Positions 1-64,000 of a DNA stretch of 64,000 bases are shown here, one piece after another. Both the position numbers and the translations under genes were made by a program. Positions within the stretch are counted from its first letter, which is position 1, and every line of letters begins with the position of its first letter. Origin of the DNA: Candidatus Nomurabacteria bacterium RIFCSPLOWO2_01_FULL_39_18 (GTDB taxonomy: Bacteria > Patescibacteriota > Minisyncoccia > Phycocordibacterales > UBA9973). Location: contig MFUV01000004.1 in the NCBI GenBank assembly GCA_001787005.1, positions 911-64,910 on the forward strand. The letters run 5' to 3'. The notes beneath the pieces were generated by a model that was not told the origin of the DNA, did no database searches, and saw only the letters and a list, made by a program, of their open reading frames with translations.

Positions 1-113
1 CAACCGTATATTTAGAAAGATGGAAGCCCATCGCCAGCCTGCCGGCGTATTTCGTAGCCATCGTTGAACCTTTGATGACCATATACAACGCCACAAAAAA
101 AATAAATAAATTA

Positions 114-2729
114 TTAAGCATAATTTCTTTGAGAACTAGCTTGCCTGTTTCTGAAAAACCACTTTGCCCCTTCAATCAGAACAATGTTCAGCACACCAAT
201 CATGGCGACACCAATCACCCAGGGAAGTGGCAGAGCGACTGTATAAAAAATGGCTTGCAATCCAGGATAATAAATGGCCGCGGCCATCAGAACAAGGCCG
301 ATAACAATGCCTCCGTTAAGATATTTATTTGAAAAAAGTGAATAAGACAGAATGCTTTTATCTAAACTCCGCACCGAAAGGGCCACGAGCAGAGTGTACG
401 TGCCGAAAGCCGCAAAGATGAAAGTACGTACAGTGGCTTCATCGTGGCCGAGCCGTATCAGAACAAAATAAATAACAAAGAGCAGGATACTAGTGGATAG
501 ACCGATAGCCAGAATAAGGAATTTCATGACTGGGTCGAAAAGTTTTATCTTGCCTCTCTTTAGCGGTTTGTGCCTAAGACCGTCTCCATCTTTTTCGAAA
601 GCAAACGAGATAGCCGGAAAACTGTCGGTAAAGAAGTTGACCCAAAGAATTTGAAGCGGGTTTAGAGGCAGAGGCAAACCAGTCAAAAGCGATCCGCCGA
701 TTAGAATTAAGCCGTCAGTAACATTAGAAAGAAGATATACAAGCACTTTGCGAATGTTGCCGAGAATCTGTCGACCCTCTTCGATAGCCGCCACAATGGT
801 TTCGAAGTTGTCATCGAGAAGCACCAGGTCGGCAACGCTTTGCGCCACTTCTGTGCCAGAACCCATGGCGATGCCCACGTCGGCTTGCTTGATAGAGGGC
901 GCATCGTTCACCCCATCCCCAGTCATGGCCACCACCTCGCCTATTTCTTGGTAGAGCTTGGCGATACGAAGTTTGTCGAACGGCGTAACGCGGGAAATAA
1001 CAGTGAGTTTCGGCAATCGTTCTCGCAAGACCTCTTCCGAGAGCCCCGCAAGCTCGGACGCATCAAGCACTGAATGATTGTCGACCCTTATGCCAATTTC
1101 TCTGGCAACGGTCAGAGCCGTTCCTCGATGGTCACCGGTCAATATCACCGTCTTAATGCCAGCATCGCCGACTCTCTCTATGGCGTGCTTGATACCCGGC
1201 CTGATGGGATCGCGAAATGTAATGAGACCACCAAATGACAGATGCGAGAGTGATAAATTTTTTGAAAATGAAAAGTTTTCTGTGTGAATAATTTCTTTGG
1301 TCGCAACACCCAGCACACGTTCTCCGGAGAATGCGAGAGAATCAATCTGCTCTAACAATGCTTCCTTTTCTTTTACTCCGAGTGAAGAATGATTTAGTAG
1401 AATATCGGGTGCGCCGAAAAAGACAAGCAGGTGTTTGCTAGATTCTTTAATTAAAGACACAGAGAATTTCTGCACCGCGTTAAACGGCATAGTTTGGAGA
1501 ACATGTTTTTTGTTTGTTATCTCGGCAAAGGTCATCCCCCGAAGACCAGCCGATCGAACAAGCGACGTCTCCATTATTCTGCCATTCATGCGCCACAATT
1601 CTGGATCTTCGTGTGGATTTTCTATTAAAACATCTGCATTAGTTAGAGCCTGGAGAATAAGCTTCTGTTCGTCAATACCGAAAGGAATAACCTTGGACAT
1701 CACCATCTTCGCCATTGTTAAAGTTCCAGTTTTATCCGTAAGGATGACCGTGGTACTGCCGAGAGCTTCGGCGGCCACAAGCTTCCTGACAACGCCCTTA
1801 CGTTTAGCCATACGCTCCACCCCAACTGCTAAAATAACAGTTAAAGATACTGGCAACCCTTCTGGAATGGCTGACACAGCAATGGCGACGGAAGTGAGAA
1901 ACATGCTAAGGACTGAATAACCAGCGAGAACCCCAATTCCAAATACAACAAGAGTCAAAATACCAAGAGCGATACTCGAATAGATGCTGAAACTGATAAT
2001 GGCTTTTTGAAGAGGCGTTTTCTCGTTCTCGGAAGTTGCAATGAGTGAAGCAATCTTGCCAATTTCAGTGCTTGAATCGGTACGGCAGACGATGGCAGCG
2101 CACACTCCCTGAATGACTAGTGTGCCGGCAAATACCATAGAATCTTGATCTGAAATTCCGGCTGATTCTGGTGATGGATTGCTTGATTTGGCTACTGGTA
2201 AGGACTCCCCAGTCAGCACCGCTTCGTCAACCTGGAAGTCGTTCACAAATATCACCCTCGCATCGCCTGGCACTCGGTCGCCCTGGGCTAGACGGATGAT
2301 GTCGCCGGGCACTATCTCCTCCGCGTCAATCTCTCGCTCCTTCCCTTCCCTGATTACTCTTGCTCGTTGTTTGAGATATGTCTTCAATTCAGAAAGCGCG
2401 CGCTCGGCTTTGTTTTCCTGATAGAAGCCCAGAGTGGAATTAACTAACACAGCGAAAAAAATAAAAATAGTGTCCCGATAGTGAGAAATTAAAAGTGTTA
2501 TGATGCCGGTAACGATCAGAACGAGGATTAGGGGACTCTTCAATTGATTCAGGAATATTTTCAGCCTAACCGCCTTTCGCGATGAACTTATGGTGTTCCT
2601 GCCAAAAATTGACAAGCGGTCTTTGGCTTCTTCTCCGGACAAACCTTTTTCAAGGTCAGTCTCCAACAGACGCATCGCCTCGGACGATGATAGATGCCAA
2701 AAATTTTTGTTTTGTATTTCTATTAGCAA
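114..2729 (-). CDS. Cation-transporting P-type ATPase (Ca2+/Mg2+, type II-like)
   Basis: 871 aa with the DKTGTLT phosphorylation motif, the TGDGVNDAPS hinge motif and an N-terminal cation-ATPase-like region. Confidence 0.9.
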   Translation of the reverse strand: MLIEIQNKNFWHLSSSEAMRLLETDLEKGLSGEEAKDRLSIFGRNTISSSRKAVRLKIFLNQLKSPLILVLIVTGIITLLISHYRDTIFIFFAVLVNSTLGFYQENKAERALSELKTYLKQRARVIREGKEREIDAEEIVPGDIIRLAQGDRVPGDARVIFVNDFQVDEAVLTGESLPVAKSSNPSPESAGISDQDSMVFAGTLVIQGVCAAIVCRTDSSTEIGKIASLIATSENEKTPLQKAIISFSIYSSIALGILTLVVFGIGVLAGYSVLSMFLTSVAIAVSAIPEGLPVSLTVILAVGVERMAKRKGVVRKLVAAEALGSTTVILTDKTGTLTMAKMVMSKVIPFGIDEQKLILQALTNADVLIENPHEDPELWRMNGRIMETSLVRSAGLRGMTFAEITNKKHVLQTMPFNAVQKFSVSLIKESSKHLLVFFGAPDILLNHSSLGVKEKEALLEQIDSLAFSGERVLGVATKEIIHTENFSFSKNLSLSHLSFGGLITFRDPIRPGIKHAIERVGDAGIKTVILTGDHRGTALTVAREIGIRVDNHSVLDASELAGLSEEVLRERLPKLTVISRVTPFDKLRIAKLYQEIGEVVAMTGDGVNDAPSIKQADVGIAMGSGTEVAQSVADLVLLDDNFETIVAAIEEGRQILGNIRKVLVYLLSNVTDGLILIGGSLLTGLPLPLNPLQILWVNFFTDSFPAISFAFEKDGDGLRHKPLKRGKIKLFDPVMKFLILAIGLSTSILLFVIYFVLIRLGHDEATVRTFIFAAFGTYTLLVALSVRSLDKSILSYSLFSNKYLNGGIVIGLVLMAAAIYYPGLQAIFYTVALPLPWVIGVAMIGVLNIVLIEGAKWFFRNRQASSQRNYA

Positions 2730-2858
2730 ATTGTGGACCGTACAGGACTCTAGATTATTATATGATCAAGTATACCTTTTCAATTTGCTGAGAGTCAAGA
2801 TCCAAAAATTTGCATAATTAAGAAAATAAGCTAGAATGTTGCTATCTGGGCCGTTAGC

Positions 2859-3145
2859 CCCTCACCCAGAAATCATGCATTATATTTATGTATTAAAAAG
2901 TGTTATATTGGGTGAGTTATATATCGGACAAACAAATGATCTTAAACGGCGTTTTGCTGAACATAATGGCAAGAAAAACATTTCAACAAAACACAAAGCT
3001 CCGTTTAAGCTCGTTTATTACGAAGCTTATAAATCCCGGTCTGATGCTGTGTATCGTGAAAAGCAACTAAAGAAACATTCACAAGCTTATGTTGCCCTAA
3101 GAGAAAGAATAAAAAACAGCATTGCATGATTTCTGGGTAGAGGGG
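2859..3145. mobile_element. Small inverted-repeat-bounded element carrying a GIY-YIG nuclease gene, inserted at the 5' end of tRNA-Ala
   Basis: Near-identical 22-23 bp terminal inverted repeats: cccctcacccagaaatcatgca at 2859-2880 and tgcatgatttctgggtagagggg at 3123-3145. An 11-bp direct repeat GGGCCGTTAGC lies at 2848-2858 and 3143-3153. The second copy is the 5' end of the tRNA. Confidence 0.5.
2875..3129 (+). CDS. GIY-YIG nuclease family protein (UPF0213-like)
   Basis: Contains YIYVLKS...GELYIGQTNDLKRRFAEHN, a GIY-YIG motif. The start is taken at the internal M (MHYIYV), which overlaps the left inverted repeat. The TGA stop lies inside the right inverted repeat. Confidence 0.75.
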   Translation: MHYIYVLKSVILGELYIGQTNDLKRRFAEHNGKKNISTKHKAPFKLVYYEAYKSRSDAVYREKQLKKHSQAYVALRERIKNSIA

Positions 3146-3215
3146 CCGTTAGCTCATCTGGTAGAGCACCTCATTTGCAATGAGGGGGTGGCAGGTTCGA
3201 GTCCTGTACGGTCCA
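3143..3215 (+). tRNA. tRNA-Ala (anticodon UGC)
   Basis: Manual cloverleaf fold. Acceptor stem GGGCCGT/ACGGTCC with the G3:U70 pair, anticodon loop TTTGCAA, T-loop TTCGAGT. CCA is not encoded. Confidence 0.9.
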
Positions 3216-3251
3216 CAAAAAAATTAGCTTTTAAGCACATTTTTTGGTAGC

Positions 3252-3989
3252 ATGAACATTTTTGAAAAATTTACCAATAGAAAATCCAAAACAGTAGAAC
3301 AGGATCAAAAAATATTACCATCTGATATAAGATACGCTCTACAATACAAAAAGAGTCTACTAAACAGGATAGATATAGAAACTTTGGTCAGAAATAATTT
3401 CGAAAATGAGGCACTTTATCTGACATTTAAAAGTTTAACAGAAAATCCGGAACAACACAGAACTTTGCTTGAAAAATGTATTTCTTGTGTTTTAGAAAGT
3501 GGTAATGACACAAAAACTCAAAAAAACACTTTGCAAAAACTTATACTTGAAGCATTGGGAAATAGAAATGACATCCAAGTAAAGGGGGGTAAGTTGGCCC
3601 AACTATCTCGTCAGGGATTTGATCTTTGGCAAGATAAATTCAAACTCGTGGCTTCCCAATTAAGCGATGATGACAGAAATGTATTTTTGGTAACTAATCC
3701 CATGCTTATTGGTTTAAGTTCTTTTGTGCAGGCTTTTTCTGAAAAAAATAAAACATTAAATATAGTAGTGCCCGCATGGCTAGAAAAAGAAAATATGGGA
3801 TATGTTGTTACTTTTGCTGGTGGAAAAATGAATGTGGAATGGTTACGGAAACCTTTTGATAAAAGAGATTTGGTTATAATTGATGATACTAGAAACACAG
3901 GGGACACCCTAGAAAGAATACGGGATTATTTCGTGAAAAATGGTTCTCAAGAGCCAGAGATGTTGGACATGGACAAGATGATAACTTAA
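3252..3989 (+). CDS. Hypothetical protein with a C-terminal phosphoribosyltransferase-like motif
   Basis: 245 aa. The C-terminal segment VIIDDTRNTGDTLERI resembles the PRTase PRPP-binding loop. The N-terminal part was not recognised. Confidence 0.4.
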   Translation: MNIFEKFTNRKSKTVEQDQKILPSDIRYALQYKKSLLNRIDIETLVRNNFENEALYLTFKSLTENPEQHRTLLEKCISCVLESGNDTKTQKNTLQKLILEALGNRNDIQVKGGKLAQLSRQGFDLWQDKFKLVASQLSDDDRNVFLVTNPMLIGLSSFVQAFSEKNKTLNIVVPAWLEKENMGYVVTFAGGKMNVEWLRKPFDKRDLVIIDDTRNTGDTLERIRDYFVKNGSQEPEMLDMDKMIT

Positions 3990-4009
3990 AAAATTTACCA
4001 AATTAACTC

Positions 4010-4741
4010 ATGCCCCAAGAATTTAGATTCTCGAAAAATGTTACCACTCTAATCAACATCCCCCTGGGCGGGCTTTTTGCAATGATTCAGGCTTTGTTTT
4101 TTATAAACGGATTGCTGTGGCTAGCAGGCATAATTTTTGCCACAGATATTAATATAATATTCTGGCTGATTTGTTTTGTTGGTATATTCATCTGCGCTTT
4201 CTTTACATCGCTTTGCGGTCTCTTGGAGTTGAAATGGAGCGCCGTCATCATGGGCACGATAGCAGGGTTAGTGTTCGTCAAAGCAACTGGAGAATTCACG
4301 CAGTTTCAGTTATTTTTCTCTTTATTCACCACGACACTGGCAACATATATTTTTTCAATGTTCCCGGAGATAAAATTAAAAAAGCCTGATTTTATAAATA
4401 ATTTAAATATAATAATCGCAGGACACGTCTTCTGCGACATTATTGTCATGATTAGTTTATTCGCCTCAATCTGGGTGGGGTGGATAAGGCCTTTTGTTTT
4501 GATTGAGATTCTAATTATCATCCTTGCTTGGTATATATTAGGCGGATGCCCTTTCACGGTCGTGGAAGTAAAATTAAATGATAGTAGCGCAAAAAAGATC
4601 ATCCAACATGGATTCCTAGTTTATTACGGAAGATCATATTTGGGACTGAAGATAGATGAGCTCAAATTTGAAACAATGCTAGACCACGTTTTCTATGTTG
4701 GCACAGCTATAATTTTCCTCCTGTGGTTTGTCCTACCGTAA
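4010..4741 (+). CDS. Hypothetical integral membrane protein
   Basis: 243 aa with multiple hydrophobic helices and no recognised motif. Confidence 0.4.
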   Translation: MPQEFRFSKNVTTLINIPLGGLFAMIQALFFINGLLWLAGIIFATDINIIFWLICFVGIFICAFFTSLCGLLELKWSAVIMGTIAGLVFVKATGEFTQFQLFFSLFTTTLATYIFSMFPEIKLKKPDFINNLNIIIAGHVFCDIIVMISLFASIWVGWIRPFVLIEILIIILAWYILGGCPFTVVEVKLNDSSAKKIIQHGFLVYYGRSYLGLKIDELKFETMLDHVFYVGTAIIFLLWFVLP

Positions 4742-4756
4742 AAATTCAAAGAATTC

Positions 4757-6196
4757 CTAGAATTTATTCCAGAGCACCTGATTGGTTACCTCGTGGTGAT
4801 AGACAATCTCGGAGGATTTGATGAGCGCCCCGAGAGCCTTGGGGCTGCGGTCAGCCGCCATCTGTTTAAATTCTGTAAATTTTTCTTGGTTAGTCCGGTT
4901 TAGAATTTTACCGACGAAATCGCTGGCCTTGAAGAGTTTGATCGCGTCATTGATGTTGTCTGGCAAGACCCGCACCCTGTCCCGCTTTTCTTTATCTTTA
5001 ACGAGAAGCTGGCCCTCCAGCCCAGTTTTTAAGATTGTAAAAAGCGCCATGTAAGGATTCGCATCCGGAGCAACAGAGCGGACTTCGATGCGGGTGGAGC
5101 GTTCATTGCCCACAGGAATACGTATCATCGAACCGCGGTCAATTGGAGAGACTTTGATCTGGTTGGGCGCTTCGAAGTGCGGGTCGAGCCGGCGATAAGC
5201 GTTCACGCTCGAATTCAAAACCAAGCAGATTTCCGAGGCATGATTTAAAATTCTCGAAATAAAATCCCAAGCAATCTCTGACAAGCCTTCCTTGCCCTTT
5301 GTATTATAAAATATATTTTTCCCGCCTTTAGAGAGTGAAATGTTCGTATGCATGCCAGAACCGTTGATGCCGATGAAGGGCTTCGGCAAGAAAGTCGCCG
5401 TAATGCCCAGATTGTTGGCGACTTGACGGCAGACCAGTTTGTAGAGCTGGATATTATCCGCGGCCCGTAGAATGTCTGTATAAGAAAAGTTCATTTCAAA
5501 CTGCGAAGGCGCCACTTCCGGATGGTCCTTTTCATTCTTGAAACCCATCGCCCTTTGCGCTTCGGCGGCGCGATCGATAAATTGGCGGAGTCGATCAAGC
5601 GGCAATGAATGATAGTACCCGCCAGTTGAAATAAATTGAAAGGAGCCTGTTTCTTCATACCTCTGTTCAGCGTTAATTCCATCAACCAGAAACCCCTCCA
5701 CTTCTGCCGAGACATATGCCGTTATTCCGCTTTTCTTCTTGAGCGCTTCTCCATAGAGCTTGAGCTGACTGCGAAAATCAGAAACGTACGGGGTGTGGTC
5801 TCTATTTAAGACATCCACAAACATAATAACTTTGCCAGGACCAAAAACATCCGACGGGAGATACCTGATGCTCCCCCAATTAATAGCGAGGCGGAGGTCA
5901 GACTCATGTTGCTGGCTAAAACCACGAATAGATGAGCCGTCAAAGGTCAGGTTATTGGCCGAATCTAGGAGAAACTTTTTATCATAATCAAGCATATGGA
6001 ATCTGCCCTCTAAATCCGTAAAACAGAGCGTCACTGCTTTAATCCTTTTTTCTTTTTGCAAATATGCGCGATATTCCCTCTCGAGCAAAGCTTCACTCAC
6101 CTTCTCTCTCCGGTCTTTAGCTCGGAGATTCATCGCCTCAAGGTCATCGTAGGAGATCTCTAAAAAATTCTTCAATTCTTTCTTTATTCCATTCAT
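4757..6196 (-). CDS. glnA: Glutamine synthetase
   Basis: 479 aa carrying the glutamine-synthetase ATP-binding signature KPFIGINGSGMHTNISL. Confidence 0.9.
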   Translation of the reverse strand: MNGIKKELKNFLEISYDDLEAMNLRAKDRREKVSEALLEREYRAYLQKEKRIKAVTLCFTDLEGRFHMLDYDKKFLLDSANNLTFDGSSIRGFSQQHESDLRLAINWGSIRYLPSDVFGPGKVIMFVDVLNRDHTPYVSDFRSQLKLYGEALKKKSGITAYVSAEVEGFLVDGINAEQRYEETGSFQFISTGGYYHSLPLDRLRQFIDRAAEAQRAMGFKNEKDHPEVAPSQFEMNFSYTDILRAADNIQLYKLVCRQVANNLGITATFLPKPFIGINGSGMHTNISLSKGGKNIFYNTKGKEGLSEIAWDFISRILNHASEICLVLNSSVNAYRRLDPHFEAPNQIKVSPIDRGSMIRIPVGNERSTRIEVRSVAPDANPYMALFTILKTGLEGQLLVKDKEKRDRVRVLPDNINDAIKLFKASDFVGKILNRTNQEKFTEFKQMAADRSPKALGALIKSSEIVYHHEVTNQVLWNKF

Positions 6197-6305
6197 ATTT
6201 TTTATGTTAATTTGATAAATATTTAATATAAAAATATACTAAATTAAACTAATAATACTATATTAAAATATAAAAAAAACTCGTTCGTAAGCTAAGTATC
6301 TGTGG

Positions 6306-6392
6306 ATAACCCGGTAGTAGAGCTTGGCGATGTTTTTTGAAAAAACGCACTTCGTGCCTCGCCAAGTCTCACTACCGGGTAACTCATAAAAC
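6306..6392. repeat. Long imperfect hairpin element, copy 1, in the glnA 5' leader
   Basis: A ~22-bp stem, acccggtagtagagcttggcga / tcgccaagtctcactaccgggt, with an internal A·C/A·C mismatch loop. The same element recurs at 62357-62432. Confidence 0.5.
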
Positions 6393-6398
6393 AAAACC

Positions 6399-6425
6399 CC
6401 GCCTTGCGGCGGGGTTTTGCGGCAC
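6399..6425. terminator. GC hairpin with flanking A/T tracts (possible bidirectional terminator in the glnA leader)
   Basis: Sequence aaaaccccgccttgcggcggggtttt. Confidence 0.5.
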
Positions 6426-6498
6426 ATACATTGTTTACGATAAGTGCGAGAATTGCCTCACACACTCACAAGGGTAGTATAGCATACTTGCCAAAGAA

Positions 6499-6528
6499 TT
6501 GCAAGGAAAGTAGAAATGTGCTATAATG
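6499..6528 (+). promoter_or_regulatory. Sigma70-like promoter for the RNase P RNA
   Basis: TTGCAA at 6499-6504, an 18-nt spacer, then TATAAT at 6523-6528. An apparent divergent TTGCAA-17-TGcTATACT promoter overlaps it on the minus strand, facing glnA. Confidence 0.45.
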
Positions 6529-6530
6529 GC

Positions 6531-6860
6531 GGGGTAGGTGTTGGATAGCTACTCTATAATGTAAGTTGTAGAGAGGAAAGTCCGAACACAGTTTACCCCG
6601 TATTTATGCGGGGCGAAAAATGAGTAGTGGGTAACGCCCGCATGTAGTGATGCATAGTTGCGAACAGTGACGAACCGATTTAGTTCGGGTGAAACGGCTA
6701 AATACTTACTTCTGTGCAAGATCGTGTCCAGCCCCACTTTTAATAAAGTGGGGCTGGGAGAATCGCTTGAGCCCGAGAGTAATCGAGGGCCTAGACAAAT
6801 TGCTATCGTCCCCGACCTTGGTCGAGGACCACAGAATTCGGCTTATAGACACCTACAACA
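6531..6860 (+). ncRNA. rnpB: RNase P RNA, bacterial type
   Basis: The P4 strands are present: AGAGGAAAGUCCGAACAC at 6572-6589 and ACAGAAUUCGGCUUAUAG at 6831-6848. P1 pairs gtaggtgt (6534-6541) with acacctac (6849-6856). A promoter lies upstream and a terminator downstream. Confidence 0.85.
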
Positions 6861-6871
6861 AAAATGAGAGT

Positions 6872-6897
6872 CCCCCGCCCAAAGCGGGGGATTTTCT
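6872..6897 (+). terminator. Intrinsic terminator after rnpB
   Basis: Hairpin cccccgcccaaagcggggg followed by attttcttt. Confidence 0.7.
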
Positions 6898-6940
6898 TTA
6901 GAAAAATATTGTGTTATTATGCCTTTATAATATTATTTTT

Positions 6941-7960
6941 ATGACGAATCTTCCTACATTAGAATTCATTCTGAAGAATTATAAAAACTTCAACTCGCGA
7001 GCAACTCGTGATGCCTTAATTGCCTATTGGAAGCACATCGAGGGCGGCGGCAAGATGTTCTGGAGTGTAGCAGGAGCCATGTCTTCCGCCCAGCTTGGCA
7101 TCACGCTCGCTCCTGCGATCAGGAGTGGGCTTATTCATGGCATGTCCGTTACTGGCGCAAATCTAGAAGAATCCCTCTTCCGCCTCGTAGCGCATGATAG
7201 CTATAAAGATTTCCCAGACTACCGCTACTTCACCAAAGAGTATGATACGAAAATTTTAGAAGACGGCATGCGCCGGGTCACAGACACTAGCATCCCAGAG
7301 GATGAAGCATTTCGAGCGGTTGAAAAGCAGTTAGTGCCTGCATGGGTGGGAGCAACAAAGGAGGGTACTCGAAAATTCTGGCATGAATATTTCTACGAAC
7401 TAATCAAGGCAATAGATAAAAGCAAACATGAGGGTAGTACGGAAGAATGCTGGCTCCTAGCCGCTGCAGAGGGCAATATCCCGATGGTTGTGCCGGGCTA
7501 CGAAGATTCTACGTTTGGAAACATTTTTGCTTCACATGTGAAGCTGGGCGATGCAAGCGCCAATATAGCTAAAAGCGGCATAGAGTACATGGGCGCATTC
7601 TATGATCAATACCAAAAGCTCTCGGAAGGCACTGGCGTCGGCTTTTTCCAAATTGGAGGAGGTATTGCGGGGGACTTCCCTATCTGCGTCGTCCCATCGA
7701 TCAAATATGACATGAAGCTCCCTGTGAAGCCTTGGGCTTATTTCTGCCAAATTTCAGATTCAACGACTTCCTACGGTTCATATTCCGGCGCCACCCCGAA
7801 CGAAAAAATAACTTGGGACAAATTGACCAAGGATACTCCGATGTTCGTGATAGAGTCGGATGCCACCATCGTTGCCCCCCTCATTCTGACTGCCCTTCTA
7901 GAATGCAAAGCAGACCCTGCAGAGGCAAATAAATTAATAGATAAATACTTGGCAGAATAA
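6941..7960 (+). CDS. Deoxyhypusine synthase-like protein (possible homospermidine synthase)
   Basis: Weak motif similarity to the deoxyhypusine synthase family (segment AGAMSSAQLG...GMSVTGANLEESLF). Lies immediately upstream of an agmatinase gene. Confidence 0.55.
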   Translation: MTNLPTLEFILKNYKNFNSRATRDALIAYWKHIEGGGKMFWSVAGAMSSAQLGITLAPAIRSGLIHGMSVTGANLEESLFRLVAHDSYKDFPDYRYFTKEYDTKILEDGMRRVTDTSIPEDEAFRAVEKQLVPAWVGATKEGTRKFWHEYFYELIKAIDKSKHEGSTEECWLLAAAEGNIPMVVPGYEDSTFGNIFASHVKLGDASANIAKSGIEYMGAFYDQYQKLSEGTGVGFFQIGGGIAGDFPICVVPSIKYDMKLPVKPWAYFCQISDSTTSYGSYSGATPNEKITWDKLTKDTPMFVIESDATIVAPLILTALLECKADPAEANKLIDKYLAE

Positions 7961-7964
7961 AATC

Positions 7965-8873
7965 ATGAAAATTAAGACAATGAAACATGGCTTTTTGGGC
8001 ACAGACCAAGGGGTTAGGTTCGATGTTGACTATGTAAAAGCGAAAGCGGTGATTATCCCTTTTGGCATGGAAGCACACGTTTCTTATGGAGCGGGAACAA
8101 AAAATGGCCCTAAGGCAATCCTTAAAGCCAGCCATGAGCTAAACGAAAATGACGAGCAAACATTGCAAGCTGTGTATAAATGCGGCCTTTCCACTTTGAA
8201 AGAACCGAAAATCCCAAAAGATTCTGCCAAAGCCATTAAGCTTTTAAAAGAAACAACTAAAAAAGTTTTAGAAGATAAAAAGTTCCCGGTTATCTTGGGA
8301 GGAGAACATGCTCTCCTCTCTGGTTCACTTGGTGCTGTCTGCGAGCACTTCCATGATGTAAGTATTTTGCATTTTGATGCTCACGCTGATCTCCGGAAAA
8401 AATATCGCGGATCAATACACAGCCATGCTTCCGCCTTAAGAAGGGCTATGGAAAACCTACCAATTAAACGCCTGGTTTCCGTAGGCATAAGAACTGTTAG
8501 TGAAGTAGATGATGAACTCGGCTTTATTTTACGAGAGAAAAAAAGGCTTAAAATTTTTTGGGGTTGGGAAAAACTTTTAGCAAAAAAAATAGTGGTTGCT
8601 ATACCGACAAAAAATGTCTATATCACTTTTGATGTAGATGCTTTTGACCTATCGATTATGCCTTCTACTGGCACGCCCGAACCTGGTGGACTTACGTGGT
8701 GGCAAACAGTAGAAATACTAAAGCTAGCTTTTAGAGAAAAAAATGTGGTCGGCTTTGATGTGGTAGAACACTCGCCTATCAAAAACTTACCTGGACCAGA
8801 CTTTCTGGTAGCGCGCTTGATTTATAAGATGATTGGTTATAAATTTTTTAGCACTAAAACCAAGGCGAAATAA
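7965..8873 (+). CDS. speB: Agmatinase / arginase-family ureohydrolase
   Basis: Arginase-family motifs GGEHAL, HFDAHADL and TFDVDAFD. Confidence 0.85.
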   Translation: MKIKTMKHGFLGTDQGVRFDVDYVKAKAVIIPFGMEAHVSYGAGTKNGPKAILKASHELNENDEQTLQAVYKCGLSTLKEPKIPKDSAKAIKLLKETTKKVLEDKKFPVILGGEHALLSGSLGAVCEHFHDVSILHFDAHADLRKKYRGSIHSHASALRRAMENLPIKRLVSVGIRTVSEVDDELGFILREKKRLKIFWGWEKLLAKKIVVAIPTKNVYITFDVDAFDLSIMPSTGTPEPGGLTWWQTVEILKLAFREKNVVGFDVVEHSPIKNLPGPDFLVARLIYKMIGYKFFSTKTKAK

Positions 8874-8885
8874 AGCTCTAACCGA

Positions 8886-9416
8886 TTAGTAACCAAATTC
8901 TACCTTATCTCCTACTTTTAAATTATATTTATCGGAAAATCCAGCCACCACTTCAAGAACATACTTAGCATCCTCGTCGGGTTCATAGGTTTCTAGAAAT
9001 AAATCCGGGTGGGCGTTTTGCTTTATGTAGACTACTCGCATATCCTCGTTAATCCAGATTATGTCTATCGGGAAATACATGTTTTTCATCCAGAAAAGAT
9101 ATTTATCGGGACGATCGAAGACGAAGAGCATGCCTGTGTCCTCTGCCATACTTCTCCTACCGGAGAGCCCCTCTCCACGAGTAGCCTCGGTGAGGGCAAG
9201 ATCCACTTTAATATTCTGCCCGGCTACCTCTATGCTCTCAATCTGTGAAAATCTATACTCCGTCGAACCACGGCTAATAAATATAAAAGCGACAAGCAAA
9301 AAAACTAAAACGGTAAGAGCCGAAAAATTTTCTTTCTTCTCTGTTTTATTTATGGTCTCCATTTGTCCAACCAAAGAGTCGTCCAATTGCTTCTGCTGTT
9401 TCTCGTTTGCGTGCAA
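8886..9416 (-). CDS. DUF192 (COG1430) family protein with an N-terminal membrane anchor
   Basis: Segments GMLFVFDRP...FWMKNMYFPIDIIWI match the DUF192 pattern. Confidence 0.55.
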   Translation of the reverse strand: MHANEKQQKQLDDSLVGQMETINKTEKKENFSALTVLVFLLVAFIFISRGSTEYRFSQIESIEVAGQNIKVDLALTEATRGEGLSGRRSMAEDTGMLFVFDRPDKYLFWMKNMYFPIDIIWINEDMRVVYIKQNAHPDLFLETYEPDEDAKYVLEVVAGFSDKYNLKVGDKVEFGY

Positions 9417-10749
9417 CTTTTATTGTTCCATCTTGGGCGATTAACTTAGCTGGAGAAGATAGTAAACAATGGTGGGAGGCTAGAGCATCTTGATAAGCAC
9501 CAGAGTCAAAGATCGCCAGATACTGTGGCTCCCCTTCCTTTAGCTTAGGCATTAGTACATAACTTCCCCCAGAAGTGTATTTATCATCAGAATCACAAGA
9601 ACTTCCAGCAAGCCAAACACTTTTGAGAGTAGTCGCATTGGCATTATTAACTGGTACTATGTGCCACTTCTGGTGGATAGCCCATGTGTCTAGAAGGTCG
9701 TTCATAAAACTTCCGTCAATTACATACCAGGATTTTGCATTTGCCTTTGGAATAGGTTTTTCGGCAATTACACTGTATATAGTGACCTGAGCTGGAGCTA
9801 CGATGTATCTACCCCATTCGACAGCCAAATTTGGATGGCGAATCCTGGCTTTATCGCTCATTTTTTTAAGAAGCTTAACTATCTGCTCAGAAACTTTTTT
9901 TGCTCCATAAAACGGCTTTTTTTCATAAGGTACTCCAAAACCGCCACCAACATCAAGCGTGTCCAAGTTCGGATGATTTTTAACCAATTTTACATACAAA
10001 CCCATGGCTTCCTCAATCGGCTGCATGACACTCTTGGCGTTGTTGATTTGTGAGCCAATGTGGTAATGCAAAAGTTTTAGGTTTTTCATTTTTGGCAAAT
10101 CAAGTAGTTCTTTCGAGGAAAATCCGAAACGATCCACTTTCTTGTCCCAGTGGGTGTCTGCTTTGGTATCTAAATTGACCCTTATCCCCACCTCGCCTTT
10201 ATATTTAGCTAAACGTTCCAGCTCGTGTTCATCTTCAATGATTGGCATTATAGATAAATCCTTGAGTCGTAATTCCTCAATCAGTTTTATATATGCTTCT
10301 GTTTTGGGACCATTACAAAGAACGCGAATTTTGGAATGGAATTTTTCTCCCTCCCAAAGCTTTTTCACAATCCAGAGTTCGTTGACCGAACCAACCTCCA
10401 TATGCGCTCCTTCAGAGATTAAAGGCATCACAAATTCTTTGTTTTGATTCACTTTCAATGGATAGTGATAGAAGAATTTACCCCGATATCCCTGAATCTT
10501 CATGTAAGCTTGAAAATAATCGTGCAGATCTTCTAAACGTTCCTCGAGAATAAATGGAAAAACTATTTCCGTGGGTGAACCGTACTTTTTTACAATATCA
10601 TTAAGATTATAAATATAGTTTCCTTCTCGGATGGTCAGCTCGCCGTCCTTGGTAATGTCAAAATACTGAGTGTTCCACTCTTCCATTCCTAGCTTCCAAA
10701 ATTTCTTCCAATTCTTGCCCGGTTTTTTTGGTTTTTTTTTCTTTGGCAT
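9346..10749 (-). CDS. PLP-dependent fold-III decarboxylase, probably arginine decarboxylase
   Basis: Orn/DAP/Arg decarboxylase signatures YPLKVNQNKEFVMPLISEG and LDTLDVGGGFGV. Lys-rich N-terminus. The neighbouring agmatinase suggests an Arg to agmatine step. Confidence 0.7.
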   Translation of the reverse strand: MPKKKKPKKPGKNWKKFWKLGMEEWNTQYFDITKDGELTIREGNYIYNLNDIVKKYGSPTEIVFPFILEERLEDLHDYFQAYMKIQGYRGKFFYHYPLKVNQNKEFVMPLISEGAHMEVGSVNELWIVKKLWEGEKFHSKIRVLCNGPKTEAYIKLIEELRLKDLSIMPIIEDEHELERLAKYKGEVGIRVNLDTKADTHWDKKVDRFGFSSKELLDLPKMKNLKLLHYHIGSQINNAKSVMQPIEEAMGLYVKLVKNHPNLDTLDVGGGFGVPYEKKPFYGAKKVSEQIVKLLKKMSDKARIRHPNLAVEWGRYIVAPAQVTIYSVIAEKPIPKANAKSWYVIDGSFMNDLLDTWAIHQKWHIVPVNNANATTLKSVWLAGSSCDSDDKYTSGGSYVLMPKLKEGEPQYLAIFDSGAYQDALASHHCLLSSPAKLIAQDGTIKVARKRETAEAIGRLFGWTNGDHK

Positions 10750-10978
10750 TTGAGTATTAATGTAACAAAAAGAAGTATAGCAAGTGTTAATGAAATGTAA
10801 ATACTGTGGATAAGTAGAGGGGTGTGGTTGGTAGTGTTCCGAACCCCGCCCTCTTCCTCTTTAAAGAAACATCCCTGAAATGTTAGACACTGAGTGTTCA
10901 ACATTTCTATTTCCTTAAAGCCACGGCGACTCTATAGACATTCAAAGAACTATTTCTTAAAAGAACAAATTCATTTCT

Positions 10979-11269
10979 CTAAACCCATGCCACTTTTTTA
11001 AACACTTGCACTGACTGTATCTTTCTAATTTGTAAAACAATTCTGAAAACTTTATTCGACTTTCTGGCGACATTTCGTTCCGACCAGACTTTCATCTCCA
11101 CGAAGTTTGCCTTTTCTCTATTTTTTACTTTCACAAAATCCTTTTCTATGCGTTTCATTAGTCTAGTTAGTCTTCCCATGAATTCTTTATTTTTGAGTGC
11201 ATTTTTATTATTGCCAACTTTTACAATAACCATCTCACCCAGATATTTTTTTAAGTTATTTGCTTTCAT
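10979..11269 (-). CDS. Hypothetical basic protein
   Basis: 96-aa ORF directly after the argH stop. It is not the missing argH C-terminal domain. Confidence 0.25.
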   Translation of the reverse strand: MKANNLKKYLGEMVIVKVGNNKNALKNKEFMGRLTRLMKRIEKDFVKVKNREKANFVEMKVWSERNVARKSNKVFRIVLQIRKIQSVQVFKKVAWV

Positions 11270-11290
11270 TTTTATGTCTTTAGTAGTTGT

Positions 11291-12469
11291 TTACCCATAT
11301 TTTTTTGAGACTTCTCGATATGCTTCTCGGAAAGACATTCCTTTTTCAACTAAGTTATAAACTTCAGCCGTAGCGTAGAGTTCTGAAGTTAATCCATTTT
11401 CACATTTCTTTTGATTAACTTTTAGATTCTTAAAGATTTCAGCCAACATGTATAAACTTTCTGAAACAATTTCAAAGGTTTTAAATACTGGCTCTTTAAG
11501 TAACTGCAAATCTCTGTGATAGCCTGATATTAAATTACTAGTAATACCCTTTACCCGTAACTCGCAAGAGACTACTGTATGATATTTTGCTCTCAGTAAT
11601 TCCAACACATCAGGATTTTTCTTTTGTGGCATTATCGAACTGCCTGTGCGAAATTCCTTGGGTAATTCAAAGTAACCAAATTCCGACATGCTGAACATAA
11701 TTAAGTCCGATGATATTTTATTGGCATCAAACATAATTTGAGCAAGGGCATGCAAAATCGCCGATTCAAACTTACCACGACTGTTTTGCGCATAAATTGG
11801 ATTTTGTTGAACTTTTTTGAAACCTAAAATTTTTGCGGTAAAGTTTCTTTCAATTCTTATAGGCAAGCCGTATCCAGCCGCAGTTCCGAGTGGAGACTGA
11901 TCTATTAAGTCCTCTGCGTAAGCCAAAGATTTTAAATTATCTTGCATGGAATCTATAAAACTTTCTGCCAACATTTTTATTGATGAAGGCATAGCTTTGC
12001 GAGTATGCGTGTAGCCAGGAAATTTAATTTTTCCATAAAGCTTGGAAAAATTTCGCAAGCTACTAATAAATTTCTCACACAACTCATTACAAATCTTTAA
12101 GTTATCTTTGTAATATAATCTCAAAGCAACCAGAACTTGATCATTGCGAGAACGAGCAGTGTGAATTTTCTCTCCCAATATTCCCAACTTTTTAGTAAGA
12201 TAATTTTCTATGGCTGTATGACAGTCTTCTTGTTCGGGTAAGATTTTGAACTTACCTTTTGCGTCTAAACTAATAATTTCTTGTAAGGATTTAGATAGCT
12301 TTTTCACCTCTGTACTTTTGAGTAGTCCGATTTTCCCCAGCATTTGGGCATGAGCCGTGGAAGCCAAACAGTCATACTTGACCAGTTGTTGGTCAAGAAT
12401 ATAATCTTGTCCCACCGTAAATTTCTCTACATCTTTATTTAATTTGTAATTTTTTTGCCAGAGTTTCAT
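11291..12469 (-). CDS. argH: Argininosuccinate lyase, apparently lacking ~60 C-terminal residues
   Basis: Fumarate-lyase signature GSSIMPQKKNPD and an ArgH-like N-terminus. At 392 aa it is ~65 aa shorter than typical, ending shortly after FREAYREV. Its start overlaps the argG stop. Confidence 0.8.
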   Translation of the reverse strand: MKLWQKNYKLNKDVEKFTVGQDYILDQQLVKYDCLASTAHAQMLGKIGLLKSTEVKKLSKSLQEIISLDAKGKFKILPEQEDCHTAIENYLTKKLGILGEKIHTARSRNDQVLVALRLYYKDNLKICNELCEKFISSLRNFSKLYGKIKFPGYTHTRKAMPSSIKMLAESFIDSMQDNLKSLAYAEDLIDQSPLGTAAGYGLPIRIERNFTAKILGFKKVQQNPIYAQNSRGKFESAILHALAQIMFDANKISSDLIMFSMSEFGYFELPKEFRTGSSIMPQKKNPDVLELLRAKYHTVVSCELRVKGITSNLISGYHRDLQLLKEPVFKTFEIVSESLYMLAEIFKNLKVNQKKCENGLTSELYATAEVYNLVEKGMSFREAYREVSKKYG

Positions 12470-13734
12470 TTTTTATCTTTTTTATTTTTAACTGATAATT
12501 GATTTGCTAGTTTCATCTGTAAAGAGTAAATTTCAATAAATCCTGCACTTGCATTTACATTGAGTCCATACCCCTCTGTGTTATTAAATGAAGCATGGTC
12601 TAAGGCGTACGGAGACTGTACTGTGATGACAGTGGTGTTACCTTTGAATAATCTAATTTGTACTTTTCCTGTGACTTTTTGATTAATGAAATCATTAAAA
12701 TGATTTATTGATTGCATCGCTGGGTCATACCACTGAGCTCCATAGCATAAGTAGCCCCACTTTATGTCAGAAATTTCCTTGAGTTCATTCTGCACTCTTG
12801 TGCAAACATATTTTTCTAAATTCTTATGCGCTTCAATAATTACGTGTGCCGCAGGATGTTCATAAACACCACGATTTTTCAAACCAACAATTCTATCTTC
12901 AAGTAAGTAAACAGTTCCAACTCCGTGCTTCCCCGCTAATTTATTTAGTTTAACTATCAGCTTTGCTAATGACATTTTTGTGCCGTTTAAAGCCACAGGT
13001 AGACCTTGGTTAAAATCTAGAGTTACTATTCCTGGTTCGTCTGGTGCATTTTTGGGTAAAGTATAAGTGGTCAAAAACTTTTCTTCCGGCACTATTTGGG
13101 TTGGATTTGTAATTTCCCCGCCTTCCCAAGTAATGCCCCACATGTTGTCATCGTCGCTGTAAGGAAAATCTAGAGAAGCAGGAATAGGAATATTATTTTT
13201 TTGAGCGTATTTTATTTCTGCATTTCTGTCCATGTTCCACTCTCGAACTGGCGCAAGAATTTTTATTTTTGGTTCCAAAGCTACAACATAACCTTCAATT
13301 CTAACTTGGTCATTACCCTTACCCGTGCAACCGTGAGCAATACAATCAGCGTTTTCTTTTTTAGCTATTTCTACCGCCTTCTTTGCTAATATGGCCCTAC
13401 CGATTGGTGTAGAAAGATGATAGTTACCTTGATAACAAGCATTGGCTTTAATTCCATAAGAAATATATTCTTTAGCAAATTCTTCTCTCACATCTAAAGC
13501 GATAGCTTTTATTGCTCCGAACTTTAAAGCTTTTTGTCTAATTGCTTATAAGTCATCGTGTTGCTGACCTAAGTTTAGAGTTAAAGCAATAACTTGAACT
13601 TTATATTGATCCTGAATCCACTTAAGCATCACCGAAGTATCTAAACCTCCGGAATACAAAAGTAAAACTTTTTTTATCTCCCCTTTTTGCGCTTCATAAG
13701 AAGCGACTTTTATGTAAGATGTTTTTTTATTCAT
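12466..13734 (-). pseudogene. argG: Argininosuccinate synthase interrupted by a single in-frame TAA
   Basis: The 62-aa ORF 13546..13734 ([14 protein letters not shown]...LGQQHDDL) and the 341-aa ORF 12466..13491 are in the same frame. Reading through gives ...QQHDDL*AIRQKALKFGAIKAIALDVREEF..., which is contiguous ArgG sequence. The stop is the rc of tta at 13546-13548. Confidence 0.75.
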
Positions 13735-13785
13735 ATTTTTTATTTATTAGTTAATAATTTAGAAGAACTAAAAATCTAATGGGTA

Positions 13786-14000
13786 CGAAAAAAGCTCCGT
13801 CCCCGGGGAAAACGTAAAGTTTCCCTCAAGGACGGAGCTTGTAAAAGTCCGTGGTACCACCCTGGTTCCATCTCAACAATCAAAATGAGATGACACTTGA
13901 TCCGAGACTAACATCCCGGTGTCTAATTTTACGGTTAGACTTCCGTAAGGCATTTTTGCCTTCAGCTGGCAGGACGCGACTCTCGCTCGTAACGCTTTAT
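13786..14000 (-). promoter_or_regulatory. T-box-like leader with an intrinsic terminator upstream of argG
   Basis: On the minus strand, AACCAGGGUGGUACCACGGAC (plus 13847-13869) matches the T-box consensus AGGGUGGNACCGCG. It is followed by a 10-bp-stem hairpin AGCUCCGUCC...GGACGGAGCU plus U6 (plus 13786-13839). TTGACA sits at plus 14047-14052. Confidence 0.55.
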
Positions 14001-14082
14001 AAGGTAATATTTAATTGTGAGAAAAGTTTAACAAAATCAAGGTTCTTGTCAACTGTGGATAACTATGGCTTGATTTTCATTT

Positions 14083-14099
14083 GTACATTTTGTACAATA
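14083..14099. promoter_or_regulatory. Palindromic candidate operator overlapping the -10 of the phd-mazF module
   Basis: Sequence TTGTACAttttGTACAAT. Confidence 0.35.
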
Positions 14100-14104
14100 C
14101 ACCT

Positions 14105-14362
14105 ATGAACATAAAAACACTTTCAACAACACAGGCCAGAAAAGATATGAGCGATTTGATAAACATTGTCTCTATAAGTCGCAAATCAATTGTCATCGGA
14201 CGCAGGAATGTTCCGGAAGTAGTTCTGATCCCCTTCCCGGCATTTTGGAATGGCAAACTTTCTGAGATAACCAACATGAATACATACTCTAAAAGTTTTG
14301 ATTTTCTTAAAGACGAACCGGAAATTTATTCTGTAAAAGATATAAAAAAGAGATATGCATAA
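14105..14362 (+). CDS. Phd/YefM-family antitoxin
   Basis: Segment MNIKTLSTTQARKDMSDLINIVSISRKSIVIGRRNVPEVVLIPF. The 3' end overlaps the toxin gene. Confidence 0.7.
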   Translation: MNIKTLSTTQARKDMSDLINIVSISRKSIVIGRRNVPEVVLIPFPAFWNGKLSEITNMNTYSKSFDFLKDEPEIYSVKDIKKRYA

Positions 14363-14696
14363 AATAGGAGATATCGTACTGACGCCTTTCCCTTTTACCG
14401 ACCTTTCTGGTAATAAAGTTCGCCCGGCTCTTGTGCTCGGAGTACAAGACGGAGGCGATGATGTAACTGTTTGCTTTATTTCTTCTAATGAGCAAAACAA
14501 AATTCATAAGTTTGATATTCTGATTGACTTTAAAGATAAAAGCTTCAAAAAGACAGGGCTTAAGTTAAAATCAATTATTAAAGTAGTAAAAATAGCTACT
14601 CTAGATAAAGTGGTGATTCTAGGAAAAATTGGAGAGCTGGATACTTCAAATATGCGAAGGGTAAAAAATGTTTTGAAAGTTTATTTTGGATTGTAG
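14355..14696 (+). CDS. PemK/MazF-family toxin
   Basis: Segment GDIVLTPFPFTDLSGNKVRPALVLGV. Confidence 0.75.
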   Translation: MHKIGDIVLTPFPFTDLSGNKVRPALVLGVQDGGDDVTVCFISSNEQNKIHKFDILIDFKDKSFKKTGLKLKSIIKVVKIATLDKVVILGKIGELDTSNMRRVKNVLKVYFGL

Positions 14697-15952
14697 TTTT
14701 TTAAAAACTCCTCCTTAAATTCAAAAAAGTTATCATCTAAGATCGACTGCCTGATTTTTTTCACCAAATTAATAATGAAATATAAATTGTGCGTAGTGGC
14801 GAGGGTGGCGGCTAGCATTTCCTTGCCGTGAAAAAGATGGCAGAGATAAGCGCGAGTAAAACCCCCTGTTGTCCCCCTTGTCAGGGGGACAGGGCCCTCC
14901 TCCCCTGATAAGGGGAGGTCTCGGGAGGGGTTGTTGCACACATAGCACCCACAACCATCCTCAATCGGTTGGAAATCCCCCCGGTACTGGGCATTGGTGA
15001 TATTTATTTTTCCATTCTTGGTATATAGCGTTCCGTTTCTCCCATTGCGTGTCGGCGCGACGCAATCAAAAAGATCCACTCCATTTTCCACCCCCATAAA
15101 CAAATCCTCCGGTTCTCCGATGCCGAGCAAGTGCCGGGGCTTATCTTCTGGCAAAATTTCGTTCACCAGCCTGGTTGTCAGCTCCATGTGTTCCTTGGTA
15201 TAAGAGCCACCAATGCCAAATCCATCAAAAGGCAGACTGGAAATATATTCCGCGGATTTTTTGCGCGAATCTTTTTCCAGGCCGCCCTGCACAATGCCAA
15301 ACAGGGCTTGGGTATCTTTGTTTGGTTTGGATTGGTGATACTCTAGTGAACGCTTCGCCCAAGCATGGGTGCGAGAAAGAGCTTCGTTTTGATATTCATA
15401 ACTTTCATGCGGAGACGTAGCTTCATCAAAAGCAAAGATAATATCCGCGCCCAGGTTGTGCTGGATTTCCATAGATTTCTCCGGAGTGATGTAGTGAAGC
15501 GTTCCGTCTATATGTGAACGAAACGAGACACCGTCATTGCCGATATTGGCAAGCCGAGGCGCGCCATCTTCTGCGCTAGACCGCTCTGGAATTTGAATGG
15601 CAGGTTCGGTTCCTCTAATGACTTTCGAAAAGTCTTTTCCATAAGCCGCACCGAGAGAAAAAACTTGAAAGCCGCCAGAGTCGGTAATGATCGGACCCTC
15701 CCAATTCATAAACTTGTGGAGTCCACCGGCACGAGCCACTAATTCGTCTCCCGGCTGGAGGTAGAGATGGTAAGTGTTGGCAAGCACTACCTCTGCCCCT
15801 AATTCCGCCACCTGTAGGGGCGTGAGCGCCTTAACAGAGGCCTTGGTGGCAACAGGCACAAAGGTCGGAGTATGAATCTCCCCATGCGAGGTTTTCAAAA
15901 CCCCCGCCCTTCCTAAACTATTTTCTAATTTTTTTTCTATCTTGAAATGCAT
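14681..15952 (-). CDS. tgt: Queuine tRNA-ribosyltransferase with a ~21-aa in-frame insertion
   Basis: Motifs DCVAPTRNGRNG, LGIGEPEDL and the zinc site CGCYVCNN...TRAYLCHL. The extra peptide PSRDLPLSGEEGPVPLTRGTTGGF lies between the zinc site and TRAYL. It is encoded by the GC-rich palindromic element at 14861-14932. Confidence 0.9.
   Translation of the reverse strand: MHFKIEKKLENSLGRAGVLKTSHGEIHTPTFVPVATKASVKALTPLQVAELGAEVVLANTYHLYLQPGDELVARAGGLHKFMNWEGPIITDSGGFQVFSLGAAYGKDFSKVIRGTEPAIQIPERSSAEDGAPRLANIGNDGVSFRSHIDGTLHYITPEKSMEIQHNLGADIIFAFDEATSPHESYEYQNEALSRTHAWAKRSLEYHQSKPNKDTQALFGIVQGGLEKDSRKKSAEYISSLPFDGFGIGGSYTKEHMELTTRLVNEILPEDKPRHLLGIGEPEDLFMGVENGVDLFDCVAPTRNGRNGTLYTKNGKINITNAQYRGDFQPIEDGCGCYVCNNPSRDLPLSGEEGPVPLTRGTTGGFTRAYLCHLFHGKEMLAATLATTHNLYFIINLVKKIRQSILDDNFFEFKEEFLKNYNPK
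14861..14932. repeat. GC-rich palindromic element (RPE-like), copy A, in-frame inside tgt
   Basis: Tandem hairpins gtccccc-ttgtca-gggggac and cctcccc-tgataa-ggggagg in an AT-rich gene. Related copies lie at 42357-42449, 53106-53172 and 60176-60212. Confidence 0.5.
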
Positions 15953-15957
15953 AAATC

Positions 15958-16070
15958 AAAATGGGGGCAAGGTAATGTTTTTAGAGACTTGCGAGAGCGA
16001 CGGCTCGAACACGAGGAATTTTTTAGCAAAAAAATATCCGTGCTCTAAAAACATTACCTTGCCCCCATTT
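15958..16070. repeat. Composite palindromic element between tgt and mreC
   Basis: A perfect 28-bp inverted repeat, aaatgggggcaaggtaatgtttttagag at 15958-15985 and its reverse complement at 16043-16070. It encloses an AT-type hairpin at 16007-16045 that recurs inside pheT. The right arm encodes the last residues and stop of mreC. Confidence 0.55.
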
Positions 16071-16896
16071 CCACCTCCACAAACTTCAACTCTTGTATAT
16101 TCACTGGTGAAACAAGAAGCGCCTTTTGGAAAGAATCGCGCGGGTCAGAAATTATTGCTTCAACAACCCCCACGACATGGGGCATAATTCCCGGCAAAAC
16201 TGCCTGGTCTCCTTTTTTTAGAAAAAAATCTCTCGGCAATATCATTTCAAAGTTCCCTCCGCCCCGACCCACAATTTCCATAGAAACATCCTTGGTTGTC
16301 GTGATTTCACCAAACTCGCCCGCAATATTGTGATCAAGAGAAATTGTTATGTTGGTTTTCTCTCCACTACTCGAAAACAAAACAACTTTTGAAGAAGATC
16401 CATAAACTTCTCGAACACGCCCGATTGGCACAAAGCCTGAGGCAAATACCTTATCCCCTACTTGTAATCCCTGTTTTGTACCAACATCGATAACAAGCGT
16501 ATCATAGACGCTCTGATTTGGTCTAGACAGAATAGCGGCCAGGATCATTGGGGCTCCTTCTCTCTTTCTCCCTAAAATTTCCTTGAGTTTTGAATTCTCT
16601 TCCAAAATAGAATTATAATTCGACAGTTCTGCTTCGCTTTCGCGAAGTTTTGTTCTTAGATCTTCATTTTCTTCTATTAAAGAATTCTTTGAAGTAAAAA
16701 AATAAGAAATATCTCCCAATTTATCTCTAACACTATTTCCGAAAACCACAACTGGACGAAAGATAGTGCTTGAAACGTAAGCCAATCCATGAAAAATATT
16801 CATCCTAAAATAAAAAAGAACGGAAAAAAGTATGACAAAAAAGAAAGTGTAGGAAAATTCTTTTTTCTTTGATTTTCTATCTTGGAGGTAATTCAT
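16054..16896 (-). CDS. mreC: Rod shape-determining protein MreC
   Basis: N-terminal TM helix plus coiled coil, and position downstream of mreB. Confidence 0.8.
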   Translation of the reverse strand: MNYLQDRKSKKKEFSYTFFFVILFSVLFYFRMNIFHGLAYVSSTIFRPVVVFGNSVRDKLGDISYFFTSKNSLIEENEDLRTKLRESEAELSNYNSILEENSKLKEILGRKREGAPMILAAILSRPNQSVYDTLVIDVGTKQGLQVGDKVFASGFVPIGRVREVYGSSSKVVLFSSSGEKTNITISLDHNIAGEFGEITTTKDVSMEIVGRGGGNFEMILPRDFFLKKGDQAVLPGIMPHVVGVVEAIISDPRDSFQKALLVSPVNIQELKFVEVEMGAR

Positions 16897-17923
16897 CTTG
16901 ATTCCCGATTAAAACTTCATGGTAAGATGCCATATCATCGAGTATTATTCCCGTCCCGCGAGCCACAGCTGAAAGCGGATCTTCCACCACATGCACTCTA
17001 ATCTTGAGAACACTTTGCAGGAGCTGGTCGAGCCCAGAGATTAGGGCGCCGCCGCCAGAGAGCGTGATGCCTCTATGCATAATATCCGATAAAATCTCGG
17101 GCGGGGTCGTCTCAAGCATGTCTCTGACTCCTCCCACTAATTCTTTTATCGACAACATCATGGCTTCGCGAATATCAGAATCTGTCACCACAACTTCGCG
17201 GGGTAGTCCAGTAAGAATATCGCGCCCATGAACTTCAGTTTCCATATACTCTCCTGGAATGACAGAGCCGATAGCGATTTTTACCATTTCGGCTGTTCTT
17301 TCACCGACAAGAATCTTAAATTCATCGCGCATATAAGAAATAATATCGTTGTTTAATCTATCGCCTGCTATTTTTAAATTTTTTGATTTTACAATTCCGC
17401 CGAGAGATATAACTGCGATGTCTGTTGTCCCGCCACCAATATCTATGATCATCGACCCAACAGGGTCTTTTATAGGAAGTCTGATGCCGATAGCCGCGGC
17501 CATGGGTTCTTCTACCAAGAAAACTTCTCTAGCTCCAGCCGAGCGCGCCGCATCATACACAGCGCGGGTCTCGACATTGGTGGTACCAGATGGCACACCG
17601 ATCAGAACTCTCGGTCGCGCTAACTTTTTAGACATTTTATCTGCTTTGTTTATGAGGTATGAAAGCATCTCTTCGGTAACTTCGAAATCTGAAATAACGC
17701 CATCAACCAGTGGGCGCACAGCTTTGATGTGTCCCGGAGTGCGACCCAGCATTTCTTTCGCTTTCGTACCCACAGCCAGGATTTGACTGGTTTTCATATT
17801 AACAGCCACGACTGAAGGTTCGTTGATGACGATCCCGTGACCCTTTAAATATACTAAGGTATTCGAAGTGCCTAGGTCTATGCCTATATCATTCGAAATT
17901 AATTTATAAATCTTTTCAAACAT
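16877..17923 (-). CDS. mreB: Rod shape-determining protein MreB
   Basis: Segment IGIDLGTSNTLVY and the actin-like fold motifs. Confidence 0.95.
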   Translation of the reverse strand: MFEKIYKLISNDIGIDLGTSNTLVYLKGHGIVINEPSVVAVNMKTSQILAVGTKAKEMLGRTPGHIKAVRPLVDGVISDFEVTEEMLSYLINKADKMSKKLARPRVLIGVPSGTTNVETRAVYDAARSAGAREVFLVEEPMAAAIGIRLPIKDPVGSMIIDIGGGTTDIAVISLGGIVKSKNLKIAGDRLNNDIISYMRDEFKILVGERTAEMVKIAIGSVIPGEYMETEVHGRDILTGLPREVVVTDSDIREAMMLSIKELVGGVRDMLETTPPEILSDIMHRGITLSGGGALISGLDQLLQSVLKIRVHVVEDPLSAVARGTGIILDDMASYHEVLIGNQDELPPR

Positions 17924-17967
17924 AATTTTCCAGATAGAGCTTTAGACTCTAGATAGAGTCTAAAGCT

Positions 17968-19215
17968 CTATCTGGTTAGTATTTTTAATAATTCTTCCAG
18001 AGAAACAATTTTCCCTTTTTCTTCTGTGCGCTTTTTCAATTCAATTCCGCCTTCCTTTATACTTCGAGAAGATACAACTGCTCGATAGGGTATGCCAAGC
18101 AAGTCCGCATCGGCAAATTTCTCTCCTGGAGATATTTCTCCCCGATCGTCAAATAAAACCTCAATTTTATTCCTCTTTAAACTTTCATAGACTTTATCGG
18201 CTTCTTTTTCAATCTCTGTATCATCTCCTAGGGCAAGCAGATGGACAGCGAATGGCGCTATGGATTCGGGCCAGATAATGCCCTTATCGTCAGCAAGAAC
18301 CTCTACCACGGTGCCTAAAAGACGCCCCACGCCTATGCCATAACAACCCATCAAAACAATGTGTTTTTCGCCCTTTTCATCCACATATGACAAATCAAAT
18401 GGCTTTGAATATTTTGTTTTTAAATCAAAAATGTTTCCAACTTCAATGGCCTTTTGTTCAATTAGTTTTTCTTTTACTAAACCAAGCTGATTTAGAATTT
18501 CGTCGTTGAAAACTTCTTTATTAAGGGCAGTACCGCTAGCCTCATCAATATAAATAGTATCCTCGCCTAGGGGCGTGATGGTCTGGAATTCATGCGAATA
18601 TTTAGAGAAAGTTCCACCCGAAGCGAAAGCCATGTAAGTCAAATGGCCAATACCGACTCTGGCAAAGATAGTTTTGTAAACTTCTTTCATTTTATTATAG
18701 AATTTTTCGAAATCGTCTTTTGATGTGTGGAAGGAATACATGTCTTTCATGACAAATTCCCTACCCCGAAGTATTCCGGATTTTGCGCGAAGTTCCATTC
18801 TAAATTTATTTTGAATTTGATAAATGGAGAGGGGGAAATCTTTGTGGGAAGAAACATAATTTTTCAAAATAGGAACAACGATCTCCTCGTGAGTAGGACC
18901 CAAGGCAACAACTCTTCCGGAAGAATCAGTAACTTTGTATAAATCATCCATCGATTCCCATCTTCCAGTTTTTTCCCAATTTTCTTTCGGCTGGAAAGAA
19001 GACATTAAAACTTCTTGTCCGCCGACAGCGTTCATTTCTTCCCGAATGATATTTTCTATTTTTCGAAGCGTCCGGAGCCCTAAGGGCAAATAACTATAAA
19101 CCCCTGCCATTTCCTTATGAATAAAACCACCACGAATCAGGAGCTCGGCATTTTTTGATACTTCGTCTGCTGGCGCCTCGCGCCTCGTCTTAGTAAAAAG
19201 TTTTGATTGTCTCAT
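17968..19215 (-). CDS. proS: Prolyl-tRNA synthetase, compact form lacking the INS editing domain
   Basis: N-terminus MRQSKLF...YSYLPLGLRTLRKIENIIREEMNAVGGQEVLM is a class-II ProRS pattern. 415 aa. Confidence 0.85.
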   Translation of the reverse strand: MRQSKLFTKTRREAPADEVSKNAELLIRGGFIHKEMAGVYSYLPLGLRTLRKIENIIREEMNAVGGQEVLMSSFQPKENWEKTGRWESMDDLYKVTDSSGRVVALGPTHEEIVVPILKNYVSSHKDFPLSIYQIQNKFRMELRAKSGILRGREFVMKDMYSFHTSKDDFEKFYNKMKEVYKTIFARVGIGHLTYMAFASGGTFSKYSHEFQTITPLGEDTIYIDEASGTALNKEVFNDEILNQLGLVKEKLIEQKAIEVGNIFDLKTKYSKPFDLSYVDEKGEKHIVLMGCYGIGVGRLLGTVVEVLADDKGIIWPESIAPFAVHLLALGDDTEIEKEADKVYESLKRNKIEVLFDDRGEISPGEKFADADLLGIPYRAVVSSRSIKEGGIELKKRTEEKGKIVSLEELLKILTR

Positions 19216-19279
19216 TCACCCATCTTACTCGAAAAAGGTCTTTTGGTCAAAGGAGAAAATAATGTTTCTCAAATAAAAA

Positions 19280-19510
19280 TTATATCTTGTCGAGAATGTT
19301 AAAAAATTCTTCCCAAGAAATTCCAAGTAGCCTGAGGTTGTTTCTGACGATAAACTGGGGTAGTGGGTTATCAATGGGAATTATGATGGGACGAAGTAAA
19401 TCAGAACGCACATACACAAAGTGATCCCCTTTAGATCTTTTAAGAGAACAACCAACATATATTAAAAATTTCTGAAACTGCTTATTCGTTACACTCTGCT
19501 TCTTAGGCAT
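19280..19510 (-). CDS. HicA-family toxin
   Basis: YcfA/HicA-like 76-aa protein (segment KRSKGDHFVYVRSD...). Overlaps the upstream hicB-like gene. Confidence 0.65.
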   Translation of the reverse strand: MPKKQSVTNKQFQKFLIYVGCSLKRSKGDHFVYVRSDLLRPIIIPIDNPLPQFIVRNNLRLLGISWEEFFNILDKI

Positions 19511-19793
19511 AGGAAAGGTTCATCTTTTGAACATAGCTTGAGATAACAACCGGTGGTTGCCAATTTGATTTTATTTTTTGCCAACCCAAACCAGCAAGCA
19601 CTGGATCTACTGTGCCCATTTTCGTAAGCTCTTCAAAGAAAATCGCAACAATTTCTGAAAAACGAACCTGCGCTTTTTTATAAGTAGAAGCCGAGGTAGA
19701 AAGGTCAAGTGCTGGACTATATGCTATATAGCTTTTCCCTTCCTTAAATATTGTAATTGGTAGATTTGTTACCTTCATTGTTAACTTTTTCAT
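19503..19793 (-). CDS. HicB-family antitoxin (UPF0150)
   Basis: Segment ITIFKEGKSYIAYSPALDLSTSASTYKKAQVRFSEIVAIFFEEL. Confidence 0.65.
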   Translation of the reverse strand: MKKLTMKVTNLPITIFKEGKSYIAYSPALDLSTSASTYKKAQVRFSEIVAIFFEELTKMGTVDPVLAGLGWQKIKSNWQPPVVISSYVQKMNLSYA

Positions 19794-19947
19794 AATTTGA
19801 TTATATCACAGAATGGCAATAAGGGAAACAAATATTTTGACTATGTCTTACCTAGTGGTTTTTATTAAATATTTAGGCTAACAATAACATATTTTTTACA
19901 AAACAAAAGTTTGCAAAAAGACTGGTTTTCTGCTAATATAACCCACA

Positions 19948-20021
19948 TGCAATCCCGTTAGAAATTCACTATCGGGACGTATTATTTATAAGGTTAATTA
20001 TCATTAATTTCTAATGGGATG
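19948..20021. repeat. Inverted-repeat element, copy 1, ending at the rpsB start codon
   Basis: Arms atcccgttagaaat (19949-19963) and atttctaatgggATG (20007-20021). A second copy lies at 21574-21655. Confidence 0.5.
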
Positions 20022-20762
20022 CAAAAAGCAGATATTAAGAAAAAGGACGACACTATAATAGAAAAGATGTTTCGGGCTGGAGCGCACTATGGCTATTCCA
20101 AGAGCCGAAGGCACCCTTCTGTTTCGCCATATATATACGCTACAAAGAACAATGGAGACATAATCGACCTTGAAAAGACAAACATCATGCTAGAAAAAGC
20201 AGTTGATTTTGTGAAGTCTCTGGGTGTCCAAAATAAAGTCATTCTTTTGGTTGGCACAAAGCCCGAAGCCAAAGAGGTTATCAAAAATATGGCGGAATCT
20301 TTGAGTATGCCTTACGTTACTACGCGCTGGATTGGAGGTACCTTAAGTAATTTTACAGAAATAAAAAAGAGAATTACCGAACTCGAAAATTATCGCAAGA
20401 ATACCGCGGAAGGCAAACTCGATAAATACACAAAGAAAGAGCGTGTAGTTATGGCAAAGAAGATGGAGAAACTTTCAAAATATTACTCCGGTCTTATTGG
20501 CTTCAAGAAGGCCCCTGATGCATTATTTATCATTGATGGAAAGGCGGAACATATCGCTACTACCGAAGCAAGAAAAGGAAATATACCTATAATTGCCCTC
20601 TCGAATTCTGACTCAAACATTAAAGGCATAGATTACCCTGTAGTTGCCAACGATTCTGGGATACTTTCTATCAAATTTTTCGCCACGTCTCTCGCAGATG
20701 CCTATAAAGCAGGCCTGTCTGCGCAGGCGGGTCAAAACTCTGCGCCTACAAAAGAAGTCTAA
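20019..20762 (+). CDS. rpsB: 30S ribosomal protein S2
   Basis: S2 family sequence (segment HYGYSKSRRHPSVSPYIYATKNNGDIIDLEKT). Confidence 0.9.
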   Translation: MQKADIKKKDDTIIEKMFRAGAHYGYSKSRRHPSVSPYIYATKNNGDIIDLEKTNIMLEKAVDFVKSLGVQNKVILLVGTKPEAKEVIKNMAESLSMPYVTTRWIGGTLSNFTEIKKRITELENYRKNTAEGKLDKYTKKERVVMAKKMEKLSKYYSGLIGFKKAPDALFIIDGKAEHIATTEARKGNIPIIALSNSDSNIKGIDYPVVANDSGILSIKFFATSLADAYKAGLSAQAGQNSAPTKEV

Positions 20763-20766
20763 AAAT

Positions 20767-21546
20767 ATGTCCTCTCCGATAACAACTGAGTTGGTAAAGG
20801 AACTTAGAGATGCTACTGGCGTATCTGTAATGCAATGTAAGCGGGCGCTTATGGAAGCCGAGGGTGACATGAAGAAAGCATTGGCTATCTTGAAAAAGAC
20901 AAGTTCAGATATAGCAGAGAAAAAAGTTGGCCGCGAAGTCAAGGATGGAGCAGTTATGGTGAAGACAGCGAGTAAAAAAGCTGTTCTGGTGTCCCTCCAC
21001 TGTGAGACAGACTTTGTATCTAGGAATGAAGATTTTACTAATCTACTTTCTGGTTTGGCAGACCTAGCCCTCAAAGACGGAATAGAAAAAATGAAGGTGG
21101 AAGCAAGGGATATGATAAATCCTGTGATTCAAAAAACCGGAGAGAATATCCAGCTGGGTGATGTTTATGAAGTAGAGGGTGACACTATTGGAAGCTATGT
21201 ACACAACAAAAAAACAGCCGTTATCGTCAGCCTAGAGGGTGGCAATGAAGAACTTGCAAAGGATATAGCGATGCACATCACCGCCATGAAGCCAGAGTAC
21301 ATAACACCCGGAGACGTAAATGAAGACGCGCGAAAAACGATGACAGAAATTTTCCAAAAAGAAGTTGATAAAATAGACAAGCCCTCCGAGATAAAGAAAA
21401 AGATGTTGGATGGAAAAATCAGCACTTATTTCAAAGAAAAAACACTTTTGGAGCAGCCATTTATCAAGGATGGAGATATGACGGTGGGTCAATTACTTCT
21501 AAAAAACAAAGCGCAGATAAAAGGAGTGAGGCGTTATTCGATATAG
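20767..21546 (+). CDS. tsf: Elongation factor Ts
   Basis: N-terminus ITTELVKELRDATGVSVMQCKRALMEAEGDMKKA, which is the EF-Ts UBA-like domain. The start is taken at the internal ATG of the longer ORF. Confidence 0.9.
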   Translation: MSSPITTELVKELRDATGVSVMQCKRALMEAEGDMKKALAILKKTSSDIAEKKVGREVKDGAVMVKTASKKAVLVSLHCETDFVSRNEDFTNLLSGLADLALKDGIEKMKVEARDMINPVIQKTGENIQLGDVYEVEGDTIGSYVHNKKTAVIVSLEGGNEELAKDIAMHITAMKPEYITPGDVNEDARKTMTEIFQKEVDKIDKPSEIKKKMLDGKISTYFKEKTLLEQPFIKDGDMTVGQLLLKNKAQIKGVRRYSI

Positions 21547-21573
21547 ATTTAAAATAAATTATTATGTATCCCG

Positions 21574-21655
21574 TTAGAAATCATATATGTCGAAACTTCT
21601 AATTAAAAATTATATAACTACGGAAATGCAAAGCATTTCCTATTTCTAACGGGAT
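21574..21655. repeat. Inverted-repeat element, copy 2, ending at the start codon of ORF 21654
   Basis: Arms atcccgttagaaat (21574-21588) and atttctaacgggATG (21641-21656). The internal sequence is unrelated to copy 1. Confidence 0.5.
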
Positions 21656-22061
21656 GTACATCTTTTTAATCTTATTTTTTGTATCACTCATTGGTATTGC
21701 TGTAATGGTTGGACGCAAACTGACACTTGTCAGAAGCGGACAAATTGTAGAAGTTTATCATTCGCACCCATTTATATTAGACTTTGATAAAGTCAAATAT
21801 CGATCCTTTAAGCATGGCAAAAGGATTTTATATCTCATTCTTTTTATAACAATTCGATTCTATGTTAGATCTTCTAATTTTTTAAGGAATAAATATAATG
21901 AGATGAAGATTAAGCTAAAGACTCTGAATAAAAAGGGTGGGGCAAATGGAAATCTTGGAGAAAAAGTTGAGGTTTCTAAGTTTTTGAGGATAGTTTCAGA
22001 ATACAAACATAAAATAAAAGAAATTAAGCATAAAGTGCACGAGGAGGAAAAGAACTCGTAG
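21654..22061 (+). CDS. Hypothetical membrane-anchored, Lys-rich protein
   Basis: 135 aa with an N-terminal TM helix. Confidence 0.35.
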   Translation: MYIFLILFFVSLIGIAVMVGRKLTLVRSGQIVEVYHSHPFILDFDKVKYRSFKHGKRILYLILFITIRFYVRSSNFLRNKYNEMKIKLKTLNKKGGANGNLGEKVEVSKFLRIVSEYKHKIKEIKHKVHEEEKNS

Positions 22062-22104
22062 ATATGCTAGTGTAGTAAGTGGATGATTTTTGGGGGAAAA
22101 TACT

Positions 22105-22180
22105 GCCGGAATAGCTCAGTTGGTAGAGCGCCAATTTTGTAAATTGGATGTCGTGGGTTCGAATCCCTCTTCCGGCTCCA
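22105..22180 (+). tRNA. tRNA-Thr (anticodon UGU), CCA encoded
   Basis: Manual fold. Acceptor GCCGGAA/TTCCGGC, anticodon stem CCAAT/ATTGG with loop TTTGTAA, T-loop TTCGAAT, 3' CCA present. Confidence 0.85.
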
Positions 22181-22184
22181 GCAG

Positions 22185-22874
22185 TTAAGAACCTGTCTTT
22201 GTATCGCCCTCCGGTTTTGCTTCTTGAAGCTTGAAAGACTTCAGTAATCCTTCTTCAAGATCCTCAATACTATGGAAACCGGTTAATAATTCATCGTCGA
22301 GGACGAGCGCTGGAAGCTCAGTGTCCTTTATTTTGTAAATCTGAAGCATCGCTTTCACCGCAGAGAGGTCTATGCTGTAATCAAAGGAATAAACGCGCAA
22401 TTCCGGATATTTTTCACGCAGGCTGGAGAGCACGAAACTCTCGCGCTCGCACAGACTGCAATTCTCCGCAGTGGTATAAAAATAAAGGATAAAAGCAGAC
22501 TTCACCTTGCAACTTTGAGAAATCTTCTTCATTAAGAGATAATCCTTAATCTGCAGGAGTGAGTAATATTTCTTTAAGTAAGAAACTTCTTCCGTGTCGC
22601 CCAGATTCTTCTGCCCCCATTCTAATTTGCGTCCTAGTTCGTCGAGCTCGGACGAGAGCAAGGATCCAGAAACATTCTTGCAAGAAAGCTCTTGTAGAAG
22701 CGAAAATTGTGTCTCCGAAGACAAAATATTAATCGCTATGTTGTCTTGAATTAATTTTATTTGGTTTATTTTTTGATCGCTAAAATAATTACTCAAATAG
22801 CCAGCAGTTAAAAATAGGCTAATGGTAATTAGAAACACGATTAAATATTTCTTCCAATCTATCTTGTCATTCAT
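22185..22874 (-). CDS. Membrane-anchored thioredoxin-fold-like protein
   Basis: N-terminal TM helix and a CSLC (CxxC) motif. No strong family call. Confidence 0.35.
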   Translation of the reverse strand: MNDKIDWKKYLIVFLITISLFLTAGYLSNYFSDQKINQIKLIQDNIAINILSSETQFSLLQELSCKNVSGSLLSSELDELGRKLEWGQKNLGDTEEVSYLKKYYSLLQIKDYLLMKKISQSCKVKSAFILYFYTTAENCSLCERESFVLSSLREKYPELRVYSFDYSIDLSAVKAMLQIYKIKDTELPALVLDDELLTGFHSIEDLEEGLLKSFKLQEAKPEGDTKTGS

Positions 22875-22921
22875 GAATTTTTCTTTATAACTTTATGAAC
22901 TTTATGACTTGAAACTTCGCA

Positions 22922-24175
22922 TTACCTCCAAGAAGGTTTCCTTTTCAGGATTGTATTATAAATCGCCTTCAGAAACCAAAATGGGGCAAGAATGCGAAAA
23001 ATAATTAAAAAATAAAATATATTTGGAGAAAAACTCCATTTTCCTTCTGCCATCTTTCTTCCGAAGATAATTGCGAAAATAACAAAAGAATAGATAAAAA
23101 CAACTAAAAATAAAGCAGAGTGCGTATCCAGAAAGAAAAAATCAGGATTAATAGATTCCGCAGTAAAATGCCATCCCACTGTTCTTACTTGTATAATTTT
23201 TGAATACAAAAAATCACCTAAATCATAGACAATTTGACCGAAAAGATAGCTAACAGCAAGAATAGAAACAATGCCCGTCGGCAGGGTGAAGAGAGCAAAA
23301 TTGCCATATTTTTTCCTAAATAAAACATCTCGGTAGTCTATGGTGTTATTGATGAAACCATAGATCCAGCGAAGCCTCTGCCTATAAAGTTTCTTGATAG
23401 TCCCAGGCGTACTGGTAAAGACAAAAGCGTCATTGCAATGTTCTATCTTATAGTTGTTTTTCTGCATTCGATAGGCAATCTCCATATCTTCCGTATTGTG
23501 CCCATGCCTATAAGGACCCAGGTCATTAAAAACTTTTTTGCGGAAAATAGTGAGAGGTCCGGGTGTCACATTAATAGCGCCTAGAAAACTGAGCATTTTC
23601 TTCATATAAACGCCCATGTGATATTCGGCTTTCTGCGCATTTTGAATAAGATTTTTAGGATTATATACCACAACAGAAGGAGCAACGGCCATGGCACTCG
23701 GATCTTTTTCAAAATAACTCATAATACGAACAAGGGATTCCGGATCAACAAATGAATCAGCGTCAAGCCCGCCAAAAAAATCAGTCTCCGTGTGCAGAAG
23801 TCCAAGATTAAGCGCCGTGTATTTGCCGCCATTTTCTTTTTTAAATAATTTAATATTCGGATAATGTGAAAATTTATTTATTGCATTCCATGTTCCATCG
23901 GTGGATCCATCATCAATTAAAAATATTTTCAGCTTATCTTTTGGATAATTTAGATTGAGTAAAGAACAAACTGTCTTATAAACTGTCGCCTCCTCGTTCC
24001 AGCAGGGCACCACAATCGTTACAGCCGGATACTTAGTAATTTTTATTTTATTATTTCGAACAATTATTTTCCTTCTATTTTCAAAAAAAGTAACGAGGAA
24101 AAACACCTGCACATATACAGAAAAAAAGATTAAAACATAAAAAATTATGTTGGGATTTAAGACCATATTACTCAA
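22922..24175 (-). CDS. Family-2 glycosyltransferase, processive type (membrane)
   Basis: Motifs VVPCWNEE, IDDGSTDGT and the QRLRW (QxxRW) motif, with multiple TM segments. Confidence 0.85.
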   Translation of the reverse strand: MSNMVLNPNIIFYVLIFFSVYVQVFFLVTFFENRRKIIVRNNKIKITKYPAVTIVVPCWNEEATVYKTVCSLLNLNYPKDKLKIFLIDDGSTDGTWNAINKFSHYPNIKLFKKENGGKYTALNLGLLHTETDFFGGLDADSFVDPESLVRIMSYFEKDPSAMAVAPSVVVYNPKNLIQNAQKAEYHMGVYMKKMLSFLGAINVTPGPLTIFRKKVFNDLGPYRHGHNTEDMEIAYRMQKNNYKIEHCNDAFVFTSTPGTIKKLYRQRLRWIYGFINNTIDYRDVLFRKKYGNFALFTLPTGIVSILAVSYLFGQIVYDLGDFLYSKIIQVRTVGWHFTAESINPDFFFLDTHSALFLVVFIYSFVIFAIIFGRKMAEGKWSFSPNIFYFLIIFRILAPFWFLKAIYNTILKRKPSWR

Positions 24176-24241
24176 TTATAACTCAAGTATAACTTAAGAG
24201 TAATATAGCATTTATGGACTGAAACGTAAACAGCCCCCTAT

Positions 24242-24529
24242 TTACATATTTTGTTCAGAACCTTCTACTTTACAGGAAGCGCAGGAGGCGCAAGCAGCCA
24301 TGCATTTTTTGCATTTGCAGCCAATAAGCTTCATGATAGCCGCAACTCCCACTAATAGATAAACGATACCCTCAAGCATCGGCATAGAACCCAATATCAT
24401 ATTAACAACATTCAAATCCTTGTCGATCAACATTCCTACTCCAATCAAACCCCAATTCAATCCCCCAATGACGAGCAAGATCTTCATGATCTTTGAAGTC
24501 ATACATCCGCCCCATTTACAATTGCACAT
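24242..24529 (-). CDS. DUF378-like small membrane protein with a Cys-rich tail
   Basis: Segment LLVIGGLNWGLIGVGMLIDKDLNVVNMILG. Confidence 0.5.
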   Translation of the reverse strand: MCNCKWGGCMTSKIMKILLVIGGLNWGLIGVGMLIDKDLNVVNMILGSMPMLEGIVYLLVGVAAIMKLIGCKCKKCMAACASCASCKVEGSEQNM

Positions 24530-24623
24530 ATATATTTTTTAACTATTAATTATTAATACAGCTATTATACCATAAATCAAATATATGCTATACTGGACAA
24601 ATTAATATTTAATATAAGAAACA

Positions 24624-25370
24624 ATGGAAGAAAATAACACAATGAACGAGGAAGTAGTTATTATAAACAACCCGTCAAATAGCAACCCCAAAAACAGTCA
24701 AACGCAGATTGTCGGAGCTATTATTGTAGCCGGGATCTTGATAGCCGGAGCAATCTTATTGAAAGGAACCAGCGCACCAACAACAACCGGACCAGTTGCA
24801 AACAGTGGAGGAAGTACTTCTTTCCAGGGTAGACCTGTTTCGTCAGACGATCATATACTTGGGAATATTAATGCTAAAGTGATTATCGTCGAATACTCGG
24901 ACCTTGAATGCCCATTTTGTAAAGTATTTCACAGTACAATGCATAGAGTAGTAGATGACAGCGCGGGCAAGGTGGCTTGGGTATACAGACATTATCCTAT
25001 TCCTCAACTTCACCAGAAGGCTTTCCATGAATCTGAAGCAACAGAGTGCGCATGGGAACAAGGAGGAAATAATGCTTTTTGGAAATATACCGATAGAATT
25101 TTTGAAATTACTACCTCCAACGACGGACTTGATGCATTAGAGCTCCCTAAAATAGCCCAATATGTCGGGCTTGATGTAACATCCTTTAATAATTGTCTTG
25201 AAAGCGGTAAATATAAAGAAAAAGTGCAAGCAGACATTGACGATGGTACTAAAGCCGGCGTTCGAGGAACTCCGTCCTCTTTTATTTTGGTAAAAGGCAA
25301 ACTGGTAGATACCATCCCCGGCGCCATGCCCTACGAACAGGTGATGCAAAAACTGAGCGGGATAAAATAA
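24624..25370 (+). CDS. DsbA-family thiol:disulfide oxidoreductase
   Basis: Active site ECPFCKVFH in a thioredoxin fold, with an N-terminal TM helix. Confidence 0.75.
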   Translation: MEENNTMNEEVVIINNPSNSNPKNSQTQIVGAIIVAGILIAGAILLKGTSAPTTTGPVANSGGSTSFQGRPVSSDDHILGNINAKVIIVEYSDLECPFCKVFHSTMHRVVDDSAGKVAWVYRHYPIPQLHQKAFHESEATECAWEQGGNNAFWKYTDRIFEITTSNDGLDALELPKIAQYVGLDVTSFNNCLESGKYKEKVQADIDDGTKAGVRGTPSSFILVKGKLVDTIPGAMPYEQVMQKLSGIK

Positions 25371-25395
25371 AAAAAACTTTGAGCAAGACCGAAGA

Positions 25396-25614
25396 TTATA
25401 AATCTTCAACCCTTAAACCAGTATGTTTTGCAATGCGTGATAACATTTTTGAACCGAGTTCGTCGTTGTTACTGAAAGCCCAGACATAGTTAGTATAACC
25501 CACTCTTTCGAGCACAATATGCGAAGAACTTTTATGCCTTTTTATTTCCCAGCCAATTTTAATTAGAGCCCTAAAAACTTTGCCGGCTTTACTACTTGGC
25601 CATCTTTCGCTCAT
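25396..25614 (-). CDS. HicA-family toxin (second copy)
   Basis: Segment GKVFRALIKIGWEIKRHKSSSHIVLER...LSRIAKHTGL. Confidence 0.65.
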   Translation of the reverse strand: MSERWPSSKAGKVFRALIKIGWEIKRHKSSSHIVLERVGYTNYVWAFSNNDELGSKMLSRIAKHTGLRVEDL

Positions 25615-25835
25615 GACAGTAAAAAGGCAATGCTAGAAAACCCAAGAACAGTGGCGCCTTTGTTTTCTTCCATTTCTTCTGCGAGAACTCGAAGCGCAAG
25701 TACTTCAGCATTTGCTTGAGCCTGCTCAAGAGTGGCACCATACGCAAGAACACCCGGAATTTCAAGAACTTCAGCAATCCACTTGCCATCTGTTTCTTGC
25801 TCTGTTTCTATTGTATATTTTCGTTCCTTTAACAT
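25611..25835 (-). CDS. HicB-family antitoxin (second copy)
   Basis: UPF0150-like (segment KYTIETEQETDGKWIAEVLEIPGVLAYGATLEQAQANAEVLALRV). Confidence 0.6.
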   Translation of the reverse strand: MLKERKYTIETEQETDGKWIAEVLEIPGVLAYGATLEQAQANAEVLALRVLAEEMEENKGATVLGFSSIAFLLS

Positions 25836-25863
25836 AACTACATATTAACATAGCAACACAGTT

Positions 25864-27078
25864 TTAGTCAAAATAGTTTTTTAACCTCGAGATTTTGTCA
25901 TGCTGGCGGAGTTTTTCGTGCACTTTCGCTTCAATTTGACGAATGCGTTCACGAGTAACTCCGAATTCTTCCCCTACCCGCTCGAGTGTATGCTGGATGC
26001 CGTCGAGCAATCCATAGCGCATTTCTAGAATTTTCCGCTCTTTTGGGTTAAGCTCATTTAAAACTTCGCGGATTTGGTCAGAGAGAATTCGGCGAGAAGA
26101 TTCCTGGTCGGGGCGTAAGATTTTATCATCTGGGATAAAGTTCTCCAGTGTTGATTTGTCGTCCTCATCCCCTACTGGTTGTTCGAGCGACACTGTTTCC
26201 TGTGAAATATTTTCAATGACATGAATTTTTTCTACTGGGATGCCCATTTCAGTAGCAATCTCTTCAGCTAGCGGTTCTCGCCCCAAGTCCTGGGAGAGTC
26301 GGCGGTGCGTCTGCTTGTATTTAGAAATTGTCTCCACCATGTGTACTGGTATACGAATGGTGCGAGACTGGTCAGCCAGAGCGCGAGTAATCGACTGGCG
26401 AATCCACCAAGTTGCGTAAGTAGAAAATTTATATCCCTTGGTCCAGTCGAATTTCTCAACTGCCTTGAACAATCCTAAATTTCCCTCCTGGATCAAATCG
26501 AGAAGGGTTAAGTTGGCGGACCTCCCTACATATTTTTTGGCGATTGAAACCACTAGGCGCAGGTTGGCGCGAGCGAGTAAATTCTTCGCTTCCAGATCTC
26601 CATGTTCAATACGCTTAGCAAGTTCTTTTTCCTCATTCCCATGAATCAGCGGATACTGCCCTATCTCCTTGAGATACATTTGAATGGAGTCATGCATCGA
26701 CCCTTTATTCAGATCTTTGTCACTGGGGTCAATATCGAGATTAAGCAAATTCCCTCCTTCCAATACATCAATCCCGGCAACTCCTAGCTTCTCATAAAGT
26801 TCATCTAAAAATAAAATGTTGTTTTCAATATCGGGGAAAGTTTTCAGTATCTCGTCATAAGTGATAAATCCTCTTTTACGTCCTTTTTCTATAAGCCCAA
26901 TCGAGAGATCCGCCATCCCTTGCGCTCGCTTCCCCACCTTAGACAACTTTTTTGCTCTACCTTTAGGAAGAATTTTCTTTTTAGTGATTTTTGTTTTTTT
27001 TCGCCCTTTTATTTTTTTAACTTTTTTTACTTTAAGTTTCTTTCCTTTTTTATTTATTTTTTTATTTTTTGTTTTCAT
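25864..27078 (-). CDS. rpoD: RNA polymerase sigma-70 factor
   Basis: Sigma-70 regions 2-4 (segment [14 protein letters not shown]) and a Lys-rich N-terminal extension. Confidence 0.95.
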
Positions 27079-28834
27079 GTATTTTTTTATTTATTTCTTG
27101 ACACTCTTTTAAGATTTGAGACGACCTTTCTTTATCTCCTGCCTGTTCGGCTAAATTTAATTCCCGCATCTTTCCCGCTAATTCTTCTTTGAGAGATTCT
27201 TCTTTTAAATTGCGTAACAATTCTTCTACATCTTTTTTCACATTAATATCTCCTGTCTGCGCAGGCAGGCCTTCATAAAAAACTTCAGCTTCAAAAATTA
27301 AATCATCTTTGTTTTCTTTCACCTTTTCTAAAACTTCATTCCCCGCAACGTTTAAAATCTGCCCAATCTCTTTTAAAATACCGTCGGTATCAAGGATTTG
27401 TTCTTTAAGCGTCCTCTGCCAAAGGATAATGCCCAGTAGCTTGCGCAGAATGTAGTCTTTTCTAAATTTTACCACTTCATTTTTTAAGACTTGTTCCCCA
27501 CCCGACTCGATGACTTCCTCCGTTTGGATGGGAATTTTTCTCAAGTCATCTTCTAGGGCACTCCCTGGGATAGATGATAAATCGCTTATTTTCTTTAAAA
27601 AATGGCTCTTTTCTATCGAGCTTTCTAACGCATCCACAAAAGGCAGTATTACGCTCTTTATTTCTCGTCCAACTTTGCGCATGTCTCCCTTTGAATCTCT
27701 AAGTACTCTCGCTAAGACAAACTCTATTATGTGCTTTGAATTTTTAATTACTTCACGCCACGCGTCTGGACCCCCGCTGATTTTATCCGAGATCAAATCT
27801 GCTGGATCAACACCCTCGGGCATTTCTGCCACTTTCACATCCATGCCTAGTGATAGTGCAATTCTACCAGCTCTGTTCGCAGCATTGAAGCCTGCGCGAT
27901 CTGCATCAAACGCCAGCACAATATTGGAAGAAAGACGGCGAACAAGCCCTAAATTAGTCACAATTTTTTCTTTTGAAATTGTAGAGTCTGCTAGGGCTGT
28001 GCCGGAAGTCGCGATGGTGTTCTTATATCCCGCCTGATGCGACAAAACTAAGTCCATCTGGCCTTCAACTAAAATAGAGAAATTATTCTTGCGAATTGAG
28101 TCTTTCGCCCTATCTAGTCCGTAGAGTACGGCGGATTTGTTGAATATGGGTGTTTCGGGGGAGTTTAAATACTTTGCTCCCTTCCCATCATCTATGAATA
28201 ATCTTCCAGAAAAAGCTATGATGCGCCCGCTTGAATCAGCGATAGGAAACATGATACGCCCGCGAAATCTATCATACATTGCTCTGCTCCTGTCTTCTGG
28301 TTTTTTAGCCAACCCTGCTTTTTCTATTTCCACATCAGAGAAACCCTTTGCTTTTAGATGGTCATAAAGCCTGCGCCAGTCGAGAATGGCGTATCCAATT
28401 CTAAAATCTTTGATGCTTCTCTCTTCCAACCCTCGAGTCCTTAAATATGCCAATACTTCGGCGTTTTCCTTTAAATTATTTTCGAAATATGTAGTTGCTT
28501 CCTCCATTATTCTATATAACTTTTCTTTTTCATCTTCTACCTTCGGATTATATTGCTCGAGCTTAACGCCTGCCTTCTCCGCCAGAAGTTTCAGTGCTCC
28601 TCTGAAATCAAGCCCTTCAAATTCTTCCACAAAAGTAAAGATGTCACCACCGGCCCCGCAACCAAAGCAGTAATAACTCCCTCGGCCAGGCGAAATGAAA
28701 AAGCTGGGTGTTTTTTCATTATGAAACGGGCATTTCGCCTTCAGGTTTGCCCCCGCTTTTTCTAATTTTATGTAAGAAGAGACTACTTCTTCGATTGAAA
28801 GTCTTTCTTTAATTTGTTGAACGGGAGAGTTCAT
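27062..28834 (-). CDS. dnaG: DNA primase
   Basis: CHC2 zinc finger [11 protein letters not shown] and a TOPRIM domain. Overlaps rpoD. Confidence 0.95.
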
Positions 28835-28836
28835 AA

Positions 28837-29901
28837 TTATTTTGTAAATTTGAAGGTGGAAATAATATCTTTTTCTAATTTTGATACCTCTAGATCTTCG
28901 CCAGTAATAATATCTATGACGTAAAAATGACCATTCTTTAAAGCAACAATCTGAAGGCCAGCAACTTCAGGAAAATTAAAACCTCCAATATATGCTTCTT
29001 CGCCACCAAGTATGGTTTTTTCTGGAGCCATTAAATTTTTTGTTAAATCTTTAAGGTTGTTTGCATTAGCACCGTCTATAGAAATAGTGTGCACATCTTT
29101 TATTGAAAGAAAATAAGAAACAGTCAAATCAACCTTTGATGACGAATCTAGGGTTTCATAATTTGTACCAATGGGATTAGTAATCATAAAACCATTCTTA
29201 GTGACTAAAGTTAGAAGTTGTGTGGGATATTTTATTTCAAACCCATATTGAGCATTTGTATACATTTCCCAATTTGAAGTATCCGTTTGTGTTGTCGGTT
29301 CAATAAATTTAAACGTGGAAAGAATTTGATTAACTTCGTTTTTGTATTTCTCGTTCGACAATATTACAAAAGGCTCTTTCGGATAATTAACACAAATATA
29401 ATTATCTGCTATCCTTGGACTACTTTCTATTACAGTTACAACCTCCAGAGACTTGTGCCCTAAAAAATACGAATGAGTGATGGATTCTGGTCCTCCACTT
29501 TCGCCGAAAGTCCATTCTCCACAAGGTCTTTCGGGCCAATTGTAGTCATCAGAAACTATTCCTTTGGGGAAAAAGGTTATTTTAAATATTTCCATATTCG
29601 AAAAAGGGACACTGGAATCAGGTCTAATAAATCTTATTGATCCATCATCAGAAGGTTGGGTTCCACTTTCTCCGACATAAGGTGGGTTCTCTTGAAAATA
29701 TAAATCTTCGGGATACTTAAATTCGAACCCATATAGCTCGTTCGTATAGGTTTTCCAATCCTCGGGGATCGGAGTTGAAACATCTGAAGTTTGTTGATTG
29801 TTGGGCTTCTTAGATACAGCGAAATATCCGCCGATAGCCACTAGAACAACAAGCACTCCAATTAAAACCAGACTTGCAAAACCTTTTTGATTATTTTTCA
29901 T
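28837..29901 (-). CDS. Membrane-anchored or secreted protein with two tandem ~150-aa repeats
   Basis: Each repeat runs from W-TYTN-YGFE[FI]KYP to STFKF. The 209-aa protein at 34701..35330 is a paralogue with the same start MKNNQK and end STFKFTK. Confidence 0.5.
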   Translation of the reverse strand: MKNNQKGFASLVLIGVLVVLVAIGGYFAVSKKPNNQQTSDVSTPIPEDWKTYTNELYGFEFKYPEDLYFQENPPYVGESGTQPSDDGSIRFIRPDSSVPFSNMEIFKITFFPKGIVSDDYNWPERPCGEWTFGESGGPESITHSYFLGHKSLEVVTVIESSPRIADNYICVNYPKEPFVILSNEKYKNEVNQILSTFKFIEPTTQTDTSNWEMYTNAQYGFEIKYPTQLLTLVTKNGFMITNPIGTNYETLDSSSKVDLTVSYFLSIKDVHTISIDGANANNLKDLTKNLMAPEKTILGGEEAYIGGFNFPEVAGLQIVALKNGHFYVIDIITGEDLEVSKLEKDIISTFKFTK

Positions 29902-30052
29902 TTTGTTTTTAGACTAGTTAATAATAAGCTTATAAATTAACAATGCTTGCGACTGCTGATAATTGACATTTAGCTACCCCCTTGCTACACTTTACCCGTA
30001 AATGCTTTCCTTGTCGAAAGCTCCGAGAAACCCCCGCAAGGGGGTTTCGTTT

Positions 30053-30436
30053 TTATACAATCTTCCTTATTTTTGATTTTACCTCTTTTAACTCTTCGTT
30101 TTCTACTTTACCAATAATTCTCAGTAGTCTTTTTGCGTCAAAAAGTCTAACTTGTGACAAGATCGCAGTTGAACCAGAAAAGGAATTTAGTTTGTGATAA
30201 TATTTTCCCTCCTTCTCTTCATTTAATGTTAAAGGAATTCCTAAAAATATATTATTGTTAAATTTTCTGACTATTAAAATGGGTCTTTCAAAACTGGAGT
30301 GCTTCCCATCTTCTTCATCCCCTATGTTTTTACCGATAGATGCAAACCATATGTCTCCTTTGTGAAAGAAAATATTTGATTTCTTGGTTGATAAATCTTT
30401 TTTTAATTTATTCCAATCATCATATTCTTTTTCCAT
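30053..30436 (-). CDS. PemK/MazF-like toxin, solitary
   Basis: Segment KGDIWFASIGKNIGDEEDGKHSSFERPILIVRK. No recognisable antitoxin. Sits immediately after the rpoC stop. Confidence 0.55.
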   Translation of the reverse strand: MEKEYDDWNKLKKDLSTKKSNIFFHKGDIWFASIGKNIGDEEDGKHSSFERPILIVRKFNNNIFLGIPLTLNEEKEGKYYHKLNSFSGSTAILSQVRLFDAKRLLRIIGKVENEELKEVKSKIRKIV

Positions 30437-30449
30437 ATTTTTTGAATTT

Positions 30450-33400
30450 TTATTTCTCTAGCACTACCTTGTTCTTGAACCCCGTCCCAGCTGGAATTAA
30501 TCGCCCGATTATGACATTTTCTTTAAGCCCGCGGAGAGAATCCACCCCGCCCTTGATGGCGTTTTCGATGAGCACGCGATTAGTATTTTGGAATGATGCG
30601 GCCGAGAGCCAGCTTTTAGTGCGAAGTGATACTTCGGTAATACCAAGCACGACGGTCTCTGCCTTAGCTTCTTTGCCATTTATTTTCTCGACTCGGGAGT
30701 TTTCTTCCATGAAAGTAACATTCTCAACAATGTCACCGATAGAGAAGTTAGTCTCACCTGCATCTTTTATTTTTCTGCGAGAAAACATCTGACGGACGAT
30801 TATCTCTGTGTGTTTTCTGGAAATCGAGGCGCTTTGAAGTTCATAAACTTTATTTATTTCTGCGATGATGTATTCTTCAACCAGCTCTTTGCTTCCCAAT
30901 TTAAACATTGAGGCTATGTCTGCTGATCCGTCAGTCAAAAGTTGGCCTTTCTTGATTTTTTCTCCCGCTTTTACTATCGGCATTCGGCGAAAGGCAACTA
31001 TGTATTCAATTTCATTTGGCTTACCATCAAGCTTGGTATCTGATAGCACTTTCATAATTTTTTCCTTTCCATTCTTATCTTTAATTTCTATAACCTCACC
31101 ATCTGTTTCAGAAATAATTGCCGGATTTTTTGGAATCCTTCTTTCGAATATTTCTTCAATACGCGGCAATCCTGTGGTTATGTCAGTACCAGCAACACCA
31201 CCAGCATGGAATGTACGAAGCGTCAGCTGGGTGCCCGGCTCTCCGATGGCCTGAGCTGCGATGATACCTACGGCCTCACCCTGTTCGACAAGGTGATTCC
31301 TGCCTAAATCAAGCCCATAACACATAACGCAGAGGCCGTGAACTGTGCGGCATGTAAGCGGCGAGCGGACAAATACTTCCGTAAAACCGGCTCCTTCAAT
31401 ATTGTATGCTTCCTCTTTAGTGACTAGAAATCCCCTCTTGTAAGCTACTTTGCCATTCTTGTCTTTCAGATCTCCCGCTAGCACTCGTCCGCGGATATTC
31501 TTGGAAAGTGGAATTTCGATTCCAGAAATATTTTCTCTCGTAACTATTTTCCCTTCCTTGGTGCCACAATCCTCTTCTGTGATAACTATATCTTGCGCAA
31601 CATCAACCAATCTTCGGGTTAAATATCCGGCCTTAGCAGTGTTGAGCGCGGTATCTGACGCACCCTTTCTAGCACCATGAGTAATGACGAAATATTCAAT
31701 CGGAGAAAGACCTTCCTGATAACAGGGAATGATTGGAAACTCCAAAGTATTACCCTGGTTGTTTTGGATAAGTCCTATCATGCCTGTCATTTGTATAAGT
31801 GACGACATTGTGCCCCTGGCCTTGGAAGTAAATAAATCATAGGTAGAACCACTTTTATCAAGAGTCTTGGGCAGGATTTTCTCTAAATCCTTTTTTGTGT
31901 GCGTCCAAATTTCAATAATTTTTTGGTATTTTTCTTCCAGAGACAACAGACCCTCGCTCCATTGGGAGATTATTTCTTCTTCTAGTTTTTTACCTTGCGC
32001 TATAATCTTTGGCTTCTCGGCAGGTACGGAAACATTGTCCAGACCCCAAGTAGTGCCGGAAACTGTAGAATATTTAAAGCCAAATGCTTTAATTTTATCT
32101 AGAATTGCCGGAGTATTTTCTACACCGCCATGAATTATAAGTTCATCTAGTAGTGAGGACAACCTTTCTTGAATCATTTCGTCGTTTATATAAGAAAAGT
32201 CATTGGGTAGGATGCTGTTAAAGAGAAGCTTCCCGACGGAAGTGTCGAACATTCCTCCATTAAACTTTTTATATTTATTAGTATCTGTTGCTAGAACTTT
32301 TATTTTAGCTCGGAGAGACACTATTCCGTAGTCATAGGCAGTAATGGCAGCATTCGGGCTAGAAAAATACTTCCCTTCACCCATCTCTCCATCAACATTT
32401 TTCGTCATCCAATAAGATCCCAGCACCATATCCATGCGAGGATGCACTATTAAATCTCCATTTTGCGGTTTGAGCAGATTTTTATTCGCGGCCATTAATT
32501 CTTTCGCTTCGGATTGAGCCTCTTCAAGCAGAGGAACATACACGGCCATTTGGTCTCCGTCGAAATCAGCATTAAAAGCCTGACAAACAAGAGGGTGAAC
32601 CTGAATGGCATTGCCCTCAATCAAAATAGGATTAAAAGCTTGAATACCGAGACGGTGCAGTGTAGGCGCGCGATTTAGAAGAACATATTTGCCTTCGATG
32701 ACTTTCTCCAACATTGCCCAGACTTCCCCCCCGCGTTCTTCTATGAGTTTATTTGCTCCGCGGATATTGAATGCGAGTTCTGCTTGTAAAATTTTAGAAA
32801 TTACAAAAGGCCTGAAAAGCTCGAGCGCCATATGTTTCGGCAATCCGCATTGATTGAGCTTGAGTTCTGGTCCGACAACGATAACAGATCGCCCTGAATA
32901 ATCCACTCGTTTTCCAAGCAGATTTTGGCGGAAAAGACCCTGCTTGGATTTTAGATTGTCTGATAGAGATTTTAGAGGACGCTTTTGAGATTGGCTCATG
33001 GCCGCAGAATCATTCTGCTTGGCTATTGAATTGTCGATTAGCGCGTCTACCGCTTCTTGAATAATTCTTTTTTCATTACGCAAGATTACATCCGGAGCAT
33101 TAATTTCCTTCAGTTTCTTTAAGCGATTATTTCTATTTATAACCCGGCGATAAAGATCGTTCAAATCGCTCGTTGCGTGCCTTCCGCCATCGAGCGCCAC
33201 CATCGGACGAAGCACTGGCGGAATGACGGGAATAATGGTCAAAAACATCCATTCTGGCCGAATTCCGGCATAAGTCATGGCGCGGATTAAAGAAAGCCTT
33301 TTTTGCAACTTTTCTTTTTCAACCACACTTGCTTTCTCAAGCATCTTTTCGGTATGAATTTTCAACTTGTTCAAATCGAGATTTTTAAAAATGGAGTAGA

Positions 33401-34052
33401 TAGCTTCAGCGCCAATGTTGGCCTCGAAACAAGTCCCGTATTTCAAAGAATAATGATGAAAAGATATTTCATTTAAAACTTTCCCTTCGTAAATTTCTCC
33501 AATCTCTTTTTTTGTGACAGAAAGCAAAGTTTTCAATTTTTCTCGAGTTTCATCATCAGCCACATTTTTTAATTTGGCTTTATACTCTTTATCCAGATTT
33601 TGCACGACTGTGGCTTTCTCTTCTTCGTGGACTTTGGTAATTATGTATCCAGCGAAGTATATTACCTTTTCGAGGTCGGTGACTGAAATATTAAGTAAAA
33701 TACTCATCCTGGATGGTACACCACGCAAAAACCAAATGTGAGACACGGGGGTGGAGAGCTCGATATGCCCCATTCTCTCACGCCTGACGATAGATCTGGT
33801 AACTTCTACCCCGCATTTCTCGCAGATTATATCCTTGTAGCGAATTCGGCGATATTTCCCACAATAACATTCGTAATCTTTCTCCGGTCCGAATATTTTC
33901 TCATCAAAGAGGCCTCCGCGCTCAGATCTGCCGGTACGATAGTTTATCGTCTCGGGCTTGGTGACTTCTCCATAAGACCATTCTTTTATTTGAACAGGCG
34001 AAGCAAGCCTTAGCGCAATTTGATCAAATTCAGTTGTGTTTAAAGTTTTCAT
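30450..34052 (-). CDS. rpoC: DNA-directed RNA polymerase beta' subunit
   Basis: 1200 aa containing NADFDGDQM and the other beta' signatures. Confidence 0.97.
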
Positions 34053-34057
34053 GTTTT

Positions 34058-34315
34058 TTATTTATATAAATTGCTGTGGGTGTCGATGAATAAAAATTTA
34101 ATTGCTTCTCCTTGAACTTCATACACAGCTCTCAAGTCCCCTGTTATATTTATACTTCTGTATCCGAGATATTCTCCATGAAGCGGGTGATTGCTCAATT
34201 CTGGTGACAAAGGATTAGCTATGAATATTTTTAACCGTTCGTTAAACTTTGATTTAATTTTTGGGAGTAATTTTTCATACTGCTTGAGAAAACGTTTATG
34301 ATAATCGATTCGCAT
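34058..34315 (-). CDS. YafQ/RelE-family toxin
   Basis: Segment HPLHGEYLGYRSINITGDLRAVYEV. Confidence 0.65.
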   Translation of the reverse strand: MRIDYHKRFLKQYEKLLPKIKSKFNERLKIFIANPLSPELSNHPLHGEYLGYRSINITGDLRAVYEVQGEAIKFLFIDTHSNLYK

Positions 34316-34327
34316 ATATGATTCATA

Positions 34328-34600
34328 CTAGGAATTAAGACTTTTGATCATATCTTCAGCCGTATAGAAGGGTCCGATCATATTCCTTCCTTCACGCGCA
34401 TCTTTAGAAAGTTTTGCAAGAAGTTTCTGTGTTTTTTTATTTAGAACTGGTTCATCAATAAAAGTCACTTGACGTTCATTAATAAACTGCTTAATATTCT
34501 GATTGATAACCGCATTCAAAGACACTCCAAGGGTATGAGCCACTTCATGGGCTTTTTCTTTTAACCTCTTATCGATTTTTATGCTTAACATTGTTTGCAT
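34328..34600 (-). CDS. DinJ/RelB-family antitoxin
   Basis: N-terminus SIKIDKRLKEKAHEVAHTLGVSLNAVINQ is ribbon-helix-helix-like. Confidence 0.6.
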   Translation of the reverse strand: MQTMLSIKIDKRLKEKAHEVAHTLGVSLNAVINQNIKQFINERQVTFIDEPVLNKKTQKLLAKLSKDAREGRNMIGPFYTAEDMIKSLNS

Positions 34601-34700
34601 GGTATTTTATTTTATATTTTTATTAATATCTAAAGTATATACTTTTGATTGATAATGTCAAGACTCATATTTTATGTATTGTTTGTTTAAAGTTTTCATA

Positions 34701-35330
34701 TTATTTCGTAAATTTGAAAGTGGAAAAAATCTTCTGAAAAACCAAACTATTTTGAGGAAAAGTAATTCTAAATACATTTCTTTTTTTGTCTGCAAGAAAA
34801 ACTACTTTTGTTCTATAGTATATTGGTAATTCATACCCCACATACTCACCATATCCGTGATCAACAATAAATTCGTAAGCCAAATTTTCATTATACTTGA
34901 CTTCTTTGATGTCCGAAGTTGCATAACCCATATTTTTATTAAAATTGTAACGAGATTGCGCAATGCTTAACAAGGTTTCTTCTTGTGTCATTGGAAAACT
35001 GCTAGTCCAAATATTTATCTCTTCATTATAACCAAGTTCTTTAGTATTTGAGTCAAGATTATATTTTAATCTAGTTTGTGAATCTACCGGAATGCTTAGA
35101 TTATGCTCATCATCTCTAAGTGTCACATTGCTAGTTAAATAAATGTCGGAATTAAGATCGGGATGATACAACTCGAAATCTTCAGGATACTTTATTTCAT
35201 ATTGATACATGTTATTTTCAAAGGTTTTCCACCTCTTTGTCTGGTCAGTTTTACTAACGACCAAAAAAACAATGATTGCAAATAACGCAACGAGTACTAT
35301 ACCTGCAAAACTTTTTTGATTATTTTTCAT
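34701..35330 (-). CDS. Membrane-anchored or secreted single-domain paralogue of 28837..29901
   Basis: Starts MKNNQKSFAGIVL..., contains YQYEIKYPEDF and ends STFKFTK. Confidence 0.5.
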   Translation of the reverse strand: MKNNQKSFAGIVLVALFAIIVFLVVSKTDQTKRWKTFENNMYQYEIKYPEDFELYHPDLNSDIYLTSNVTLRDDEHNLSIPVDSQTRLKYNLDSNTKELGYNEEINIWTSSFPMTQEETLLSIAQSRYNFNKNMGYATSDIKEVKYNENLAYEFIVDHGYGEYVGYELPIYYRTKVVFLADKKRNVFRITFPQNSLVFQKIFSTFKFTK

Positions 35331-35335
35331 ATTTT

Positions 35336-38300
35336 TTAATTTTCTTTATCGCCCTTTTTCTGTAAATTAACATCAAGGGCAAGACCTCGCAGATAGTTCA
35401 AGAGCACATTGAACGATGCCGGAGAATTTGGCGGTTTGATTATTTCATTTTTGATAATGGAGTCAAAGGTAGCAGAACGTCCCAATATATCATCGGACTT
35501 TACCGTAAGCATCTCACGAAGCGTATAAGCTGCGCCATATCCCTCGAGCGCCCAGACTTCCATTTCTCCGAATCTCTGTCCTCCGCCTTGAGCCTTTCCG
35601 CCAAGAGGTTGTTGAGTAATCAAGGAGTACGGTCCGATCGAGCGCATGTGGATCTTGTCCTCCACCATGTGATGGAGCTTCAGCATGTACAAATATCCGA
35701 CGGCCACATCTTGCTCAAAAGCTTCTCCAGTACGTCCGTCAAAGAGCTTCAGTTTGCCGTTTTCTGGCAATCCTGCTTTTGTTAATTCTTCTTTTATTTC
35801 TTTTTGCGTTGCCCCTAAGAATGGAGGAACTATTGCCTGATAACCAAGGCTGTTGGCTGCCATCCCAAGATGCATTTCAAAGATTTGTCCTAAGTTCATA
35901 CGGGAAGGAACACCAAGAGGAGAAAGTATGATATCAATCGGTGTGCCGTCCTCCGTATAGGGCATGTCTTCTTCCGGAAGAATCATCGAGATAACGCCCT
36001 TATTCCCGTGTCGTCCGGAAAGTTTGTCTCCAACTGAAATATTTCTTATTTGAGCAACTTCAATCACAATCTTTTTGATGATTCCAGCCTCGAGCGAATG
36101 TCCAAGATCACGAGAAAAGATTTTGATTCCGATAATACGCCCTCGCTTGCCGTGTTCCATGCGAAGCGAAGTGTCTTTCACATCACGTGCTTTTTCGGCA
36201 AAGATCGAGCGAAGAAGCCTCTCTTCCGGAGTAAGTTCAGTTTCACCCTTAGGGGTAATTTTACCAACCAAAATATCATTTTCTCTAACCTCTGCTCCGA
36301 TACGGACAATGCCGTCTTCGTCTAAGTCTTTCAATTTGAGCTCTCCGACATTTGGTATGTCACGGGTAGTGATTTCAGGCCCAAGTTTAGTATCGCGAAC
36401 TACGCAAGTAAATTCTTCAACATACACGCTTGTGAACTTGCTCCTCTTTACCAGACGTTCAGAAACAATTATCGCGTCTTCGTAAGTTGAGCCAGACCAA
36501 GACAAAAAGGCGACAAAAATATTCTGTCCTATGGAAATTTGTCCATTCATAGTGCTACTAGTATCTGCGAGCACTGCCCCCTTTTTCACTCTATCACCCA
36601 CGTTCACAAGCGGTCGTTGGTGGAAGACAGCAAAGTTATTGTTTCTCATAAAATTAACGAGAGAGTATGTCTTTTCACTCTTGCCTTTTATGACTATCTT
36701 TTTCGCATCCAAATAGGAAACAACGCCCTCTTCCCCCGCGATAACCAGTCTGCCAGAATCTCTGGACGCTAGTTCTTCTATGCCAGTAGCCACTAGTGGC
36801 ATTTCGGGGATGACGCAAGGGACAGCTTGTTTCTGCATGTTCGAGCCCATCAGCGCGCGGTTTGCATTATTATGCTCCAAGAAAGGAATCATGGAAGTTG
36901 CCATAGAAAAAGCTTGATTGGTGGCAACGTCGATAAAATCAACTTCGTTTGCGGGTATGGTGCCCGGCTCGGTTTTGATTCTAGCTTCAACTTTCTCCTC
37001 CGTGATCTTCCCATTTTCGTCATAAGGGATTCCGGCATGCGCAATGTTATATTTCTCTTCTTCAAGCGCGTTTAAATAGACTATCTCGTGAGTAATTTTT
37101 CCATTCTTCACTTTTATGTAGGGAGTTTCAATAATTCCAAATTCATTGATTCTAGCGTAAGTGGAAAGATGTAGAATCAGTCCGATGTTGGGCCCCTCAG
37201 GGGTATGAATCGGGCAAACTCGACCGTAGTGAGAAGGGTGCACATCACGAACCTCGAGCCCCGCACGCTCTCTGGTGAGGCCACCAGGCCCGAGCGCAGA
37301 TAGGAGACGGATATGTTCAGTTTCAGCCAGAACGTTTTCCTGGTTCATAAACTGTGAAAGCTGGTTGGTAGTGAAAAATTCTTTAATTCGAGCTTGGAGC
37401 GGACGCTGATTTATGATAGCGATGGGCATCGCCGTATTGACATCAATGATGGACATTCGATCTTGAATGTTTCTTTTAATCTGCATCATGCCGGTACGCA
37501 CTTTCTGCTGAAGTATTTCTCCGACAAATCGCACGCGTCTCTGTCCGAGATGGTCTATGTCATCAGCTTGGGCTCCTGGAGTATTATTCAAGGAAATAAT
37601 ATGCATTATGACAGTCACTAGATCCTCCTTGGAGATAGTGCGGCGCAATAGAGCTTCTTCGTCCATTGGTTTCTCAAAACGTTGGTTAAACCTGAATCGT
37701 CCCACCGGAGAAAGATCGTATCTCTCCGCGGTAAATAAAGAATTGATAAATTCTTTAGCATTGTCAGCTGTGGCCATGTCCCCATCTCGAAGACGTTTGT
37801 AGATATCAATGTAAGAATCATTTGCATTTTTGGCTGTATCCTTAGCAAGACATGCTTTTATGGCTTCTTCGGCGCCGGGGACTCCCTCGCCCTTTAGAGA
37901 GAAAGCCTTTAATATTGCTTCATCGTTTTCATAACCCATAACCCGAAGGAGGGCCGTGACTCCGAACTTTCTTTTCTTGTCTATCCTCACATAAATAGCG
38001 CCGTCAGCTTCTGATTCTATTTCAATCCAGACTCCGCGAGCTGGAATGATTTTCGCGCCGAAATACCTGTTGCCCTTGCTCTCTGACTCGGTAAAGAAAA
38101 CTCCGAAGGATCTAGCGAGCTGTGGCACAATGACACGCTCCACGCCATTTATGATAAAAGTACCGTGCGAGGTCATCAGAGGAAGCTCAGACATGAAAAT
38201 TTCCTGCTCTTTGACAGTGCCTAGAATTTTATTGGTCAACTTCACGCGAATCTTTAAAAGCCCTTGGTATGAGAGTTTGTTTATTTTGGTGTCATTCTCG

Positions 38301-38521
38301 TCTTGCTTTGATTCAGAGAGCGAGAAGGATAGAAATTCAAGCTGAAACTTTTTCCCGGAATAGTCCGAGATTGGGGAGAATTCTTTGAAAACTTCGCCAA
38401 TGCCTTTTTCTACTAGCCACGAAAAGGACTTGAGTTGCGCCTCGATTAAATTGGGAAATTCTACGAGAGGCTTTTTGTACCTGGAAAAGTACTTTTTAGG
38501 AAGTTTTGATTGAGCCTGCAT
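35336..38521 (-). CDS. rpoB: DNA-directed RNA polymerase beta subunit
   Basis: 1061 aa with the beta-subunit signatures. Confidence 0.97.
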   Translation of the reverse strand: MQAQSKLPKKYFSRYKKPLVEFPNLIEAQLKSFSWLVEKGIGEVFKEFSPISDYSGKKFQLEFLSFSLSESKQDENDTKINKLSYQGLLKIRVKLTNKILGTVKEQEIFMSELPLMTSHGTFIINGVERVIVPQLARSFGVFFTESESKGNRYFGAKIIPARGVWIEIESEADGAIYVRIDKKRKFGVTALLRVMGYENDEAILKAFSLKGEGVPGAEEAIKACLAKDTAKNANDSYIDIYKRLRDGDMATADNAKEFINSLFTAERYDLSPVGRFRFNQRFEKPMDEEALLRRTISKEDLVTVIMHIISLNNTPGAQADDIDHLGQRRVRFVGEILQQKVRTGMMQIKRNIQDRMSIIDVNTAMPIAIINQRPLQARIKEFFTTNQLSQFMNQENVLAETEHIRLLSALGPGGLTRERAGLEVRDVHPSHYGRVCPIHTPEGPNIGLILHLSTYARINEFGIIETPYIKVKNGKITHEIVYLNALEEEKYNIAHAGIPYDENGKITEEKVEARIKTEPGTIPANEVDFIDVATNQAFSMATSMIPFLEHNNANRALMGSNMQKQAVPCVIPEMPLVATGIEELASRDSGRLVIAGEEGVVSYLDAKKIVIKGKSEKTYSLVNFMRNNNFAVFHQRPLVNVGDRVKKGAVLADTSSTMNGQISIGQNIFVAFLSWSGSTYEDAIIVSERLVKRSKFTSVYVEEFTCVVRDTKLGPEITTRDIPNVGELKLKDLDEDGIVRIGAEVRENDILVGKITPKGETELTPEERLLRSIFAEKARDVKDTSLRMEHGKRGRIIGIKIFSRDLGHSLEAGIIKKIVIEVAQIRNISVGDKLSGRHGNKGVISMILPEEDMPYTEDGTPIDIILSPLGVPSRMNLGQIFEMHLGMAANSLGYQAIVPPFLGATQKEIKEELTKAGLPENGKLKLFDGRTGEAFEQDVAVGYLYMLKLHHMVEDKIHMRSIGPYSLITQQPLGGKAQGGGQRFGEMEVWALEGYGAAYTLREMLTVKSDDILGRSATFDSIIKNEIIKPPNSPASFNVLLNYLRGLALDVNLQKKGDKEN

Positions 38522-38674
38522 AAATAAAAACGCCTTTACGGCTTGTAATTACCTAATAAAAGAGATTGCATCCGATACTCAATCAATGAATCAGGGATAG
38601 CCTACTCTATTTGCACTTTTTTGTCAACTACGGCTGTGGATTGAGCGCATAAAAGTAGATTAAATTAAATAATT

Positions 38675-38708
38675 ACATAAGATTTCTGCATATGCTAGAA
38701 TCTTATGT
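38675..38708. repeat. ~34-bp palindrome (Pal1 family) between regulator P1 and rpoB
   Basis: Sequence acataagatttctgcatatgctagaatcttatgt. Related copies at 39328-39358 and 49216-49244. Confidence 0.5.
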
Positions 38709-38719
38709 ATGCCCCCAAG

Positions 38720-39325
38720 TCAAGATAAGTGAAAATGTTTTTTAATTTTTTCATCTCTTAAAATACTTTCCACAGACAAAACTTCTACATACTTACCTAC
38801 CCCAAAAAAATCAGCAATAAAAATTATTTCATCTTCGCATGGATATGGATAAATCCACGCAGATTTCTGAAACTGGAAAAAATTTAACTTTTTAAGATGG
38901 TATCGAAGAGCTTCTCTTCCTTTAGTAAATCTCATAGGAATATCAAACATAACCAACCTCCATTTTCCATCCCATTTTTTCTGTGTTTTAATTTCAATAA
39001 GCTCAATATCAAAAGCTCTTAATCGGGTTTTACCTTTTGTGGTAATTTTTACTATTGTTTTTCCATCCCTATCAACAATATACTCTATAAGCTTTTGCCG
39101 TTTAACACTATTAATTGCACTTCTGATTTGACTTTCGGAATATTTTCTAGAACCTTTAAACATTTTGAAAACCTGTACGACGTTACCTATAGCTCCTGCC
39201 CCCACCACAAGCACAGGTAGTGAAGCAAGCGCAAGTACACAAAGTGCAACTGTGGCAATCTTGGCCTCTTTGGTGTCGGAACTTAAAAAATCTTTCAACC
39301 TTTGCCCATATCCCCCTTTTTCCAT
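38720..39325 (-). CDS. Winged-HTH + PaaX_C-like protein, paralogue P1 (N-terminal TM)
   Basis: Segment KKWDGKWRLVMFDIPMRFTKGREALRYHLKKLNFFQFQKSAWIYPYP, preceded by a winged-helix-like segment. Paralogues at 55669..56247 and 62672..63160. Confidence 0.45.
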   Translation of the reverse strand: MEKGGYGQRLKDFLSSDTKEAKIATVALCVLALASLPVLVVGAGAIGNVVQVFKMFKGSRKYSESQIRSAINSVKRQKLIEYIVDRDGKTIVKITTKGKTRLRAFDIELIEIKTQKKWDGKWRLVMFDIPMRFTKGREALRYHLKKLNFFQFQKSAWIYPYPCEDEIIFIADFFGVGKYVEVLSVESILRDEKIKKHFHLS

Positions 39326-39327
39326 AT

Positions 39328-39358
39328 GTGTAAGATTATAGCATATGCGGATTTCTTA
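39328..39358. repeat. Pal1-family palindrome immediately upstream of P1
   Basis: Sequence gtaagattatagcatatgcggatttcttat. It is 27/30 identical to the reverse complement of the copy at 49216-49244. Confidence 0.5.
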
Positions 39359-39504
39359 TTCTTATCCGCAACAACTAAACTACTTTTTCTCCACAGTTTT
39401 TTGTCAAATCTAGGCTGGGGATTTATATCTCCTTTTCTATCAAGCTTTCCCTAAACAACTGGAAAATTCCCTCATTTGCTTATTATACCAAAAAAGATCT
39501 AGCC

Positions 39505-40161
39505 TCATCCCCCCTTCTTCCACTCATCTATCTTTTTATGATTTCCAGAAAGCAAAACTTTCGGTACTTTGTAATTTTTACCTTTGTATTTGAGAACTTC
39601 TGGGCGAGTGTAGACTTCGCTCGTAGAAACTCTTTCTTCTTCTAGTGATTCGTATTTTCCTAAAACTCCGGGAATCTGGCGAGAAATTGAATCAATCAAA
39701 ACCATCGCTGGAAGCTCTCCGCCGGTCAGCACATAGTCTCCTATCGAGACCTCCTCAGCACGTAGTATTTTTTGCACTCTCGCATCAATACCTTCATATC
39801 TTCCAGATATTAAAATTATATCTGTGAATTTTTTTGCCGCCCCTTTGGCATATCCTGTGGTGAATTTTTTCCCAGAAGTAGAAAATAAAATAATCTTTGC
39901 CTTTTTACCAAGGGGAACCCTTGGTATTTTACTTGGTATTTTAATCTTTGAGAAAGCTTTTAAAAATAATTCAGGCCGGAGCACCATTCCAGGCCCACCG
40001 CCATACGGCCGCGCATCTACTCGCTTCTTCGGCTCGCAGAAATCCATTGGGTTGTAAAACTTGATAGAAATCTTTTTATCCTTTATCGCCCGCCCAATAA
40101 TAGACCCCTTCAAATAAGAGTCAAACATTTCTGGAAAAATTGTAATTATATGGAATTGCAT
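39505..40161 (-). CDS. trmD: tRNA (guanine37-N1)-methyltransferase
   Basis: Segments MQFHIITIFPEMF...RPYGGGPGMVL. The start is taken at the internal M of the longer ORF. Confidence 0.9.
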   Translation of the reverse strand: MQFHIITIFPEMFDSYLKGSIIGRAIKDKKISIKFYNPMDFCEPKKRVDARPYGGGPGMVLRPELFLKAFSKIKIPSKIPRVPLGKKAKIILFSTSGKKFTTGYAKGAAKKFTDIILISGRYEGIDARVQKILRAEEVSIGDYVLTGGELPAMVLIDSISRQIPGVLGKYESLEEERVSTSEVYTRPEVLKYKGKNYKVPKVLLSGNHKKIDEWKKGG

Positions 40162-40284
40162 AAATAATTCAAAAAGCAAAATATAATTTTTGAAGGGGTT
40201 TGGCAAGCGACGGCGAGCCAACTTCAGGATTTTTTAAGCTTCAAAAAATCCGTACCGAAAAAAATTGATATTTTGCTTTTTGAA

Positions 40285-40623
40285 TTAGATTCCCCTCAAG
40301 TCTTCCATCGCCTGATCCACTGTTTTAAGTGGGTTCTGAGTAGGCGAAGATTCTGATCTCTCGGGTCTCATGCTCCCTTCTGGTTCATTTATCTTCAAAT
40401 TCACCCGAGCATTATTTTTCATTCCAATAATCCGGAGTAGAGTGCGGATAGCCTTGGCGGTGTTGCCCATTCTCCCGATAATCTTGCCCATATCAGCAGG
40501 GTTTACGGTGAGAGTTATAAGGACACCCATTTCGTCGACAGTGCGATCAATCTTCACATCATTCGGATTGTCAACGAGAGCCTTCACTACATACTCCAGA
40601 AATACCTTGTCAGCGTCTTGCAT
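40285..40623 (-). CDS. KH-domain RNA-binding protein (UPF0109/YlqC-like)
   Basis: Contains GKIIGRMGNTAKAIR, a KH GXXG loop. Sits between rpsP and trmD. Confidence 0.7.
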   Translation of the reverse strand: MQDADKVFLEYVVKALVDNPNDVKIDRTVDEMGVLITLTVNPADMGKIIGRMGNTAKAIRTLLRIIGMKNNARVNLKINEPEGSMRPERSESSPTQNPLKTVDQAMEDLRGI

Positions 40624-40692
40624 ATTTTTAATAAATTAATCCTTGTAATCGTGCAGTGGTACGACAATACTGCTTGCTGTAAGTATACTTCA

Positions 40693-40708
40693 CCCCGCCA
40701 TGGCGGGG
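40693..40708. repeat. Perfect 16-bp GC palindrome ccccgccatggcgggg
   Basis: Followed by a T-tract on the plus strand. A related atggcggggcaa hairpin lies at 41575-41597. Confidence 0.4.
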
Positions 40709-40712
40709 CAAG

Positions 40713-41021
40713 TTATTTTTTAGCTTTCAATTCCTTCCTCTTTTGCGTTGGTTTCTTCTTGGGAAGCACGTTGATTTTCTTGCCTTCTATCACCCCATCG
40801 TGCACTAAGAAATTGTGCATGGTGTCTGAACACTTCGCACCTTTGCTTGTCCAATATTTTATTTTTTCATTTTCGAGTTTCTTCTCGCCAGCCTTTGGGT
40901 TGTAAGTGCCAAGAATTTCCAGAAACTTTCCGCTCTTGGTGCTGTTCTTGGAATCAGTCAAAACAACCCGGAAACTCGGGTCATTCTTTCTGCCTATTCT
41001 CTGCAGTCTTATTTTTAACAT
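40713..41021 (-). CDS. rpsP: 30S ribosomal protein S16
   Basis: N-terminus MLKIRLQRIGRKNDPSFRVV. Confidence 0.9.
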   Translation of the reverse strand: MLKIRLQRIGRKNDPSFRVVLTDSKNSTKSGKFLEILGTYNPKAGEKKLENEKIKYWTSKGAKCSDTMHNFLVHDGVIEGKKINVLPKKKPTQKRKELKAKK

Positions 41022-41156
41022 TGCTAAAAGAGTGTAACATAAATTTTATAAATTGCAATTGGAACTAAAAAAGGCGCCTCCAGAACCTTTTTTAGTCTGA
41101 CTGCGCCCTTGGTTTCGACAAAATGTTTAGGAGTCATCGAATCTCCTTGGACGTGG

Positions 41157-41564
41157 CTAGTGCCCGGTGTAGAACGTAACGTTCGCGTTGCCGTAACTGT
41201 CGGTTCCAGTCACGCGCACCATGCCGGGTTGGGGTTGATAGTGACCGTAGCCGTTATACCCGTAGCCACTACCCCAGCCTCCGCCGTATCCCCAGCCACC
41301 ATAGATAGCCGGCGGCTTTGGCCAGTTGTTCTTCGTGGCGTCGGCCGTTTCGTTAGCGACTTTCTCCGACCGCTTTGCCTCACGCTCGGCGAGTTCGCGA
41401 CAGGTTTTCTCCTTTCCCGTTGCCGCCATGCAACGGATGAAGGAGTCAACAGTGACGTTCGTCGGGGTCGCCACTTCAGCCAGTTTGGTCGCTGCCTTTT
41501 CTGCCGGTTTCTGCGCCATCGCGACCGCCGCCAACAGAACTGCCAGAACGATGAGTTTCTTCAT
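41157..41564 (-). CDS. Small secreted Gly/Tyr-rich protein in a GC-rich islet
   Basis: Signal peptide MKKLIVLAVLLAAVAMA and a GYGYGGGWGSGYGYNGYGHY repeat. Local GC is well above the genome background. Confidence 0.45.
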   Translation of the reverse strand: MKKLIVLAVLLAAVAMAQKPAEKAATKLAEVATPTNVTVDSFIRCMAATGKEKTCRELAEREAKRSEKVANETADATKNNWPKPPAIYGGWGYGGGWGSGYGYNGYGHYQPQPGMVRVTGTDSYGNANVTFYTGH

Positions 41565-41713
41565 GGAACTATCCTCGTTTCTGCCCCTTTATGGCGGGGC
41601 AAACCTATTTGAATTTTGAAGAGCTTACTACCTTTACAGTATAGCACATTTGGGGTATATTGTCAAGTAAAAAGCCCTTATAATATAAGGTTCATTTGTG
41701 CTATATTGGTTAA

Positions 41714-43723
41714 GTGCAAATGAAAAAACCATCAAACAAATTACAGGGTATTATATCTATTTCCTCTAAGGGCACGGGGTATGTGGCTATCGGAGAAGAG
41801 AAGAATAAAGGGCAGGATCCAGAAATAGACTTCAAGCACCTGAACACTGCCCTCCATGGCGACATGGTGGAGATAATTCTTCATCCGAAGGGCAGAGAGC
41901 GGCAGACTGCTGAAGTTTCAAAAATAATTTCTAGAGCCAAGATGAGCTTCACTGGAGTTTTGGAGCAAGAGCATAAAATGTTTTTTCTGAAACCGGACGA
42001 TACGAAAATGTACACCGACATTTTAATTCCAGAAAAAATGCTCCATGGAGCAAAAGCTGGTCAGAAAGTTTTCGTCGAAATAATTTCTTGGCAAGACCCC
42101 CGCAAAGCACCGGAGGGCAAGGTGGTAAAAGTTTTGGGCCGCCCTGGAGACAACAACGTAGAAATGCACGCCATAGCGATAGAGAAAGGTTTCGACGCAG
42201 AACTTCCGGATAAAGTAGAACTGGAGGCGAAGAAAATAAAACAGAGTGGCATTGGAGAAAAAGATTATGTAGGGCGCCGCGACTTCAGAGGAGTCCTTAC
42301 CTTCACCATTGACCCCTCTGATGCAAAAGATTTCGACGATGCAATATCATTCCGAGTCCTCTCCTCCTTAAATAAGGAGGGGGTTGGGGGTGGTAATGCA
42401 AAGAATCACCACCCCGCCTATGGCACCCCTCCTCAAAAAGGGGGTGAGGTCTACGAGATAGGCATCCATATCGCCGACGTGTCGCACTATGTGAAGGTAG
42501 GAAGCGAGCTCGACCAAGAGGCGCGGGAGCGCGGAACATCAGTCTACCTAGTGGACAGGACGATACCCATGTTACCGGAAATACTTTCAAATGATCTGTG
42601 CTCTCTGGTCCCCCACAAAGACAGGCTCACCATGAGCGCAGTTTTTGTTATAGATAAAAATGCTAGAGTCGTGAATGAATGGTACGGTCGCACGGTTATA
42701 CATTCTAAAAAAAGATTCACTTACGAAGAAGCAGGAGAATCAATTAAAAAACCGAGTGCGCTATTCCATAAAGAATTATCTATTCTAAATAATCTAGCAA
42801 AGAAATTAACCAAGGAGAGGTTTAGGGAGGGCGCCATATCGCTCGACCAGGAGGAAGTCAAATTCGTACTGAATAAAAACGGCACGCCGCTCAAAGTAAT
42901 CAAAAAGGAGCGAGGCGATTCAAACAGACTGATTGAAGAGTTTATGCTTTTAGCGAATAAAAAAGTGGCTAGGGTCCTCTCGCCAAAAGACAAAAGTAAT
43001 AAAGAGGGGGTATCTATCTATCGCGTGCATGATCTGCCCAGCAAGGAAAAGATGATTGACTTGGCGTTTTTCTTGCGAAGTTTGGGGCATAAGGTGTCTC
43101 TGCGAGAAGGTATAATTCCTACGTATGAAATAAATAAATTATTGGAGAGTTTGGCTGGGAAGAATGAAGCCGATACAGTGCATCGAGCCGTAATCAGGTC
43201 TATGGCAAAGGCAATTTATTCTACGAAAAATATCGGGCACTATGGGCTCGCCTTTGCGTACTACACCCATTTCACTTCTCCGATCAGGCGCTATCCAGAC
43301 ATCATGGTGCATAGATTGCTTGCAAACTTTTTAGCTGGCAAAAAGATAGGTAGGGAAAAATTGCACGAGTATGAAAAAATAGCTAGGATTTCTTCTGAAC
43401 AAGAGAAGCGCGCGACAGACGCGGAAAGAGCTTCGATAAAATATAAACAAGTAGAATACATGTCTCTCCGGAAGGGAGAAAAATTCGAAGGAATCATCAG
43501 TGGGATAACCGAGTGGGGCTTGTATGTGGAAGAAATTGAGACAAAATGCGAGGGGATGGTGCGGGTAAAAGATATGACCGATGACTTTTATGTATTTAAT
43601 GAAAAGAAGCTGGAAATGGTCGGACAAAAAAAGAAAAAGAAGTATCGATTCGGCGATCGAGTTCTAATAAAAGTCAAAGGGGTTGATTTAGAACGAAAAA
43701 CAATAGATTATATTTTAATATAA
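41714..43723 (+). CDS. rnr: Ribonuclease R (RNB family) with an in-frame GC-rich insertion
   Basis: RNB motif RRDFRGVLTFTIDPSDAKDFDDA, a cold-shock domain and a C-terminal S1 domain. The extra peptide SSLNKEGVGGGNAKNHHPAYGTPPQKGG is encoded by 42357-42449. Confidence 0.9.
   Translation: MQMKKPSNKLQGIISISSKGTGYVAIGEEKNKGQDPEIDFKHLNTALHGDMVEIILHPKGRERQTAEVSKIISRAKMSFTGVLEQEHKMFFLKPDDTKMYTDILIPEKMLHGAKAGQKVFVEIISWQDPRKAPEGKVVKVLGRPGDNNVEMHAIAIEKGFDAELPDKVELEAKKIKQSGIGEKDYVGRRDFRGVLTFTIDPSDAKDFDDAISFRVLSSLNKEGVGGGNAKNHHPAYGTPPQKGGEVYEIGIHIADVSHYVKVGSELDQEARERGTSVYLVDRTIPMLPEILSNDLCSLVPHKDRLTMSAVFVIDKNARVVNEWYGRTVIHSKKRFTYEEAGESIKKPSALFHKELSILNNLAKKLTKERFREGAISLDQEEVKFVLNKNGTPLKVIKKERGDSNRLIEEFMLLANKKVARVLSPKDKSNKEGVSIYRVHDLPSKEKMIDLAFFLRSLGHKVSLREGIIPTYEINKLLESLAGKNEADTVHRAVIRSMAKAIYSTKNIGHYGLAFAYYTHFTSPIRRYPDIMVHRLLANFLAGKKIGREKLHEYEKIARISSEQEKRATDAERASIKYKQVEYMSLRKGEKFEGIISGITEWGLYVEEIETKCEGMVRVKDMTDDFYVFNEKKLEMVGQKKKKKYRFGDRVLIKVKGVDLERKTIDYILI
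42357..42449. repeat. GC-rich palindromic element (RPE-like), copy B, in-frame in rnr
   Basis: Hairpins ctcctcc-ttaaataa-ggagggg and caccccTcctcaaaaaGggggtg. Confidence 0.5.
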
Positions 43724-45702
43724 TGGAGGATTTAAAAGGAAAAAACTTTTCAAAAATAAAAGCATTCGGCTGGACGATTGTCTCTGTAACTTTGGGTATA
43801 TCGCTCGCGTCTATTGCTTTGTCATTTTTTGAGAATAATATAGATAAAATTTCAAACGAAGGAGGCAGGGCCTTGGCTGTGGAATCTATAATAAAGAATG
43901 AAAAACCTAAATATTTTTATATTAACCAAAATTCCTACGTAGAACCCAAGGTCTCGGCAAAAGCTTACTTGGTTGGCGATTTAAATACCGGTGAAGTAAT
44001 CTTGGCAAAGAATCAAGACCAGAAACTGCCAATCGCTTCAGTATCGAAGCTAATGACCGCGTATGTGGCAAAAGAAATAGTAAAAGGAGACGAAGAAGCC
44101 AAAGCCAGCCAGAGAGCGCTCTTGACCTATGGGGGTAATGGAGGGTTCCGCGTTGGAGAAAAAATAAAAATATCTGATCTTCTCTATCCCCTGCTTTTGG
44201 AGTCTAGCAATGACGCGGCAGAGATAATCGCGGAATATTTCGAACGGGACAGTTTCATCAGAAAGATGAACCAGGAAGCGGAAAATTTGAATATGTCTTC
44301 GACTTTTTTCGAAGACCCAAGTGGGCTCTCCGAAAACAATCAATCCACCCCGGCAGACTTATTTAAATTCACCGGATTTATAAAACAAGCAACGCCAGAA
44401 CTGCTCCAAATCACCACCAAAAGAAATTATTCCACCAAGAAACACAGCTGGCCAAGCACCAACCAATTTTTGCATGATTCCGGATATATGGGCGGTAAAA
44501 GCGGCTACACCGACCCTGCCCTGCAAACTGTCGTTTCTCTTTTCTCCTTGCCCCTTTCAGAATCAAGCACCAGACCTATCGGGATAGTGCTCCTTCGTAG
44601 TTTGGACCGGCGCAAGGATGTGGAAACTATTCTGAAATATTTGAAAAAAAATGTGTATTACGGAGGAGAGGCGGACGCGAGCACCGACTGGGTGAGAGAG
44701 AAGGTCGGGGCGCCCGACATTCGAGAGCCAGATTATGTGACGATGACTTTCGGGGGTGATATAATGCTCGACCGCGGAGTGAAAAATTCAGTGATAAAAA
44801 ATTTCAACAATGACTACTCTGCGCTCTTTGGCGAGCTAGAGATGCTGAAAGATTCAGACATCGTTTTTGCAAACCTAGAGGGCACAGCATCGGACGTGGG
44901 TACTGACATGCACAATTTATATTCTTTCCATATGGACCCGGCTGTCATCCCCGCTCTTTCTGGCGCGGGAATAAATATCTTATCGGTTGCCAACAATCAT
45001 ATGGGGGACTGGGGACGCGCTTCATATGAAGATACTCTCTCTCGTTTACGGGAAAATGAAATATTCTATACAGGAGGAGGAATAAATAGAGAAGAAGCCG
45101 AACGGCCGACCATTATTGAAAAATACGGAATGAAAATAGGATTCTTGGGGTTCTCGGACGTAGGTCCGAACTTCATGAAAGCGGGTGAAGACCAGGCAGG
45201 ATTACTCCTCGCCAGCAATCCACGCTTCGAAGAAATAATAAAAAATGCTTCTTCAAAGGTGGACTATTTAGTGATTTCATTCCATTTCGGTGAAGAGTAT
45301 CAGGCAAAGCATAATACGCGACAGGAAGAATTAGCGCACAAAGCTGTGGACAACGGAGCGAAACTCATCATCGGAAGTCATCCCCATGTAGTGGAAGACA
45401 CTGAAGTTTATATCCCAAAAGATTGCACTCAAAGTTCGTGCGTAGGCTATATCGCCTATTCACTAGGGAACTTTATCTTCGACCAAACATTTAGATCTGA
45501 CACCATGCAAGGCATGCTCCTCAATGTCAGGCTCAGCAATAATGGACAAATGACGGTGAGAAAAGATACGGTAAAATTAAATTCCGCTTTCCAGCCGAAT
45601 CAGATAATCAAAGGCAAAGAGGAGAAAATAAATTTTCAGGAGCATACGGAGGCGAGCATACGGAGGCGTTGCCTCCGTAGTTTCGTAGTTTGCAAGCCTT
45701 AA
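43723..45702 (+). CDS. Fusion of a D-Ala-D-Ala carboxypeptidase (peptidase S11) and a CapA/PGA_cap metallophosphatase
   Basis: N-terminal TM helix. SxxK active site ASVSKLMT in the N-terminal half. Motifs DYVTMTFGGDIMLDRGV and VFANLEG in the C-terminal half. The last ~19 residues are encoded by a REP-like hairpin. Confidence 0.65.
   Translation: MEDLKGKNFSKIKAFGWTIVSVTLGISLASIALSFFENNIDKISNEGGRALAVESIIKNEKPKYFYINQNSYVEPKVSAKAYLVGDLNTGEVILAKNQDQKLPIASVSKLMTAYVAKEIVKGDEEAKASQRALLTYGGNGGFRVGEKIKISDLLYPLLLESSNDAAEIIAEYFERDSFIRKMNQEAENLNMSSTFFEDPSGLSENNQSTPADLFKFTGFIKQATPELLQITTKRNYSTKKHSWPSTNQFLHDSGYMGGKSGYTDPALQTVVSLFSLPLSESSTRPIGIVLLRSLDRRKDVETILKYLKKNVYYGGEADASTDWVREKVGAPDIREPDYVTMTFGGDIMLDRGVKNSVIKNFNNDYSALFGELEMLKDSDIVFANLEGTASDVGTDMHNLYSFHMDPAVIPALSGAGINILSVANNHMGDWGRASYEDTLSRLRENEIFYTGGGINREEAERPTIIEKYGMKIGFLGFSDVGPNFMKAGEDQAGLLLASNPRFEEIIKNASSKVDYLVISFHFGEEYQAKHNTRQEELAHKAVDNGAKLIIGSHPHVVEDTEVYIPKDCTQSSCVGYIAYSLGNFIFDQTFRSDTMQGMLLNVRLSNNGQMTVRKDTVKLNSAFQPNQIIKGKEEKINFQEHTEASIRRRCLRSFVVCKP
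45642..45690. repeat. REP-like hairpin R1
   Basis: Sequence gcatacggaggcgagcatacggaggcgttgcctccgtag. The core palindrome is ACGGAGGCGTTGCCTCCGT, with a tandem half-duplication. Confidence 0.55.
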
Positions 45703-46061
45703 GCGTTTACAGGCAAAGCTACCTCTTCTATATAACTTTCGCAAATTGGAGTAATATGTTCAGAGATCATTGTTGCCCATTCTTCGCTAGAGTATTTTGA
45801 TTGGATCATTTTGAAAAGATCATCAATTTTTTTATCTTCCATCATCTTTGAAGCTTGCTCAGTCTCAGTTGTATTTAATTTTTCCTTTGAAACACCAATG
45901 AGTGTAAGGATAACCACCGCTGAAAAATCCAGATACATTTGATTTATCCCATCTTCGCTCAATCCTCGTTTTTCAAATATTTTTTTAAAAAAATCTTTCA
46001 TAATATTTTTAATATTCAGTCTTTTGATGTAAAATGTTCGACCCTCTCGCGCATTAACCAA
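45699..46061 (-). CDS. Hypothetical protein, possible cargo of the REP-bounded region
   Basis: 120-aa ORF. An alternative start lies at MKDFFKK. Confidence 0.3.
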   Translation of the reverse strand: MVNAREGRTFYIKRLNIKNIMKDFFKKIFEKRGLSEDGINQMYLDFSAVVILTLIGVSKEKLNTTETEQASKMMEDKKIDDLFKMIQSKYSSEEWATMISEHITPICESYIEEVALPVNA

Positions 46062-46743
46062 CTTTTTCTAATTTTTCTTCTCGTTCAAATTTTTCTCTAT
46101 ATGATATCTTTAGTGAAACTAAACGAAGGAACTCTCTTGCTGCTTCCGGATCTTCGTCAAACCTTTCCATCACAGCACTCACGGATCGATCAACAACCGA
46201 TTCATCAAAATTTTCTAACTGGTCCGGTCTGGTCCGGCTAACTTCCTTTCTGGCATCTTTAGTTTCATAATCAGTTCCTTCCTTCTTTACAATCTCCCAT
46301 CTAACACTATTTACAATACCTTTTACTCTTTTCGGTTCTTTCTCGTATCTGTTATTCATTTTTTGAGCCTCTCTACGGTCTTCTTCTTCCCTAATTTCTT
46401 CTTTTTTTTCTGGAGAAACCCCCTTCTTTATGCCAAAACGCATCGCATAATTTGTGCCAACCACAAGAGCCCCTGCTCCAACATAAGCCAGAGATTGTTC
46501 GAAATTTCCTTTTACTGCACTTTCGGCAGACTTTAACAATAAAAGAAAATTTGCCCAGCCGCTAGCTTTCATAATTGCTGTTCCGCCGTACATAAGAGCT
46601 TTGTCCTTAACTCCTTTAAGCCACTTTATATGTCTAGATCTTATCTGCTCGGCAGTTTCAACACTCGCTGTTTGTTCTTTTTTGATTATCGGTTGTGGAG
46701 ACCATTTTTCCATACAGCTTATAATACCCCCCCCCACAACCAT
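46054..46743 (-). CDS. Hypothetical charged protein, possible cargo
   Basis: 229-aa ORF with a Glu/Lys/Arg-rich C-terminal half. Confidence 0.3.
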   Translation of the reverse strand: MVVGGGIISCMEKWSPQPIIKKEQTASVETAEQIRSRHIKWLKGVKDKALMYGGTAIMKASGWANFLLLLKSAESAVKGNFEQSLAYVGAGALVVGTNYAMRFGIKKGVSPEKKEEIREEEDRREAQKMNNRYEKEPKRVKGIVNSVRWEIVKKEGTDYETKDARKEVSRTRPDQLENFDESVVDRSVSAVMERFDEDPEAAREFLRLVSLKISYREKFEREEKLEKVG

Positions 46744-46785
46744 GTCAATCCAAATGTGGATAACTCAACACCCCTCTGTTGTTTT

Positions 46786-46836
46786 TGCCTCTGTGCGACT
46801 ACGGAGGCGCGACTACGGAGGCGTTGCCTCTGTTTA
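46786..46836. repeat. REP-like hairpin R2, upstream of the RAYT gene
   Basis: Sequence ttgcctctgtgcgactacggaggcgcgactacggaggcgttgcctctgt. Confidence 0.55.
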
Positions 46837-46852
46837 TGGTTCGTGCTATATT

Positions 46853-47491
46853 ATGGACATGGCTTTAAGAAAACAATCTTTCGCTGTGGATGAATATTAT
46901 CATTTATATAATCGTGGTACTGAAAAAAGGAAAATTTTTTTAGAAAAAAGAGATTATGAACATTTTTTGTTTTTAATGTATGTCTGTAATACTACAAAAA
47001 GTATCGAATTGAGAAATATTGGCAAAACTTTTGATCGCGAAGAAACTATAATTGATATTGGTGCATATTGTTTAATGCCTAATCATTTTCATGTCCTTGT
47101 TCGTGAAAAAGTAAAAAATGGAATTTCTAAATATATGCTTAAACTAATGACTGGATATTCGATGTATTTTAATAAAAAATACAAACGAACTGGGAAATTA
47201 TATGAGGGTGTATTTAAATCAATCCATGCGAATAAGGACACATATCTAAAATATCTTTATTCGTATATTCATCTGAATCCAGCAAAATTGATAGATAAAA
47301 ATTGGAAGGAAAATAAACACAGAAACATCAAAAATTTACTAAAATATGTTTTTTCTTATAAATACTCAAGTCTAAAAGAATATATAAGCTTAAAATTTAA
47401 AATCGTAAATCCAATACCATTTCCAACTTATTTCAAAAGACCAAATGGTCATAAAGAAGAACTTTTTGAGTGGCTTAGTTTAGGTGAGTGA
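46853..47491 (+). CDS. IS200-like Y1 (HUH) transposase, REP-associated tyrosine transposase type
   Basis: Motif YHLYNRGTEKRKIF, the HUH motif NHFHVLV and a C-terminal YSYIHLNP. Flanked on both sides by REP-like hairpins. Confidence 0.75.
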   Translation: MDMALRKQSFAVDEYYHLYNRGTEKRKIFLEKRDYEHFLFLMYVCNTTKSIELRNIGKTFDREETIIDIGAYCLMPNHFHVLVREKVKNGISKYMLKLMTGYSMYFNKKYKRTGKLYEGVFKSIHANKDTYLKYLYSYIHLNPAKLIDKNWKENKHRNIKNLLKYVFSYKYSSLKEYISLKFKIVNPIPFPTYFKRPNGHKEELFEWLSLGE

Positions 47492-47497
47492 GTTAAT

Positions 47498-47540
47498 ACG
47501 GAAAATTACGGAGGCATTGCCTCTGTATATGCCTCTGTAT
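47498..47540. repeat. REP-like hairpin R3, downstream of the RAYT gene
   Basis: Sequence acggaaaattacggaggcattgcctctgtatatgcctctgtatat. It encodes the C-terminal YTEAYTEAMPP tail of Maf on the opposite strand. Confidence 0.55.
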
Positions 47541-48108
47541 ATTTATACCCTGCTTTTTTAAGTAAACTTTCTAGCAACTGAATTGGCAGACCGATGATGC
47601 CATTGTGATTTCCTTCAATTCTTTCCACATATTGTTTCATGAGTTGAATACTAAACCCTCCTGCTCGAGAGAGCATATCACCTTCTCTAATAAGAAATTC
47701 TATAAAATCATCGGAAAATGGTTTAAAGAAAACTTTAGATTTATCAACACCATCATGCCTCTCCCCCGTTTGGGTGTTCACCACCACGACAGCGCATACT
47801 GCCTCTGGAACCAGCCCTCCACTGTATCTTTTCAGAAGTTGTCTGGCTCCCTCCTCTGATTCTGGTTTTTCATAAAGTTTCCCTTCGCACACAACAATAA
47901 CATCAGAAGTAATTATTATCGATGCTTCTTCAACTTTTCCGATGAGAGCATCGGCTTTTCTGTGGGCGAGAACAAGCGGTCTTTCATATAGATCATCTGT
48001 CTTAATATTTTTCTCATCAACATTCGGACTCATAACGTCAAAAACATATCCTGCTTTTTCGAGAAGTTCTTTTCTGTATTTAGAAGATGAACCTAGAATT
48101 AATTTCAT
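47506..48108 (-). CDS. maf: Maf-family nucleotide pyrophosphatase
   Basis: N-terminus MKLILGSSSKYRKELLEKAG. Confidence 0.8.
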   Translation of the reverse strand: MKLILGSSSKYRKELLEKAGYVFDVMSPNVDEKNIKTDDLYERPLVLAHRKADALIGKVEEASIIITSDVIVVCEGKLYEKPESEEGARQLLKRYSGGLVPEAVCAVVVVNTQTGERHDGVDKSKVFFKPFSDDFIEFLIREGDMLSRAGGFSIQLMKQYVERIEGNHNGIIGLPIQLLESLLKKAGYKYTEAYTEAMPP

Positions 48109-48124
48109 GGAGAATAATTATGGA

Positions 48125-48658
48125 CTAAAAATGTTCAGGATTTTCTAGGTGCATGAGTGCCATCATAATAGCTGCCTTGTTGTATTCAGTTCTGTTCATG
48201 CGACCTTTGGTGAAAACACCTACAAAGCCCTCGTGTTCTCCTATTTTTTCATGATGAGTAAGTCCAGCTACTCGCATTGCTTGACTACCATCCATCCCTC
48301 TCTCGAGAATTTCTTTAAGAACTTTTTTGGGCCACTCAAATGCTGAAGTGGTACCCATATGAATTTGACTGCCATCAAAAATGGCACAAACACCAATTTC
48401 CATATAGCCTGATTTTGTTTGAGGGACTTTCATTAATCCACTTTCAATGCCAAAACCATAATCATGGCCGATATATGCTTGTTTAGCACGATTAACTGCT
48501 CCAGAAACAATTTCTTCGAGATTTTTTGGGTGGCCAAATTCTTCCTTCTTTACATCCACGCCAAGAACTTCTGTATTATCAAACATCGGATAGTCTTTGA
48601 GCAAATCTCTGACTGCGTCAACTTTTGTTTTATTTTTTGAACCTACTCCAACTTTCAT
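48125..48658 (-). CDS. Non-canonical purine NTP pyrophosphatase (YjjX/ITPase-like)
   Basis: N-terminus MKVGVGSKNKTKVDAV at the internal M of the longer ORF. Lies between Maf and a NUDIX gene. Confidence 0.5.
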   Translation of the reverse strand: MKVGVGSKNKTKVDAVRDLLKDYPMFDNTEVLGVDVKKEEFGHPKNLEEIVSGAVNRAKQAYIGHDYGFGIESGLMKVPQTKSGYMEIGVCAIFDGSQIHMGTTSAFEWPKKVLKEILERGMDGSQAMRVAGLTHHEKIGEHEGFVGVFTKGRMNRTEYNKAAIMMALMHLENPEHF

Positions 48659-48665
48659 AAAATGA

Positions 48666-49181
48666 TTATAACAAATTAGGGAAAAATTCTTTAACACAAA
48701 AACGAAAAGCGTCTCCGAACAATTCTGGAGTTTCTTTCAAGCCATTTCTCAATTCTTCTTCGGTGAAATATTTATGGCTTTCATCTTCATGGCTCAATAC
48801 TGGCTCTTGGTCTGAGAAAATTTTATACATTACGAAAAAATGATTTTCCTGCCGTCCTATTATGAAACGATTGAATATTTTTCTGCCCACAAATTCAAAC
48901 TTATAATCATCCTCAAAACCAACCTCTTCCTTGGTTTCTCTTCTAAGCGCGTCTACCTCTGCTTCTCCCGCACTGACATGCCCACCAATCGGAGATTGGT
49001 GCTGTCCTGCATCCTGTCTCCCCCTTACTGGTTTTAATAATAGCCATCTTTCTTTAGAATCAATCACTTGGCTAATAACCGTTTTATGCAAAAGCCCTTT
49101 TTCATGCGCTTCTTTTTTTGAAACAATTTCAATAAAGTTCCCATTTTCATCGACGATATCCACTAATTCATCTTGTGACAT
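48666..49181 (-). CDS. NUDIX hydrolase
   Basis: Nudix box GGHVSAGEAEVDALRRETKEEVG. Confidence 0.8.
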   Translation of the reverse strand: MSQDELVDIVDENGNFIEIVSKKEAHEKGLLHKTVISQVIDSKERWLLLKPVRGRQDAGQHQSPIGGHVSAGEAEVDALRRETKEEVGFEDDYKFEFVGRKIFNRFIIGRQENHFFVMYKIFSDQEPVLSHEDESHKYFTEEELRNGLKETPELFGDAFRFCVKEFFPNLL

Positions 49182-49215
49182 ATGAAATATATTAACATAT
49201 TACTTTTTAATTACC

Positions 49216-49244
49216 CAATACGTAAGAAATCCGCATATGCGAAA
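49216..49244. repeat. Pal1-family palindrome, third copy (intergenic)
   Basis: Sequence gtaagaaatccgcATATgcgaaaatcttac. Confidence 0.45.
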
Positions 49245-49259
49245 ATCTTACACATCAAT

Positions 49260-51395
49260 TTACTTCGCAATCTGGGTTGCTTCTTCAAATTTAATGGAGA
49301 GGAGTTTGGAGGCGCCGTTACTGCCCACTGTTACGCCATAGAGTATGTCGGCGCGGGACATCGTTTCGCGATTGTGGGTAACGACGATAAGCTGGGAATG
49401 TTTTGAAAGTTTCTCTAGCATGTCTCCGTATTTGCGTGAATTCGCCTCATCGAGTGCAGCGTCTGTCTCGTCGAGCACTAAGAAGGGCGGCGGGTTAACC
49501 TGTGACATGGCAAAGAGTAGCGCGATGGATGTGAGCGACCTCTCTCCGCCCGAGAGCGCATGAAGTTCTTTGACCTTTTTGTGCGGAAGTGAAACATTAA
49601 TTTCTATCCCTTGCTCGGGGGCGGTCTCTTCTTCATTTTCTATTTCCACTTCCTCTTCGTCTAAATCAGATGGAGCGTTTCTCTTCCTCTTATTTTCCAC
49701 AACAATCTTCAGGGACCCGTGTCCCCCGCCAAACATTAGGGTAAAAAATTCTTGAAACTCCACATTTATTTTCTTGATGCCTTCTTGGAATTCCATGTCA
49801 ATCTTTTCTTTTAAATCCAATATAAGCTTCTGTAGCAAATCAATGCTTTTAGTTAAATCCTCCATCTCTTTCGCCAAAAACCCGTCTCTCTCTGAAACTT
49901 CTTTAAATTCTTTCATAACTTCCGCTCCACTGCCGAGGCCTGCATCCTCTAGTTTTATTTTTAACCGTTCAATCTTTTTCCTCAATTCTTCCTGAACACT
50001 CTCTTCGCCCCCATTTTCTATCTTGTGATTTTTATATGACAAAATTTCTTCCCCCACAAGCGCAATGCCCTCTTTTATCTCTCGTTCAAAAGCTTCATTT
50101 CTGCTTCGTAAATTTCCTTCTTTAATGTTTATGAGTTCTAGCTGGGAAGTTAGTTCTTGGTGCTTAACTTTCCAAGTAAATTTCTCTCGTTCAAGATCAC
50201 GCAGAGTTTCCATTTCTTTATCAATCGCTTGTTTTAAGCTTTCTGCCGATTCTGCTCCCCTCACCTCTTCCACTTCTAGATTTTTCATCCCGGCGACAAC
50301 TTCCTGTTGTGAGTTTTTTAATTCTTCTAATTCCTTCTCTCCCTGTTGTCGCTTTTCTATTTGCTCCGGGTGCATCTCTTTGATTTCATTACCACAAAGC
50401 GGACATCTGCCAGAAAGTTTTACCTTATTTTCTTTTGATTCTAGCATCCCCTCTATTCGTCCGAGTTTTCTTTCCATTTCATTTTTGAGCGCGCGAATTT
50501 CGTTGATCTTTTTCTCAATAGCTCGAAGCTCTTCTATTTTTCGATTGCCTCCCCTAGAATTTTCATCTTCAGTGAGAGAAATTTTTTTGGCAACACTGGC
50601 AAGCTCGACAGAAATTTTATTTTTCTCTTTTGTTAAATTAGACTTTTCTTTTTCTAGGTAAACACTTTCTTTCTTCAAATATTCACGATAAAGCCCTGCG
50701 AGCTCTGCCTGCATTTCCTTGGCCTTTTCAAATTTCTCTACTTGTTTCTTAAGAAAATTAAGATGCGGAGCATTCTCTCGGCGAAGCATCGTCACCTCTT
50801 TCATATTTTCTTCTGTGCGTTCGAGCTTCCTTTCAGATTCTTTTATCTTGTATTGATAAATTTTGAGCCCCAATGCGTCTTCCACCATCTCGCGTCTTTC
50901 TTTCATATTTGCATTCAAAATTCTGTCCGCCTCGCCCTGCGAAATGATGTGGTGCCCAGAAGAGCCAATGTTGACTGAAGCCAGGAGATTGTGAATATCT
51001 TTCAGCCTGACTTCTCCCCCATTTAAACTATATTTATTGAGTCCATCTGGAAAAACCTCGCGAGAAATGCTGATGGTGTCGTAATTCAAGTTTACATTTT
51101 CTCCTTCACTATTTGAAAGTTTGAAAACTTTGTCAGAATTATTGAAATAAATTTTAACTATTGCATGGTTTCCCTTGGGCAAACTCTTTGATCCCTTGAA
51201 AATTAAATCCGAGCCAGTTTTGCCCCGCATCGACTTCATCGACTGCTCACCTAGGACATAGCGTATTGCCTCTACTACATTTGATTTCCCGGAGCCATTT
51301 GGCCCCACAATAGAAACTATGGGATTATTGAACTCTAAAAGACTTTTCTGGTGGAAAGATTTAAAGCCGTTTATTTCCAGGGTTTTCAGTCGCAT
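49260..51395 (-). CDS. smc: Miniaturised SMC-family ATPase with a Rad50-type CxxC hook in place of a hinge
   Basis: N-terminal Walker A GPNGSGKSN with an SMC_N-like sequence. C-terminal LSGGERSL and PFLVLDETDAALD. A central RCPLCGNEI lies within predicted coiled coil. Only 711 aa. Positioned directly after rnc, matching the common rnc-smc synteny. Confidence 0.75.
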   Translation of the reverse strand: MRLKTLEINGFKSFHQKSLLEFNNPIVSIVGPNGSGKSNVVEAIRYVLGEQSMKSMRGKTGSDLIFKGSKSLPKGNHAIVKIYFNNSDKVFKLSNSEGENVNLNYDTISISREVFPDGLNKYSLNGGEVRLKDIHNLLASVNIGSSGHHIISQGEADRILNANMKERREMVEDALGLKIYQYKIKESERKLERTEENMKEVTMLRRENAPHLNFLKKQVEKFEKAKEMQAELAGLYREYLKKESVYLEKEKSNLTKEKNKISVELASVAKKISLTEDENSRGGNRKIEELRAIEKKINEIRALKNEMERKLGRIEGMLESKENKVKLSGRCPLCGNEIKEMHPEQIEKRQQGEKELEELKNSQQEVVAGMKNLEVEEVRGAESAESLKQAIDKEMETLRDLEREKFTWKVKHQELTSQLELINIKEGNLRSRNEAFEREIKEGIALVGEEILSYKNHKIENGGEESVQEELRKKIERLKIKLEDAGLGSGAEVMKEFKEVSERDGFLAKEMEDLTKSIDLLQKLILDLKEKIDMEFQEGIKKINVEFQEFFTLMFGGGHGSLKIVVENKRKRNAPSDLDEEEVEIENEEETAPEQGIEINVSLPHKKVKELHALSGGERSLTSIALLFAMSQVNPPPFLVLDETDAALDEANSRKYGDMLEKLSKHSQLIVVTHNRETMSRADILYGVTVGSNGASKLLSIKFEEATQIAK

Positions 51396-51410
51396 GGTGA
51401 AAAGTATACC

Positions 51411-52106
51411 CTAATCCATCCAATTTTTCACCTTTAATGCAGATTCTGCGGCCTTTTGTTCCGCCTCCTGCTTTGATTTGCCCTTGCCTTCAGCAATCAA
51501 ATTGGGTCCGAAATAAATGCCGACGGTAAAATGCTTATCATGGTCGGGTCCCGACTCGTTCAATACTTTATAGGCGGGCGTAACATTCACAAATTCTTGC
51601 GCCTTTTCTTGTACTAGAGACTTTGCATCACGCCAGAGCTTTTTATTCACTATTTCGGTCGTTTTGGGCAGAAGTGTTTGATGCACAAATTTATCTACTG
51701 CATCATAGCCCTGATCTAGATATAAAGCTCCGATGTATGCTTCATAAGTATTTGCTAAAATATATTGCCTCGCCTTGCCATTATCCTTTGCCTCACCTTT
51801 AGACAAAAGCAAATAATCATTCATCCCGATGTTCAGAGCTGTTTCAGAGATAATAACGGCATTAACGAGCGACGAACGCACTGCGGTTAATTCTCCCTCC
51901 GTATAACTCGGATATTTTTTATAAAGAAAATCTGTAACGATTAATTCGAGCACAGCATCACCCAAGAATTCTAGTCGTTCATTATGGGAAAGAGAAGTTG
52001 CCGGATTTTCATTGATATAAGAACGATGCGTGAAAGCTTGCCGGAGCAATTCTTTATTTTTGAAAACTATTTTTGTCTTTTTCTCAAAATCTGAAAAATT
52101 AATCAT
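51411..52106 (-). CDS. rnc: Ribonuclease III
   Basis: Signature ERLEFLGDAVLELIV and a C-terminal dsRBD. Confidence 0.9.
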   Translation of the reverse strand: MINFSDFEKKTKIVFKNKELLRQAFTHRSYINENPATSLSHNERLEFLGDAVLELIVTDFLYKKYPSYTEGELTAVRSSLVNAVIISETALNIGMNDYLLLSKGEAKDNGKARQYILANTYEAYIGALYLDQGYDAVDKFVHQTLLPKTTEIVNKKLWRDAKSLVQEKAQEFVNVTPAYKVLNESGPDHDKHFTVGIYFGPNLIAEGKGKSKQEAEQKAAESALKVKNWMD

Positions 52107-52150
52107 ATCTTTGCTTTTTATCTTATAAAATTACGAACCTTTTCTACTCA

Positions 52151-53080
52151 TCATTTTTTACTTAAAATTTCAACCGCTTTGCTAATCAATGGAATGATAT
52201 CGTTGTAAATACGAAGGTCTGGCAATTCCCGCAAATGAAACCATTTGGCTCCGTCTAAGCCCCCGGACTTTTCAAGCATCAACTCTCTGTAATCGCTCTT
52301 AGCTAAAAAATACGCGACTTTCTTCAGACTTTTCCCTTTTTCTGGGTGTGTCGCCACATATTCATTCTCTCCGAGCTTTTTTTCTATTCTGATATCAAGT
52401 CCAATTTCTTCTTTTATTTTTCTCTTAGTGCCCTCTTCTATATTCTCATTAACGTCAACTTTCCCTTTTGAAAGAGTCCAATAACCGAAAACATCATGCA
52501 CCAATGCAAATAAAATATCTTCTCCCTCTATGGTGTATACCAAAGCGCCACCTAAGTTCTCAACTGGCAATTTAGTAATATCGAGCGGTTCTCTTTTTGC
52601 CACAGAATCTTTTCTTTTACTCACTTGTTCCTTGCCAGGCTCGCCAATTTCCTTGTAGACTGCGCCCAGCACGCCATTGATAAACTTGCCAGAGTTCTCT
52701 CCGCCGAAAGTTTTCGCCAATTCTATGGCTTCGTTGATTGCCACTTTTGGAGGCACTTGCGCTCTATCGCTGAAAAGAAGCTCCGTTAAGCCGATCCTCA
52801 AAATATTCCTGTCCACAACAGATATTTTGTCTATCGGCCAGTCTGGCGCAGCCTTTTCTATTATTTCATCTATGACTTTATGCTTCGCTAATATTGCCTC
52901 TATCAGCGAGGACACAAAGTTATCATCTTCCAGCCCAGGAGCAAATTCTTTTAAGTTTCTATTCAATATTTCCTGAATCTTGTCATTCTTAGAATTTTCA
53001 TCTTTCTCTGAAGCAGGCAGGAAATCCCATTCAAAAAGAGTCTGAAGTACTATTGATCTTGAAAGGTGCCTATTTGCCAT
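52151..53080 (-). CDS. NusB-like N-terminal domain fused to a NUDIX hydrolase domain
   Basis: N-terminus MANRHLSRSIVLQTLFEWDF is NusB-like. The C-terminal Nudix box is SKGKVDVNENIEEGTKRKIKEEIGLDI. Confidence 0.65.
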   Translation of the reverse strand: MANRHLSRSIVLQTLFEWDFLPASEKDENSKNDKIQEILNRNLKEFAPGLEDDNFVSSLIEAILAKHKVIDEIIEKAAPDWPIDKISVVDRNILRIGLTELLFSDRAQVPPKVAINEAIELAKTFGGENSGKFINGVLGAVYKEIGEPGKEQVSKRKDSVAKREPLDITKLPVENLGGALVYTIEGEDILFALVHDVFGYWTLSKGKVDVNENIEEGTKRKIKEEIGLDIRIEKKLGENEYVATHPEKGKSLKKVAYFLAKSDYRELMLEKSGGLDGAKWFHLRELPDLRIYNDIIPLISKAVEILSKK

Positions 53081-53105
53081 AAAATCATGAACAATTTATC
53101 AACAC

Positions 53106-53172
53106 ACCTCACCCCCGTCCCCTCTCCTTGTCAAGGAGAGGGGTGCCCAGAGACTTTCTGGGCGGGGTGAGG
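53106..53172. repeat. GC-rich palindromic element, copy C, intergenic and possibly the rpmF terminator
   Basis: Nested hairpins cctcaccccc...gggggtgagg and cccctctcc-ttgtcaa-ggagagggg, followed by a T-tract. Confidence 0.5.
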
Positions 53173-53174
53173 TT

Positions 53175-53402
53175 TTATTTTGCTTCAGCCGCTTTCGCTT
53201 TCTCTTTTTTCTGTTTCTTTTCCGCTTTTTTGACTAAATCTAAAACTTTTTTGCCTCGGTAAAATCCGCAAGATACACAAACTATGTGGCGTCTTTTCAA
53301 AGCCCCGCAATTTTCGCACTTACTAAAACTCGTACTCTCCAGAGCGTGGTGAGATCGTCTGTTTTTCGTATGCGATTTTGTATGCCTCATTCGGACTACC
53401 AT
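53175..53402 (-). CDS. rpmF: 50S ribosomal protein L32 with a Lys-rich C-terminal extension
   Basis: Segment RHTKSHTKNRRSHHAL with a CENCG...CVSCG zinc ribbon. Confidence 0.85.
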   Translation of the reverse strand: MVVRMRHTKSHTKNRRSHHALESTSFSKCENCGALKRRHIVCVSCGFYRGKKVLDLVKKAEKKQKKEKAKAAEAK

Positions 53403-53801
53403 AATGAGAACATACTAGCACATTATGAACGAAAAGCAATTTGATTTGACATATCTCTCTTTATATGTTAGTTTTTTAGCCGAGGAGTGCTCCCATGAAA
53501 ATTCTGCAGTCCGGAGAGATCCGGCATAAGGGTTCGAAACAAGTTTTCTACTGGCAGTTGGTGGAGGAAGATGGACTGCCGACGAAGACCGAAGGGATGG
53601 ACCACCCCTTCTGCCGGGAAATAGTGGAACCGCCCCCAACCATCACTGTCCGCCACCCGGACGAAATAGTTGATAAGTAGGAGAGCATAGTGTGCCATCC
53701 TACATTACACACCCGCCCGGGTGGGAGAGACTCGTTCTCGCCGCCGGACGGGTTTTCTCTTTGCGGATTGAAAAATTTTTTGAAAAATAAAAAAATATGC
53801 T

Positions 53802-55055
53802 ATGATGAATAATATGAAAAATGAAATGGATGAAAATGACCATAGGGTTATAGGCAAGGAGCTCGACCTCTTTACATTTTCCGAGCTTGTTGGACCTGGT
53901 CTTCCGCTATGGACACCTAGGGGTACTATTTTACGAGAAGAACTAGATAAGTTCGTTTGGCAACTTAGAACAAAGCATGGATACGAAAAAGTAACGATAC
54001 CGCATATTACGAAGCGTGAATTATACGAGATCTCGGGACATTGGGATAAATTTTCTGATGATCTATTTTGCATCACATCCCGCGAAGGAAAAGAATATGC
54101 TTTAAAACCGATGAGTTGCCCTCACCACACACAGATTTTTTCACGCAAACAACATTCATACAGAGAAATGCCACAGCGATATGCAGAAACTACTATGGTT
54201 TATCGTGATGAGCAATCTGGAGAACTCGCGGGCCTGACTCGCGTGTTGTCTATTACACAAGATGATGCTCATGTTTTTTGCAGGCACACTCAAGTCAAAG
54301 AAGAATTTTTTAAAATATGGGATATTGTGGATGATTTTTATCAAGCTTTTGGATTTGAATTGAGCGCGCGCCTTTCATTTCGTGATCCAGGGAATCAAGA
54401 AAAATATTTGGGTACTACAGAAATTTGGGATGAAGCGGAAAACATTCTTCGAAAAATTGCGGAAGAACGCAAAGATAATTATTTCGAGGGGCCTGGTGAA
54501 GCTGCGCTGTATGGTCCGAAATTGGATTTCATGGCTAAAAATTCTGCCGGACGAGAAATGCAAGTAGCCACTATTCAACTGGACATGAATTTACCAGAAA
54601 GATTTGATTTAACTTGTATAAACGAAAAGGGAGAGAAAGAAAGAATCGTGATGATCCATGCGGCAATCATGGGATCAATCGAAAGATTTTTGGCTGTTTT
54701 AATCGAGCACTATGCTGGCGCCTTCCCTCTCTGGCTCTCACCAGTGCAAGTCAAAGTCATTCCCGTGCGCACCAATCACAACGAATACGCAAAAAAGGTT
54801 TTTGAATTATTGAAGGAAAATAATATCCGTGCAGAACTGGATGATGCAGACGAAAACTTGGGCTCAAAAGTCCGCGATGCAAAGACAAATAAAATTCCCT
54901 ATTGGATAGTGGTAGGCGACAAAGAAATAAAAGCCGACAAAATCACTCTCGAATCCCGCCTGCCTGCGCAGGCAGGCGACTCTGGTCAACTCGGCCAAAT
55001 GTCAAAAGAGGAATTAGTGAAGAAACTTTCAGAAGATATAAAGAATAAGAAATAA
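53802..55055 (+). CDS. thrS: Threonyl-tRNA synthetase core lacking the N-terminal TGS/editing domains
   Basis: Segment DHRVIGKELDLFTFSELVGPGLPLWTPRG, a class-II core and a C-terminal anticodon-binding domain. 417 aa. Confidence 0.85.
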   Translation: MMNNMKNEMDENDHRVIGKELDLFTFSELVGPGLPLWTPRGTILREELDKFVWQLRTKHGYEKVTIPHITKRELYEISGHWDKFSDDLFCITSREGKEYALKPMSCPHHTQIFSRKQHSYREMPQRYAETTMVYRDEQSGELAGLTRVLSITQDDAHVFCRHTQVKEEFFKIWDIVDDFYQAFGFELSARLSFRDPGNQEKYLGTTEIWDEAENILRKIAEERKDNYFEGPGEAALYGPKLDFMAKNSAGREMQVATIQLDMNLPERFDLTCINEKGEKERIVMIHAAIMGSIERFLAVLIEHYAGAFPLWLSPVQVKVIPVRTNHNEYAKKVFELLKENNIRAELDDADENLGSKVRDAKTNKIPYWIVVGDKEIKADKITLESRLPAQAGDSGQLGQMSKEELVKKLSEDIKNKK

Positions 55056-55078
55056 ACCCAACTAGTTTCTCAAGATCT

Positions 55079-55591
55079 ATGTTTAAAGAACAACAGCCAC
55101 CAACAAACCCAAACGAACAATTCAGTCAGTTAATGAACCTACTCGCTGATAGACCCGACTTAAAACAAAAAATGGTTCCTGATATTCTTTTAATTCAAGA
55201 ATTAGCGCCAGAACTAGAGAGAAAAGTTTTACAGATAGCAAGTGGCTTTTACGGAAAGATAAACTGTAATGGGACATCAGTCTATTTAATAGGATTGACA
55301 GAAAAACCTATGAGGGTAAGCCCGATTAAAGAAATGATCGAATACTTAAAATCGATGACGCGAAATAAAGAATTGTTACCAGGAAGTTTGGTCTGCTATA
55401 CCGCCCATCCAGGTCTTGGAGAAGTATATGTACCTCATTCCGGAATTTTATTTTTATCAAAAAGTGGTGAACAATTAGTGCTTCATAAACCTAGTTACGA
55501 AGATCCTCTAAAAATTGAACCCATCGAAAAAGCATTTGACTTAAAAAATGTAAGAGGTGCTGGAGAATTGGAATCTTATTCTTTAAAATAA
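55079..55591 (+). CDS. Hypothetical protein
   Basis: 170-aa ORF with no recognised motif. Confidence 0.3.
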   Translation: MFKEQQPPTNPNEQFSQLMNLLADRPDLKQKMVPDILLIQELAPELERKVLQIASGFYGKINCNGTSVYLIGLTEKPMRVSPIKEMIEYLKSMTRNKELLPGSLVCYTAHPGLGEVYVPHSGILFLSKSGEQLVLHKPSYEDPLKIEPIEKAFDLKNVRGAGELESYSLK

Positions 55592-55610
55592 TTAGTGGCT
55601 GGAAGTTAAG

Positions 55611-55652
55611 CCATGTGTTTACTGTACTAACGACCGTTAGTTAAGTAAACAT
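55611..55652. repeat. ~34-bp palindrome (Pal2), copy 1, downstream of regulator P2
   Basis: Sequence gtttactgtactaacgaccgttagttaagtaaac plus a conserved tail attatataaatt. A direct repeat of 56254-56299. Confidence 0.5.
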
Positions 55653-55668
55653 TATATAAATTAAAATA

Positions 55669-56247
55669 TCAAAAATTTTCCATCTTTTTTAATGTACCCG
55701 TTTTCCCTATTTCAAAGATTTCAACAAATTCTATTATTTTCAAAAGTTCTAAATCTAAGATAAATTCGTGAGGAATTTTAACTTTTCCAATCCAAACGCT
55801 TTTGTGAACCATTCCAAACTGAAGATTTTTAACAACCTCCCTAAGCCAATTGCGCTTTCGGCGAAGTTTTTCCGGAATATCAAAACTTATGATAACTAAA
55901 CCTCTCTGATTTTCTGTTTGATAATGCCGGTCAGGCAGGTTGTTTTTTAAATCCAAAATTTTCTTCCTACCCGCGTTAGAAATCGTAAGTTTATTCTTCA
56001 CTTCCTTTATAAGCCCATCATGTTTGAGTTTAGATATAAATACTTGTAGTCGTCTTCTTCTTTTTCTTAAATCCTCTTCATTATATTTTCTGAATTCAGA
56101 AACTCGCTGGCACTTTCGGTATTCATAATCAATTTTATTCATACTCGCACCATAACCACTGGCCAATACAGCCTCAAAGAAGTCGATCTGACTGATAACA
56201 CCATCTTTAAGTATCTCAAGCGCTTTTAGTAAAATTTTTCCTCTCAT
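55669..56247 (-). CDS. Winged-HTH + PaaX_C-like protein, paralogue P2
   Basis: Segment RGLVIISFDIPEKLRRKRNWLREVVKNLQFGMVHKSVWIG. Confidence 0.45.
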   Translation of the reverse strand: MRGKILLKALEILKDGVISQIDFFEAVLASGYGASMNKIDYEYRKCQRVSEFRKYNEEDLRKRRRRLQVFISKLKHDGLIKEVKNKLTISNAGRKKILDLKNNLPDRHYQTENQRGLVIISFDIPEKLRRKRNWLREVVKNLQFGMVHKSVWIGKVKIPHEFILDLELLKIIEFVEIFEIGKTGTLKKMENF

Positions 56248-56253
56248 ACTTAA

Positions 56254-56299
56254 AGTTTACCATACTGACGACCGTTAGTATAGTAAACATATAAAATTA
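56254..56299. repeat. Pal2, copy 2, upstream of P2 and overlapping the gyrB stop
   Basis: Sequence gtttaccatactgacgaccgttagtatagtaaacatataaaatt. Confidence 0.5.
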
Positions 56300-58411
56300 T
56301 ATGTCAATCTCCGCGAGCTTGGCATTAGATTGAATAAAAGATTTTCGGGGTGGGACTTCGGAGCCCATAAGGATGTTGAAAATTTTGTTGGCTTCTTCGG
56401 CGTCGTCAATATTTACTTTTTTGAGTACTCGATGTGCTGGATCCATCGTTGTCTCCCAGAGTTCCTCTGGATTCATTTCTCCGAGACCCTTGAAACGCTG
56501 AATGTGAATTCTTGCCCCGTTAGAAGCAGGCTTCCCAGAGGAAGCCACAGATTCTAATGGGGTTGTTTGATCTTCATTTTCAGGTTCATTTTCTATCTCA
56601 TTAATCTCGCTCACTTCCGCGCCTTTACCAATAATTTTTAATTTTTCATCATCTGTATAGGCATAAGATATTTCTTTGCCTTTTTTAATTTTATAAAGCG
56701 GCGGCTGGGCAATATAAATATACCCCGCATCGATCACTTGTCTGAAGTATCGGTAAAAAAGTGTCAAGAGTAAAGTACGAATGTGCGAACCATCTACATC
56801 TGCATCAGTCGCAATGATTATTTTATGATAACGTATTTTTCCCAGATCAAAGGTATCCCCGATCGAAGTACCGAGCGCAATAACCAGAGACTTCACTTCT
56901 CTAGAAGCAAGCATCTTGTCTATGCGTGCACGCTCAACATTCAAAATTTTACCTCGCAGTGGAAGTATCGCTTGGGTACGGCGGTCTCTACCCTGCTTGG
57001 CACTGCCCCCAGCGGAATCTCCCTCCACTAAGAAAAGTTCCGATTCAGAAGCATTTTTTGTCTGACAATCTGCTAGTTTACCCGGAAGGGTCATGCCCTC
57101 GAGCGCGCCTTTGCGGAGTATTGAATCTTTCGCAGCCTTGGCGGCTTTGCGAGCCTTGAGCGCTAAAATAGATTTATTTATTATCGCTTTTGCATCGTCG
57201 GGGCTTTCCTCGAGGAAGCTGGCAAATGCTTCACCGAAGACCGTTGCCACAGCCCCCTGAGCCTCCATGCTTCCAAGCTTTGATTTGGTTTGTCCCTCAA
57301 ATTGAATTTCACGAAGTTTGACAGAAATAGCCACTGTGAGTCCTTCTAAGACATCTTCCCCTGTAAATCCACCTTCGGACTCCTTCATCATTTCCCGCTT
57401 CTTGCAATAAGTATTAAGGGTTCTAGTCAGGGCGGTTTTGAAACCAGTCACATGCGTACCACCTTCGGGGGTGTTGATATTGTTGGCGAAAGGAACAATG
57501 CGATCAACTATGTCGTCAACATATTGAAGAGCAATCTCCACGCCCACGCCGTCCGACTCTTTCTCAACATAAAAAATATTATCCTGTATAGGCTTTTGTA
57601 ATTTATTATAATATTTAATCAGAGAAATTAATCCTCCTTCGAAATAGAAAGAAGTGGAAGGAAGTTCTACTCCAAGCTCTCTAAAATAGAAAACGTCATC
57701 TTCATTTAAACCTTTTTTGCCTGCCTGCGCAGACAGGTTGTCCCACTCTCTCGCGTCAATAACCAAAATTTTCAGCCCTTTGACTAGGTACGCCTGCTGG
57801 CGGATATGATTTACTATTGTATGCCAATCAAATTTAATATCTTTGAAAATTTCTTCATCCGGCTCGAAAGTAATGATGGTGCCGTGGAGTTTAGAAGCGC
57901 CATTTTTTGTAACTTTAGACTTTTTCTTTCCTTTTGAATACTCTTGCACATATCTGCCTCCATCTCTATGCACTTCCGCTCTGCAGTATATAGAAAGAGC
58001 ATTAACGACAGATGCGCCCACTCCATGGAGACCACCGGAAACTTTATATCCACTATTCTCTCCGCCGAATTTTCCTCCAGCATGAAGAGTCGTCATAACT
58101 GTCTCAAGCGCGGAAACTTTTGTCTTCTTGTGCGTATCGACAGGTATGCCCCGGCCATTGTCCGCTACGCGAATACGATTGTGAGGAAGAAGCACAATTT
58201 CAATATTATTACAAAACCCCCCCATCGCCTCATCACGCGAATTGTCAAAAATCTCCCACACTAAATGATGAAGCCCTTCCGGGCCTGTTGTGCCAATATA
58301 CATGCCAGGACGCCTTCTCACGGGCTCTAGCCCCTCTAAAACAGAGATATCTGAAGCGTCGTAGTGGTGTCCATTTCCGCTCTTTTTACCCTCTTCTTTC
58401 TCCTTTGCCAT
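56297..58411 (-). CDS. gyrB: DNA gyrase subunit B
   Basis: GHKL ATPase domain, segment LHAGGKFGGENSGYKVSGGLHGVGASVVNALS, and a TOPRIM domain. Confidence 0.9.
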   Translation of the reverse strand: MAKEKEEGKKSGNGHHYDASDISVLEGLEPVRRRPGMYIGTTGPEGLHHLVWEIFDNSRDEAMGGFCNNIEIVLLPHNRIRVADNGRGIPVDTHKKTKVSALETVMTTLHAGGKFGGENSGYKVSGGLHGVGASVVNALSIYCRAEVHRDGGRYVQEYSKGKKKSKVTKNGASKLHGTIITFEPDEEIFKDIKFDWHTIVNHIRQQAYLVKGLKILVIDAREWDNLSAQAGKKGLNEDDVFYFRELGVELPSTSFYFEGGLISLIKYYNKLQKPIQDNIFYVEKESDGVGVEIALQYVDDIVDRIVPFANNINTPEGGTHVTGFKTALTRTLNTYCKKREMMKESEGGFTGEDVLEGLTVAISVKLREIQFEGQTKSKLGSMEAQGAVATVFGEAFASFLEESPDDAKAIINKSILALKARKAAKAAKDSILRKGALEGMTLPGKLADCQTKNASESELFLVEGDSAGGSAKQGRDRRTQAILPLRGKILNVERARIDKMLASREVKSLVIALGTSIGDTFDLGKIRYHKIIIATDADVDGSHIRTLLLTLFYRYFRQVIDAGYIYIAQPPLYKIKKGKEISYAYTDDEKLKIIGKGAEVSEINEIENEPENEDQTTPLESVASSGKPASNGARIHIQRFKGLGEMNPEELWETTMDPAHRVLKKVNIDDAEEANKIFNILMGSEVPPRKSFIQSNAKLAEIDI

Positions 58412-58430
58412 GGGGTAATTATATCAGATT

Positions 58431-60317
58431 TTACCTCACTTGCCAAGCTTCATTTCCCTTAATTTTATTAGATATTTTGGCCATAATTTCGTTTATTTCT
58501 GTGTCTGTTAGAGTGCGATTATAAGACTGAAAAACCAGACGAAAGGCGTAAGAAATTTGACTGTCTTTTTTGAACTCGTCGAATAAATCAGGGCCCTTAA
58601 TTAGGAGTTCTCCCGCGTTTTCTTTTATAATTTTTTGAACTTTTGAACTTTCAACTGAAGCGGGCACCCATACAGCAATGTCTCGCGCGATGAATGGGTA
58701 CAATGACCACATTTGAAATTTTTCTGAATAAGAATTTTCTTTAGAAGAGACTTGGGAGCGCGTCGGCGCGAGCACGAGGAATTTTTCAGCAGAAAAATAT
58801 CCGTGCTCTTCTGAAGAAGAATTCTTAGAAAGAAAATCATCTAAACTTGTTTCTATTATTTTTTCTTTTTCATTGTACACAACATGCATTTCTTCTCCAT
58901 TTTTTTTAAACACAGTTCCTATTTCGAAAATTTTAATTTCATTGAAGTCAAGCAATAAAGCATTCAGTTTATTTAATTTTAAACTTTCCTTAAGTCCATC
59001 AGTCAAATTCGTCCTTAAAAATTTCTTGTCTGAAGCACTTTGCATCACCTCCACTTCCCCCTTGTCTTGGAAGACGTATGTCATCACTTCAGAGTAACCC
59101 TCATCTAATAATTTATTTCTGGCGAAAGCTATTTTGGCGTAAGTTTCGTTAACTTTCGGCTTAAAATCTATCTTGGGCATTATCGGCTTTACTCTGTCAT
59201 ACCCTAAAATTCTACCTATCTCTTCCGCCATATCCTCTTCCATAACTAGATCAAGCCGCATCGCTGGCACAGTAATTGTGAACTTGGAGGTCTTGCCTCC
59301 AAGTGGAGGCAAGACCTCCAAGTTGTACTCAATATTGTATCTCTTAAAAATATCTTCTATCTCTTTTGCGGAAACGACTAAGCCTAAAATTTTAGAAATT
59401 TTCTCCGTTGAAAAAGAAAGTTCTCTCTCTTCTTGTTTTTTTGGATAAATATCCACAACATCCTCAAAAATAGCTTCGGGGCACATTTCCGCGATTAGCG
59501 CAGAAAGTTCGCGCATACCGTATTCTGCCATTGTCGGTGACAAATCGTTCTCAAATCTCTTGCGCGCGTCAGTAAAAATGTTTAGGGCTTGGGCGGTTTT
59601 GCGCACGCTAGTCGGATCGAAATTAGCACATTCTAGAATTATATCCGTTGTATCTTTATTCAATTCCGCATATTGCCCCCCTTTTATCCCCGCAATATCC
59701 AGAGAATTTCCAAAATCGTCAGCAATTACCATCATGGTTTCATTCATTATTTTTTCCCCTCCGCCAAGCAGAGTTATCTTTTCCCCTGCTTTAGCATTTC
59801 GTACTTTTAGTTTTAAATCTTTAACTTTTTTCAAATCAAAAACATGCGCTGGTTGGCCGCAATTAAACATTGTGAGGTTTGTGGCATCCACGATATTGTT
59901 TATGCTTCTCTGCCCGATTGATTCTAAATGCTTCACTACCCATTCTGGCGATGGGCCAATTTTAATATTCCTGACGACTCTGCCCATGTATCGGCGGCAG
60001 TTTGGACTTTCAATTGTTTTTACTAACTTCGTCGGCTTGGATTCTGGAATTTTGTATTTAGGCGTTGGGTCAATATATGAAATATTTAAAAGTGAGGCAA
60101 GCTCGCGGGCTATACCTTGATGGGAAAGCAGGTCATGCGCGCGGTTTGGTAAAATTTTTATATCAAAAATAAAATCACCACCCCCAGCCCCCTCCTCCAC
60201 AAGGAGGGGAGTTACACTTTCTACCTCCGCAACATGGTAAGTTATAATATCCGCCAGTTTTTCTGCAGAAGGAACATCGGGTATATACCATTTAAGCCAA
60301 TTGTAGGAAATTAGCAT
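58431..60317 (-). CDS. pheT: Phenylalanyl-tRNA synthetase beta subunit, compact, with two in-frame repeat insertions
   Basis: B3/4 domain, B5 domain and a C-terminal FDX-ACB-like domain. 628 aa. The N-terminal insertion VTPLLVEEGAGGGDF comes from GC-rich element D. The insertion EEHGYFSAEKFLVLA comes from the AT-type hairpin at 58770-58808. Confidence 0.85.
   Translation of the reverse strand: MLISYNWLKWYIPDVPSAEKLADIITYHVAEVESVTPLLVEEGAGGGDFIFDIKILPNRAHDLLSHQGIARELASLLNISYIDPTPKYKIPESKPTKLVKTIESPNCRRYMGRVVRNIKIGPSPEWVVKHLESIGQRSINNIVDATNLTMFNCGQPAHVFDLKKVKDLKLKVRNAKAGEKITLLGGGEKIMNETMMVIADDFGNSLDIAGIKGGQYAELNKDTTDIILECANFDPTSVRKTAQALNIFTDARKRFENDLSPTMAEYGMRELSALIAEMCPEAIFEDVVDIYPKKQEERELSFSTEKISKILGLVVSAKEIEDIFKRYNIEYNLEVLPPLGGKTSKFTITVPAMRLDLVMEEDMAEEIGRILGYDRVKPIMPKIDFKPKVNETYAKIAFARNKLLDEGYSEVMTYVFQDKGEVEVMQSASDKKFLRTNLTDGLKESLKLNKLNALLLDFNEIKIFEIGTVFKKNGEEMHVVYNEKEKIIETSLDDFLSKNSSSEEHGYFSAEKFLVLAPTRSQVSSKENSYSEKFQMWSLYPFIARDIAVWVPASVESSKVQKIIKENAGELLIKGPDLFDEFKKDSQISYAFRLVFQSYNRTLTDTEINEIMAKISNKIKGNEAWQVR
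58770..58808. repeat. AT-type hairpin element, copy 2, in-frame in pheT
   Basis: The sequence gagcacgaggaatttttcagcagaaaaatatccgtgctc closely matches 16007-16045. Confidence 0.5.
60176..60212. repeat. GC-rich palindromic element, copy D, in-frame near the pheT N-terminus
   Basis: Hairpin cccctcctcc-acaa-ggaggggag. Confidence 0.45.
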
Positions 60318-60360
60318 AGTTTATAAAGTTTTTAAAGTTGTAAAGTTCATAAAGTTAAAT

Positions 60361-61080
60361 TCAATTGAATTGATTGAGGCGCAAGTCACCTTGATAAAAT
60401 AATCGCACATCAGGAATACCCCATTTAACCATTGCTATACGATCAAAACCAAGACCGAAAGCAAATCCCTGAACTTTTTTTGGATCCAAGCCACAACTAC
60501 GTAAAACACCTGGATGAATTACACCAGAACCACCCATTTCAAGCCATTTCCCCTGAAACTTTGCGAAAACTTCTATTGATGGCTCGGTAAAAGGAAAAAA
60601 ACTCGGACGGAATTCAATATCTGTATTTTCGCCAAGCATTTTTTGAAAAAATTTAGTAAGTACGCCCTTCAAATTTGCCAAAGAAATTCCATCTTCAATA
60701 CTACCTATCATACATCCATCAATATGAAAAAACTGCATCTCATGAGTAGCGTCAGTAGCCTCATTTCTAAAAATCTTCCCCAGAGAAATGAAGGCAGAAG
60801 GAATTCGTCCCTCTCTCCCAGCTTTTTCAATTTCACGAGCAGATACACTTGTACAGTGTGTACGCAACACAGATCCAGGTTTACCCTTAATCCAAAAAGT
60901 GTCTTGCATGTCTCGCGCTGGGTGATCCTTGGCAACATTCAAAACATCAAAATTGTACCACTCGCTTTCGAGCTCTGGTCCAAGCGCAATTTCAAAACCC
61001 ATATCAGCGAAAGCCTGATAAGCTTCTTGCGCCAAAAGTGAAAGCGGATGTATTTTCCCCTGTTTATTTTCCTTACTCAT
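60361..61080 (-). CDS. pheS: Phenylalanyl-tRNA synthetase alpha subunit, catalytic core only
   Basis: Segments FDVLNVAKDHPARDMQDTFWI and FRPSFFPFTEPSIEV. Confidence 0.9.
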   Translation of the reverse strand: MSKENKQGKIHPLSLLAQEAYQAFADMGFEIALGPELESEWYNFDVLNVAKDHPARDMQDTFWIKGKPGSVLRTHCTSVSAREIEKAGREGRIPSAFISLGKIFRNEATDATHEMQFFHIDGCMIGSIEDGISLANLKGVLTKFFQKMLGENTDIEFRPSFFPFTEPSIEVFAKFQGKWLEMGGSGVIHPGVLRSCGLDPKKVQGFAFGLGFDRIAMVKWGIPDVRLFYQGDLRLNQFN

Positions 61081-61083
61081 TTA

Positions 61084-61305
61084 TCAATGATGCCTTACAT
61101 CTACATGAAAACCTTTTTCTGGATTATGTTCCATTACAAATTTTCTACCTTCACCGTCGGCAAAATGAACCTTCTCTCCCCGTTCTGCCCTTTCTTGAAG
61201 TTGTCTAAGTCCATCCTTGGTTAATCCATGTTCCAGCCAATGTTGGACCCCAGCGGCTCCACTATGAATATCAATTTTTTGATCATGAATGTGATGTGTA
61301 TCCAT
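61084..61305 (-). CDS. Hypothetical His-rich small protein
   Basis: 73-aa ORF downstream of pheS. Confidence 0.3.
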   Translation of the reverse strand: MDTHHIHDQKIDIHSGAAGVQHWLEHGLTKDGLRQLQERAERGEKVHFADGEGRKFVMEHNPEKGFHVDVRHH

Positions 61306-61335
61306 ATAACTAAATAATTAAATAATAATACTAAA

Positions 61336-62316
61336 TTATACCAAATCCATCTTGACTGGGCTAATCTTTCCGCCCCCGCCCTGGAAACTACTTGGGGCGG
61401 GTTGGCGGACAGGTCTTCCGTGACGGCTAATAATACACCCAGCCGGACAGAACACGCTTCCATTATTCTTCTCAACACAAACACTACAAGCGATAAAGTG
61501 CCTGTGGCAAATTGGGTTGGCACAGTTTACAAAGTTTTCTGATGGTTCTTTGCAATTATCACACTTACCCACTATTTTATGATTCGGATCATCGGTGTAG
61601 AAACCCATGATAACACGTTTATCAAAAACATAAAGCTTTCCTTTGAAATTTTCATTTGGATATTTTTCCATGTAGCTCACAATTCCCCCATCAAGTTGAT
61701 ATACATCCGTGAACCTCTGTGTTATCAAAAACCCAGAAGCTTTTTCACAGCGCACACCTCCGGTGCACACCGTGAGTACCGTTTTATTTTTTAGGTGTTT
61801 AATCTGCCCCACCACTTTCGGCAGATCGCGAAAATTCTCAATGGGTGGGAGAATAGAATTTTCAAAGTGCCCGACTTTATGTTCGTAAACATTGCGCATG
61901 TCGATAATGTAGAATTCGCGCCCATTTTTTATCCACTCGTGCAATTCTTTAGGAGGCAAATGTACACCTGTAACTTGATTCGGGTCTATGTCGCAAGTTC
62001 CCAAATGAAGTGAAACAATCTCCCTCCGCACTTTTATAGACAATTTTGGGAAAGCATTCCCGATGCCAATACTATATTTAAAATGTATTCCGTGAAATCT
62101 CTCATCTTTCTCCAGCTCCTTTACATATTCTTTTATATTCTCCGAAGTCCCCTCAAAAGTCGCGTTGATACCCTCGCTCGCTACAATACACCTACCTTTG
62201 AGCCCTAATTTTGTACAAAGCTTTACTTGCCGCTGCCGAACATGCTCGGGATCCACCATGTGGACATATTTGTAAAAAAGAATAATTTGCCAATCTTTAC
62301 TTGCCATATTTCTCAT
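61336..62316 (-). CDS. Rhodanese-domain protein of the UPF0176/TrhO family (tRNA U34 hydroxylase-like)
   Basis: N-terminus ILFYKYV...GRCIVASEGINAT, a rhodanese-domain Cys and a Cys-rich C-terminus. Confidence 0.7.
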   Translation of the reverse strand: MRNMASKDWQIILFYKYVHMVDPEHVRQRQVKLCTKLGLKGRCIVASEGINATFEGTSENIKEYVKELEKDERFHGIHFKYSIGIGNAFPKLSIKVRREIVSLHLGTCDIDPNQVTGVHLPPKELHEWIKNGREFYIIDMRNVYEHKVGHFENSILPPIENFRDLPKVVGQIKHLKNKTVLTVCTGGVRCEKASGFLITQRFTDVYQLDGGIVSYMEKYPNENFKGKLYVFDKRVIMGFYTDDPNHKIVGKCDNCKEPSENFVNCANPICHRHFIACSVCVEKNNGSVFCPAGCIISRHGRPVRQPAPSSFQGGGGKISPVKMDLV

Positions 62317-62356
62317 CTTCTTATCATATTAACTGCAAAAAGACAAAATGACAACC

Positions 62357-62432
62357 AGGTAGTAGAGCTTGGCAATGCGCAAAGCGCGTTCTTTTAGAAC
62401 TTTGCCAAGTCTCACTACCGGGTGCTACAATA
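62357..62432. repeat. Long imperfect hairpin element, copy 2, in the trhO 5' leader
   Basis: Arms accaggtagtagagcttggcaa / ttgccaagtctcactaccgggt. Relative to copy 1 there is a compensatory G:C to A:T change. The internal A·C mismatches are conserved. Confidence 0.5.
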
Positions 62433-62623
62433 GAAATGTGACCCATTCGAGACACTCAGGCTCGAATGAGGTCATAGTGATTGCAAAGAACCATGAGAAA
62501 AACTTACTATATCTTGATTGCTCTATTCCTGTCTTTCATCATCATCGGTCTTTATATCGGCTGGCTTGATAATGGACCAGGGTTCTTTTAGTGATCTTGC
62601 ATGGATTCTCGATAAAGTTAATA

Positions 62624-62659
62624 TTGTTAGAAATTCTGCGATAGCAGAAAATCTAACAA
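62624..62659. repeat. ~36-bp palindrome (Pal3), copy 1, downstream of regulator P3
   Basis: Sequence attgttagaaattctgcgatagcagaaaatctaaca. Second copy at 63172-63207. A further flanking direct repeat ggctYgataatggRYcaggg lies at 62567-62586 and 63222-63241. Confidence 0.5.
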
Positions 62660-62671
62660 GTAAAAAAATCA

Positions 62672-63160
62672 TTATTTTTTGAAATTATAACCCCTCGCAA
62701 GTTTAAAGGTTTTTAAATCTTCTCTCAAGCCGATACTTTTAATGTAATCCAAAAATTCTTTCGGTAGGGGTGAAGGACCCACCCAAACACTTTTCTGTAT
62801 CATGGCATAATTAAATTTCTTGAGATGCCAGCGCAACCATTCCCTTTCCGCTTTCTTTGGTTCTGGAACATCAAACATAACTATCAGGTTCTTTGGCGCA
62901 TCTTTGTCGAATTGAAAATCAAATTGTTGCAGAGAGTCAATTTTTCTTTTAATATAATTTATACCTTTCGGGGTAATGTACAGTCCGTCGCAATCCCCCA
63001 CAAGTTTTTCTTTTATGAGATGCGACATAGTTCCCCGCAATGAGCTCTGCGAATAATTTTTAAATCTTGGTAAACCCAAAAGGTTTACCCGACTTCCTTT
63101 ATAGTTGAGCGACACGCTACTAAGCTCTTTTAGAATGTCGTATATAATACTCATGCACAA
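62672..63160 (-). CDS. Winged-HTH + PaaX_C-like protein, paralogue P3
   Basis: Segment NLIVMFDVPEPKKAEREWLRWHLKKFNYAMIQKSVWVGPSPLP. Confidence 0.45.
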   Translation of the reverse strand: MCMSIIYDILKELSSVSLNYKGSRVNLLGLPRFKNYSQSSLRGTMSHLIKEKLVGDCDGLYITPKGINYIKRKIDSLQQFDFQFDKDAPKNLIVMFDVPEPKKAEREWLRWHLKKFNYAMIQKSVWVGPSPLPKEFLDYIKSIGLREDLKTFKLARGYNFKK

Positions 63161-63171
63161 AGTATAGCAAA

Positions 63172-63207
63172 TTGTTAGGAACTCTGCTATCGCAGAGAAT
63201 CTAACAC
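63172..63207. repeat. Pal3, copy 2, upstream of P3
   Basis: Sequence attgttaggaactctgctatcgcagagaatctaaca. Confidence 0.5.
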
Positions 63208-63235
63208 TATGAATAAAAGCTGGCTCGATAATGGG

Positions 63236-63682
63236 TCAGGGATTTTTATTTTGAGTCTTGGAAAAAATTATTAAAGTTTTTTCAAAATTGTCTGGAACAT
63301 CTACTATTTCATAAGAAAAACCATCTGGTAGTACAAACTTTCCATCGTTAATGAATTTTTCTACTGTTGCTTTATCAACTTCAGTTGATAGTAGAATTTT
63401 GCCGTTCTCTTTTAATAACTTCTGACAGATCTTAAATGTATCTGGGTTAATTATAAGTTCTTCACTTAAACAAAACATTGTTATTAAATCCGACATTTCT
63501 TCACCTTCTAGTTTAGTAAAATCAACCTCAAGAATAGCGGGAGATTCATTGAAATCTATTTCTTGTATACTTTTAAGAGGGACCCCCTCTTTTTTGAATA
63601 AATCTAGTGCTTGTTGATTTTTGATAGAAACTTTCTCAATACCAAGCCATTTTGCAATACTCGCAAACAGTCGCTTTGCCAT
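63236..63682 (-). CDS. Hypothetical protein
   Basis: 148-aa ORF with no recognised motif. Confidence 0.3.
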   Translation of the reverse strand: MAKRLFASIAKWLGIEKVSIKNQQALDLFKKEGVPLKSIQEIDFNESPAILEVDFTKLEGEEMSDLITMFCLSEELIINPDTFKICQKLLKENGKILLSTEVDKATVEKFINDGKFVLPDGFSYEIVDVPDNFEKTLIIFSKTQNKNP

Positions 63683-63962
63683 AGGAATTATAATTGCAAG
63701 GCCTATTAACCCATTCGCCCGTTTTAACTAAGTGGTCATAATCTGCAATGTCTTTCAGTAGTAACTCAATTTCCCCCTTCGTTATTATCCTATCGTAAAA
63801 AATTTCTTTTTTATTCTTTGCCTCCAGAAATTCCAGCCGGCTCTTTCTTACATCCGCTTTAGAAGTATTTTGAAGCAAATATGAATACATCGCCAGCTGT
63901 CGTAAGTATGAGCTCATTCTTCCTTCCTCGTCAAGCTTCTCTATTTCGCCTTTTTTCTTCAC
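63636..63962 (-). CDS. Hypothetical protein with a C-terminal Cys pair, possibly N-terminally truncated
   Basis: 108-aa ORF near the window edge. Confidence 0.25.
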   Translation of the reverse strand: MKKKGEIEKLDEEGRMSSYLRQLAMYSYLLQNTSKADVRKSRLEFLEAKNKKEIFYDRIITKGEIELLLKDIADYDHLVKTGEWVNRPCNYNSYGKATVCEYCKMAWY

Positions 63963-64000
63963 ACTTCCAGTCTTGAAATCCGTTACGCGTAATTCATTCT

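Follow-up and report, generated by a model that had tools for sequence, protein, structure and literature searches.

The locus considered here raises the question of how a single small nuclease gene, enclosed by an inverted repeat, came to be wedged between a tRNA-Ala gene and its promoter. In the window, i.e., the whole 64-kb stretch of DNA that was analyzed, the gene (2875-3129, + strand) encodes a single-domain GIY-YIG nuclease (Pfam PF01541, E=1e-18), which confirms the open reading frame (ORF) named in a first-pass annotation of the same DNA, with a length of 84 aa instead of the 85 aa given there. A longer gene call of 97 aa, starting at ATG 2836 and running through the repeat, was discarded because the N-termini of the homologues do not back such a start. 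The left inverted-repeat arm (2857-2880, + strand) holds the outer motif CCCCTCAC (2858-2865) and the start codon ATG (2875-2877), and the right arm (3123-3146, + strand) holds the stop codon TGA (3127-3129). The arms share a perfect core of 16 nt, ACCCAGAAATCATGCA (2864-2879 vs. 3123-3138), extended past a 1-nt bulge (A3139) by the pairing of GCCCCTC (2857-2863) with GAGGGGC (3140-3146) to a total of 23 pairs, in agreement with the repeats of 22-23 bp, with ATG and TGA inside, that had been described at first pass. The intact 5' end of tRNA-Ala(UGC) (3143-3216, + strand; ARAGORN; Rfam tRNA 63.6 bits, E=3e-13), the host gene of the insertion, comes directly after the right arm, whose G-rich end enters tRNA nt 1-4.

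The original nt 1-10 of the tRNA remain on the promoter side as a left copy (GGGCCGTTAG, 2848-2857, + strand), which may be read as the orphaned original 5' end or as a target duplication, and the non-coding sequence between the two tRNA copies amounts to only 40 nt. The 11-mer GGGCCGTTAGC is present as a direct repeat at 2848-2858 and 3143-3153, the second copy being the first 11 nt of tRNA-Ala, and at no other place in the 64 kb. Both copies had been placed immediately outside the inverted repeats; the stem, however, includes 2 nt at the 3' end of the left 11-mer and, on the other side, the initial 4 nt of tRNA-Ala, and therefore shares nucleotides with both 11-mers, which do not lie strictly outside it. 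The element was not found a second time in the window, and the 16-nt arm core and the 11-mer had no further matches there. A weak arm match with three mismatches (22080-22095), just upstream of a tRNA-Thr gene, has no ORF or hairpin and was attributed to chance. A hairpin with arms CCCCTC/GAGGGG at 53119-53143 loosely resembles the element arms.

A consensus scan located a sigma-70-like promoter (TTGCAT-17 nt-TAGAAT; 2809-2838, + strand) ending 9 nt 5' of the left copy, and no further + strand promoter-like site between 2838 and tRNA-Ala. This promoter, which is also present in L111, the closest relative, and in L024, is predicted to be the only one positioned for the nuclease ORF and tRNA-Ala and, since it lies upstream of the left copy, tRNA-Ala would be transcribed through the element. 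Whether the tRNA promoter now lies inside the element had been proposed as a check at first pass; the promoter-like site lies outside it.

The encoded protein lies wholly within the GIY-YIG domain, with the PF01541 match spanning residues 1-71, and has no added DNA-binding domain such as characterized GIY-YIG enzymes generally carry (PMC11893778). Residues Y3, Y5, Y16, G18, R26, H30, and E62 are invariant across 33 homologues, and dN/dS values of 0.07-0.18 with respect to the relatives show that the nuclease is under purifying selection. The family profile scored 48.5 bits against UPF0213 BH0048 and 47.4 bits against gonococcal SsnA, the latter recognized by the seven NTS repeats flanking its gene. 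Judging from these scores, the protein appears to be as far from SsnA, a hairpin-binding ssDNA nuclease, as it is from UPF0213, and the label "UPF0213-type" of the first-pass annotation was therefore half right. By sequence, the best relatives of solved structure are of the UPF0213 / SLX1 type (PDB 1zg2 and 1ywl, E=7e-12), while a match to TIGR01453 covers positions 3-75 of 215 only and falls below the model cutoff. No recognized transposase (DDE, HUH, serine or tyrosine recombinase) is encoded by the element, whose only ORF is the GIY-YIG nuclease.

A scan of one genome per species returned at least 592 relatives, by their record titles largely from CPR/Patescibacteria, and 80 loci were kept for inspection. 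In nearly all of these the ORF lies within an inverted repeat that has a conserved outer motif (CCCC-N-CAC / GTG-N-GGGG), and repeats of 13-26 bp, with about 2% mismatches, bracket about 65 of the about 85 ORFs examined. The inner arm sequences are entirely different between loci, yet the inner part of the left arm varies together with the right arm; arm motifs are common to the members of a protein clade, and the nuclease clades co-vary with arm sequence. The right-arm motif reads GTGAGGGG in the tRNA-type relatives and GTAGAGGGG at the studied locus, where the bulged nucleotide 3139 accounts for the additional A. As for the recurrence of the inverted repeats, proposed earlier as a check, the outer motif is shared by all tRNA-type relatives and found nowhere else in the window. 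The element occurs once in the 64 kb analyzed here, and two to three copies lie within 6 kb in L026, L040, and L053, with arrays in the first and a tandem double insertion in the second; in one further genome, copies reside on two contigs (L064, L085).

Members of the closest clade precede tRNA-Ala, -Val, -Lys or -Pro and carry, in each case, a duplicate of nt 1-10 of that very gene, and the hosts tRNA-Ala, -Val, and -Lys are interspersed in the nuclease tree. The target anticodons are UGC, GGC, and CGC for tRNA-Ala and GAC and CAC for tRNA-Val, with tRNA-Lys and tRNA-Pro as additional targets. Across related loci an upstream copy of the tRNA's own nt 1-9 was found for 22 of 47 tRNAs, against 0 of 47 for each of two control 9-mers (nt 21-29 and the reverse complement of nt 1-9), which excludes chance. 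The 5' end of these 22 targets starts with GGG in all except one, which starts with CGGG. Other relatives reside inside 23S (L037, L039, L047, L049, L074, L075) or 16S (L091) genes, inside RNase P RNA genes or directly before tmRNA, and inspection of these non-tRNA loci revealed no consistent flanking duplication; a minority of relatives (L019, L022, L024) is devoid of both the left arm and the duplication.

The register of the duplication deserves separate consideration. The left copy keeps a C at position 11 in five relatives whose tRNA has T11 (L021, L025, L027, L030, L061), which indicates that the duplicated segment corresponds to tRNA nt 1-10; the eleventh C would then be the first C of the conserved arm motif and not duplicated tRNA. 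Equally, the duplication could be of 7 bp and the terminal repeat a perfect one, with its GGG restoring nt 1-3 of the tRNA. On sequence grounds the length is hence ambiguous between 7 and 10 bp, and the 11 bp of the first-pass annotation do not apply, while its central claim, a target-site duplication that leaves the tRNA intact, is borne out at tRNA-Ala, -Val, -Lys, and -Pro genes, where the left copy always has the sequence of the resident tRNA.

Direct evidence of movement comes from the relatives at tRNA-Lys, in which an orthologous empty site (L130) can be compared with filled ones (L051, L055, L057, L063, L129): GGGCCGGTAG is present once in the former and twice, flanking the element, in the latter. 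In the same genome pairs the proportion of synonymous differences (pS) was 0.04-0.25 for the ORF vs. 0.19-0.66 for the adjacent translin gene, i.e., the synonymous divergence of the ORF was 2.6-9 times below that of its neighbor, and nucleotide identity was 94-99% in the ORF vs. 55-86% in the flanks. The element is therefore younger than its flanks in these relatives, and the empty site together with the low synonymous divergence of the ORF shows it to be a real, horizontally moving insertion. Among elements at unrelated loci, similarity begins exactly at the left copy (2847/2848) and stops at the tRNA 3' end. The occurrence of the same layout at several tRNAs, the tandem insertions and the empty site uphold the original reading of a small mobile element at the 5' end of tRNA-Ala.

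The relatives that provide the empty site share 57% protein identity with the studied copy, and the search for an orthologous empty site, informative for tRNA-Lys, returned none for the studied tRNA-Ala locus. A metagenome scan with the downstream 245-aa gene recovered one relative of 52% identity in a different context, the protein database contained no relative of this neighbor between 100 and 52% identity, and the contigs with an identical neighbor gene all carry the element or break inside the tRNA. The Logan contig breaks at 3192 are best attributed to tRNA sequence that different organisms have in common, and not to an inversion. In L008 a filled tRNA-Ala is accompanied by an empty one that is identical to it in nt 1-11, indicating that invasion is not efficient, and dS values of 0.34-0.75 between the studied copy and its nearest relatives indicate that this copy is not a recent arrival.

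Taking this evidence together, we consider it probable that the locus represents one copy of a selfish mini-element that moves horizontally and is expressed and spread along the following lines. The element consists of one GIY-YIG gene carried in the loop of its own hairpin, with a C-rich left arm (CCCCTCAC...) and a G-rich right arm (...GTGAGGGG). A single RNA made from the tRNA promoter would comprise the left copy, the nuclease mRNA and the tRNA, and a cut by RNase P at G3143 would free the tRNA, so that insertion in a probably essential gene could be tolerated. The 23-bp stem around AUG and UGA may keep the insert folded apart from the tRNA, and probably limits translation. The nuclease, like SsnA, may recognize its cognate hairpin arms in ssDNA and cut nearby, after which host repair or template switching would copy the element to a new site. 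Microhomology could be provided by the conserved tRNA TAG (nt 8-10) and by the GGG run common to the right end of the element and the 5' end of the target; its use would explain both a duplication of 7-10 bp and the restriction to RNA genes starting with GGG. GIY-YIG enzymes are DNA-hydrolyzing nucleases with no known strand joining and no known transposase among them, and the insertion step would therefore need host functions. For the same reason, and because the non-tRNA relatives lack a consistent duplication, the term "miniature IS" used at first pass is overstated, although terminal inverted repeats and duplication are in place. A stronger version, which we put forward tentatively and regard as somewhat doubtful, is that the nuclease, as the only protein of the element, drives a new kind of prokaryotic transposition into the 5' ends of structured RNAs that start with GGG. 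The element of about 290 bp would then target tRNA, tmRNA, RNase P RNA, and rRNA with a duplication of 7-10 bp, its G-rich terminus rebuilding the RNA 5' end.

Several other routes to such a locus were discarded. Rfam at E<=1 on 2400-3600 returned the tRNA alone, and a group I or group II intron or other known RNA was rejected accordingly; splicing, by which removal of 2858-3152 would also yield a mature tRNA, was rejected on account of the lack of a ribozyme or bulge-helix-bulge motif and of the complete tRNA downstream; and phage carriage was dismissed, as the relatives found in IMG/VR are weak only. Campbell-type integration through a carried tRNA core appears to us less likely, because both copies match the new target after a switch of tRNA.

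A further possibility, suggested by folding models, is that the transcript adopts a tmRNA-like structure, i.e., a tRNA-like RNA with an mRNA aboard. The left copy would act as the 5' strand of the acceptor, and between nt 9 and 10 an extra arm of 290 nt would be formed by the nuclease mRNA. On this ground the left copy and the stem could be regarded as kept for a function of the transcript, such as stabilizing or regulating the mRNA or coupling its translation to tRNA maturation, and not as the scar of a transposition. Indeed, in the minimum-free-energy fold of 2845-3219 (z=-5.9) the left copy is paired to the 3' acceptor strand of the tRNA and tRNA nt 1-4 are locked in the 23-bp stem, with normal D, anticodon, and T arms, and among 16 relatives 15 favor this fold, with an advantage of 9-18 kcal/mol relative to an unpaired left copy; such a preference, however, follows automatically from any duplicate and is not independent evidence. 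Substitutions in the acceptor region of left copies keep the pairing (G3A/U70 in L023, C4U/G69 in L027), the left copy of L053 retains nt 1-7 without the TAG, and stem mismatches lean to G-U-compatible types (14 vs. 8), but neither the two or three informative substitutions nor the 14:8 split reaches significance, and the comparison of G-T with A-C mismatches was for this reason abandoned as a means to tell an RNA-level from a DNA-level constraint on the stem. Moreover, with a complete tRNA downstream the fold is not needed, the empty site and the young element account for an intact left copy without selection, and the left copy has been lost in some relatives (L019). Conservation for an RNA-level function appears to us improbable.

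The filled and empty alleles at one orthologous site in the tRNA-Lys relatives, and an element younger than its flanks, would also be expected of a classical free-standing homing endonuclease gene, which spreads by a double-strand break and homologous recombination into homologous sites only, with the repeats being incidental. Weak profile matches to group I intron and phage homing endonucleases point in the same direction, and a precedent exists in the GIY-YIG homing endonuclease SegB of T4, which is encoded among clustered tRNA genes (PMC2330249). Yet the protein is devoid of a DNA-binding domain, and homing by homology leaves no target duplication and produces ragged co-conversion tracts, whereas here every comparison shows a sharp edge at the left copy and the left homology would amount to 10 nt only. 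Furthermore, hosts switch among non-homologous tRNAs and 16S, 23S, and RNase P RNA genes with the arms unchanged, making classical homing an unlikely explanation. Finally, a resident, immobile gene, i.e., a domesticated Ssn/UPF0213-like nuclease co-transcribed by chance with tRNA-Ala, its repeats being relics or serving host functions (control of recombination or DNA uptake near tRNA genes), would suit the single copy in the window, the dS to the nearest relatives with strong purifying selection, and the host-level role of Neisseria SsnA in transformation (PMC11893778), but is very unlikely, since it leaves unexplained the duplications at four kinds of tRNA, the tandems, the empty site and the low synonymous divergence. 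The data on mobility stem from relatives, and the studied copy could be an inactive descendant of the mobile mini-element that we favor.

Published work already covers GIY-YIG ORFs within CPR rRNA insertions as well as the pairing of Ssn nucleases with hairpins, and the literature searched gave no description of the tRNA-5' form or of its duplication. The bacterial insertion-sequence families that we know of rest on DDE, HUH, serine, tyrosine or Cas1-type enzymes; if the nuclease were the sole mobility factor, a GIY-YIG family would be added to these, and its size of about 290 bp would approach the lower limit for autonomous elements. No smaller autonomous DNA transposon would then be known, and none before it with a GIY-YIG "transposase"; the element would also imply a selfish origin for the Ssn nucleases, thereby linking a mobile ancestry to recently discovered ssDNA nucleases of biotechnological interest and offering thousands of natural nuclease-hairpin pairs whose specificity could be inferred. 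Such elements may be a reason for the many insertions in CPR rRNA, RNase P RNA, and tRNA genes, in which the element's own stem and G-rich end would let the host RNA still mature. The annotation of CPR tRNA and rRNA should expect these inserts, all the more as gene callers run such ORFs through the repeat, yielding here 97 instead of 84 aa.

Among known systems, the intervening sequences excised from 23S rRNA by RNase III are likewise inserts on a long stem whose host RNA matures, some of them with an ORF; this ORF belongs to another family, with no known nuclease, terminal motif or duplication. The REP/RAYT and IS200/IS605 systems resemble the element in combining a small nuclease gene with flanking cognate palindromic repeats, in the occurrence of hairpins without an ORF scattered through the genome, of which the loosely similar one at 53119-53143 may be an instance, and, by analogy, in single-strand hairpin recognition as the likely mode; they differ in relying on HUH tyrosine transposases with covalent intermediates and no duplication, in place of a GIY-YIG enzyme. 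With the UPF0213 / SLX1-type proteins the nuclease shares a stand-alone catalytic domain, although these have no described function, repeat association or mobility, and SLX1 requires partner domains. Enzymes of the SegB type, like I-TevI, are longer and multi-domain, with a DNA-binding region. T4 SegB (PMC2330249) is similar to our case as a selfish GIY-YIG gene beside tRNA genes that spreads into empty alleles, and differs in its dependence on homologous repair, with neither inverted repeats nor target duplication.

Closer to the element are the non-intron insertions encoding GIY-YIG proteins in CPR rRNA genes (Tsurumaki et al., 2024, PMC11270868, which credits the first report to its ref. 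2). These share the protein family, the host phylum and an insert carried on a stem with no group I/II intron, and homologues of the studied ORF are themselves found inside 23S and 16S genes; the studied copy, however, is located in the 5' end/leader of a tRNA, with a duplicated tRNA segment, and not in rRNA. Conserved arms, sites at tRNA, RNase P RNA or tmRNA genes, the duplication and empty sites do not feature in that work (PMC11270868). The Ssn family (CDD cd10448), whose member SsnA is significantly similar to the nuclease in sequence, likewise consists of single-domain GIY-YIG proteins of about 90-100 aa, whose genes are bracketed by hairpin-forming repeats (NTS/SRM) with co-variation of nuclease and repeat. 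Unlike Ssn genes, which lie between two short hairpins, the studied gene lies inside one, and it has a target duplication and sits at structured-RNA genes, while Ssn genes are not known to be mobile. The published SRM pattern, searched as a regular expression, had no match in 2501-3500 of the window, as compared to seven sites around gonococcal ssnA. SsnA cleaves only ssDNA, guided by hairpins, and copies of these hairpins flank its gene, a layout whose likeness to insertion sequences was remarked by the authors, and it cuts also with the two halves of the hairpin on separate strands (Chenal et al., 2025, PMC11893778), which fits a hairpin interrupted by an ORF such as the one described here.

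The ORF lying directly 5' of tRNA-Ala(UGC) (3143-3216, + strand; Rfam, 63.6 bits) extends from 2875 to 3129 on the + strand and encodes 84 aa, a GIY-YIG catalytic domain with no other domain (PF01541, E=1e-18). It is enclosed by an inverted repeat of 23 pairs in total, in which a perfect 16-nt core (2864-2879 vs. 3123-3138) continues outwards past a one-base bulge (2857-2863 vs. 3140-3146), and which takes in the ATG, the TGA and bases 1-4 of the tRNA. The 11-mer GGGCCGTTAGC occurs at only two sites in the 64 kb, 2848-2858 (the left copy) and tRNA-Ala nt 1-11. A promoter-like TTGCAT-17-TAGAAT (2809-2838, + strand) ends 9 bases 5' of the left copy and, since no other promoter-like site was found on the + strand between it and the tRNA, we infer from the sequence that tRNA-Ala transcription runs through the nuclease ORF. 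The published annotation calls a 97-aa gene whose start falls within the -10 box and whose frame runs on across the repeat; homologues begin M-H/F/Y-Y. The tRNA-Ala 3' end, from T-loop to discriminator plus CA (3199-3218), recurs in inverted orientation as a perfect 20-nt copy (2731-2750) 100 nt 5' of the element, thus placing the promoter, the nuclease gene and the first 56 nt of the tRNA between 20-bp inverted repeats. Among the loci examined it was seen in this genome only. It is perhaps a scar of recombinase-mediated inversion or integration at this tRNA, or a site where such events take place.

The architecture of the element is a family trait and not a local accident. A scan of one genome per species recovered at least 592 relatives, and a profile search returned 22,694 clusters at 50% identity for a cutoff of E<=1e-3, and 5,064 for E<=1e-10; the closest proteins, where their source is named, belong to Parcubacteria-group CPR bacteria, e.g., Nomurabacteria and Zambryskibacteria. 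When both flanks of every ORF in 80 retained loci were searched for complementary arms, about 65 of about 85 ORFs were found to be bracketed by 13-26-bp inverted repeats abutting or overlapping the start and stop codons. The arms have conserved outer ends, rich in C 5' of the ORF and in G 3' of it (CCCCTCAC/GTGAGGGG, CCCCCACAC/GTGTGGGGG, CCCCGCCC/GGGCGGGG, CCCGCACAC/GTGTGCGGG), while the inner sequences are wholly different between loci and still complementary (30 mismatches in 1,328 pairs). Arm type tracks nuclease clade, and hairpins with the same arms and no ORF also occur. Homologues show no variation at the tyrosines of GIY and YIG or at the conserved Arg, His and Glu, and dN/dS against relatives is 0.07-0.18; the nuclease is under selection, and the arms co-vary with it. 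Elsewhere in the window, an intergenic three-way junction (53106-53173) is predicted to be very stable on either strand (-52 kcal/mol, z=-6.7 to -7.4) and has a T-run after it on the + strand. The stems of the junction (CCUCACCCC/GGGGUGAGG, CCCCUCUCC.../...GGAGAGGGG and GCCCAGA/UCUGGGC) loosely resemble the element arms; candidate identities for the structure are a terminator, a small RNA and a relative of the hairpin family that lacks the ORF.

In the nuclease tree the nearest relatives form one clade, whose elements lie 2-60 nt 5' of tRNA-Ala (UGC, GGC, CGC), tRNA-Val (GAC, CAC), tRNA-Lys(UUU) or tRNA-Pro(CGG), with Ala, Val and Lys hosts intermingled (the alignment is short and resolution weak). 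In this clade a copy of the resident tRNA's own first 10 nt precedes the left arm: GGGCC[G/C/A]NTAG for Ala, GGGCGGTTAG and GGGGTGATTAG for Val, GGGCCGGTAG for Lys and CGGGCCGTGG for Pro. Such an upstream copy was found for 22 of the 47 tRNAs with enough upstream sequence, and for none of the same 47 with two control 9-mers; the target tRNAs start with GGG (21) or CGGG (1), and with nothing else. At tRNAs with T in position 11, the left copy mostly retains C there (L021, L025, L027, L030, L061; locus L040, with the tRNA's T11, is the exception), so that the duplicated segment is most likely nt 1-10, the next C belonging to the arm motif. Because the right end of the element, GTGAGGGG, has GGG in common with tRNA nt 1-3, the insertion can be read either as a 10-bp duplication around asymmetric element ends, or as a 7-bp duplication (nt 4-10) around a perfect terminal repeat, with GGG restoring the tRNA 5' end. 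Two tandem elements precede one tRNA-Ala in L040, and L026 has the order nuclease, tRNA-Val, nuclease, tRNA-Ala, nuclease. Four loci (L018, L020, L022, L024) carry the left copy and an ORF-less hairpin 5' of the tRNA, and L019 has lost left arm and left copy.

Other rearrangements were observed around these tRNAs. In a Zambryskibacteria genome (L109 / L110, 965-1155) three pieces come after the element, namely tRNA-Ala nt 1-19, about 95 nt resembling a decayed tRNA with a disrupted anticodon stem-loop, and an intact tRNA-Ala, giving three tRNA 5'-end copies within 460 nt. The tRNA-Ala 3' end is a strain-variable junction, at which contigs with identical element and tRNA diverge right after CCA (L006, 800-879; L113, L115 and L116, just 3' of the tRNA; L008-L017, 3331-5283), and the strain-specific sequence of L115 includes a second, more distant GIY-YIG ORF (79 aa; 1346-1585) about 250 nt 3' of a tRNA-Ala with an upstream element. 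In a GW2011 Nomurabacteria relative a large serine recombinase gene adjoins tRNA-Ala, and beyond it lies an inverted, element-free second tRNA-Ala (96% identity to that of the window), with about 110 nt of downstream sequence repeated.

Relatives at unrelated loci (L008, L018, L109) are similar to the window element from 2847/2848, where the left copy starts, as far as the 3' end of the tRNA; the promoter, too, is common to the two closest relatives and the window. The first-pass annotation had read the ORF with its inverted repeats as a mobile element, to be checked against empty sites in related genomes, and empty sites were found for the tRNA-Lys relatives. Five Magasanikbacteria genomes carry the tRNA-Lys element with a translin gene on one side and a radical-SAM gene on the other (...AAAATAT / GGGCCGGTAG / CCCCTCACC...ORF...GGTGAG / GGGCCGGTAG / CTCAG), whereas the element is missing from L130, a sixth genome in which synteny is the same and translin is 78% identical (...CAATTTAAT / GGGCCGGTAG / CTCAG), and two more distant genomes (L131, L132) are empty too. 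Among the filled genomes the ORF has 94-99% nucleotide identity vs. 55-86% for the flanks, and in the same pairs pS is 0.04-0.25 in the ORF vs. 0.19-0.66 in the adjacent translin gene; the element has therefore arrived, or been replaced, in these lineages since their divergence. Targets are not saturated, since another tRNA-Ala in L008, identical over its first 11 nt, is free of the element. The element is thus shown to be an insertion in a tRNA gene's 5' end, recurrent at several targets, accompanied by duplication, polymorphic in presence and young. For the window's own locus no close relative genome was found in the collections searched, and we infer the mobility of its element from the family. 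The neighbouring gene at the tRNA-Lys site (L055, 2249-2824, and relatives) encodes a translin-family RNA/ssDNA-binding protein (PF01997), is conserved in Magasanikbacteria and is transcribed divergently from the tRNA, probably a coincidence.

Homologous ORFs were located by Rfam inside 23S rRNA genes (L037, L039, L047, L049, L074, L075), inside a 16S rRNA gene (L091), inside or directly before RNase P RNA genes (L068, L070, L077) and 17 nt before tmRNA (L079, 962-1572). One arm family, CCCCGCCCTTTTG, is present in 16S, 23S and RNase-P-like contexts, and the arms are therefore the element's and not those of host helices. Several CPR RNase P RNA genes carry or directly follow such an ORF (L068, 2898-3550; L070 and L077, from 3253; right flanks of L041, L050 and L097), its right arm continuing into a conserved GGAGGAAAGTCCG segment; we found no mention of these insertions in the literature searched. 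At the tmRNA locus the G-rich right arm (GTGTGGGGG) lies just 5' of the Rfam-called tmRNA 5' end, and the L039 23S rRNA gene also holds two group I introns (4677-4932 and 5520-5811).

The predicted fold of 2845-3219 (-120 kcal/mol, z=-5.9) forms the 23-bp stem and the D, anticodon and T arms, with the tRNA 3' acceptor strand paired with the left copy and the true 5' end locked in the long stem, an arrangement favoured in 15 of 16 relatives by 9-18 kcal/mol. The fold follows from the duplication itself and is not independent evidence. With it, maturation at 3143 needs the stem to open, for example by a ribosome terminating at the UGA in the right arm. The pairing also leaves room for reading the transcript as a tRNA-embedded mRNA, which we consider very improbable.

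As for the inserted element, the tRNA promoter would drive co-transcription of element and tRNA and RNase P would free the latter, making the insertion harmless, and the stem may insulate the host RNA and restrain translation. By analogy with Ssn, the nuclease would recognise its own arms as a hairpin in single-stranded DNA and nick near targets starting with GGG; host synthesis and repair might then copy the element in, with the GGG run and the conserved TAG (nt 8-10) as switch points, thereby producing the duplication. How the strands are joined is the least secure part of this model: GIY-YIG enzymes are hydrolases and the non-tRNA relatives showed no clear flanking duplication.

Non-intron insertions that carry GIY-YIG ORFs have already been published for CPR rRNA genes, as has the Ssn-hairpin association (PMC11893778). 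The literature searched yielded no account of the tRNA-5' form, the duplication of its target, the conserved arm motif common to tRNA, tmRNA, RNase P RNA and rRNA inserts, the filled and empty sites, or the age contrast between element and flanking genes. That the element constitutes a new class of minimal transposon is less likely than not, but the chance is substantial. The nearest solved structures are UPF0213 BH0048 (E=7e-12), EF2693 and then SLX1, and the family profile scores 47.4 bits against gonococcal SsnA vs. 48.5 bits against BH0048. The tblastn match in the gonococcal chromosome is ssnA itself, a 94-aa ORF amid seven exact NTS repeats. SsnA acts on single-stranded DNA, binding there to a hairpin repeat and cutting on its upstream side, even with the hairpin halves on separate strands, and does not act on dsDNA or RNA (PMC11893778). 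The published SRM pattern of Ssn systems is absent from the window's element locus, and the element nuclease is a possible member of cd10448. SsnA is likewise a single-domain GIY-YIG enzyme, and its gene typically lies between its own repeats in an 'IS-like' layout (PMC11893778), as the element nuclease gene is bracketed by hairpin-forming sequence, and Ssn offers a strong working analogy for this nuclease.

Follow-up and report, generated by a model that had tools for sequence, protein, structure and literature searches.

A probable recent nonsense pseudogene of argG in the argG-argH operon of a groundwater Patescibacteria population

The argG gene of the window (the whole 64-kb stretch of DNA analysed here) is interrupted by a single in-frame TAA. 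It belongs to an argG-argH operon under T-box control and is most likely a pseudogene that arose by a recent nonsense mutation; at best, it is an allele with severely impaired function. Judged from homologs and from contigs of the same population, it is very probably a recent loss-of-function allele in one groundwater population of Microgenomates-type Patescibacteria. Recent pseudogenisation, one of the readings offered by the original prediction, is the best supported of them: (i) the close relatives have GAA at the position of the stop; (ii) the TAA allele recurs; and (iii) the genetic code is standard. The locus contains the following features, in the direction of transcription:

14025..14052, minus strand: promoter-like site, TTGACA-16 nt-TG-n-TAAACT, with 10/12 matches and a TG before the -10 hexamer
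13788..14001, minus strand: T-box-like leader, from an Rfam RF00230 match and the homologous leaders of relatives
13751..13780, minus strand: argF remnant, the last ~10 codons and the stop, from alignments to the related loci L006 and L007
13735..13750, minus strand: argF-argG spacer, after the argF remnant
13549..13734, minus strand: argG codons 1–62, covering strand 1, the ATP-binding YSGGLDTS motif, helix 1, and strand 2, to GQQHDDL
13546..13548, minus strand: premature TAA at argG codon 63, GAA (Glu) to TAA by one G>T; the next base is G
12466..13545, minus strand: argG codons 64–422 and the TGA stop, open and colinear with intact ArgG
11291..12469, minus strand: argH, argininosuccinate lyase, 392 aa, from Lyase_1, TIGR00838, homolog lengths, and a structure model

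On the minus strand (13734..12466), the argG frame starts at the ATG at 13734 and runs for 62 codons to ...GQQHDDL, where it meets its only in-frame TAA (13548..13546); it then continues for 359 codons, from AIRQKALKFGA... to the TGA at 12468..12466, and both flanks of the stop are colinear with intact ArgG. Only 341 aa are listed for the downstream open reading frame because the ORF lister restarts at the GTG at 13491. The product joined across the stop matched both ArgG domains, namely Arginosuc_synth (PF00764; residues 22–183 on profile positions 1–162 of 162, E 9.5e-63) and Arginosuc_syn_C (PF20979; residues 192–409 on positions 1–218 of 219, E 6.3e-59), which bears out the earlier claim that one TAA splits argG. 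The joined translation thus has the N-terminal nucleotide-binding domain with the SGGLDTS ATP motif and the C-terminal synthase domain. The TAA lies inside the first domain; therefore, the 2 ORFs are one interrupted gene rather than a chance pair. An intact ortholog (P0001), which passes TIGR00032 and NF001770, is 93% identical to the joined product along its whole length. Compared with canonical ArgG (PF00764 and PF20979; TIGR00032; 6xnq, 1j1z, and 1vl2), both domains are colinear and the 11-letter motif is present, whereas an uninterrupted frame of ~400 aa is lacking, the window frame being broken at codon 63.

A comparison with sister genomes, as had been proposed for this stop, revealed codon by codon that position 63 is GAA (Glu) in the closest relatives L006 and L007, the former having 85% nucleotide identity to the window locus. 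Glu is also found at this position in P0001, P0002, P0003, and P0005–P0008. All 119 full-length homologs have a residue here, in agreement with the original prediction: E occurs in 96 of the 119 and K, D, Q, or A in the rest, without a single gap in the column. According to these alignments, the argG stop is the product of a single G>T substitution, GAA to TAA, at a place where the sense codon of orthologs is one mutational step from TAA. The gene is uninterrupted at 78 of 80 related species loci, the exceptions being L088 (a TGA) and L099 (an N-run), and a split ArgG of the window kind was found neither among the 120 best homologs nor at these 80 loci.

The TAA could be a sequencing or assembly error in an argG that is really intact, an explanation the original prediction had also considered. 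G>T changes are familiar library-preparation artefacts caused by oxidative DNA damage, and a close allele from a protein-level assembly (P0125), ~97% identical, has Glu at codon 63. This allele, however, differs at about a dozen further residues and is therefore a sister strain or a chimera. The same base recurs in independent data: an identical TAA allele is present in L001–L004 and L010–L019, and at least 24 contigs (ENA, JGI, and Logan) encode the 62-aa argG product; they come from no fewer than 5 BioSamples and were built by several assemblers (ggKbase-type, JGI, MEGAHIT, and Logan assemblies). The samples include BioSamples SAMN03842430, 31, 35, 39, and 40 and JGI 3300002502; the “fixed” allele is that of one population, and all samples may share one aquifer system. 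Exact revertants of the present background, in which codon 63 would encode E, K, Q, Y, S, or L, were absent from a collection of ~15 billion proteins. An error is thus highly improbable. To count TAA and GAA alleles, metagenome_contigs and genome_contigs were scanned with a degenerate 38-nt pattern spanning the stop (N at the first stop base), with 0 matches in either. The pattern is valid because the window, L001–L004, and L006 all matched it; the zero counts simply reflect collections without the present lineage.

The TAA-bearing contigs are essentially clonal. Most of the differences among them lie at contig ends or in patches resembling a co-occurring sister strain, a pattern suggestive of chimeric assembly or recombination. 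Population polymorphism after the stop was dropped as a signal of decay for this reason. In one variant (L016), argG carries the TAA and has also lost the 13 bp at 13423..13435, flanked by TATC repeats, with a shift of the frame; the variant is a single 1.6-kb contig, and the deletion could be an assembly artefact.

As judged from the substitution pattern, the lesion is young, with open frames and conserved sequence kept in the rest of argG and in argH. Nonsynonymous and synonymous changes number 12 and 37 in argG on the window branch and 9 and 43 on that of L006 (p = 0.46); in argH, they number 10 and 31 on the window branch and 16 and 25 on that of L006 (p = 0.24). At columns conserved at ≥97%, the argG and argH products show 2 deviations each, which is inside the family range. 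The relative-rate test and the conserved columns therefore gave no signal of relaxed selection in the consensus argG and argH, the stop aside, and the absence of an excess of damaging changes indicates a young mutation. The relative-rate result fits a young pseudogene and a still functional gene alike. The leader, promoter, terminator, 359 downstream codons, and argH have all been kept intact.

UGA is reassigned to Gly in Gracilibacteria and Absconditabacteria, relatives within the Patescibacteria, and by analogy a reassigned stop codon or a dedicated suppressor tRNA might let the TAA of argG encode an amino acid. To our knowledge, however, UGA is the only stop reassigned in that group, and we know of no bacterial recoding system for UAA. 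TAA ends 35 of 50 window ORFs (TAG 8, TGA 7), at positions consistent with homologs. Other genes of the window were checked for in-frame TAA, as had been advised: among the window genes examined through same-frame ORF pairs, argG alone of the conserved genes has an in-frame stop. The other same-frame pairs across one stop proved to be separate genes (RNase III, then SMC) or antisense to real genes. The window encodes only tRNA-Ala(UGC) and tRNA-Thr(UGU), with no suppressor tRNA, and the argG stop, followed by G, has no known recoding context. The locus resembles programmed recoding (selenocysteine UGA, pyrrolysine UAG, and code 25 UGA=Gly) in having an in-frame stop where homologs have an amino acid; it differs in that UAA is here the main terminator of the organism and that no other gene shows the phenomenon. 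The probability of reassignment or of a dedicated suppressor is close to negligible, and neither recoding nor readthrough, both raised by the original prediction, was borne out.

A weaker form of function deserves separate weighing, in which the allele still works at a low level through occasional TAA readthrough or as a two-piece protein, with a 62-aa ATP-loop peptide and a C-terminal protein restarted at or near GTG codon 82, a restart that would also keep argH translated. The alignment to 6xnq places the TAA outside the secondary-structure elements, with strand 2 and the GQ motif before it and helix 2 after it; the whole downstream part is an open, conserved frame; and TAA-G is rare, at only 1 of the 35 genuine TAA stops in the window. 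No obvious Shine-Dalgarno sequence precedes argG or argH, so restarts here need little signal. The open downstream sequence is, however, equally well explained by a young lesion, a restart at codon 82 drops residues 64–81 in addition to the ATP loop, and UAA is the least leaky stop codon in bacteria, with readthrough typically at 1e-4 or less. The lack of a comparable split ArgG in the 120 best homologs and 80 related loci, and the further frameshift in one variant, also speak against residual function, which we regard as unlikely. Should the split argG be retained and working, by UAA readthrough that depends on context or as two naturally separate ArgG pieces, the sole assembled allele and the intact downstream sequence would both be explained, but we consider this quite improbable.

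The operon has a real second lesion, which the original prediction had missed, namely the deletion of argF (ornithine carbamoyltransferase). Beyond the terminal remnant, the missing ~0.9 kb was removed as a clean deletion between the T-box leader and argG, and a tblastn search of the whole window found nothing similar to OTCase. The gene is present in L006, L020, L022, and L007–L009, and the nearest intact relatives have the order argF-argG-argH. Among 80 related species, more than half have argH or argG without argF within 3 kb. As argF-less argG and argH are this common, the deletion weakens as evidence of decay and is by itself no proof of it.

The leader and promoter, which the original prediction had called apparently intact, stand up to comparison with relatives: the leader is homologous to those before argF in L006, L020, and L007, compensatory pairs occur in the terminator and in Stem III across 4 leaders, and TTGACA also stands at the equivalent position before the L006 and L007 leaders. 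RF00230 matched at 13825..14001 (minus strand), the only T-box match in the window, with 41 bits against a gathering score of 93 (E 8.7e-8 locally and 1.2e-5 for the whole window); it goes unreported at the Rfam gathering threshold and appears in E-value mode only. The T-box core AACCAGGGUGGUACCACGG (13867..13849) aligned to the RF00230 model and is accompanied by a mutually exclusive terminator, a strong hairpin with a U-run at ~13839..13788; the leader folds with an energy of -87.7 kcal/mol (z = -5.55). A putative specifier CGC (Arg; 13978..13976) lies within a conserved AGUCGCG (13981..13975), only about 37 nt from the predicted start site. A long Stem I with its distal platform is absent, 90 Stem I model positions being replaced by 24 nt. 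From these features, the leader looks like a T-box with an ultrashort Stem I presenting a CGC (Arg) codon, and it looks transcriptional because it ends in an intrinsic terminator.

The review PMC7583486, citing Sherwood et al. 2015, describes an ultrashort Stem I class among actinobacterial ileS leaders; it assigns ultrashort Stems I typically to translational T-boxes and states that transcriptional ones require the distal platform. The present leader shares with the ultrashort class (i) the conserved T-box sequence, Stem III, and a Stem II-like region; and (ii) a short Stem I without the distal platform for the tRNA elbow, with CGC (Arg) in a small loop. It differs in its intrinsic terminator and in its score, which stays below the Rfam gathering threshold. 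Putative T-box leaders of the arginine type, with an ultrashort Stem I, precede arg operons in Patescibacteria.

The start of argH overlaps the argG stop (ATGA), and its 392-aa product ends in ...FREAYREVSKKYG. The original prediction had read this early end as loss of the C-terminal domain. The length measurement holds: ArgH is ~60–75 aa shorter than characterised or solved ASL enzymes, and its end corresponds to about residue 392–397 of solved ASL/delta-crystallin chains (447–474 aa). C-terminal loss as decay does not hold, since nearly all of the 120 closest homologs are equally short. These best 120 homologs, from several phyla, are 347–404 aa long (388–404 aa in 116 of them), and the FREAY..KKY motif forms the end of all 16 homologs checked, as in the window argH. 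The product matched Lyase_1 (PF00206; E 9.8e-45) and scored 282.1 bits on TIGR00838 (cutoff 279.5; profile positions 10–386 of 455), and the signature loop GSSxMPxKxNP is present as TGSSIMPQKKNPD. A complete ASL_C2 domain (PF14698) is missing; residues 366–388 weakly match profile positions 4–26 of 69 (E 0.053). Structural comparison of the model (pLDDT 83) with canonical ASL/delta-crystallin (TIGR00838; 1hy1, 2e9f, 1tj7, and 9ggi) revealed the same fold over ~385 residues, with a TM of 0.88 to solved ASL structures and the GSSIMPQKKNP loop, except that the last 60–75 residues are lacking. The shortening is common to the whole ~390-aa ArgH clade and is therefore not a lesion: by homolog comparison, argH is undamaged, and 392 aa is the native, conserved short form of its enzyme clade.

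A second TAA event splitting argH, with the same-frame 96-aa ORF at 11269..10979 (after the stop at 11293..11291) as the lost C-terminus, was rejected. This ORF has no similarity to ASL_C2, Pfam, NCBIfam, or PHROG entries, the ArgH of relatives ends at the same place, and a same-frame neighbour is expected by chance in 1 of 3 cases. A ~390-aa argininosuccinate lyase without the end of domain 3 is widespread, the short homologs spanning Patescibacteria, Thermoplasmata, Dehalococcoidia, and Aerophobetes.

The comparisons point to the following course. A T-box-controlled argF-argG-argH operon was ancestral; argF was then cleanly deleted, fusing the leader to argG, and a single G>T transversion turned Glu-63 (GAA) of argG into TAA. 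Translation would end after 62 residues, yielding a peptide with the ATP-binding loop and nothing else of the enzyme, and any protein restarted further downstream, as at GTG codon 82, would lack the nucleotide-binding motif. Because the argH start lies inside the argG stop, translational coupling would probably be lost too, and argH may suffer transcriptional polarity. With argG translation cut at 62 residues, the citrulline-to-arginine route would most likely be off, and arginine would be taken from the surroundings or a host. The nonsense pseudogenes of reduced or host-dependent genomes, such as Mycobacterium leprae and recent insect symbionts, are similar in combining a lone premature stop in an otherwise conserved biosynthetic gene with loss of a neighbour gene of the same pathway, in a small genome of limited biosynthesis. 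The present lesion differs from them in being very young, its consensus without further decay, and in belonging to an uncultured population, where loss of function is read from sequence.

For annotation, argG should be treated as a pseudogene and argH should not be flagged as truncated, and citrulline-to-arginine synthesis should not be credited to this population. The leader and the short ArgH are of wider interest than the stop codon itself. The locus is a small, well-dated record of how an ultra-small groundwater bacterium loses a pathway: argF was deleted, argG then acquired a nonsense mutation, and argH and the leader stayed untouched. It involves no new principle, only ordinary gene inactivation, and it fits the view that such bacteria depend on external amino acids.

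A single in-frame TAA at codon 63 interrupts argG within conserved sequence, as the original prediction held. The features of the operon are as follows:

14052..14025, reverse strand: promoter-like motif TTGACA-16-TGnTAAACT
13788..14001, reverse strand: full arg leader
13825..14001, reverse strand: T-box-like leader match (41 bits; E 8.7e-8 locally, 1.2e-5 over the whole window)
~13839..13788, reverse strand: predicted strong terminator hairpin with U-run
13780..13751, reverse strand: 30-nt argF remnant (last codons and stop) found by homology to relatives, followed by the argF-argG spacer
13734, reverse strand: ATG start of argG, opening a 62-codon frame
13548..13546, reverse strand: premature in-frame TAA, codon 63 of argG
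to TGA at 12468..12466, reverse strand: argG frame past the stop, 359 codons (AIRQKALKFGA...), same frame
12469..11291, reverse strand: argH, 392 aa, starting within the argG stop (ATGA) and ending in ...FREAYREVSKKYG
10979..11269, reverse strand: basic ORF of 96 aa, directly after argH and in the same frame

The joined argG translation matches the N-terminal domain PF00764 over its full length (1–162 of 162, E 9.5e-63) and the C-terminal domain PF20979 at 1–218 of 219 (E 6.3e-59). The TAA lies inside the first domain, and the two frames are therefore one interrupted gene. Among ArgG homologs, the best matches are full length (416–425 aa), come from Patescibacteria/Microgenomates-type genomes and read GQQHDDL-E-AI at the stop site. 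The codon-63 column is filled in all 119 full-length relatives aligned (E 96, K 7, D 6, Q 4, A 3; 0 gaps). Two intact relatives, L007 and L006 (the closest intact argG, 85% identical in nucleotides and 93% in amino acids), both have GAA at codon 63; on this comparison, one substitution turned a Glu codon into the stop.

A sequencing error had been considered as the source of the stop. The TAA is shared by the DNA of contigs L001–L004 and L010–L019, the 62-aa N-terminal ArgG product has exact matches on at least 24 contigs, and the ArgH protein has exact matches on 16. These contigs come from ENA, JGI (3300002502) and Logan, from BioSamples SAMN03842430, 31, 35, 39 and 40, and include several MEGAHIT re-assemblies. 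No exact revertant of this protein background (E, K, Q, Y, S or L at codon 63) was found in a collection of ~15 billion proteins; a sister allele with Glu (P0125, a protein-level assembly, ~97% identical) has about a dozen further differences. Because the same TAA recurs across contigs, BioSamples and assemblies and revertants are absent, an assembly or sequencing error is very unlikely. Judged from these contigs, the TAA is fixed in the sampled population, one groundwater Patescibacteria population. The contigs are essentially clonal in the arg region, with the remaining differences grouped at contig termini or in patches resembling a co-occurring sister strain. Several contig ends and one internal patch switch to that strain (L003:62-1300, L004:1-90, L005:1-35, L014, L015 and L017), corresponding to window positions ~17180–18380 and patches in 12860–13510, with mostly third-position differences. 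Such switches show that the samples hold mixed strains and that some assemblies are chimeric or recombinant.

Readthrough or recoding, also raised originally, was not supported, because TAA ends 35 of the 50 long ORFs in the window (TAG 8, TGA 7) and argG alone is split. A survey of all sites in the window where a lone stop parts two open stretches, each of 50 codons or more, found no other split gene; the remaining long pairs were antisense to real genes or separate genes, such as RNase III followed by an SMC-like ATPase. This SMC_N-family ATPase (49260..51395, reverse strand) is only 711 aa long and shares the frame of RNase III, 15 nt past its TAG. The only tRNA genes within the window are tRNA-Ala and tRNA-Thr. 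The bacterial class A RNase P RNA (6533..6861, forward strand) barely passes the Rfam gathering score (102.2 versus 100), and in its alignment several helices are short or absent. Near the window end are a 162-aa ORF (62672..63160, reverse strand) with a PaaX_M/Cas2-like domain (E 2.6e-13 and 4.9e-5) and a weak PD-(D/E)XK nuclease match (63636..63962).

The start/stop overlap of argH with argG was confirmed, whereas the supposed loss of the ArgH C-terminal domain was not. The 120 best ArgH homologs (P0131–P0250) are 347–404 aa long, 116 of them 388–404 aa (commonest lengths 391 aa, n = 48; 392, n = 21; 403, n = 21), and sixteen checked across the list share the C-terminal end FREAY-x-x-[IV]-x-K-x-Y. 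The short form occurs in Patescibacteria (Gribaldobacteria, Sungiibacteria), one Thermoplasmata archaeon, Dehalococcoidia and Aerophobetes, at 65–89% identity. The window protein passes the argH equivalog cutoff (282.1 versus 279.5; profile positions 10–386 of 455), and its structure model (pLDDT 83, pTM 0.83) has a TM-score of 0.88 to argininosuccinate lyase (ASL) structures over ~385 columns. It aligns with solved ASL/delta-crystallins to about residue 392 of 447–474; unlike the short ArgH, all of these have the missing ~60–75 C-terminal residues. By homology and model, the window argH encodes a normal short-form enzyme, and the ~65-residue shortening is, across these homologs, a clade trait under strong conservation and no part of decay. 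The 96-aa ORF was rejected as a lost ArgH C-terminus, having no ASL C-terminal similarity, while the ArgH of relatives ends at the same residue. Pfam, NCBIfam and PHROGs gave no match for this ORF; every contig of the window strain carries it, but L007 and L008 lack it at this position.

The predicted T-box-like leader and promoter were borne out. The window leader and the related leaders listed here score 41–55 bits, below the Rfam T-box gathering score of 93. These related leaders are L006:330-545, L020:60-281, L007:4800-5085, L082:1361-1632, L086:128-399 and L089:2269-2540, and the four closest share a T-box core, Stem III, a Stem II-like region and a terminator, with compensatory changes. 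At least 20 leaders with the motif GGUGGUACC[GA]CG precede argH, argG or argF in related genomes. A conserved AGUCGCG lies only ~37 nt from the predicted start site, in the 6–8-nt loop of a 5–7-bp hairpin in L020, L007, L082, L086 and L089; we infer that CGC (an Arg codon, followed by a purine) is the putative specifier. The hairpin arms of the window leader match each other less closely, having one A–C mismatch, and CGC is sequestered in the minimum-energy fold. With its T-box core and intrinsic terminator, the leader resembles a transcriptional T-box whose Stem I is ultrashort. A review (PMC7583486) states that it is translational T-boxes that typically have an ultrashort Stem I and that transcriptional T-boxes require the distal platform; the arg leaders end in an intrinsic terminator. 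In the literature searched, no paper connects T-boxes to Patescibacteria or to the candidate phyla radiation. Between tgt and the leader (14081..14696, forward strand) lie a PhdYeFM-type antitoxin (~85–93 aa) and a PemK-type toxin (113 aa); L007–L009 have a ParE/YafQ-type toxin pair at the equivalent site upstream of the leader. Within tgt (14681..15952, reverse strand), a patch at 14840..14960 has 58–68% G+C (genome, 40%), adds a Gly/Pro-rich insert (...PSRDLPLSGEEGPVPLTRGTTGG...) to the encoded tRNA-guanine transglycosylase, and gives spurious ORFs in several frames.

The operon carries a second lesion unseen in the original prediction, the loss of argF. The nearest intact relatives (L006, L020, L022 and L007–L009) have the order leader-argF-argG-argH, and the window leader is homologous to the one preceding their argF. 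This homology and the argF tail remnant indicate that ~0.9 kb of argF was cleanly deleted, and no OTCase-like sequence occurs elsewhere in the 64 kb. In more than half of 80 related species genomes, argH and argG occur with no argF inside 3 kb; therefore, this is a common stable state, and the argF deletion alone is no proof of decay. An argG-argH module would make arginine from citrulline. Among the related genomes (L025–L104), most have the order argH-argG, and their argF lies downstream or is missing from the surrounding 3 kb, differing from the argF-argG-argH of the closest relatives; argG and argH without argF are common in Patescibacteria and DPANN-type archaea. In the lineage of P0007 (L023:1221-5278, L024:1221-5278), argG follows a 509-aa Lyase_1 gene, which is called as two pieces in L023, and a DDAH-family gene, a possible citrulline source, lies alongside.

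Contig L016 (1-1591, SAMN03842439) carries, besides the TAA, a 13-bp deletion at 13423..13435, between TATC direct repeats at argG codons 100–104, which shifts the frame. This one 1.6-kb contig suggests that argG is no longer protected by selection; the deletion either segregates in the population as a second lesion or is an assembly artefact. In the set of 80 related species loci, just one further argG is interrupted, by an in-frame TGA at codon 149 (RIEGY*LAI) in Saccharibacteria MAG HKST-UBA72 (L088:3001-4254), and that of L099 is broken only by an N-run. Such counts put sporadic argG disruption in these genomes at roughly the 1% level.

The argG lesion is, by its substitution pattern, young. 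With changes polarised by L007 as the outgroup, the window branch has 12 nonsynonymous (stop included) and 37 synonymous changes in argG versus 9 and 43 on the L006 branch (Fisher test, p = 0.46), and 10 and 31 in argH versus 16 and 25 (p = 0.24). At columns where 97% or more of the relatives agree, ArgG deviates twice (L151V and L315Q) and ArgH twice (W167L and D207E), within the family range. Given no rate excess, few such deviations and clonality, a very recent pseudogene and a still-used gene are inseparable by sequence alone.

The 62-residue peptide retains strand 1, the ATP loop, helix 1 and strand 2 (intact ortholog aligned to 6xnq). UAA followed by G would be an efficient terminator in bacteria, and the first in-frame canonical start past the stop is a GTG at codon 82, a possible restart whose product, lacking the ATP loop and residues 64–81, should therefore be inactive. 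Translation of argH is probably coupled to that of argG because argH begins in the argG stop codon, and polarity may arise from the ~1.1 kb of mRNA left untranslated. For these reasons, the citrulline-to-arginine route is most likely off. Beside the operon, the window also has genes for an arginine decarboxylase-type enzyme, an arginase-family protein and a deoxyhypusine-synthase-like protein, so arginine is still consumed and import would be needed. The recent pseudogenisation originally proposed is upheld in that we read argG as a recent nonsense pseudogene (GAA to TAA), or at best a severely crippled allele, in what appears to be a T-box-controlled operon that also lost argF. The argG stop is an ordinary phenomenon; the short ArgH clade and the arginine T-box leaders with ultrashort Stem I are more noteworthy.

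Follow-up and report, generated by a model that had tools for sequence, protein, structure and literature searches.

On the minus strand of a 64,000-nt stretch of DNA from Candidatus Nomurabacteria bacterium RIFCSPLOWO2_01_FULL_39_18 (hereafter the window), a leader spanning 14001-13788 precedes the arginine genes argG and argH. Does this leader sense tRNA? A first-pass annotation, made from the letters alone, had read it as a T-box-like leader that can switch between terminator and antiterminator, and our analysis supports that reading. We consider it likely that the leader is a true T-box, one that senses tRNA and attenuates transcription, and its amino-acid specificity is probably arginine; the copy in the window may be partly decayed. 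The leader folds more stably than shuffled sequences (z = -5.2), and its elements are collected in Table 1.

The same architecture recurs in 19 further distinct homologues from Patescibacteria/Microgenomates MAGs, giving a set of 20 leaders that we call group 1, five of which were found by covariance model rather than by motif. All 20 precede argH/argG/argF operons, four of which also hold argS. In relatives the leaders stand ahead of argH, the gene that in most of them comes before argG, and almost no T-box motifs lie immediately upstream of argG in these relatives. A metagenome scan yielded no relative with ArgG identity above 78%, and the ArgH of the window is 52% identical to that of locus L015. 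The first-pass annotation had said that a T-box would be notable in a genome like those of the candidate phyla radiation (CPR); this holds, but the element is widespread in Microgenomates-like MAGs rather than unique. None of the papers searched links T-boxes to CPR.

Table 1. Elements of the argG-argH leader and the genes behind it, in order of transcription
Feature	Coordinates	Strand	Description
Sigma-70-type promoter	14052-14025	-	TTGACA (14052-14047), 16-nt spacer, TG-extended TAAACT (14030-14025); 10/12 matches
Stem I base, K-turn-like (GA motif)	13996-13987	-	AGC GUU ACGA, pairs with CA-GCU (13968-13964); partly canonical
Ultrashort Stem I hairpin	13986-13969	-	GCGAGA-GUCGCG-UCCUGC; no distal bulge or loop elements
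Proposed specifier CGC (Arg)	13978-13976	-	Stem I terminal loop, between an invariant U (13979) and an invariant G (13975)
Minimal Stem II	13962-13947	-	AAGGC-AAAAAU-GCCUU; 5 bp, A-rich 6-nt loop
Stem IIA	13946-13931	-	ACGG-AAGUCUAA-CCGU, then AAAA (F-box-like CCGUAA); from the Rfam alignment
Stem IIB pseudoknot strand	13926-13921	-	UUAGAC; 6 Watson-Crick pairs with GUCUAA of the IIA loop (13941-13936)
Lineage-specific extra hairpin	13919-13902	-	CCGGGA-UGUUAG-UCUCGG; linker AAGUG at 13898-13894
Stem III	13893-13868	-	UCAUCUCA-UUUUGAUUGU-UGAGAUGG; from alignment to Stem III of the Rfam model and the minimum-free-energy fold
Antiterminator	13864-13827	-	A1 CAGGG/CCUUG (5 bp), bulge UGGUACC (7 nt), A2 ACGGA/UCCGU (5 bp)
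Bulge UGGU	13859-13856	-	Predicted partner: tRNA 3′ ACCA
Intrinsic terminator	13840-13788	-	14+7 bp GC-rich hairpin, then U6 (13793-13788)
argG (argininosuccinate synthase)	13734-12466	-	In-frame TAA at 13548-13546
argH (argininosuccinate lyase)	12469-11291	-	Pfam Lyase_1 9.8e-45; overlaps the end of argG by 4 nt

The terminator and antiterminator

The TTGACA that the first pass had taken for a -35 element is confirmed, with TAAACT following after 16 nt, and transcription is predicted to start near 14018. Related leaders carry TTGACA-17-TATAAT immediately upstream. At the other end of the leader, the T-box sequence AGGGUGGUACCACG (13863-13850) agrees with 13 of the 14 positions of the consensus AGGGUGGNACCGCG, as near-perfect as had been claimed; it lies within AACCAGGGUGGUACCACGGAC (13867-13847), which contains the T-box core AGGGUGGUACCACGG (13863-13849). 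The single mismatch (G to A) falls in helix A2 and is compensated there by the pairing of ACGGA with UCCGU. This is also the antiterminator pairing with the 5′ terminator arm that had been anticipated. The UGGU bulge does imply a tRNA with discriminator A73, in agreement with the first pass.

The annotated intrinsic terminator with its U6 is likewise present on the minus strand. Its arms, AAGCUCCGUCC (13840-13830) and GGACGGAGCUU (13802-13792), are extended by an upper helix (GGGAAAC/GUUUUCC), and the element ends 53 nt 5′ of the argG ATG (13734). The 5′ arm of the terminator is the 3′ half of the antiterminator, and the 3′ strand of A1 is paired in the terminator fold, so the two folds are mutually exclusive, as modelling of the alternatives, recommended in the first pass, bears out. 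They differ greatly in predicted stability, at -37.5 kcal/mol for the terminator vs -7.2 to -9.5 kcal/mol for the antiterminator. The switch is conserved throughout group 1: A1, a UGG[U/C]A.. bulge and a covarying A2 are present in all 20 distinct leaders, as is an overlapping terminator of -20 to -39 kcal/mol followed by U5-7.

A reduced, probable decoding module and an interrupted argG

Against the Rfam T-box family (RF00230), the leader aligns over the full length of the model (1-219) with 41 bits, at an E-value of 1.1e-7 in a local search and of 1.2e-5 when the full 64 kb was compared with all 4227 families. The match surfaces in E-value mode; at the gathering score (93 bits) no T-box is reported in the window. 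This low score arises entirely because Stem I of the window is naturally truncated, to ~24 nt where the model has 90, and the Rfam alignment places no long Stem I with AG bulge and distal loop (the tRNA-elbow platform) in the leader. A covariance model of the 5′ domain alone (R1), constructed from 14 relatives but not from the window, gives its sole significant match within the window at 13997-13927 on the minus strand, with 58.1 bits (E 3e-11). The first-pass annotation had held that a covariance score below threshold would refute a T-box. The score does fall below it (41 vs 93 bits), but the homologues, their covariation and the lineage model indicate that the element is real.

This covariation extends to every helix of the decoding module. 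Among 15 group-1 sequences, 90% of cells are paired vs 70.3 ± 1.7% after shuffling (0 of 500 shuffles reach this value), and compensatory changes occur at 13 of 16 pairs; slid controls give 22-46%. Stem I and a candidate specifier, which the first pass had proposed to look for, could be located as an ultrashort hairpin with CGC in the loop. In the group-1 comparison it has 5-6 bp and a loop of 6-7 nt, and all five pairs of the homologous hairpins show a compensatory change in the 20 leaders. At its base, the C-stem pairs (columns 3-4/36-37) are 77% paired in the alignment. The window has the GC/GC closing pairs and GUU bulge of the K-turn region there, with GA facing CA and hence an imperfect tandem G.A; tandem G.A pairs are visible in some relatives (L005, L064).

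Stem II is similarly reduced and similarly conserved, with all five pairs covarying and an invariant AAAU in the loop (15 sequences). The S-turn (GAA ... AGUA) is absent from Stem II, whose 16-nt hairpin offers no second strand, and the A-rich loop may substitute for it. Stem IIA is paired in 97% of cells of the group-1 alignment, with two covarying pairs. For the IIA/B pseudoknot, an aggregate test restricted to Watson-Crick pairs gave a summed complementarity of 54 over 15 leaders, vs 43.9 ± 2.9 for shuffled strands (P 0.0015) and 42.4 ± 3.0 for permuted partners (P <0.0005); a per-sequence shuffle test, which admitted G.U pairs and searched 34 nt, did not reach significance. The first pass had suggested an AGA specifier near 13930-13940, and this suggestion fails, as the AGA lies in UUAGAC (13926-13921), the 3′ strand of the pseudoknot. 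The extra hairpin that follows is an insertion relative to the Rfam model and has counterparts in L001, L015, L064 and L058.

Stem I of the window is the weakest of its family (-2.7 kcal/mol), with one A.C mismatch and one G.U pair. Folded alone, the region adopts an alternative hairpin, GCGA-GAG-UCGC, in which the CGC is 98-99% paired; such predicted burial of the specifier contrasts with 10 of 13 relatives. As a candidate for the functional Stem I, with a 3′ internal loop (GCC-A, UGC), this hairpin is ruled out by the relatives. It is still the predicted local minimum-free-energy structure.

These defects bear on an alternative that we consider rather unlikely: that the leader descends from a functional arginine T-box but no longer usefully regulates, the arginine module being in the course of loss. 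The mismatched Stem I and buried specifier would fit such a relic, as would the state of the genes behind it. In all four assemblies examined, argG is split by an in-frame TAA, at a codon that in 108 relatives encodes E, K or some other residue. No Shine-Dalgarno is visible before argG, and the spacer ahead of the gene is longer than in relatives. Neither argF nor argS was found in the window; the T-box of L001, the closest relative, is followed by argF and then by argG. The NCBI source record does not call argG. Set against this, the TAA is the only lesion seen in 1269 nt of argG, and argH shows no damage and has one and the same sequence on 16 contigs. The window copy retains an intact promoter, Stem II, pseudoknot, Stem III, antiterminator and terminator, and its 5′ domain still scores 58 bits against the model of its relatives. 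The predicted burial itself comes from a 35-nt secondary-structure prediction that ignores tertiary contacts and tRNA-induced fit. We infer that the window copy still switches.

The proposed specifier codon and its probable tRNA

We propose CGC in the terminal loop of the ultrashort Stem I as the specifier, its reading frame being assigned by comparison. The UCGCG loop is invariant in 20 of 20 group-1 leaders. Sister architectures carry other triplets at the same position: CGC-A in group 2, CGA-G or AGA-G in group 3, and AGA-G or AGG-G in leaders with a long Stem I. One group-2 leader, L062, has AGC in place of CGC. Three further candidate sites were set aside: CGG-A in group 3 belongs to the 3′ strand of the K-turn, the specifier there being the preceding U-CGA-G or U-AGA-G; the hairpin CGGCACG of L049 is an insert; and the group-2 helix CGUAG/CUACG is a covarying Stem II.

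The invariant loop GUCGCG could in principle be read in another frame, as GCG (Ala), UCG (Ser) or GUC (Val), and thus by another tRNA. We find this very unlikely. In its favour, all three triplets occur within the invariant loop, 12 leaders have an A after GCG and so would obey the rule of a codon followed by a purine, and the window encodes a tRNA-Ala(UGC) with A73. However, the base after GCG varies (A, U, C) while that after CGC is always a purine, and group 2 shares just the CGC (loop CGCA), with CGA, AGA and AGG elsewhere, all of them arginine codons. The operons are arginine genes, four of them with argS. About half of the leaders carry a UGGC bulge, which requires G73; tRNA-Ala and tRNA-Val carry A73, and bacterial tRNA-Arg carries A73 or G73. 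An arginine specifier is thus the reading we retain.

The isoacceptor read by the window leader would be a CGC-reading tRNA-Arg. CGC makes up 24% of arginine codons in the window ORFs. The window encodes no tRNA-Arg, and tRNA scans of 120 loci returned no tRNA-Arg(ACG/GCG), only the UCU and CCU isoacceptors. On two related contigs, both with such non-CGC isoacceptors, bulge and discriminator agree. The contig of L085, with specifier U-AGA-G and bulge UGGC, encodes a tRNA-Arg(UCU) with discriminator G and anticodon loop UUCUA, and that of L104, with bulge UGGU, a tRNA-Arg(CCU) with discriminator A.

From these elements a mechanism can be proposed. Transcription would start at the promoter, and the first ~70 nt would fold as a reduced decoding module comprising the K-turn-like base, a 5-6 bp Stem I displaying U-CGC-G, the 5-bp Stem II and the IIA/B pseudoknot. 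A tRNA-Arg that reads CGC is expected to bind this codon through its anticodon. When uncharged, it would also pair through its 3′ ACCA with the UGGU bulge and stabilise the weak antiterminator, and RNA polymerase would read through into argG-argH. If the tRNA is charged or absent, the far stronger terminator would form and transcription would stop near 13788.

A probable minimal T-box coupled to a terminator

The window leader resembles canonical transcriptional T-boxes (RF00230; the B. subtilis tyrS and glyQS type) in its T-box sequence, its UGGN 7-nt bulge between A1 and A2, its exclusive terminator with U-tract, its Stem III, its IIA/B pseudoknot with CCGUAA, its codon-then-purine specifier and its default OFF state. 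Canonical Stem I is ~90 nt long, with AG bulge, distal loop and elbow platform, whereas that of the window has ~24 nt and none of these; the canonical codon sits in an internal loop with a specifier-region S-turn, that of the window in a terminal loop without one; and the canonical Stem II has an S-turn where the window has a 5-bp hairpin. Arginine-specific T-boxes on argS and arginine-biosynthesis genes of some Clostridia were reportedly described by Vitreschak et al. in 2008. Arginine T-boxes of Firmicutes have a canonical long Stem I; as is proposed for the window, they put tRNA-Arg-dependent attenuation of arginine genes in the place of an ArgR repressor.

Within CPR, long-Stem-I arginine T-boxes (L007, L061, L075, L136) occupy the same position before argH, have the same discriminator domain and, as in the window's class, use arginine codons. 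They still have a distal part of Stem I and, in Stem II, an S-turn (GAAGAAAG...AAGUAG), both of which the window's class has lost; group-3 relatives retain the GAAGAAAG...AAGUAG S-turn. When 20 loci (10 of them ultrashort group-1 leaders) were held to the Rfam gathering threshold, one passed, the long-Stem-I L007 (97.8 bits), and group-2 and group-3 leaders also score below it.

Actinobacterial ileS T-boxes (M. tuberculosis, M. smegmatis, N. farcinica; TBDB class II) resemble the window in a truncated Stem I without elbow-binding motif, in a specifier ~16-22 nt from the 5′ end and in a decoding module whose remaining parts are Stem II and the IIA/B pseudoknot (PMC7583486, PMC11297988). They differ in phylum, amino acid and regulated genes, in a long Stem II with S-turn where the window has only a 16-nt hairpin with the loop CAAAAU, and in an expression platform that sequesters the Shine-Dalgarno to control translation, in place of an intrinsic terminator with U6. 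In the ileS T-boxes, a purine string of the Stem II S-turn clamps the codon-anticodon helix, and shortening of Stem II abolishes binding (PMC11297988). According to reviews, transcriptional T-boxes generally need a long Stem I with elbow-binding motif for fast tRNA capture; only translational T-boxes, whose Stem II bears an S-turn on which they depend, tolerate an ultrashort Stem I (PMC7583486, section 6.2; PMC11297988).

An ultrashort Stem I is the hallmark of the translational class (PMC7583486), and might suggest that the leader sequesters a ribosome-binding site and terminates nothing. We regard this as highly improbable: a 21-bp GC-rich hairpin with no Shine-Dalgarno inside it runs directly into U6, 53 nt before the start codon, and U5-7 follows the hairpin in all 20 relatives. 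The remaining possibility is that the likeness to a T-box is accidental and the element just an intrinsic terminator or an attenuator without tRNA. It could appeal to the sub-threshold Rfam score and the missing elbow platform, and is effectively refuted already, with next to no probability left, by the full-length model alignment (window-wide E 1.2e-5), the independent 5′-domain model (E 3e-11) and 20 homologues with common covariation and gene context.

The family represented by the window would be a T-box in which a classical terminator is joined to an ultrashort Stem I and a minimal Stem II, neither of them with an S-turn. This arrangement is conserved and covaries across 20 or more CPR genomes. 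Somewhat short of even confidence, we suggest that CPR of the Microgenomates type hold an undescribed class of co-transcriptional T-box, in which ~70 nt suffice for decoding, no elbow contact is made, an A-rich Stem II loop stands in for the S-turn, and the choice between terminator and antiterminator is kinetic. The codon of such a class would be displayed in a 7-nt terminal loop resembling an anticodon loop, and the invariant U-CGC-G could pair with U33-A37 of tRNA-Arg at as many as five positions. If true, this would contradict the generalisation that transcriptional T-boxes need a long Stem I platform, and would constitute the smallest natural tRNA-decoding riboswitch module.

If functional, these leaders would offer a natural minimal system for the requirements of co-transcriptional tRNA sensing, and would mean that the Rfam gathering threshold misses most T-boxes of these genomes, given the single locus of 20 that passed. 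In the genome of the window, the arginine module is possibly decaying. For the lineage as a whole, functional leaders would extend T-box regulation to CPR and would tie arginine synthesis in reduced genomes to the charging of tRNA-Arg, not to ArgR.

The argG-argH leader as a T-box

The leader upstream of argG-argH spans 215 nt and contains every element listed in the first-pass annotation. The reported T-box-like sequence is AACCAGGGUGGUACCACGGAC, and the reported terminator is a long GC-rich hairpin with a lower stem of AAGCUCCGUCC/GGACGGAGCUU, followed by six U lying 53 nt before the argG ATG. The TTGACA described there as a -35 element is present as part of a fuller promoter, TTGACA-16-(TG)TAAACT. 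The leader folds far better than shuffled sequence (z -5.2), and since the terminator is computed at -37.5 kcal/mol against -7.2 to -9.5 kcal/mol for the antiterminator, the default state would be OFF, as in other T-boxes.

Features of the window around the arginine leader
Feature	Position	Strand	Remarks
Promoter	14052-14025	minus	
Leader	14001-13787	minus	
5′ domain matched by the model of relatives	13997-13927	minus	
T-box sequence	13867-13847	minus	
Terminator U-tract	13793-13788	minus	
argG	13734-12466	minus	Arginosuc_synth domains
In-frame TAA of argG	13548-13546	minus	codon 63
argH	12469-11291	minus	Lyase_1
Arginine-to-polyamine cluster	6911-10749		
Orn/Arg decarboxylase	10749-9346	minus	
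Arginase/agmatinase-family gene	7965-8873	plus	
Deoxyhypusine-synthase-like gene	6911-7960	plus	
RNase P RNA	6533-6861	plus	bacterial class A
PhD/YefM-like antitoxin	14105-14362	plus	
PemK-family toxin	14355-14696	plus	
Inverted repeat	15959-15986 and 16043-16070		perfect, 28 nt

The Rfam covariance search proposed in the first-pass annotation did not report the T-box family (RF00230) in the window at its gathering score. In E-value mode, RF00230 aligned end to end (model 1-219) at 41 bits, with E 1.1e-7 in a 551-nt search and E 1.2e-5 for the whole window against all 4227 families. Stem II, Stem IIA (CCGUAA), Stem III and the antiterminator are well aligned; the score is low because 24 nt stand for the model's 90-nt Stem I interior. 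Every ultrashort leader tested falls short of the Rfam threshold, which a long-Stem-I relative, L007, clears at 97.8 bits. A covariance model of 14 relatives, built with the window left out, matches the window's 5′ domain (58.1 bits, E 3e-11) and nothing else across the 64 kb. Its discriminator domain, pseudoknot and specifier logic, together with homology to a leader scoring above the gathering score, mark the element as a T-box and uphold the original reading overall.

Short Stem I architectures and their covariation

We fetched 160 loci encoding ArgG relatives, the nearest of which are at most 81% identical and come from Patescibacteria/Microgenomates MAGs (Daviesbacteria, Woesebacteria, Gottesmanbacteria, Roizmanbacteria and others). 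A T-box core lies on the argG strand in at least 64 of 161 sources (these loci plus the window, some loci being duplicates of one another), usually ~1.3 kb upstream of argG because argH is the first gene. The window's leader falls in group 1, with 20 distinct members, five of which came from the covariance model rather than the motif. Other Microgenomates have, at the equivalent operon position, at least two more Arg T-box architectures with a short Stem I, groups 2 and 3. A conserved element, GUGUCGGNAACGGAGC, follows the pseudoknot in group 2 and some group-1 leaders.

Architectures of arg-operon T-box leaders
Class	Stem I	Specifier region	Members
Group 1	5-7 bp stem, 6-8 nt terminal loop N-GUCGCG-N	U-CGC-G, invariant in 20 leaders	window, L001, L003, L005, L006, L012, L014, L015, L016, L025, L031, L058, L063, L064, L070, L078, L089, L095, L126, L127
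Group 2	K-turn and 6-bp stem, loop CGCA	(U/C)-CGC-A, all leaders except L062 (AGC)	L002, L009-L011, L019, L020, L022, L023, L033, L047, L049, L053, L079, L092, L104
Group 3	clear K-turn around short Stem I	U-CGA-G or U-AGA-G, just before K-turn 3′ strand	L008, L032, L039, L040, L044, L050, L051, L056, L057, L085
Long Stem I	canonical in appearance	AGA-G or AGG-G	L007, L061, L075, L136

In group-1 leaders Stem I is followed by Stem II, a 5-bp hairpin closed by a CAAAAU loop, and then by Stem IIA/B, Stem III and the discriminator domain. In a MAFFT alignment of 15 group-1 5′ domains, the proposed Stem I, Stem II, IIA and closing pairs form standard pairs in 90.0% of cells, compared with 70.3 ± 1.7% after column shuffling (0 of 500 shuffles reach it) and 22-46% when the partner is slid by 1-3 columns. 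Changes occur on both sides in 13 of the 16 pairs, and all five pairs covary in Stem I, as do all five in Stem II. The IIA loop and a downstream segment form a pseudoknot of six Watson-Crick pairs in the window (GUCUAA/UUAGAC), which becomes GGCUG/CAGCC, GAUAU/AUAUC, UUUGGA/UCCAAA or ACUG/CAGU in relatives. Summed over 15 leaders, its complementarity reaches 54; shuffling gives 43.9 ± 2.9 (P 0.0015) and permuting the partners 42.4 ± 3.0 (P < 0.0005). A looser per-sequence test of the pseudoknot was not significant. In all 20 group-1 leaders the A1 helix is 5 bp long, the bulge has 7 nt and reads UGG[U/C]A.., and the A2 helix covaries (ACGGA/UCCGU, GCCUU/AAGGC, GUCCU/AGGAC, GCGAG/CUCGU, GCGUU/AACGC and others); each also has a terminator of -20 to -39 kcal/mol that uses the A1 3′ strand and precedes U5-7.

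Probable specificity for tRNA-Arg

Stem I and the specifier needed correction: where the first-pass annotation suggested looking for an Arg codon such as AGA, the predicted specifier is CGC in the group-1 Stem I loop, where the pentamer UCGCG is invariant in all 20 leaders above a covarying stem. CGC is the sole triplet common to groups 1 and 2, and all the architectures have an Arg codon with a purine after it, in group 3 exactly at the site used by canonical T-boxes. Of the Arg codons in the window's ORFs, 24% are CGC, a codon that also agrees with the reported preference for specifiers ending in C (PMC7778990). Arginine-biosynthesis genes lie downstream of every group-1 leader, with argS in four of these operons.

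With only U or C at the bulge nucleotide, the matching discriminator has to be A or G. Bacterial tRNA-Arg has A73 or G73, and tRNA-Ala and tRNA-Val have A73; the latter two are thus ill-suited to a U/C bulge, whereas tRNA-Arg fits. Two contigs carry a tRNA-Arg gene adjoining the T-box. In L085 (bulge UGGC, specifier U-AGA-G), tRNA-Arg(UCU) has discriminator G and an anticodon loop ...U-UCU-A... with five positions complementary to the specifier region; in L104 (bulge UGGU), tRNA-Arg(CCU) has discriminator A. Within the window, tRNA-Ala(UGC) and tRNA-Thr(UGU) are the only tRNA genes, and none for tRNA-Arg was found.

The evidence best supports a mechanism in which tRNA-Arg controls argG-argH by transcription attenuation. 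The conserved U before and G after the codon could lengthen the codon-anticodon helix to A37 and U33, or could give the 7-nt loop an anticodon-loop-like shape. In ileS T-boxes an S-turn purine string clamps this helix (PMC7583486); the invariant A-rich Stem II loop could stand in for it.

Genomic setting and state of the window's copy

Beyond argH lie a 96-aa ORF and, after a gap, the Orn/Arg decarboxylase and a DUF192 protein, whose gene is part of the arginine-to-polyamine cluster adjoining the arg genes. The arginine that ArgG/ArgH produce may be used for polyamine synthesis. For the RNase P RNA the gathering score is 100 bits and the copy here reaches only 102.2, with several model helices shortened or deleted, consistent with a reduced CPR RNase P. 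Upstream of the T-box promoter, the PhD/YefM-PemK toxin-antitoxin pair diverges from the arg operon, followed by tgt. The mreC-tgt intergenic region is filled by the inverted repeat, whose arms, AAATGGGGGCAAGGTAATGTTTTTAGAG and the complement, are separated by 56 nt; it may represent a long hairpin, a terminator or a small mobile element.

The genes around the leader vary in order across the clade: argG-argH in the window, argF-argG-argH in the closest relative (L001), argH-argG-argF-argS in most relatives (as in L015), and, on a Daviesbacteria contig (L012), a group-1 T-box at 4274-4438 downstream of argG and upstream of argH-argF. Because argF separates T-box and argG in L001 and is missing here, local rearrangement is plausible.

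It is possible, though we consider it rather unlikely, that the window's T-box is a recently orphaned or weakening copy. Its Stem I is the weakest of the family (comparative hairpin -2.7 kcal/mol, with an A.C mismatch and a G.U pair), and the 35-nt region folded alone prefers an alternative hairpin, GCGA-GAG-UCGC (-4 to -7 kcal/mol), with CGC 98-99% paired; UCGCG is, by contrast, unpaired in the minimum-free-energy fold of 10 of 13 relatives. Neither argF nor argS was found within the window, and no Shine-Dalgarno sequence was seen upstream of argG. The 422-codon argG is intact apart from its TAA, at a position held in 108 relatives by Glu (72), Lys (14) or other sense codons and never by a stop; the gene is split (62 + 341 aa) in four assemblies and is not called by NCBI. 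Either the gene became a pseudogene recently or the TAA is read through. The window matches GCA_001785325.1 contig MFTP01000002.1 (a Rifle aquifer MAG) at 100% identity. A seemingly divergent assembly differs only at a contig end, so the assemblies probably sample one population.

With its ultrashort Stem I the element resembles the actinobacterial ileS T-boxes, but those act on translation and rely on a long, S-turn-bearing Stem II, whereas this leader is terminator-coupled with a 5-bp Stem II. Transcriptional T-boxes are generally held to need a long Stem I (PMC7583486), and Stem II shortening abolished tRNA binding in Mtb ileS (PMC11297988); TBDB notes some class I matches with truncated Stem I. 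A literature search returned no paper with T-boxes in CPR, Patescibacteria or Microgenomates; primary comparative papers lay outside it, and an earlier description is possible. The comparative sequence evidence supports an Arg-specific T-box that is coupled to a terminator, has a minimal decoding module and is conserved among Microgenomates-like CPR genomes; its copy in the window sits in an arginine module with signs of decay.
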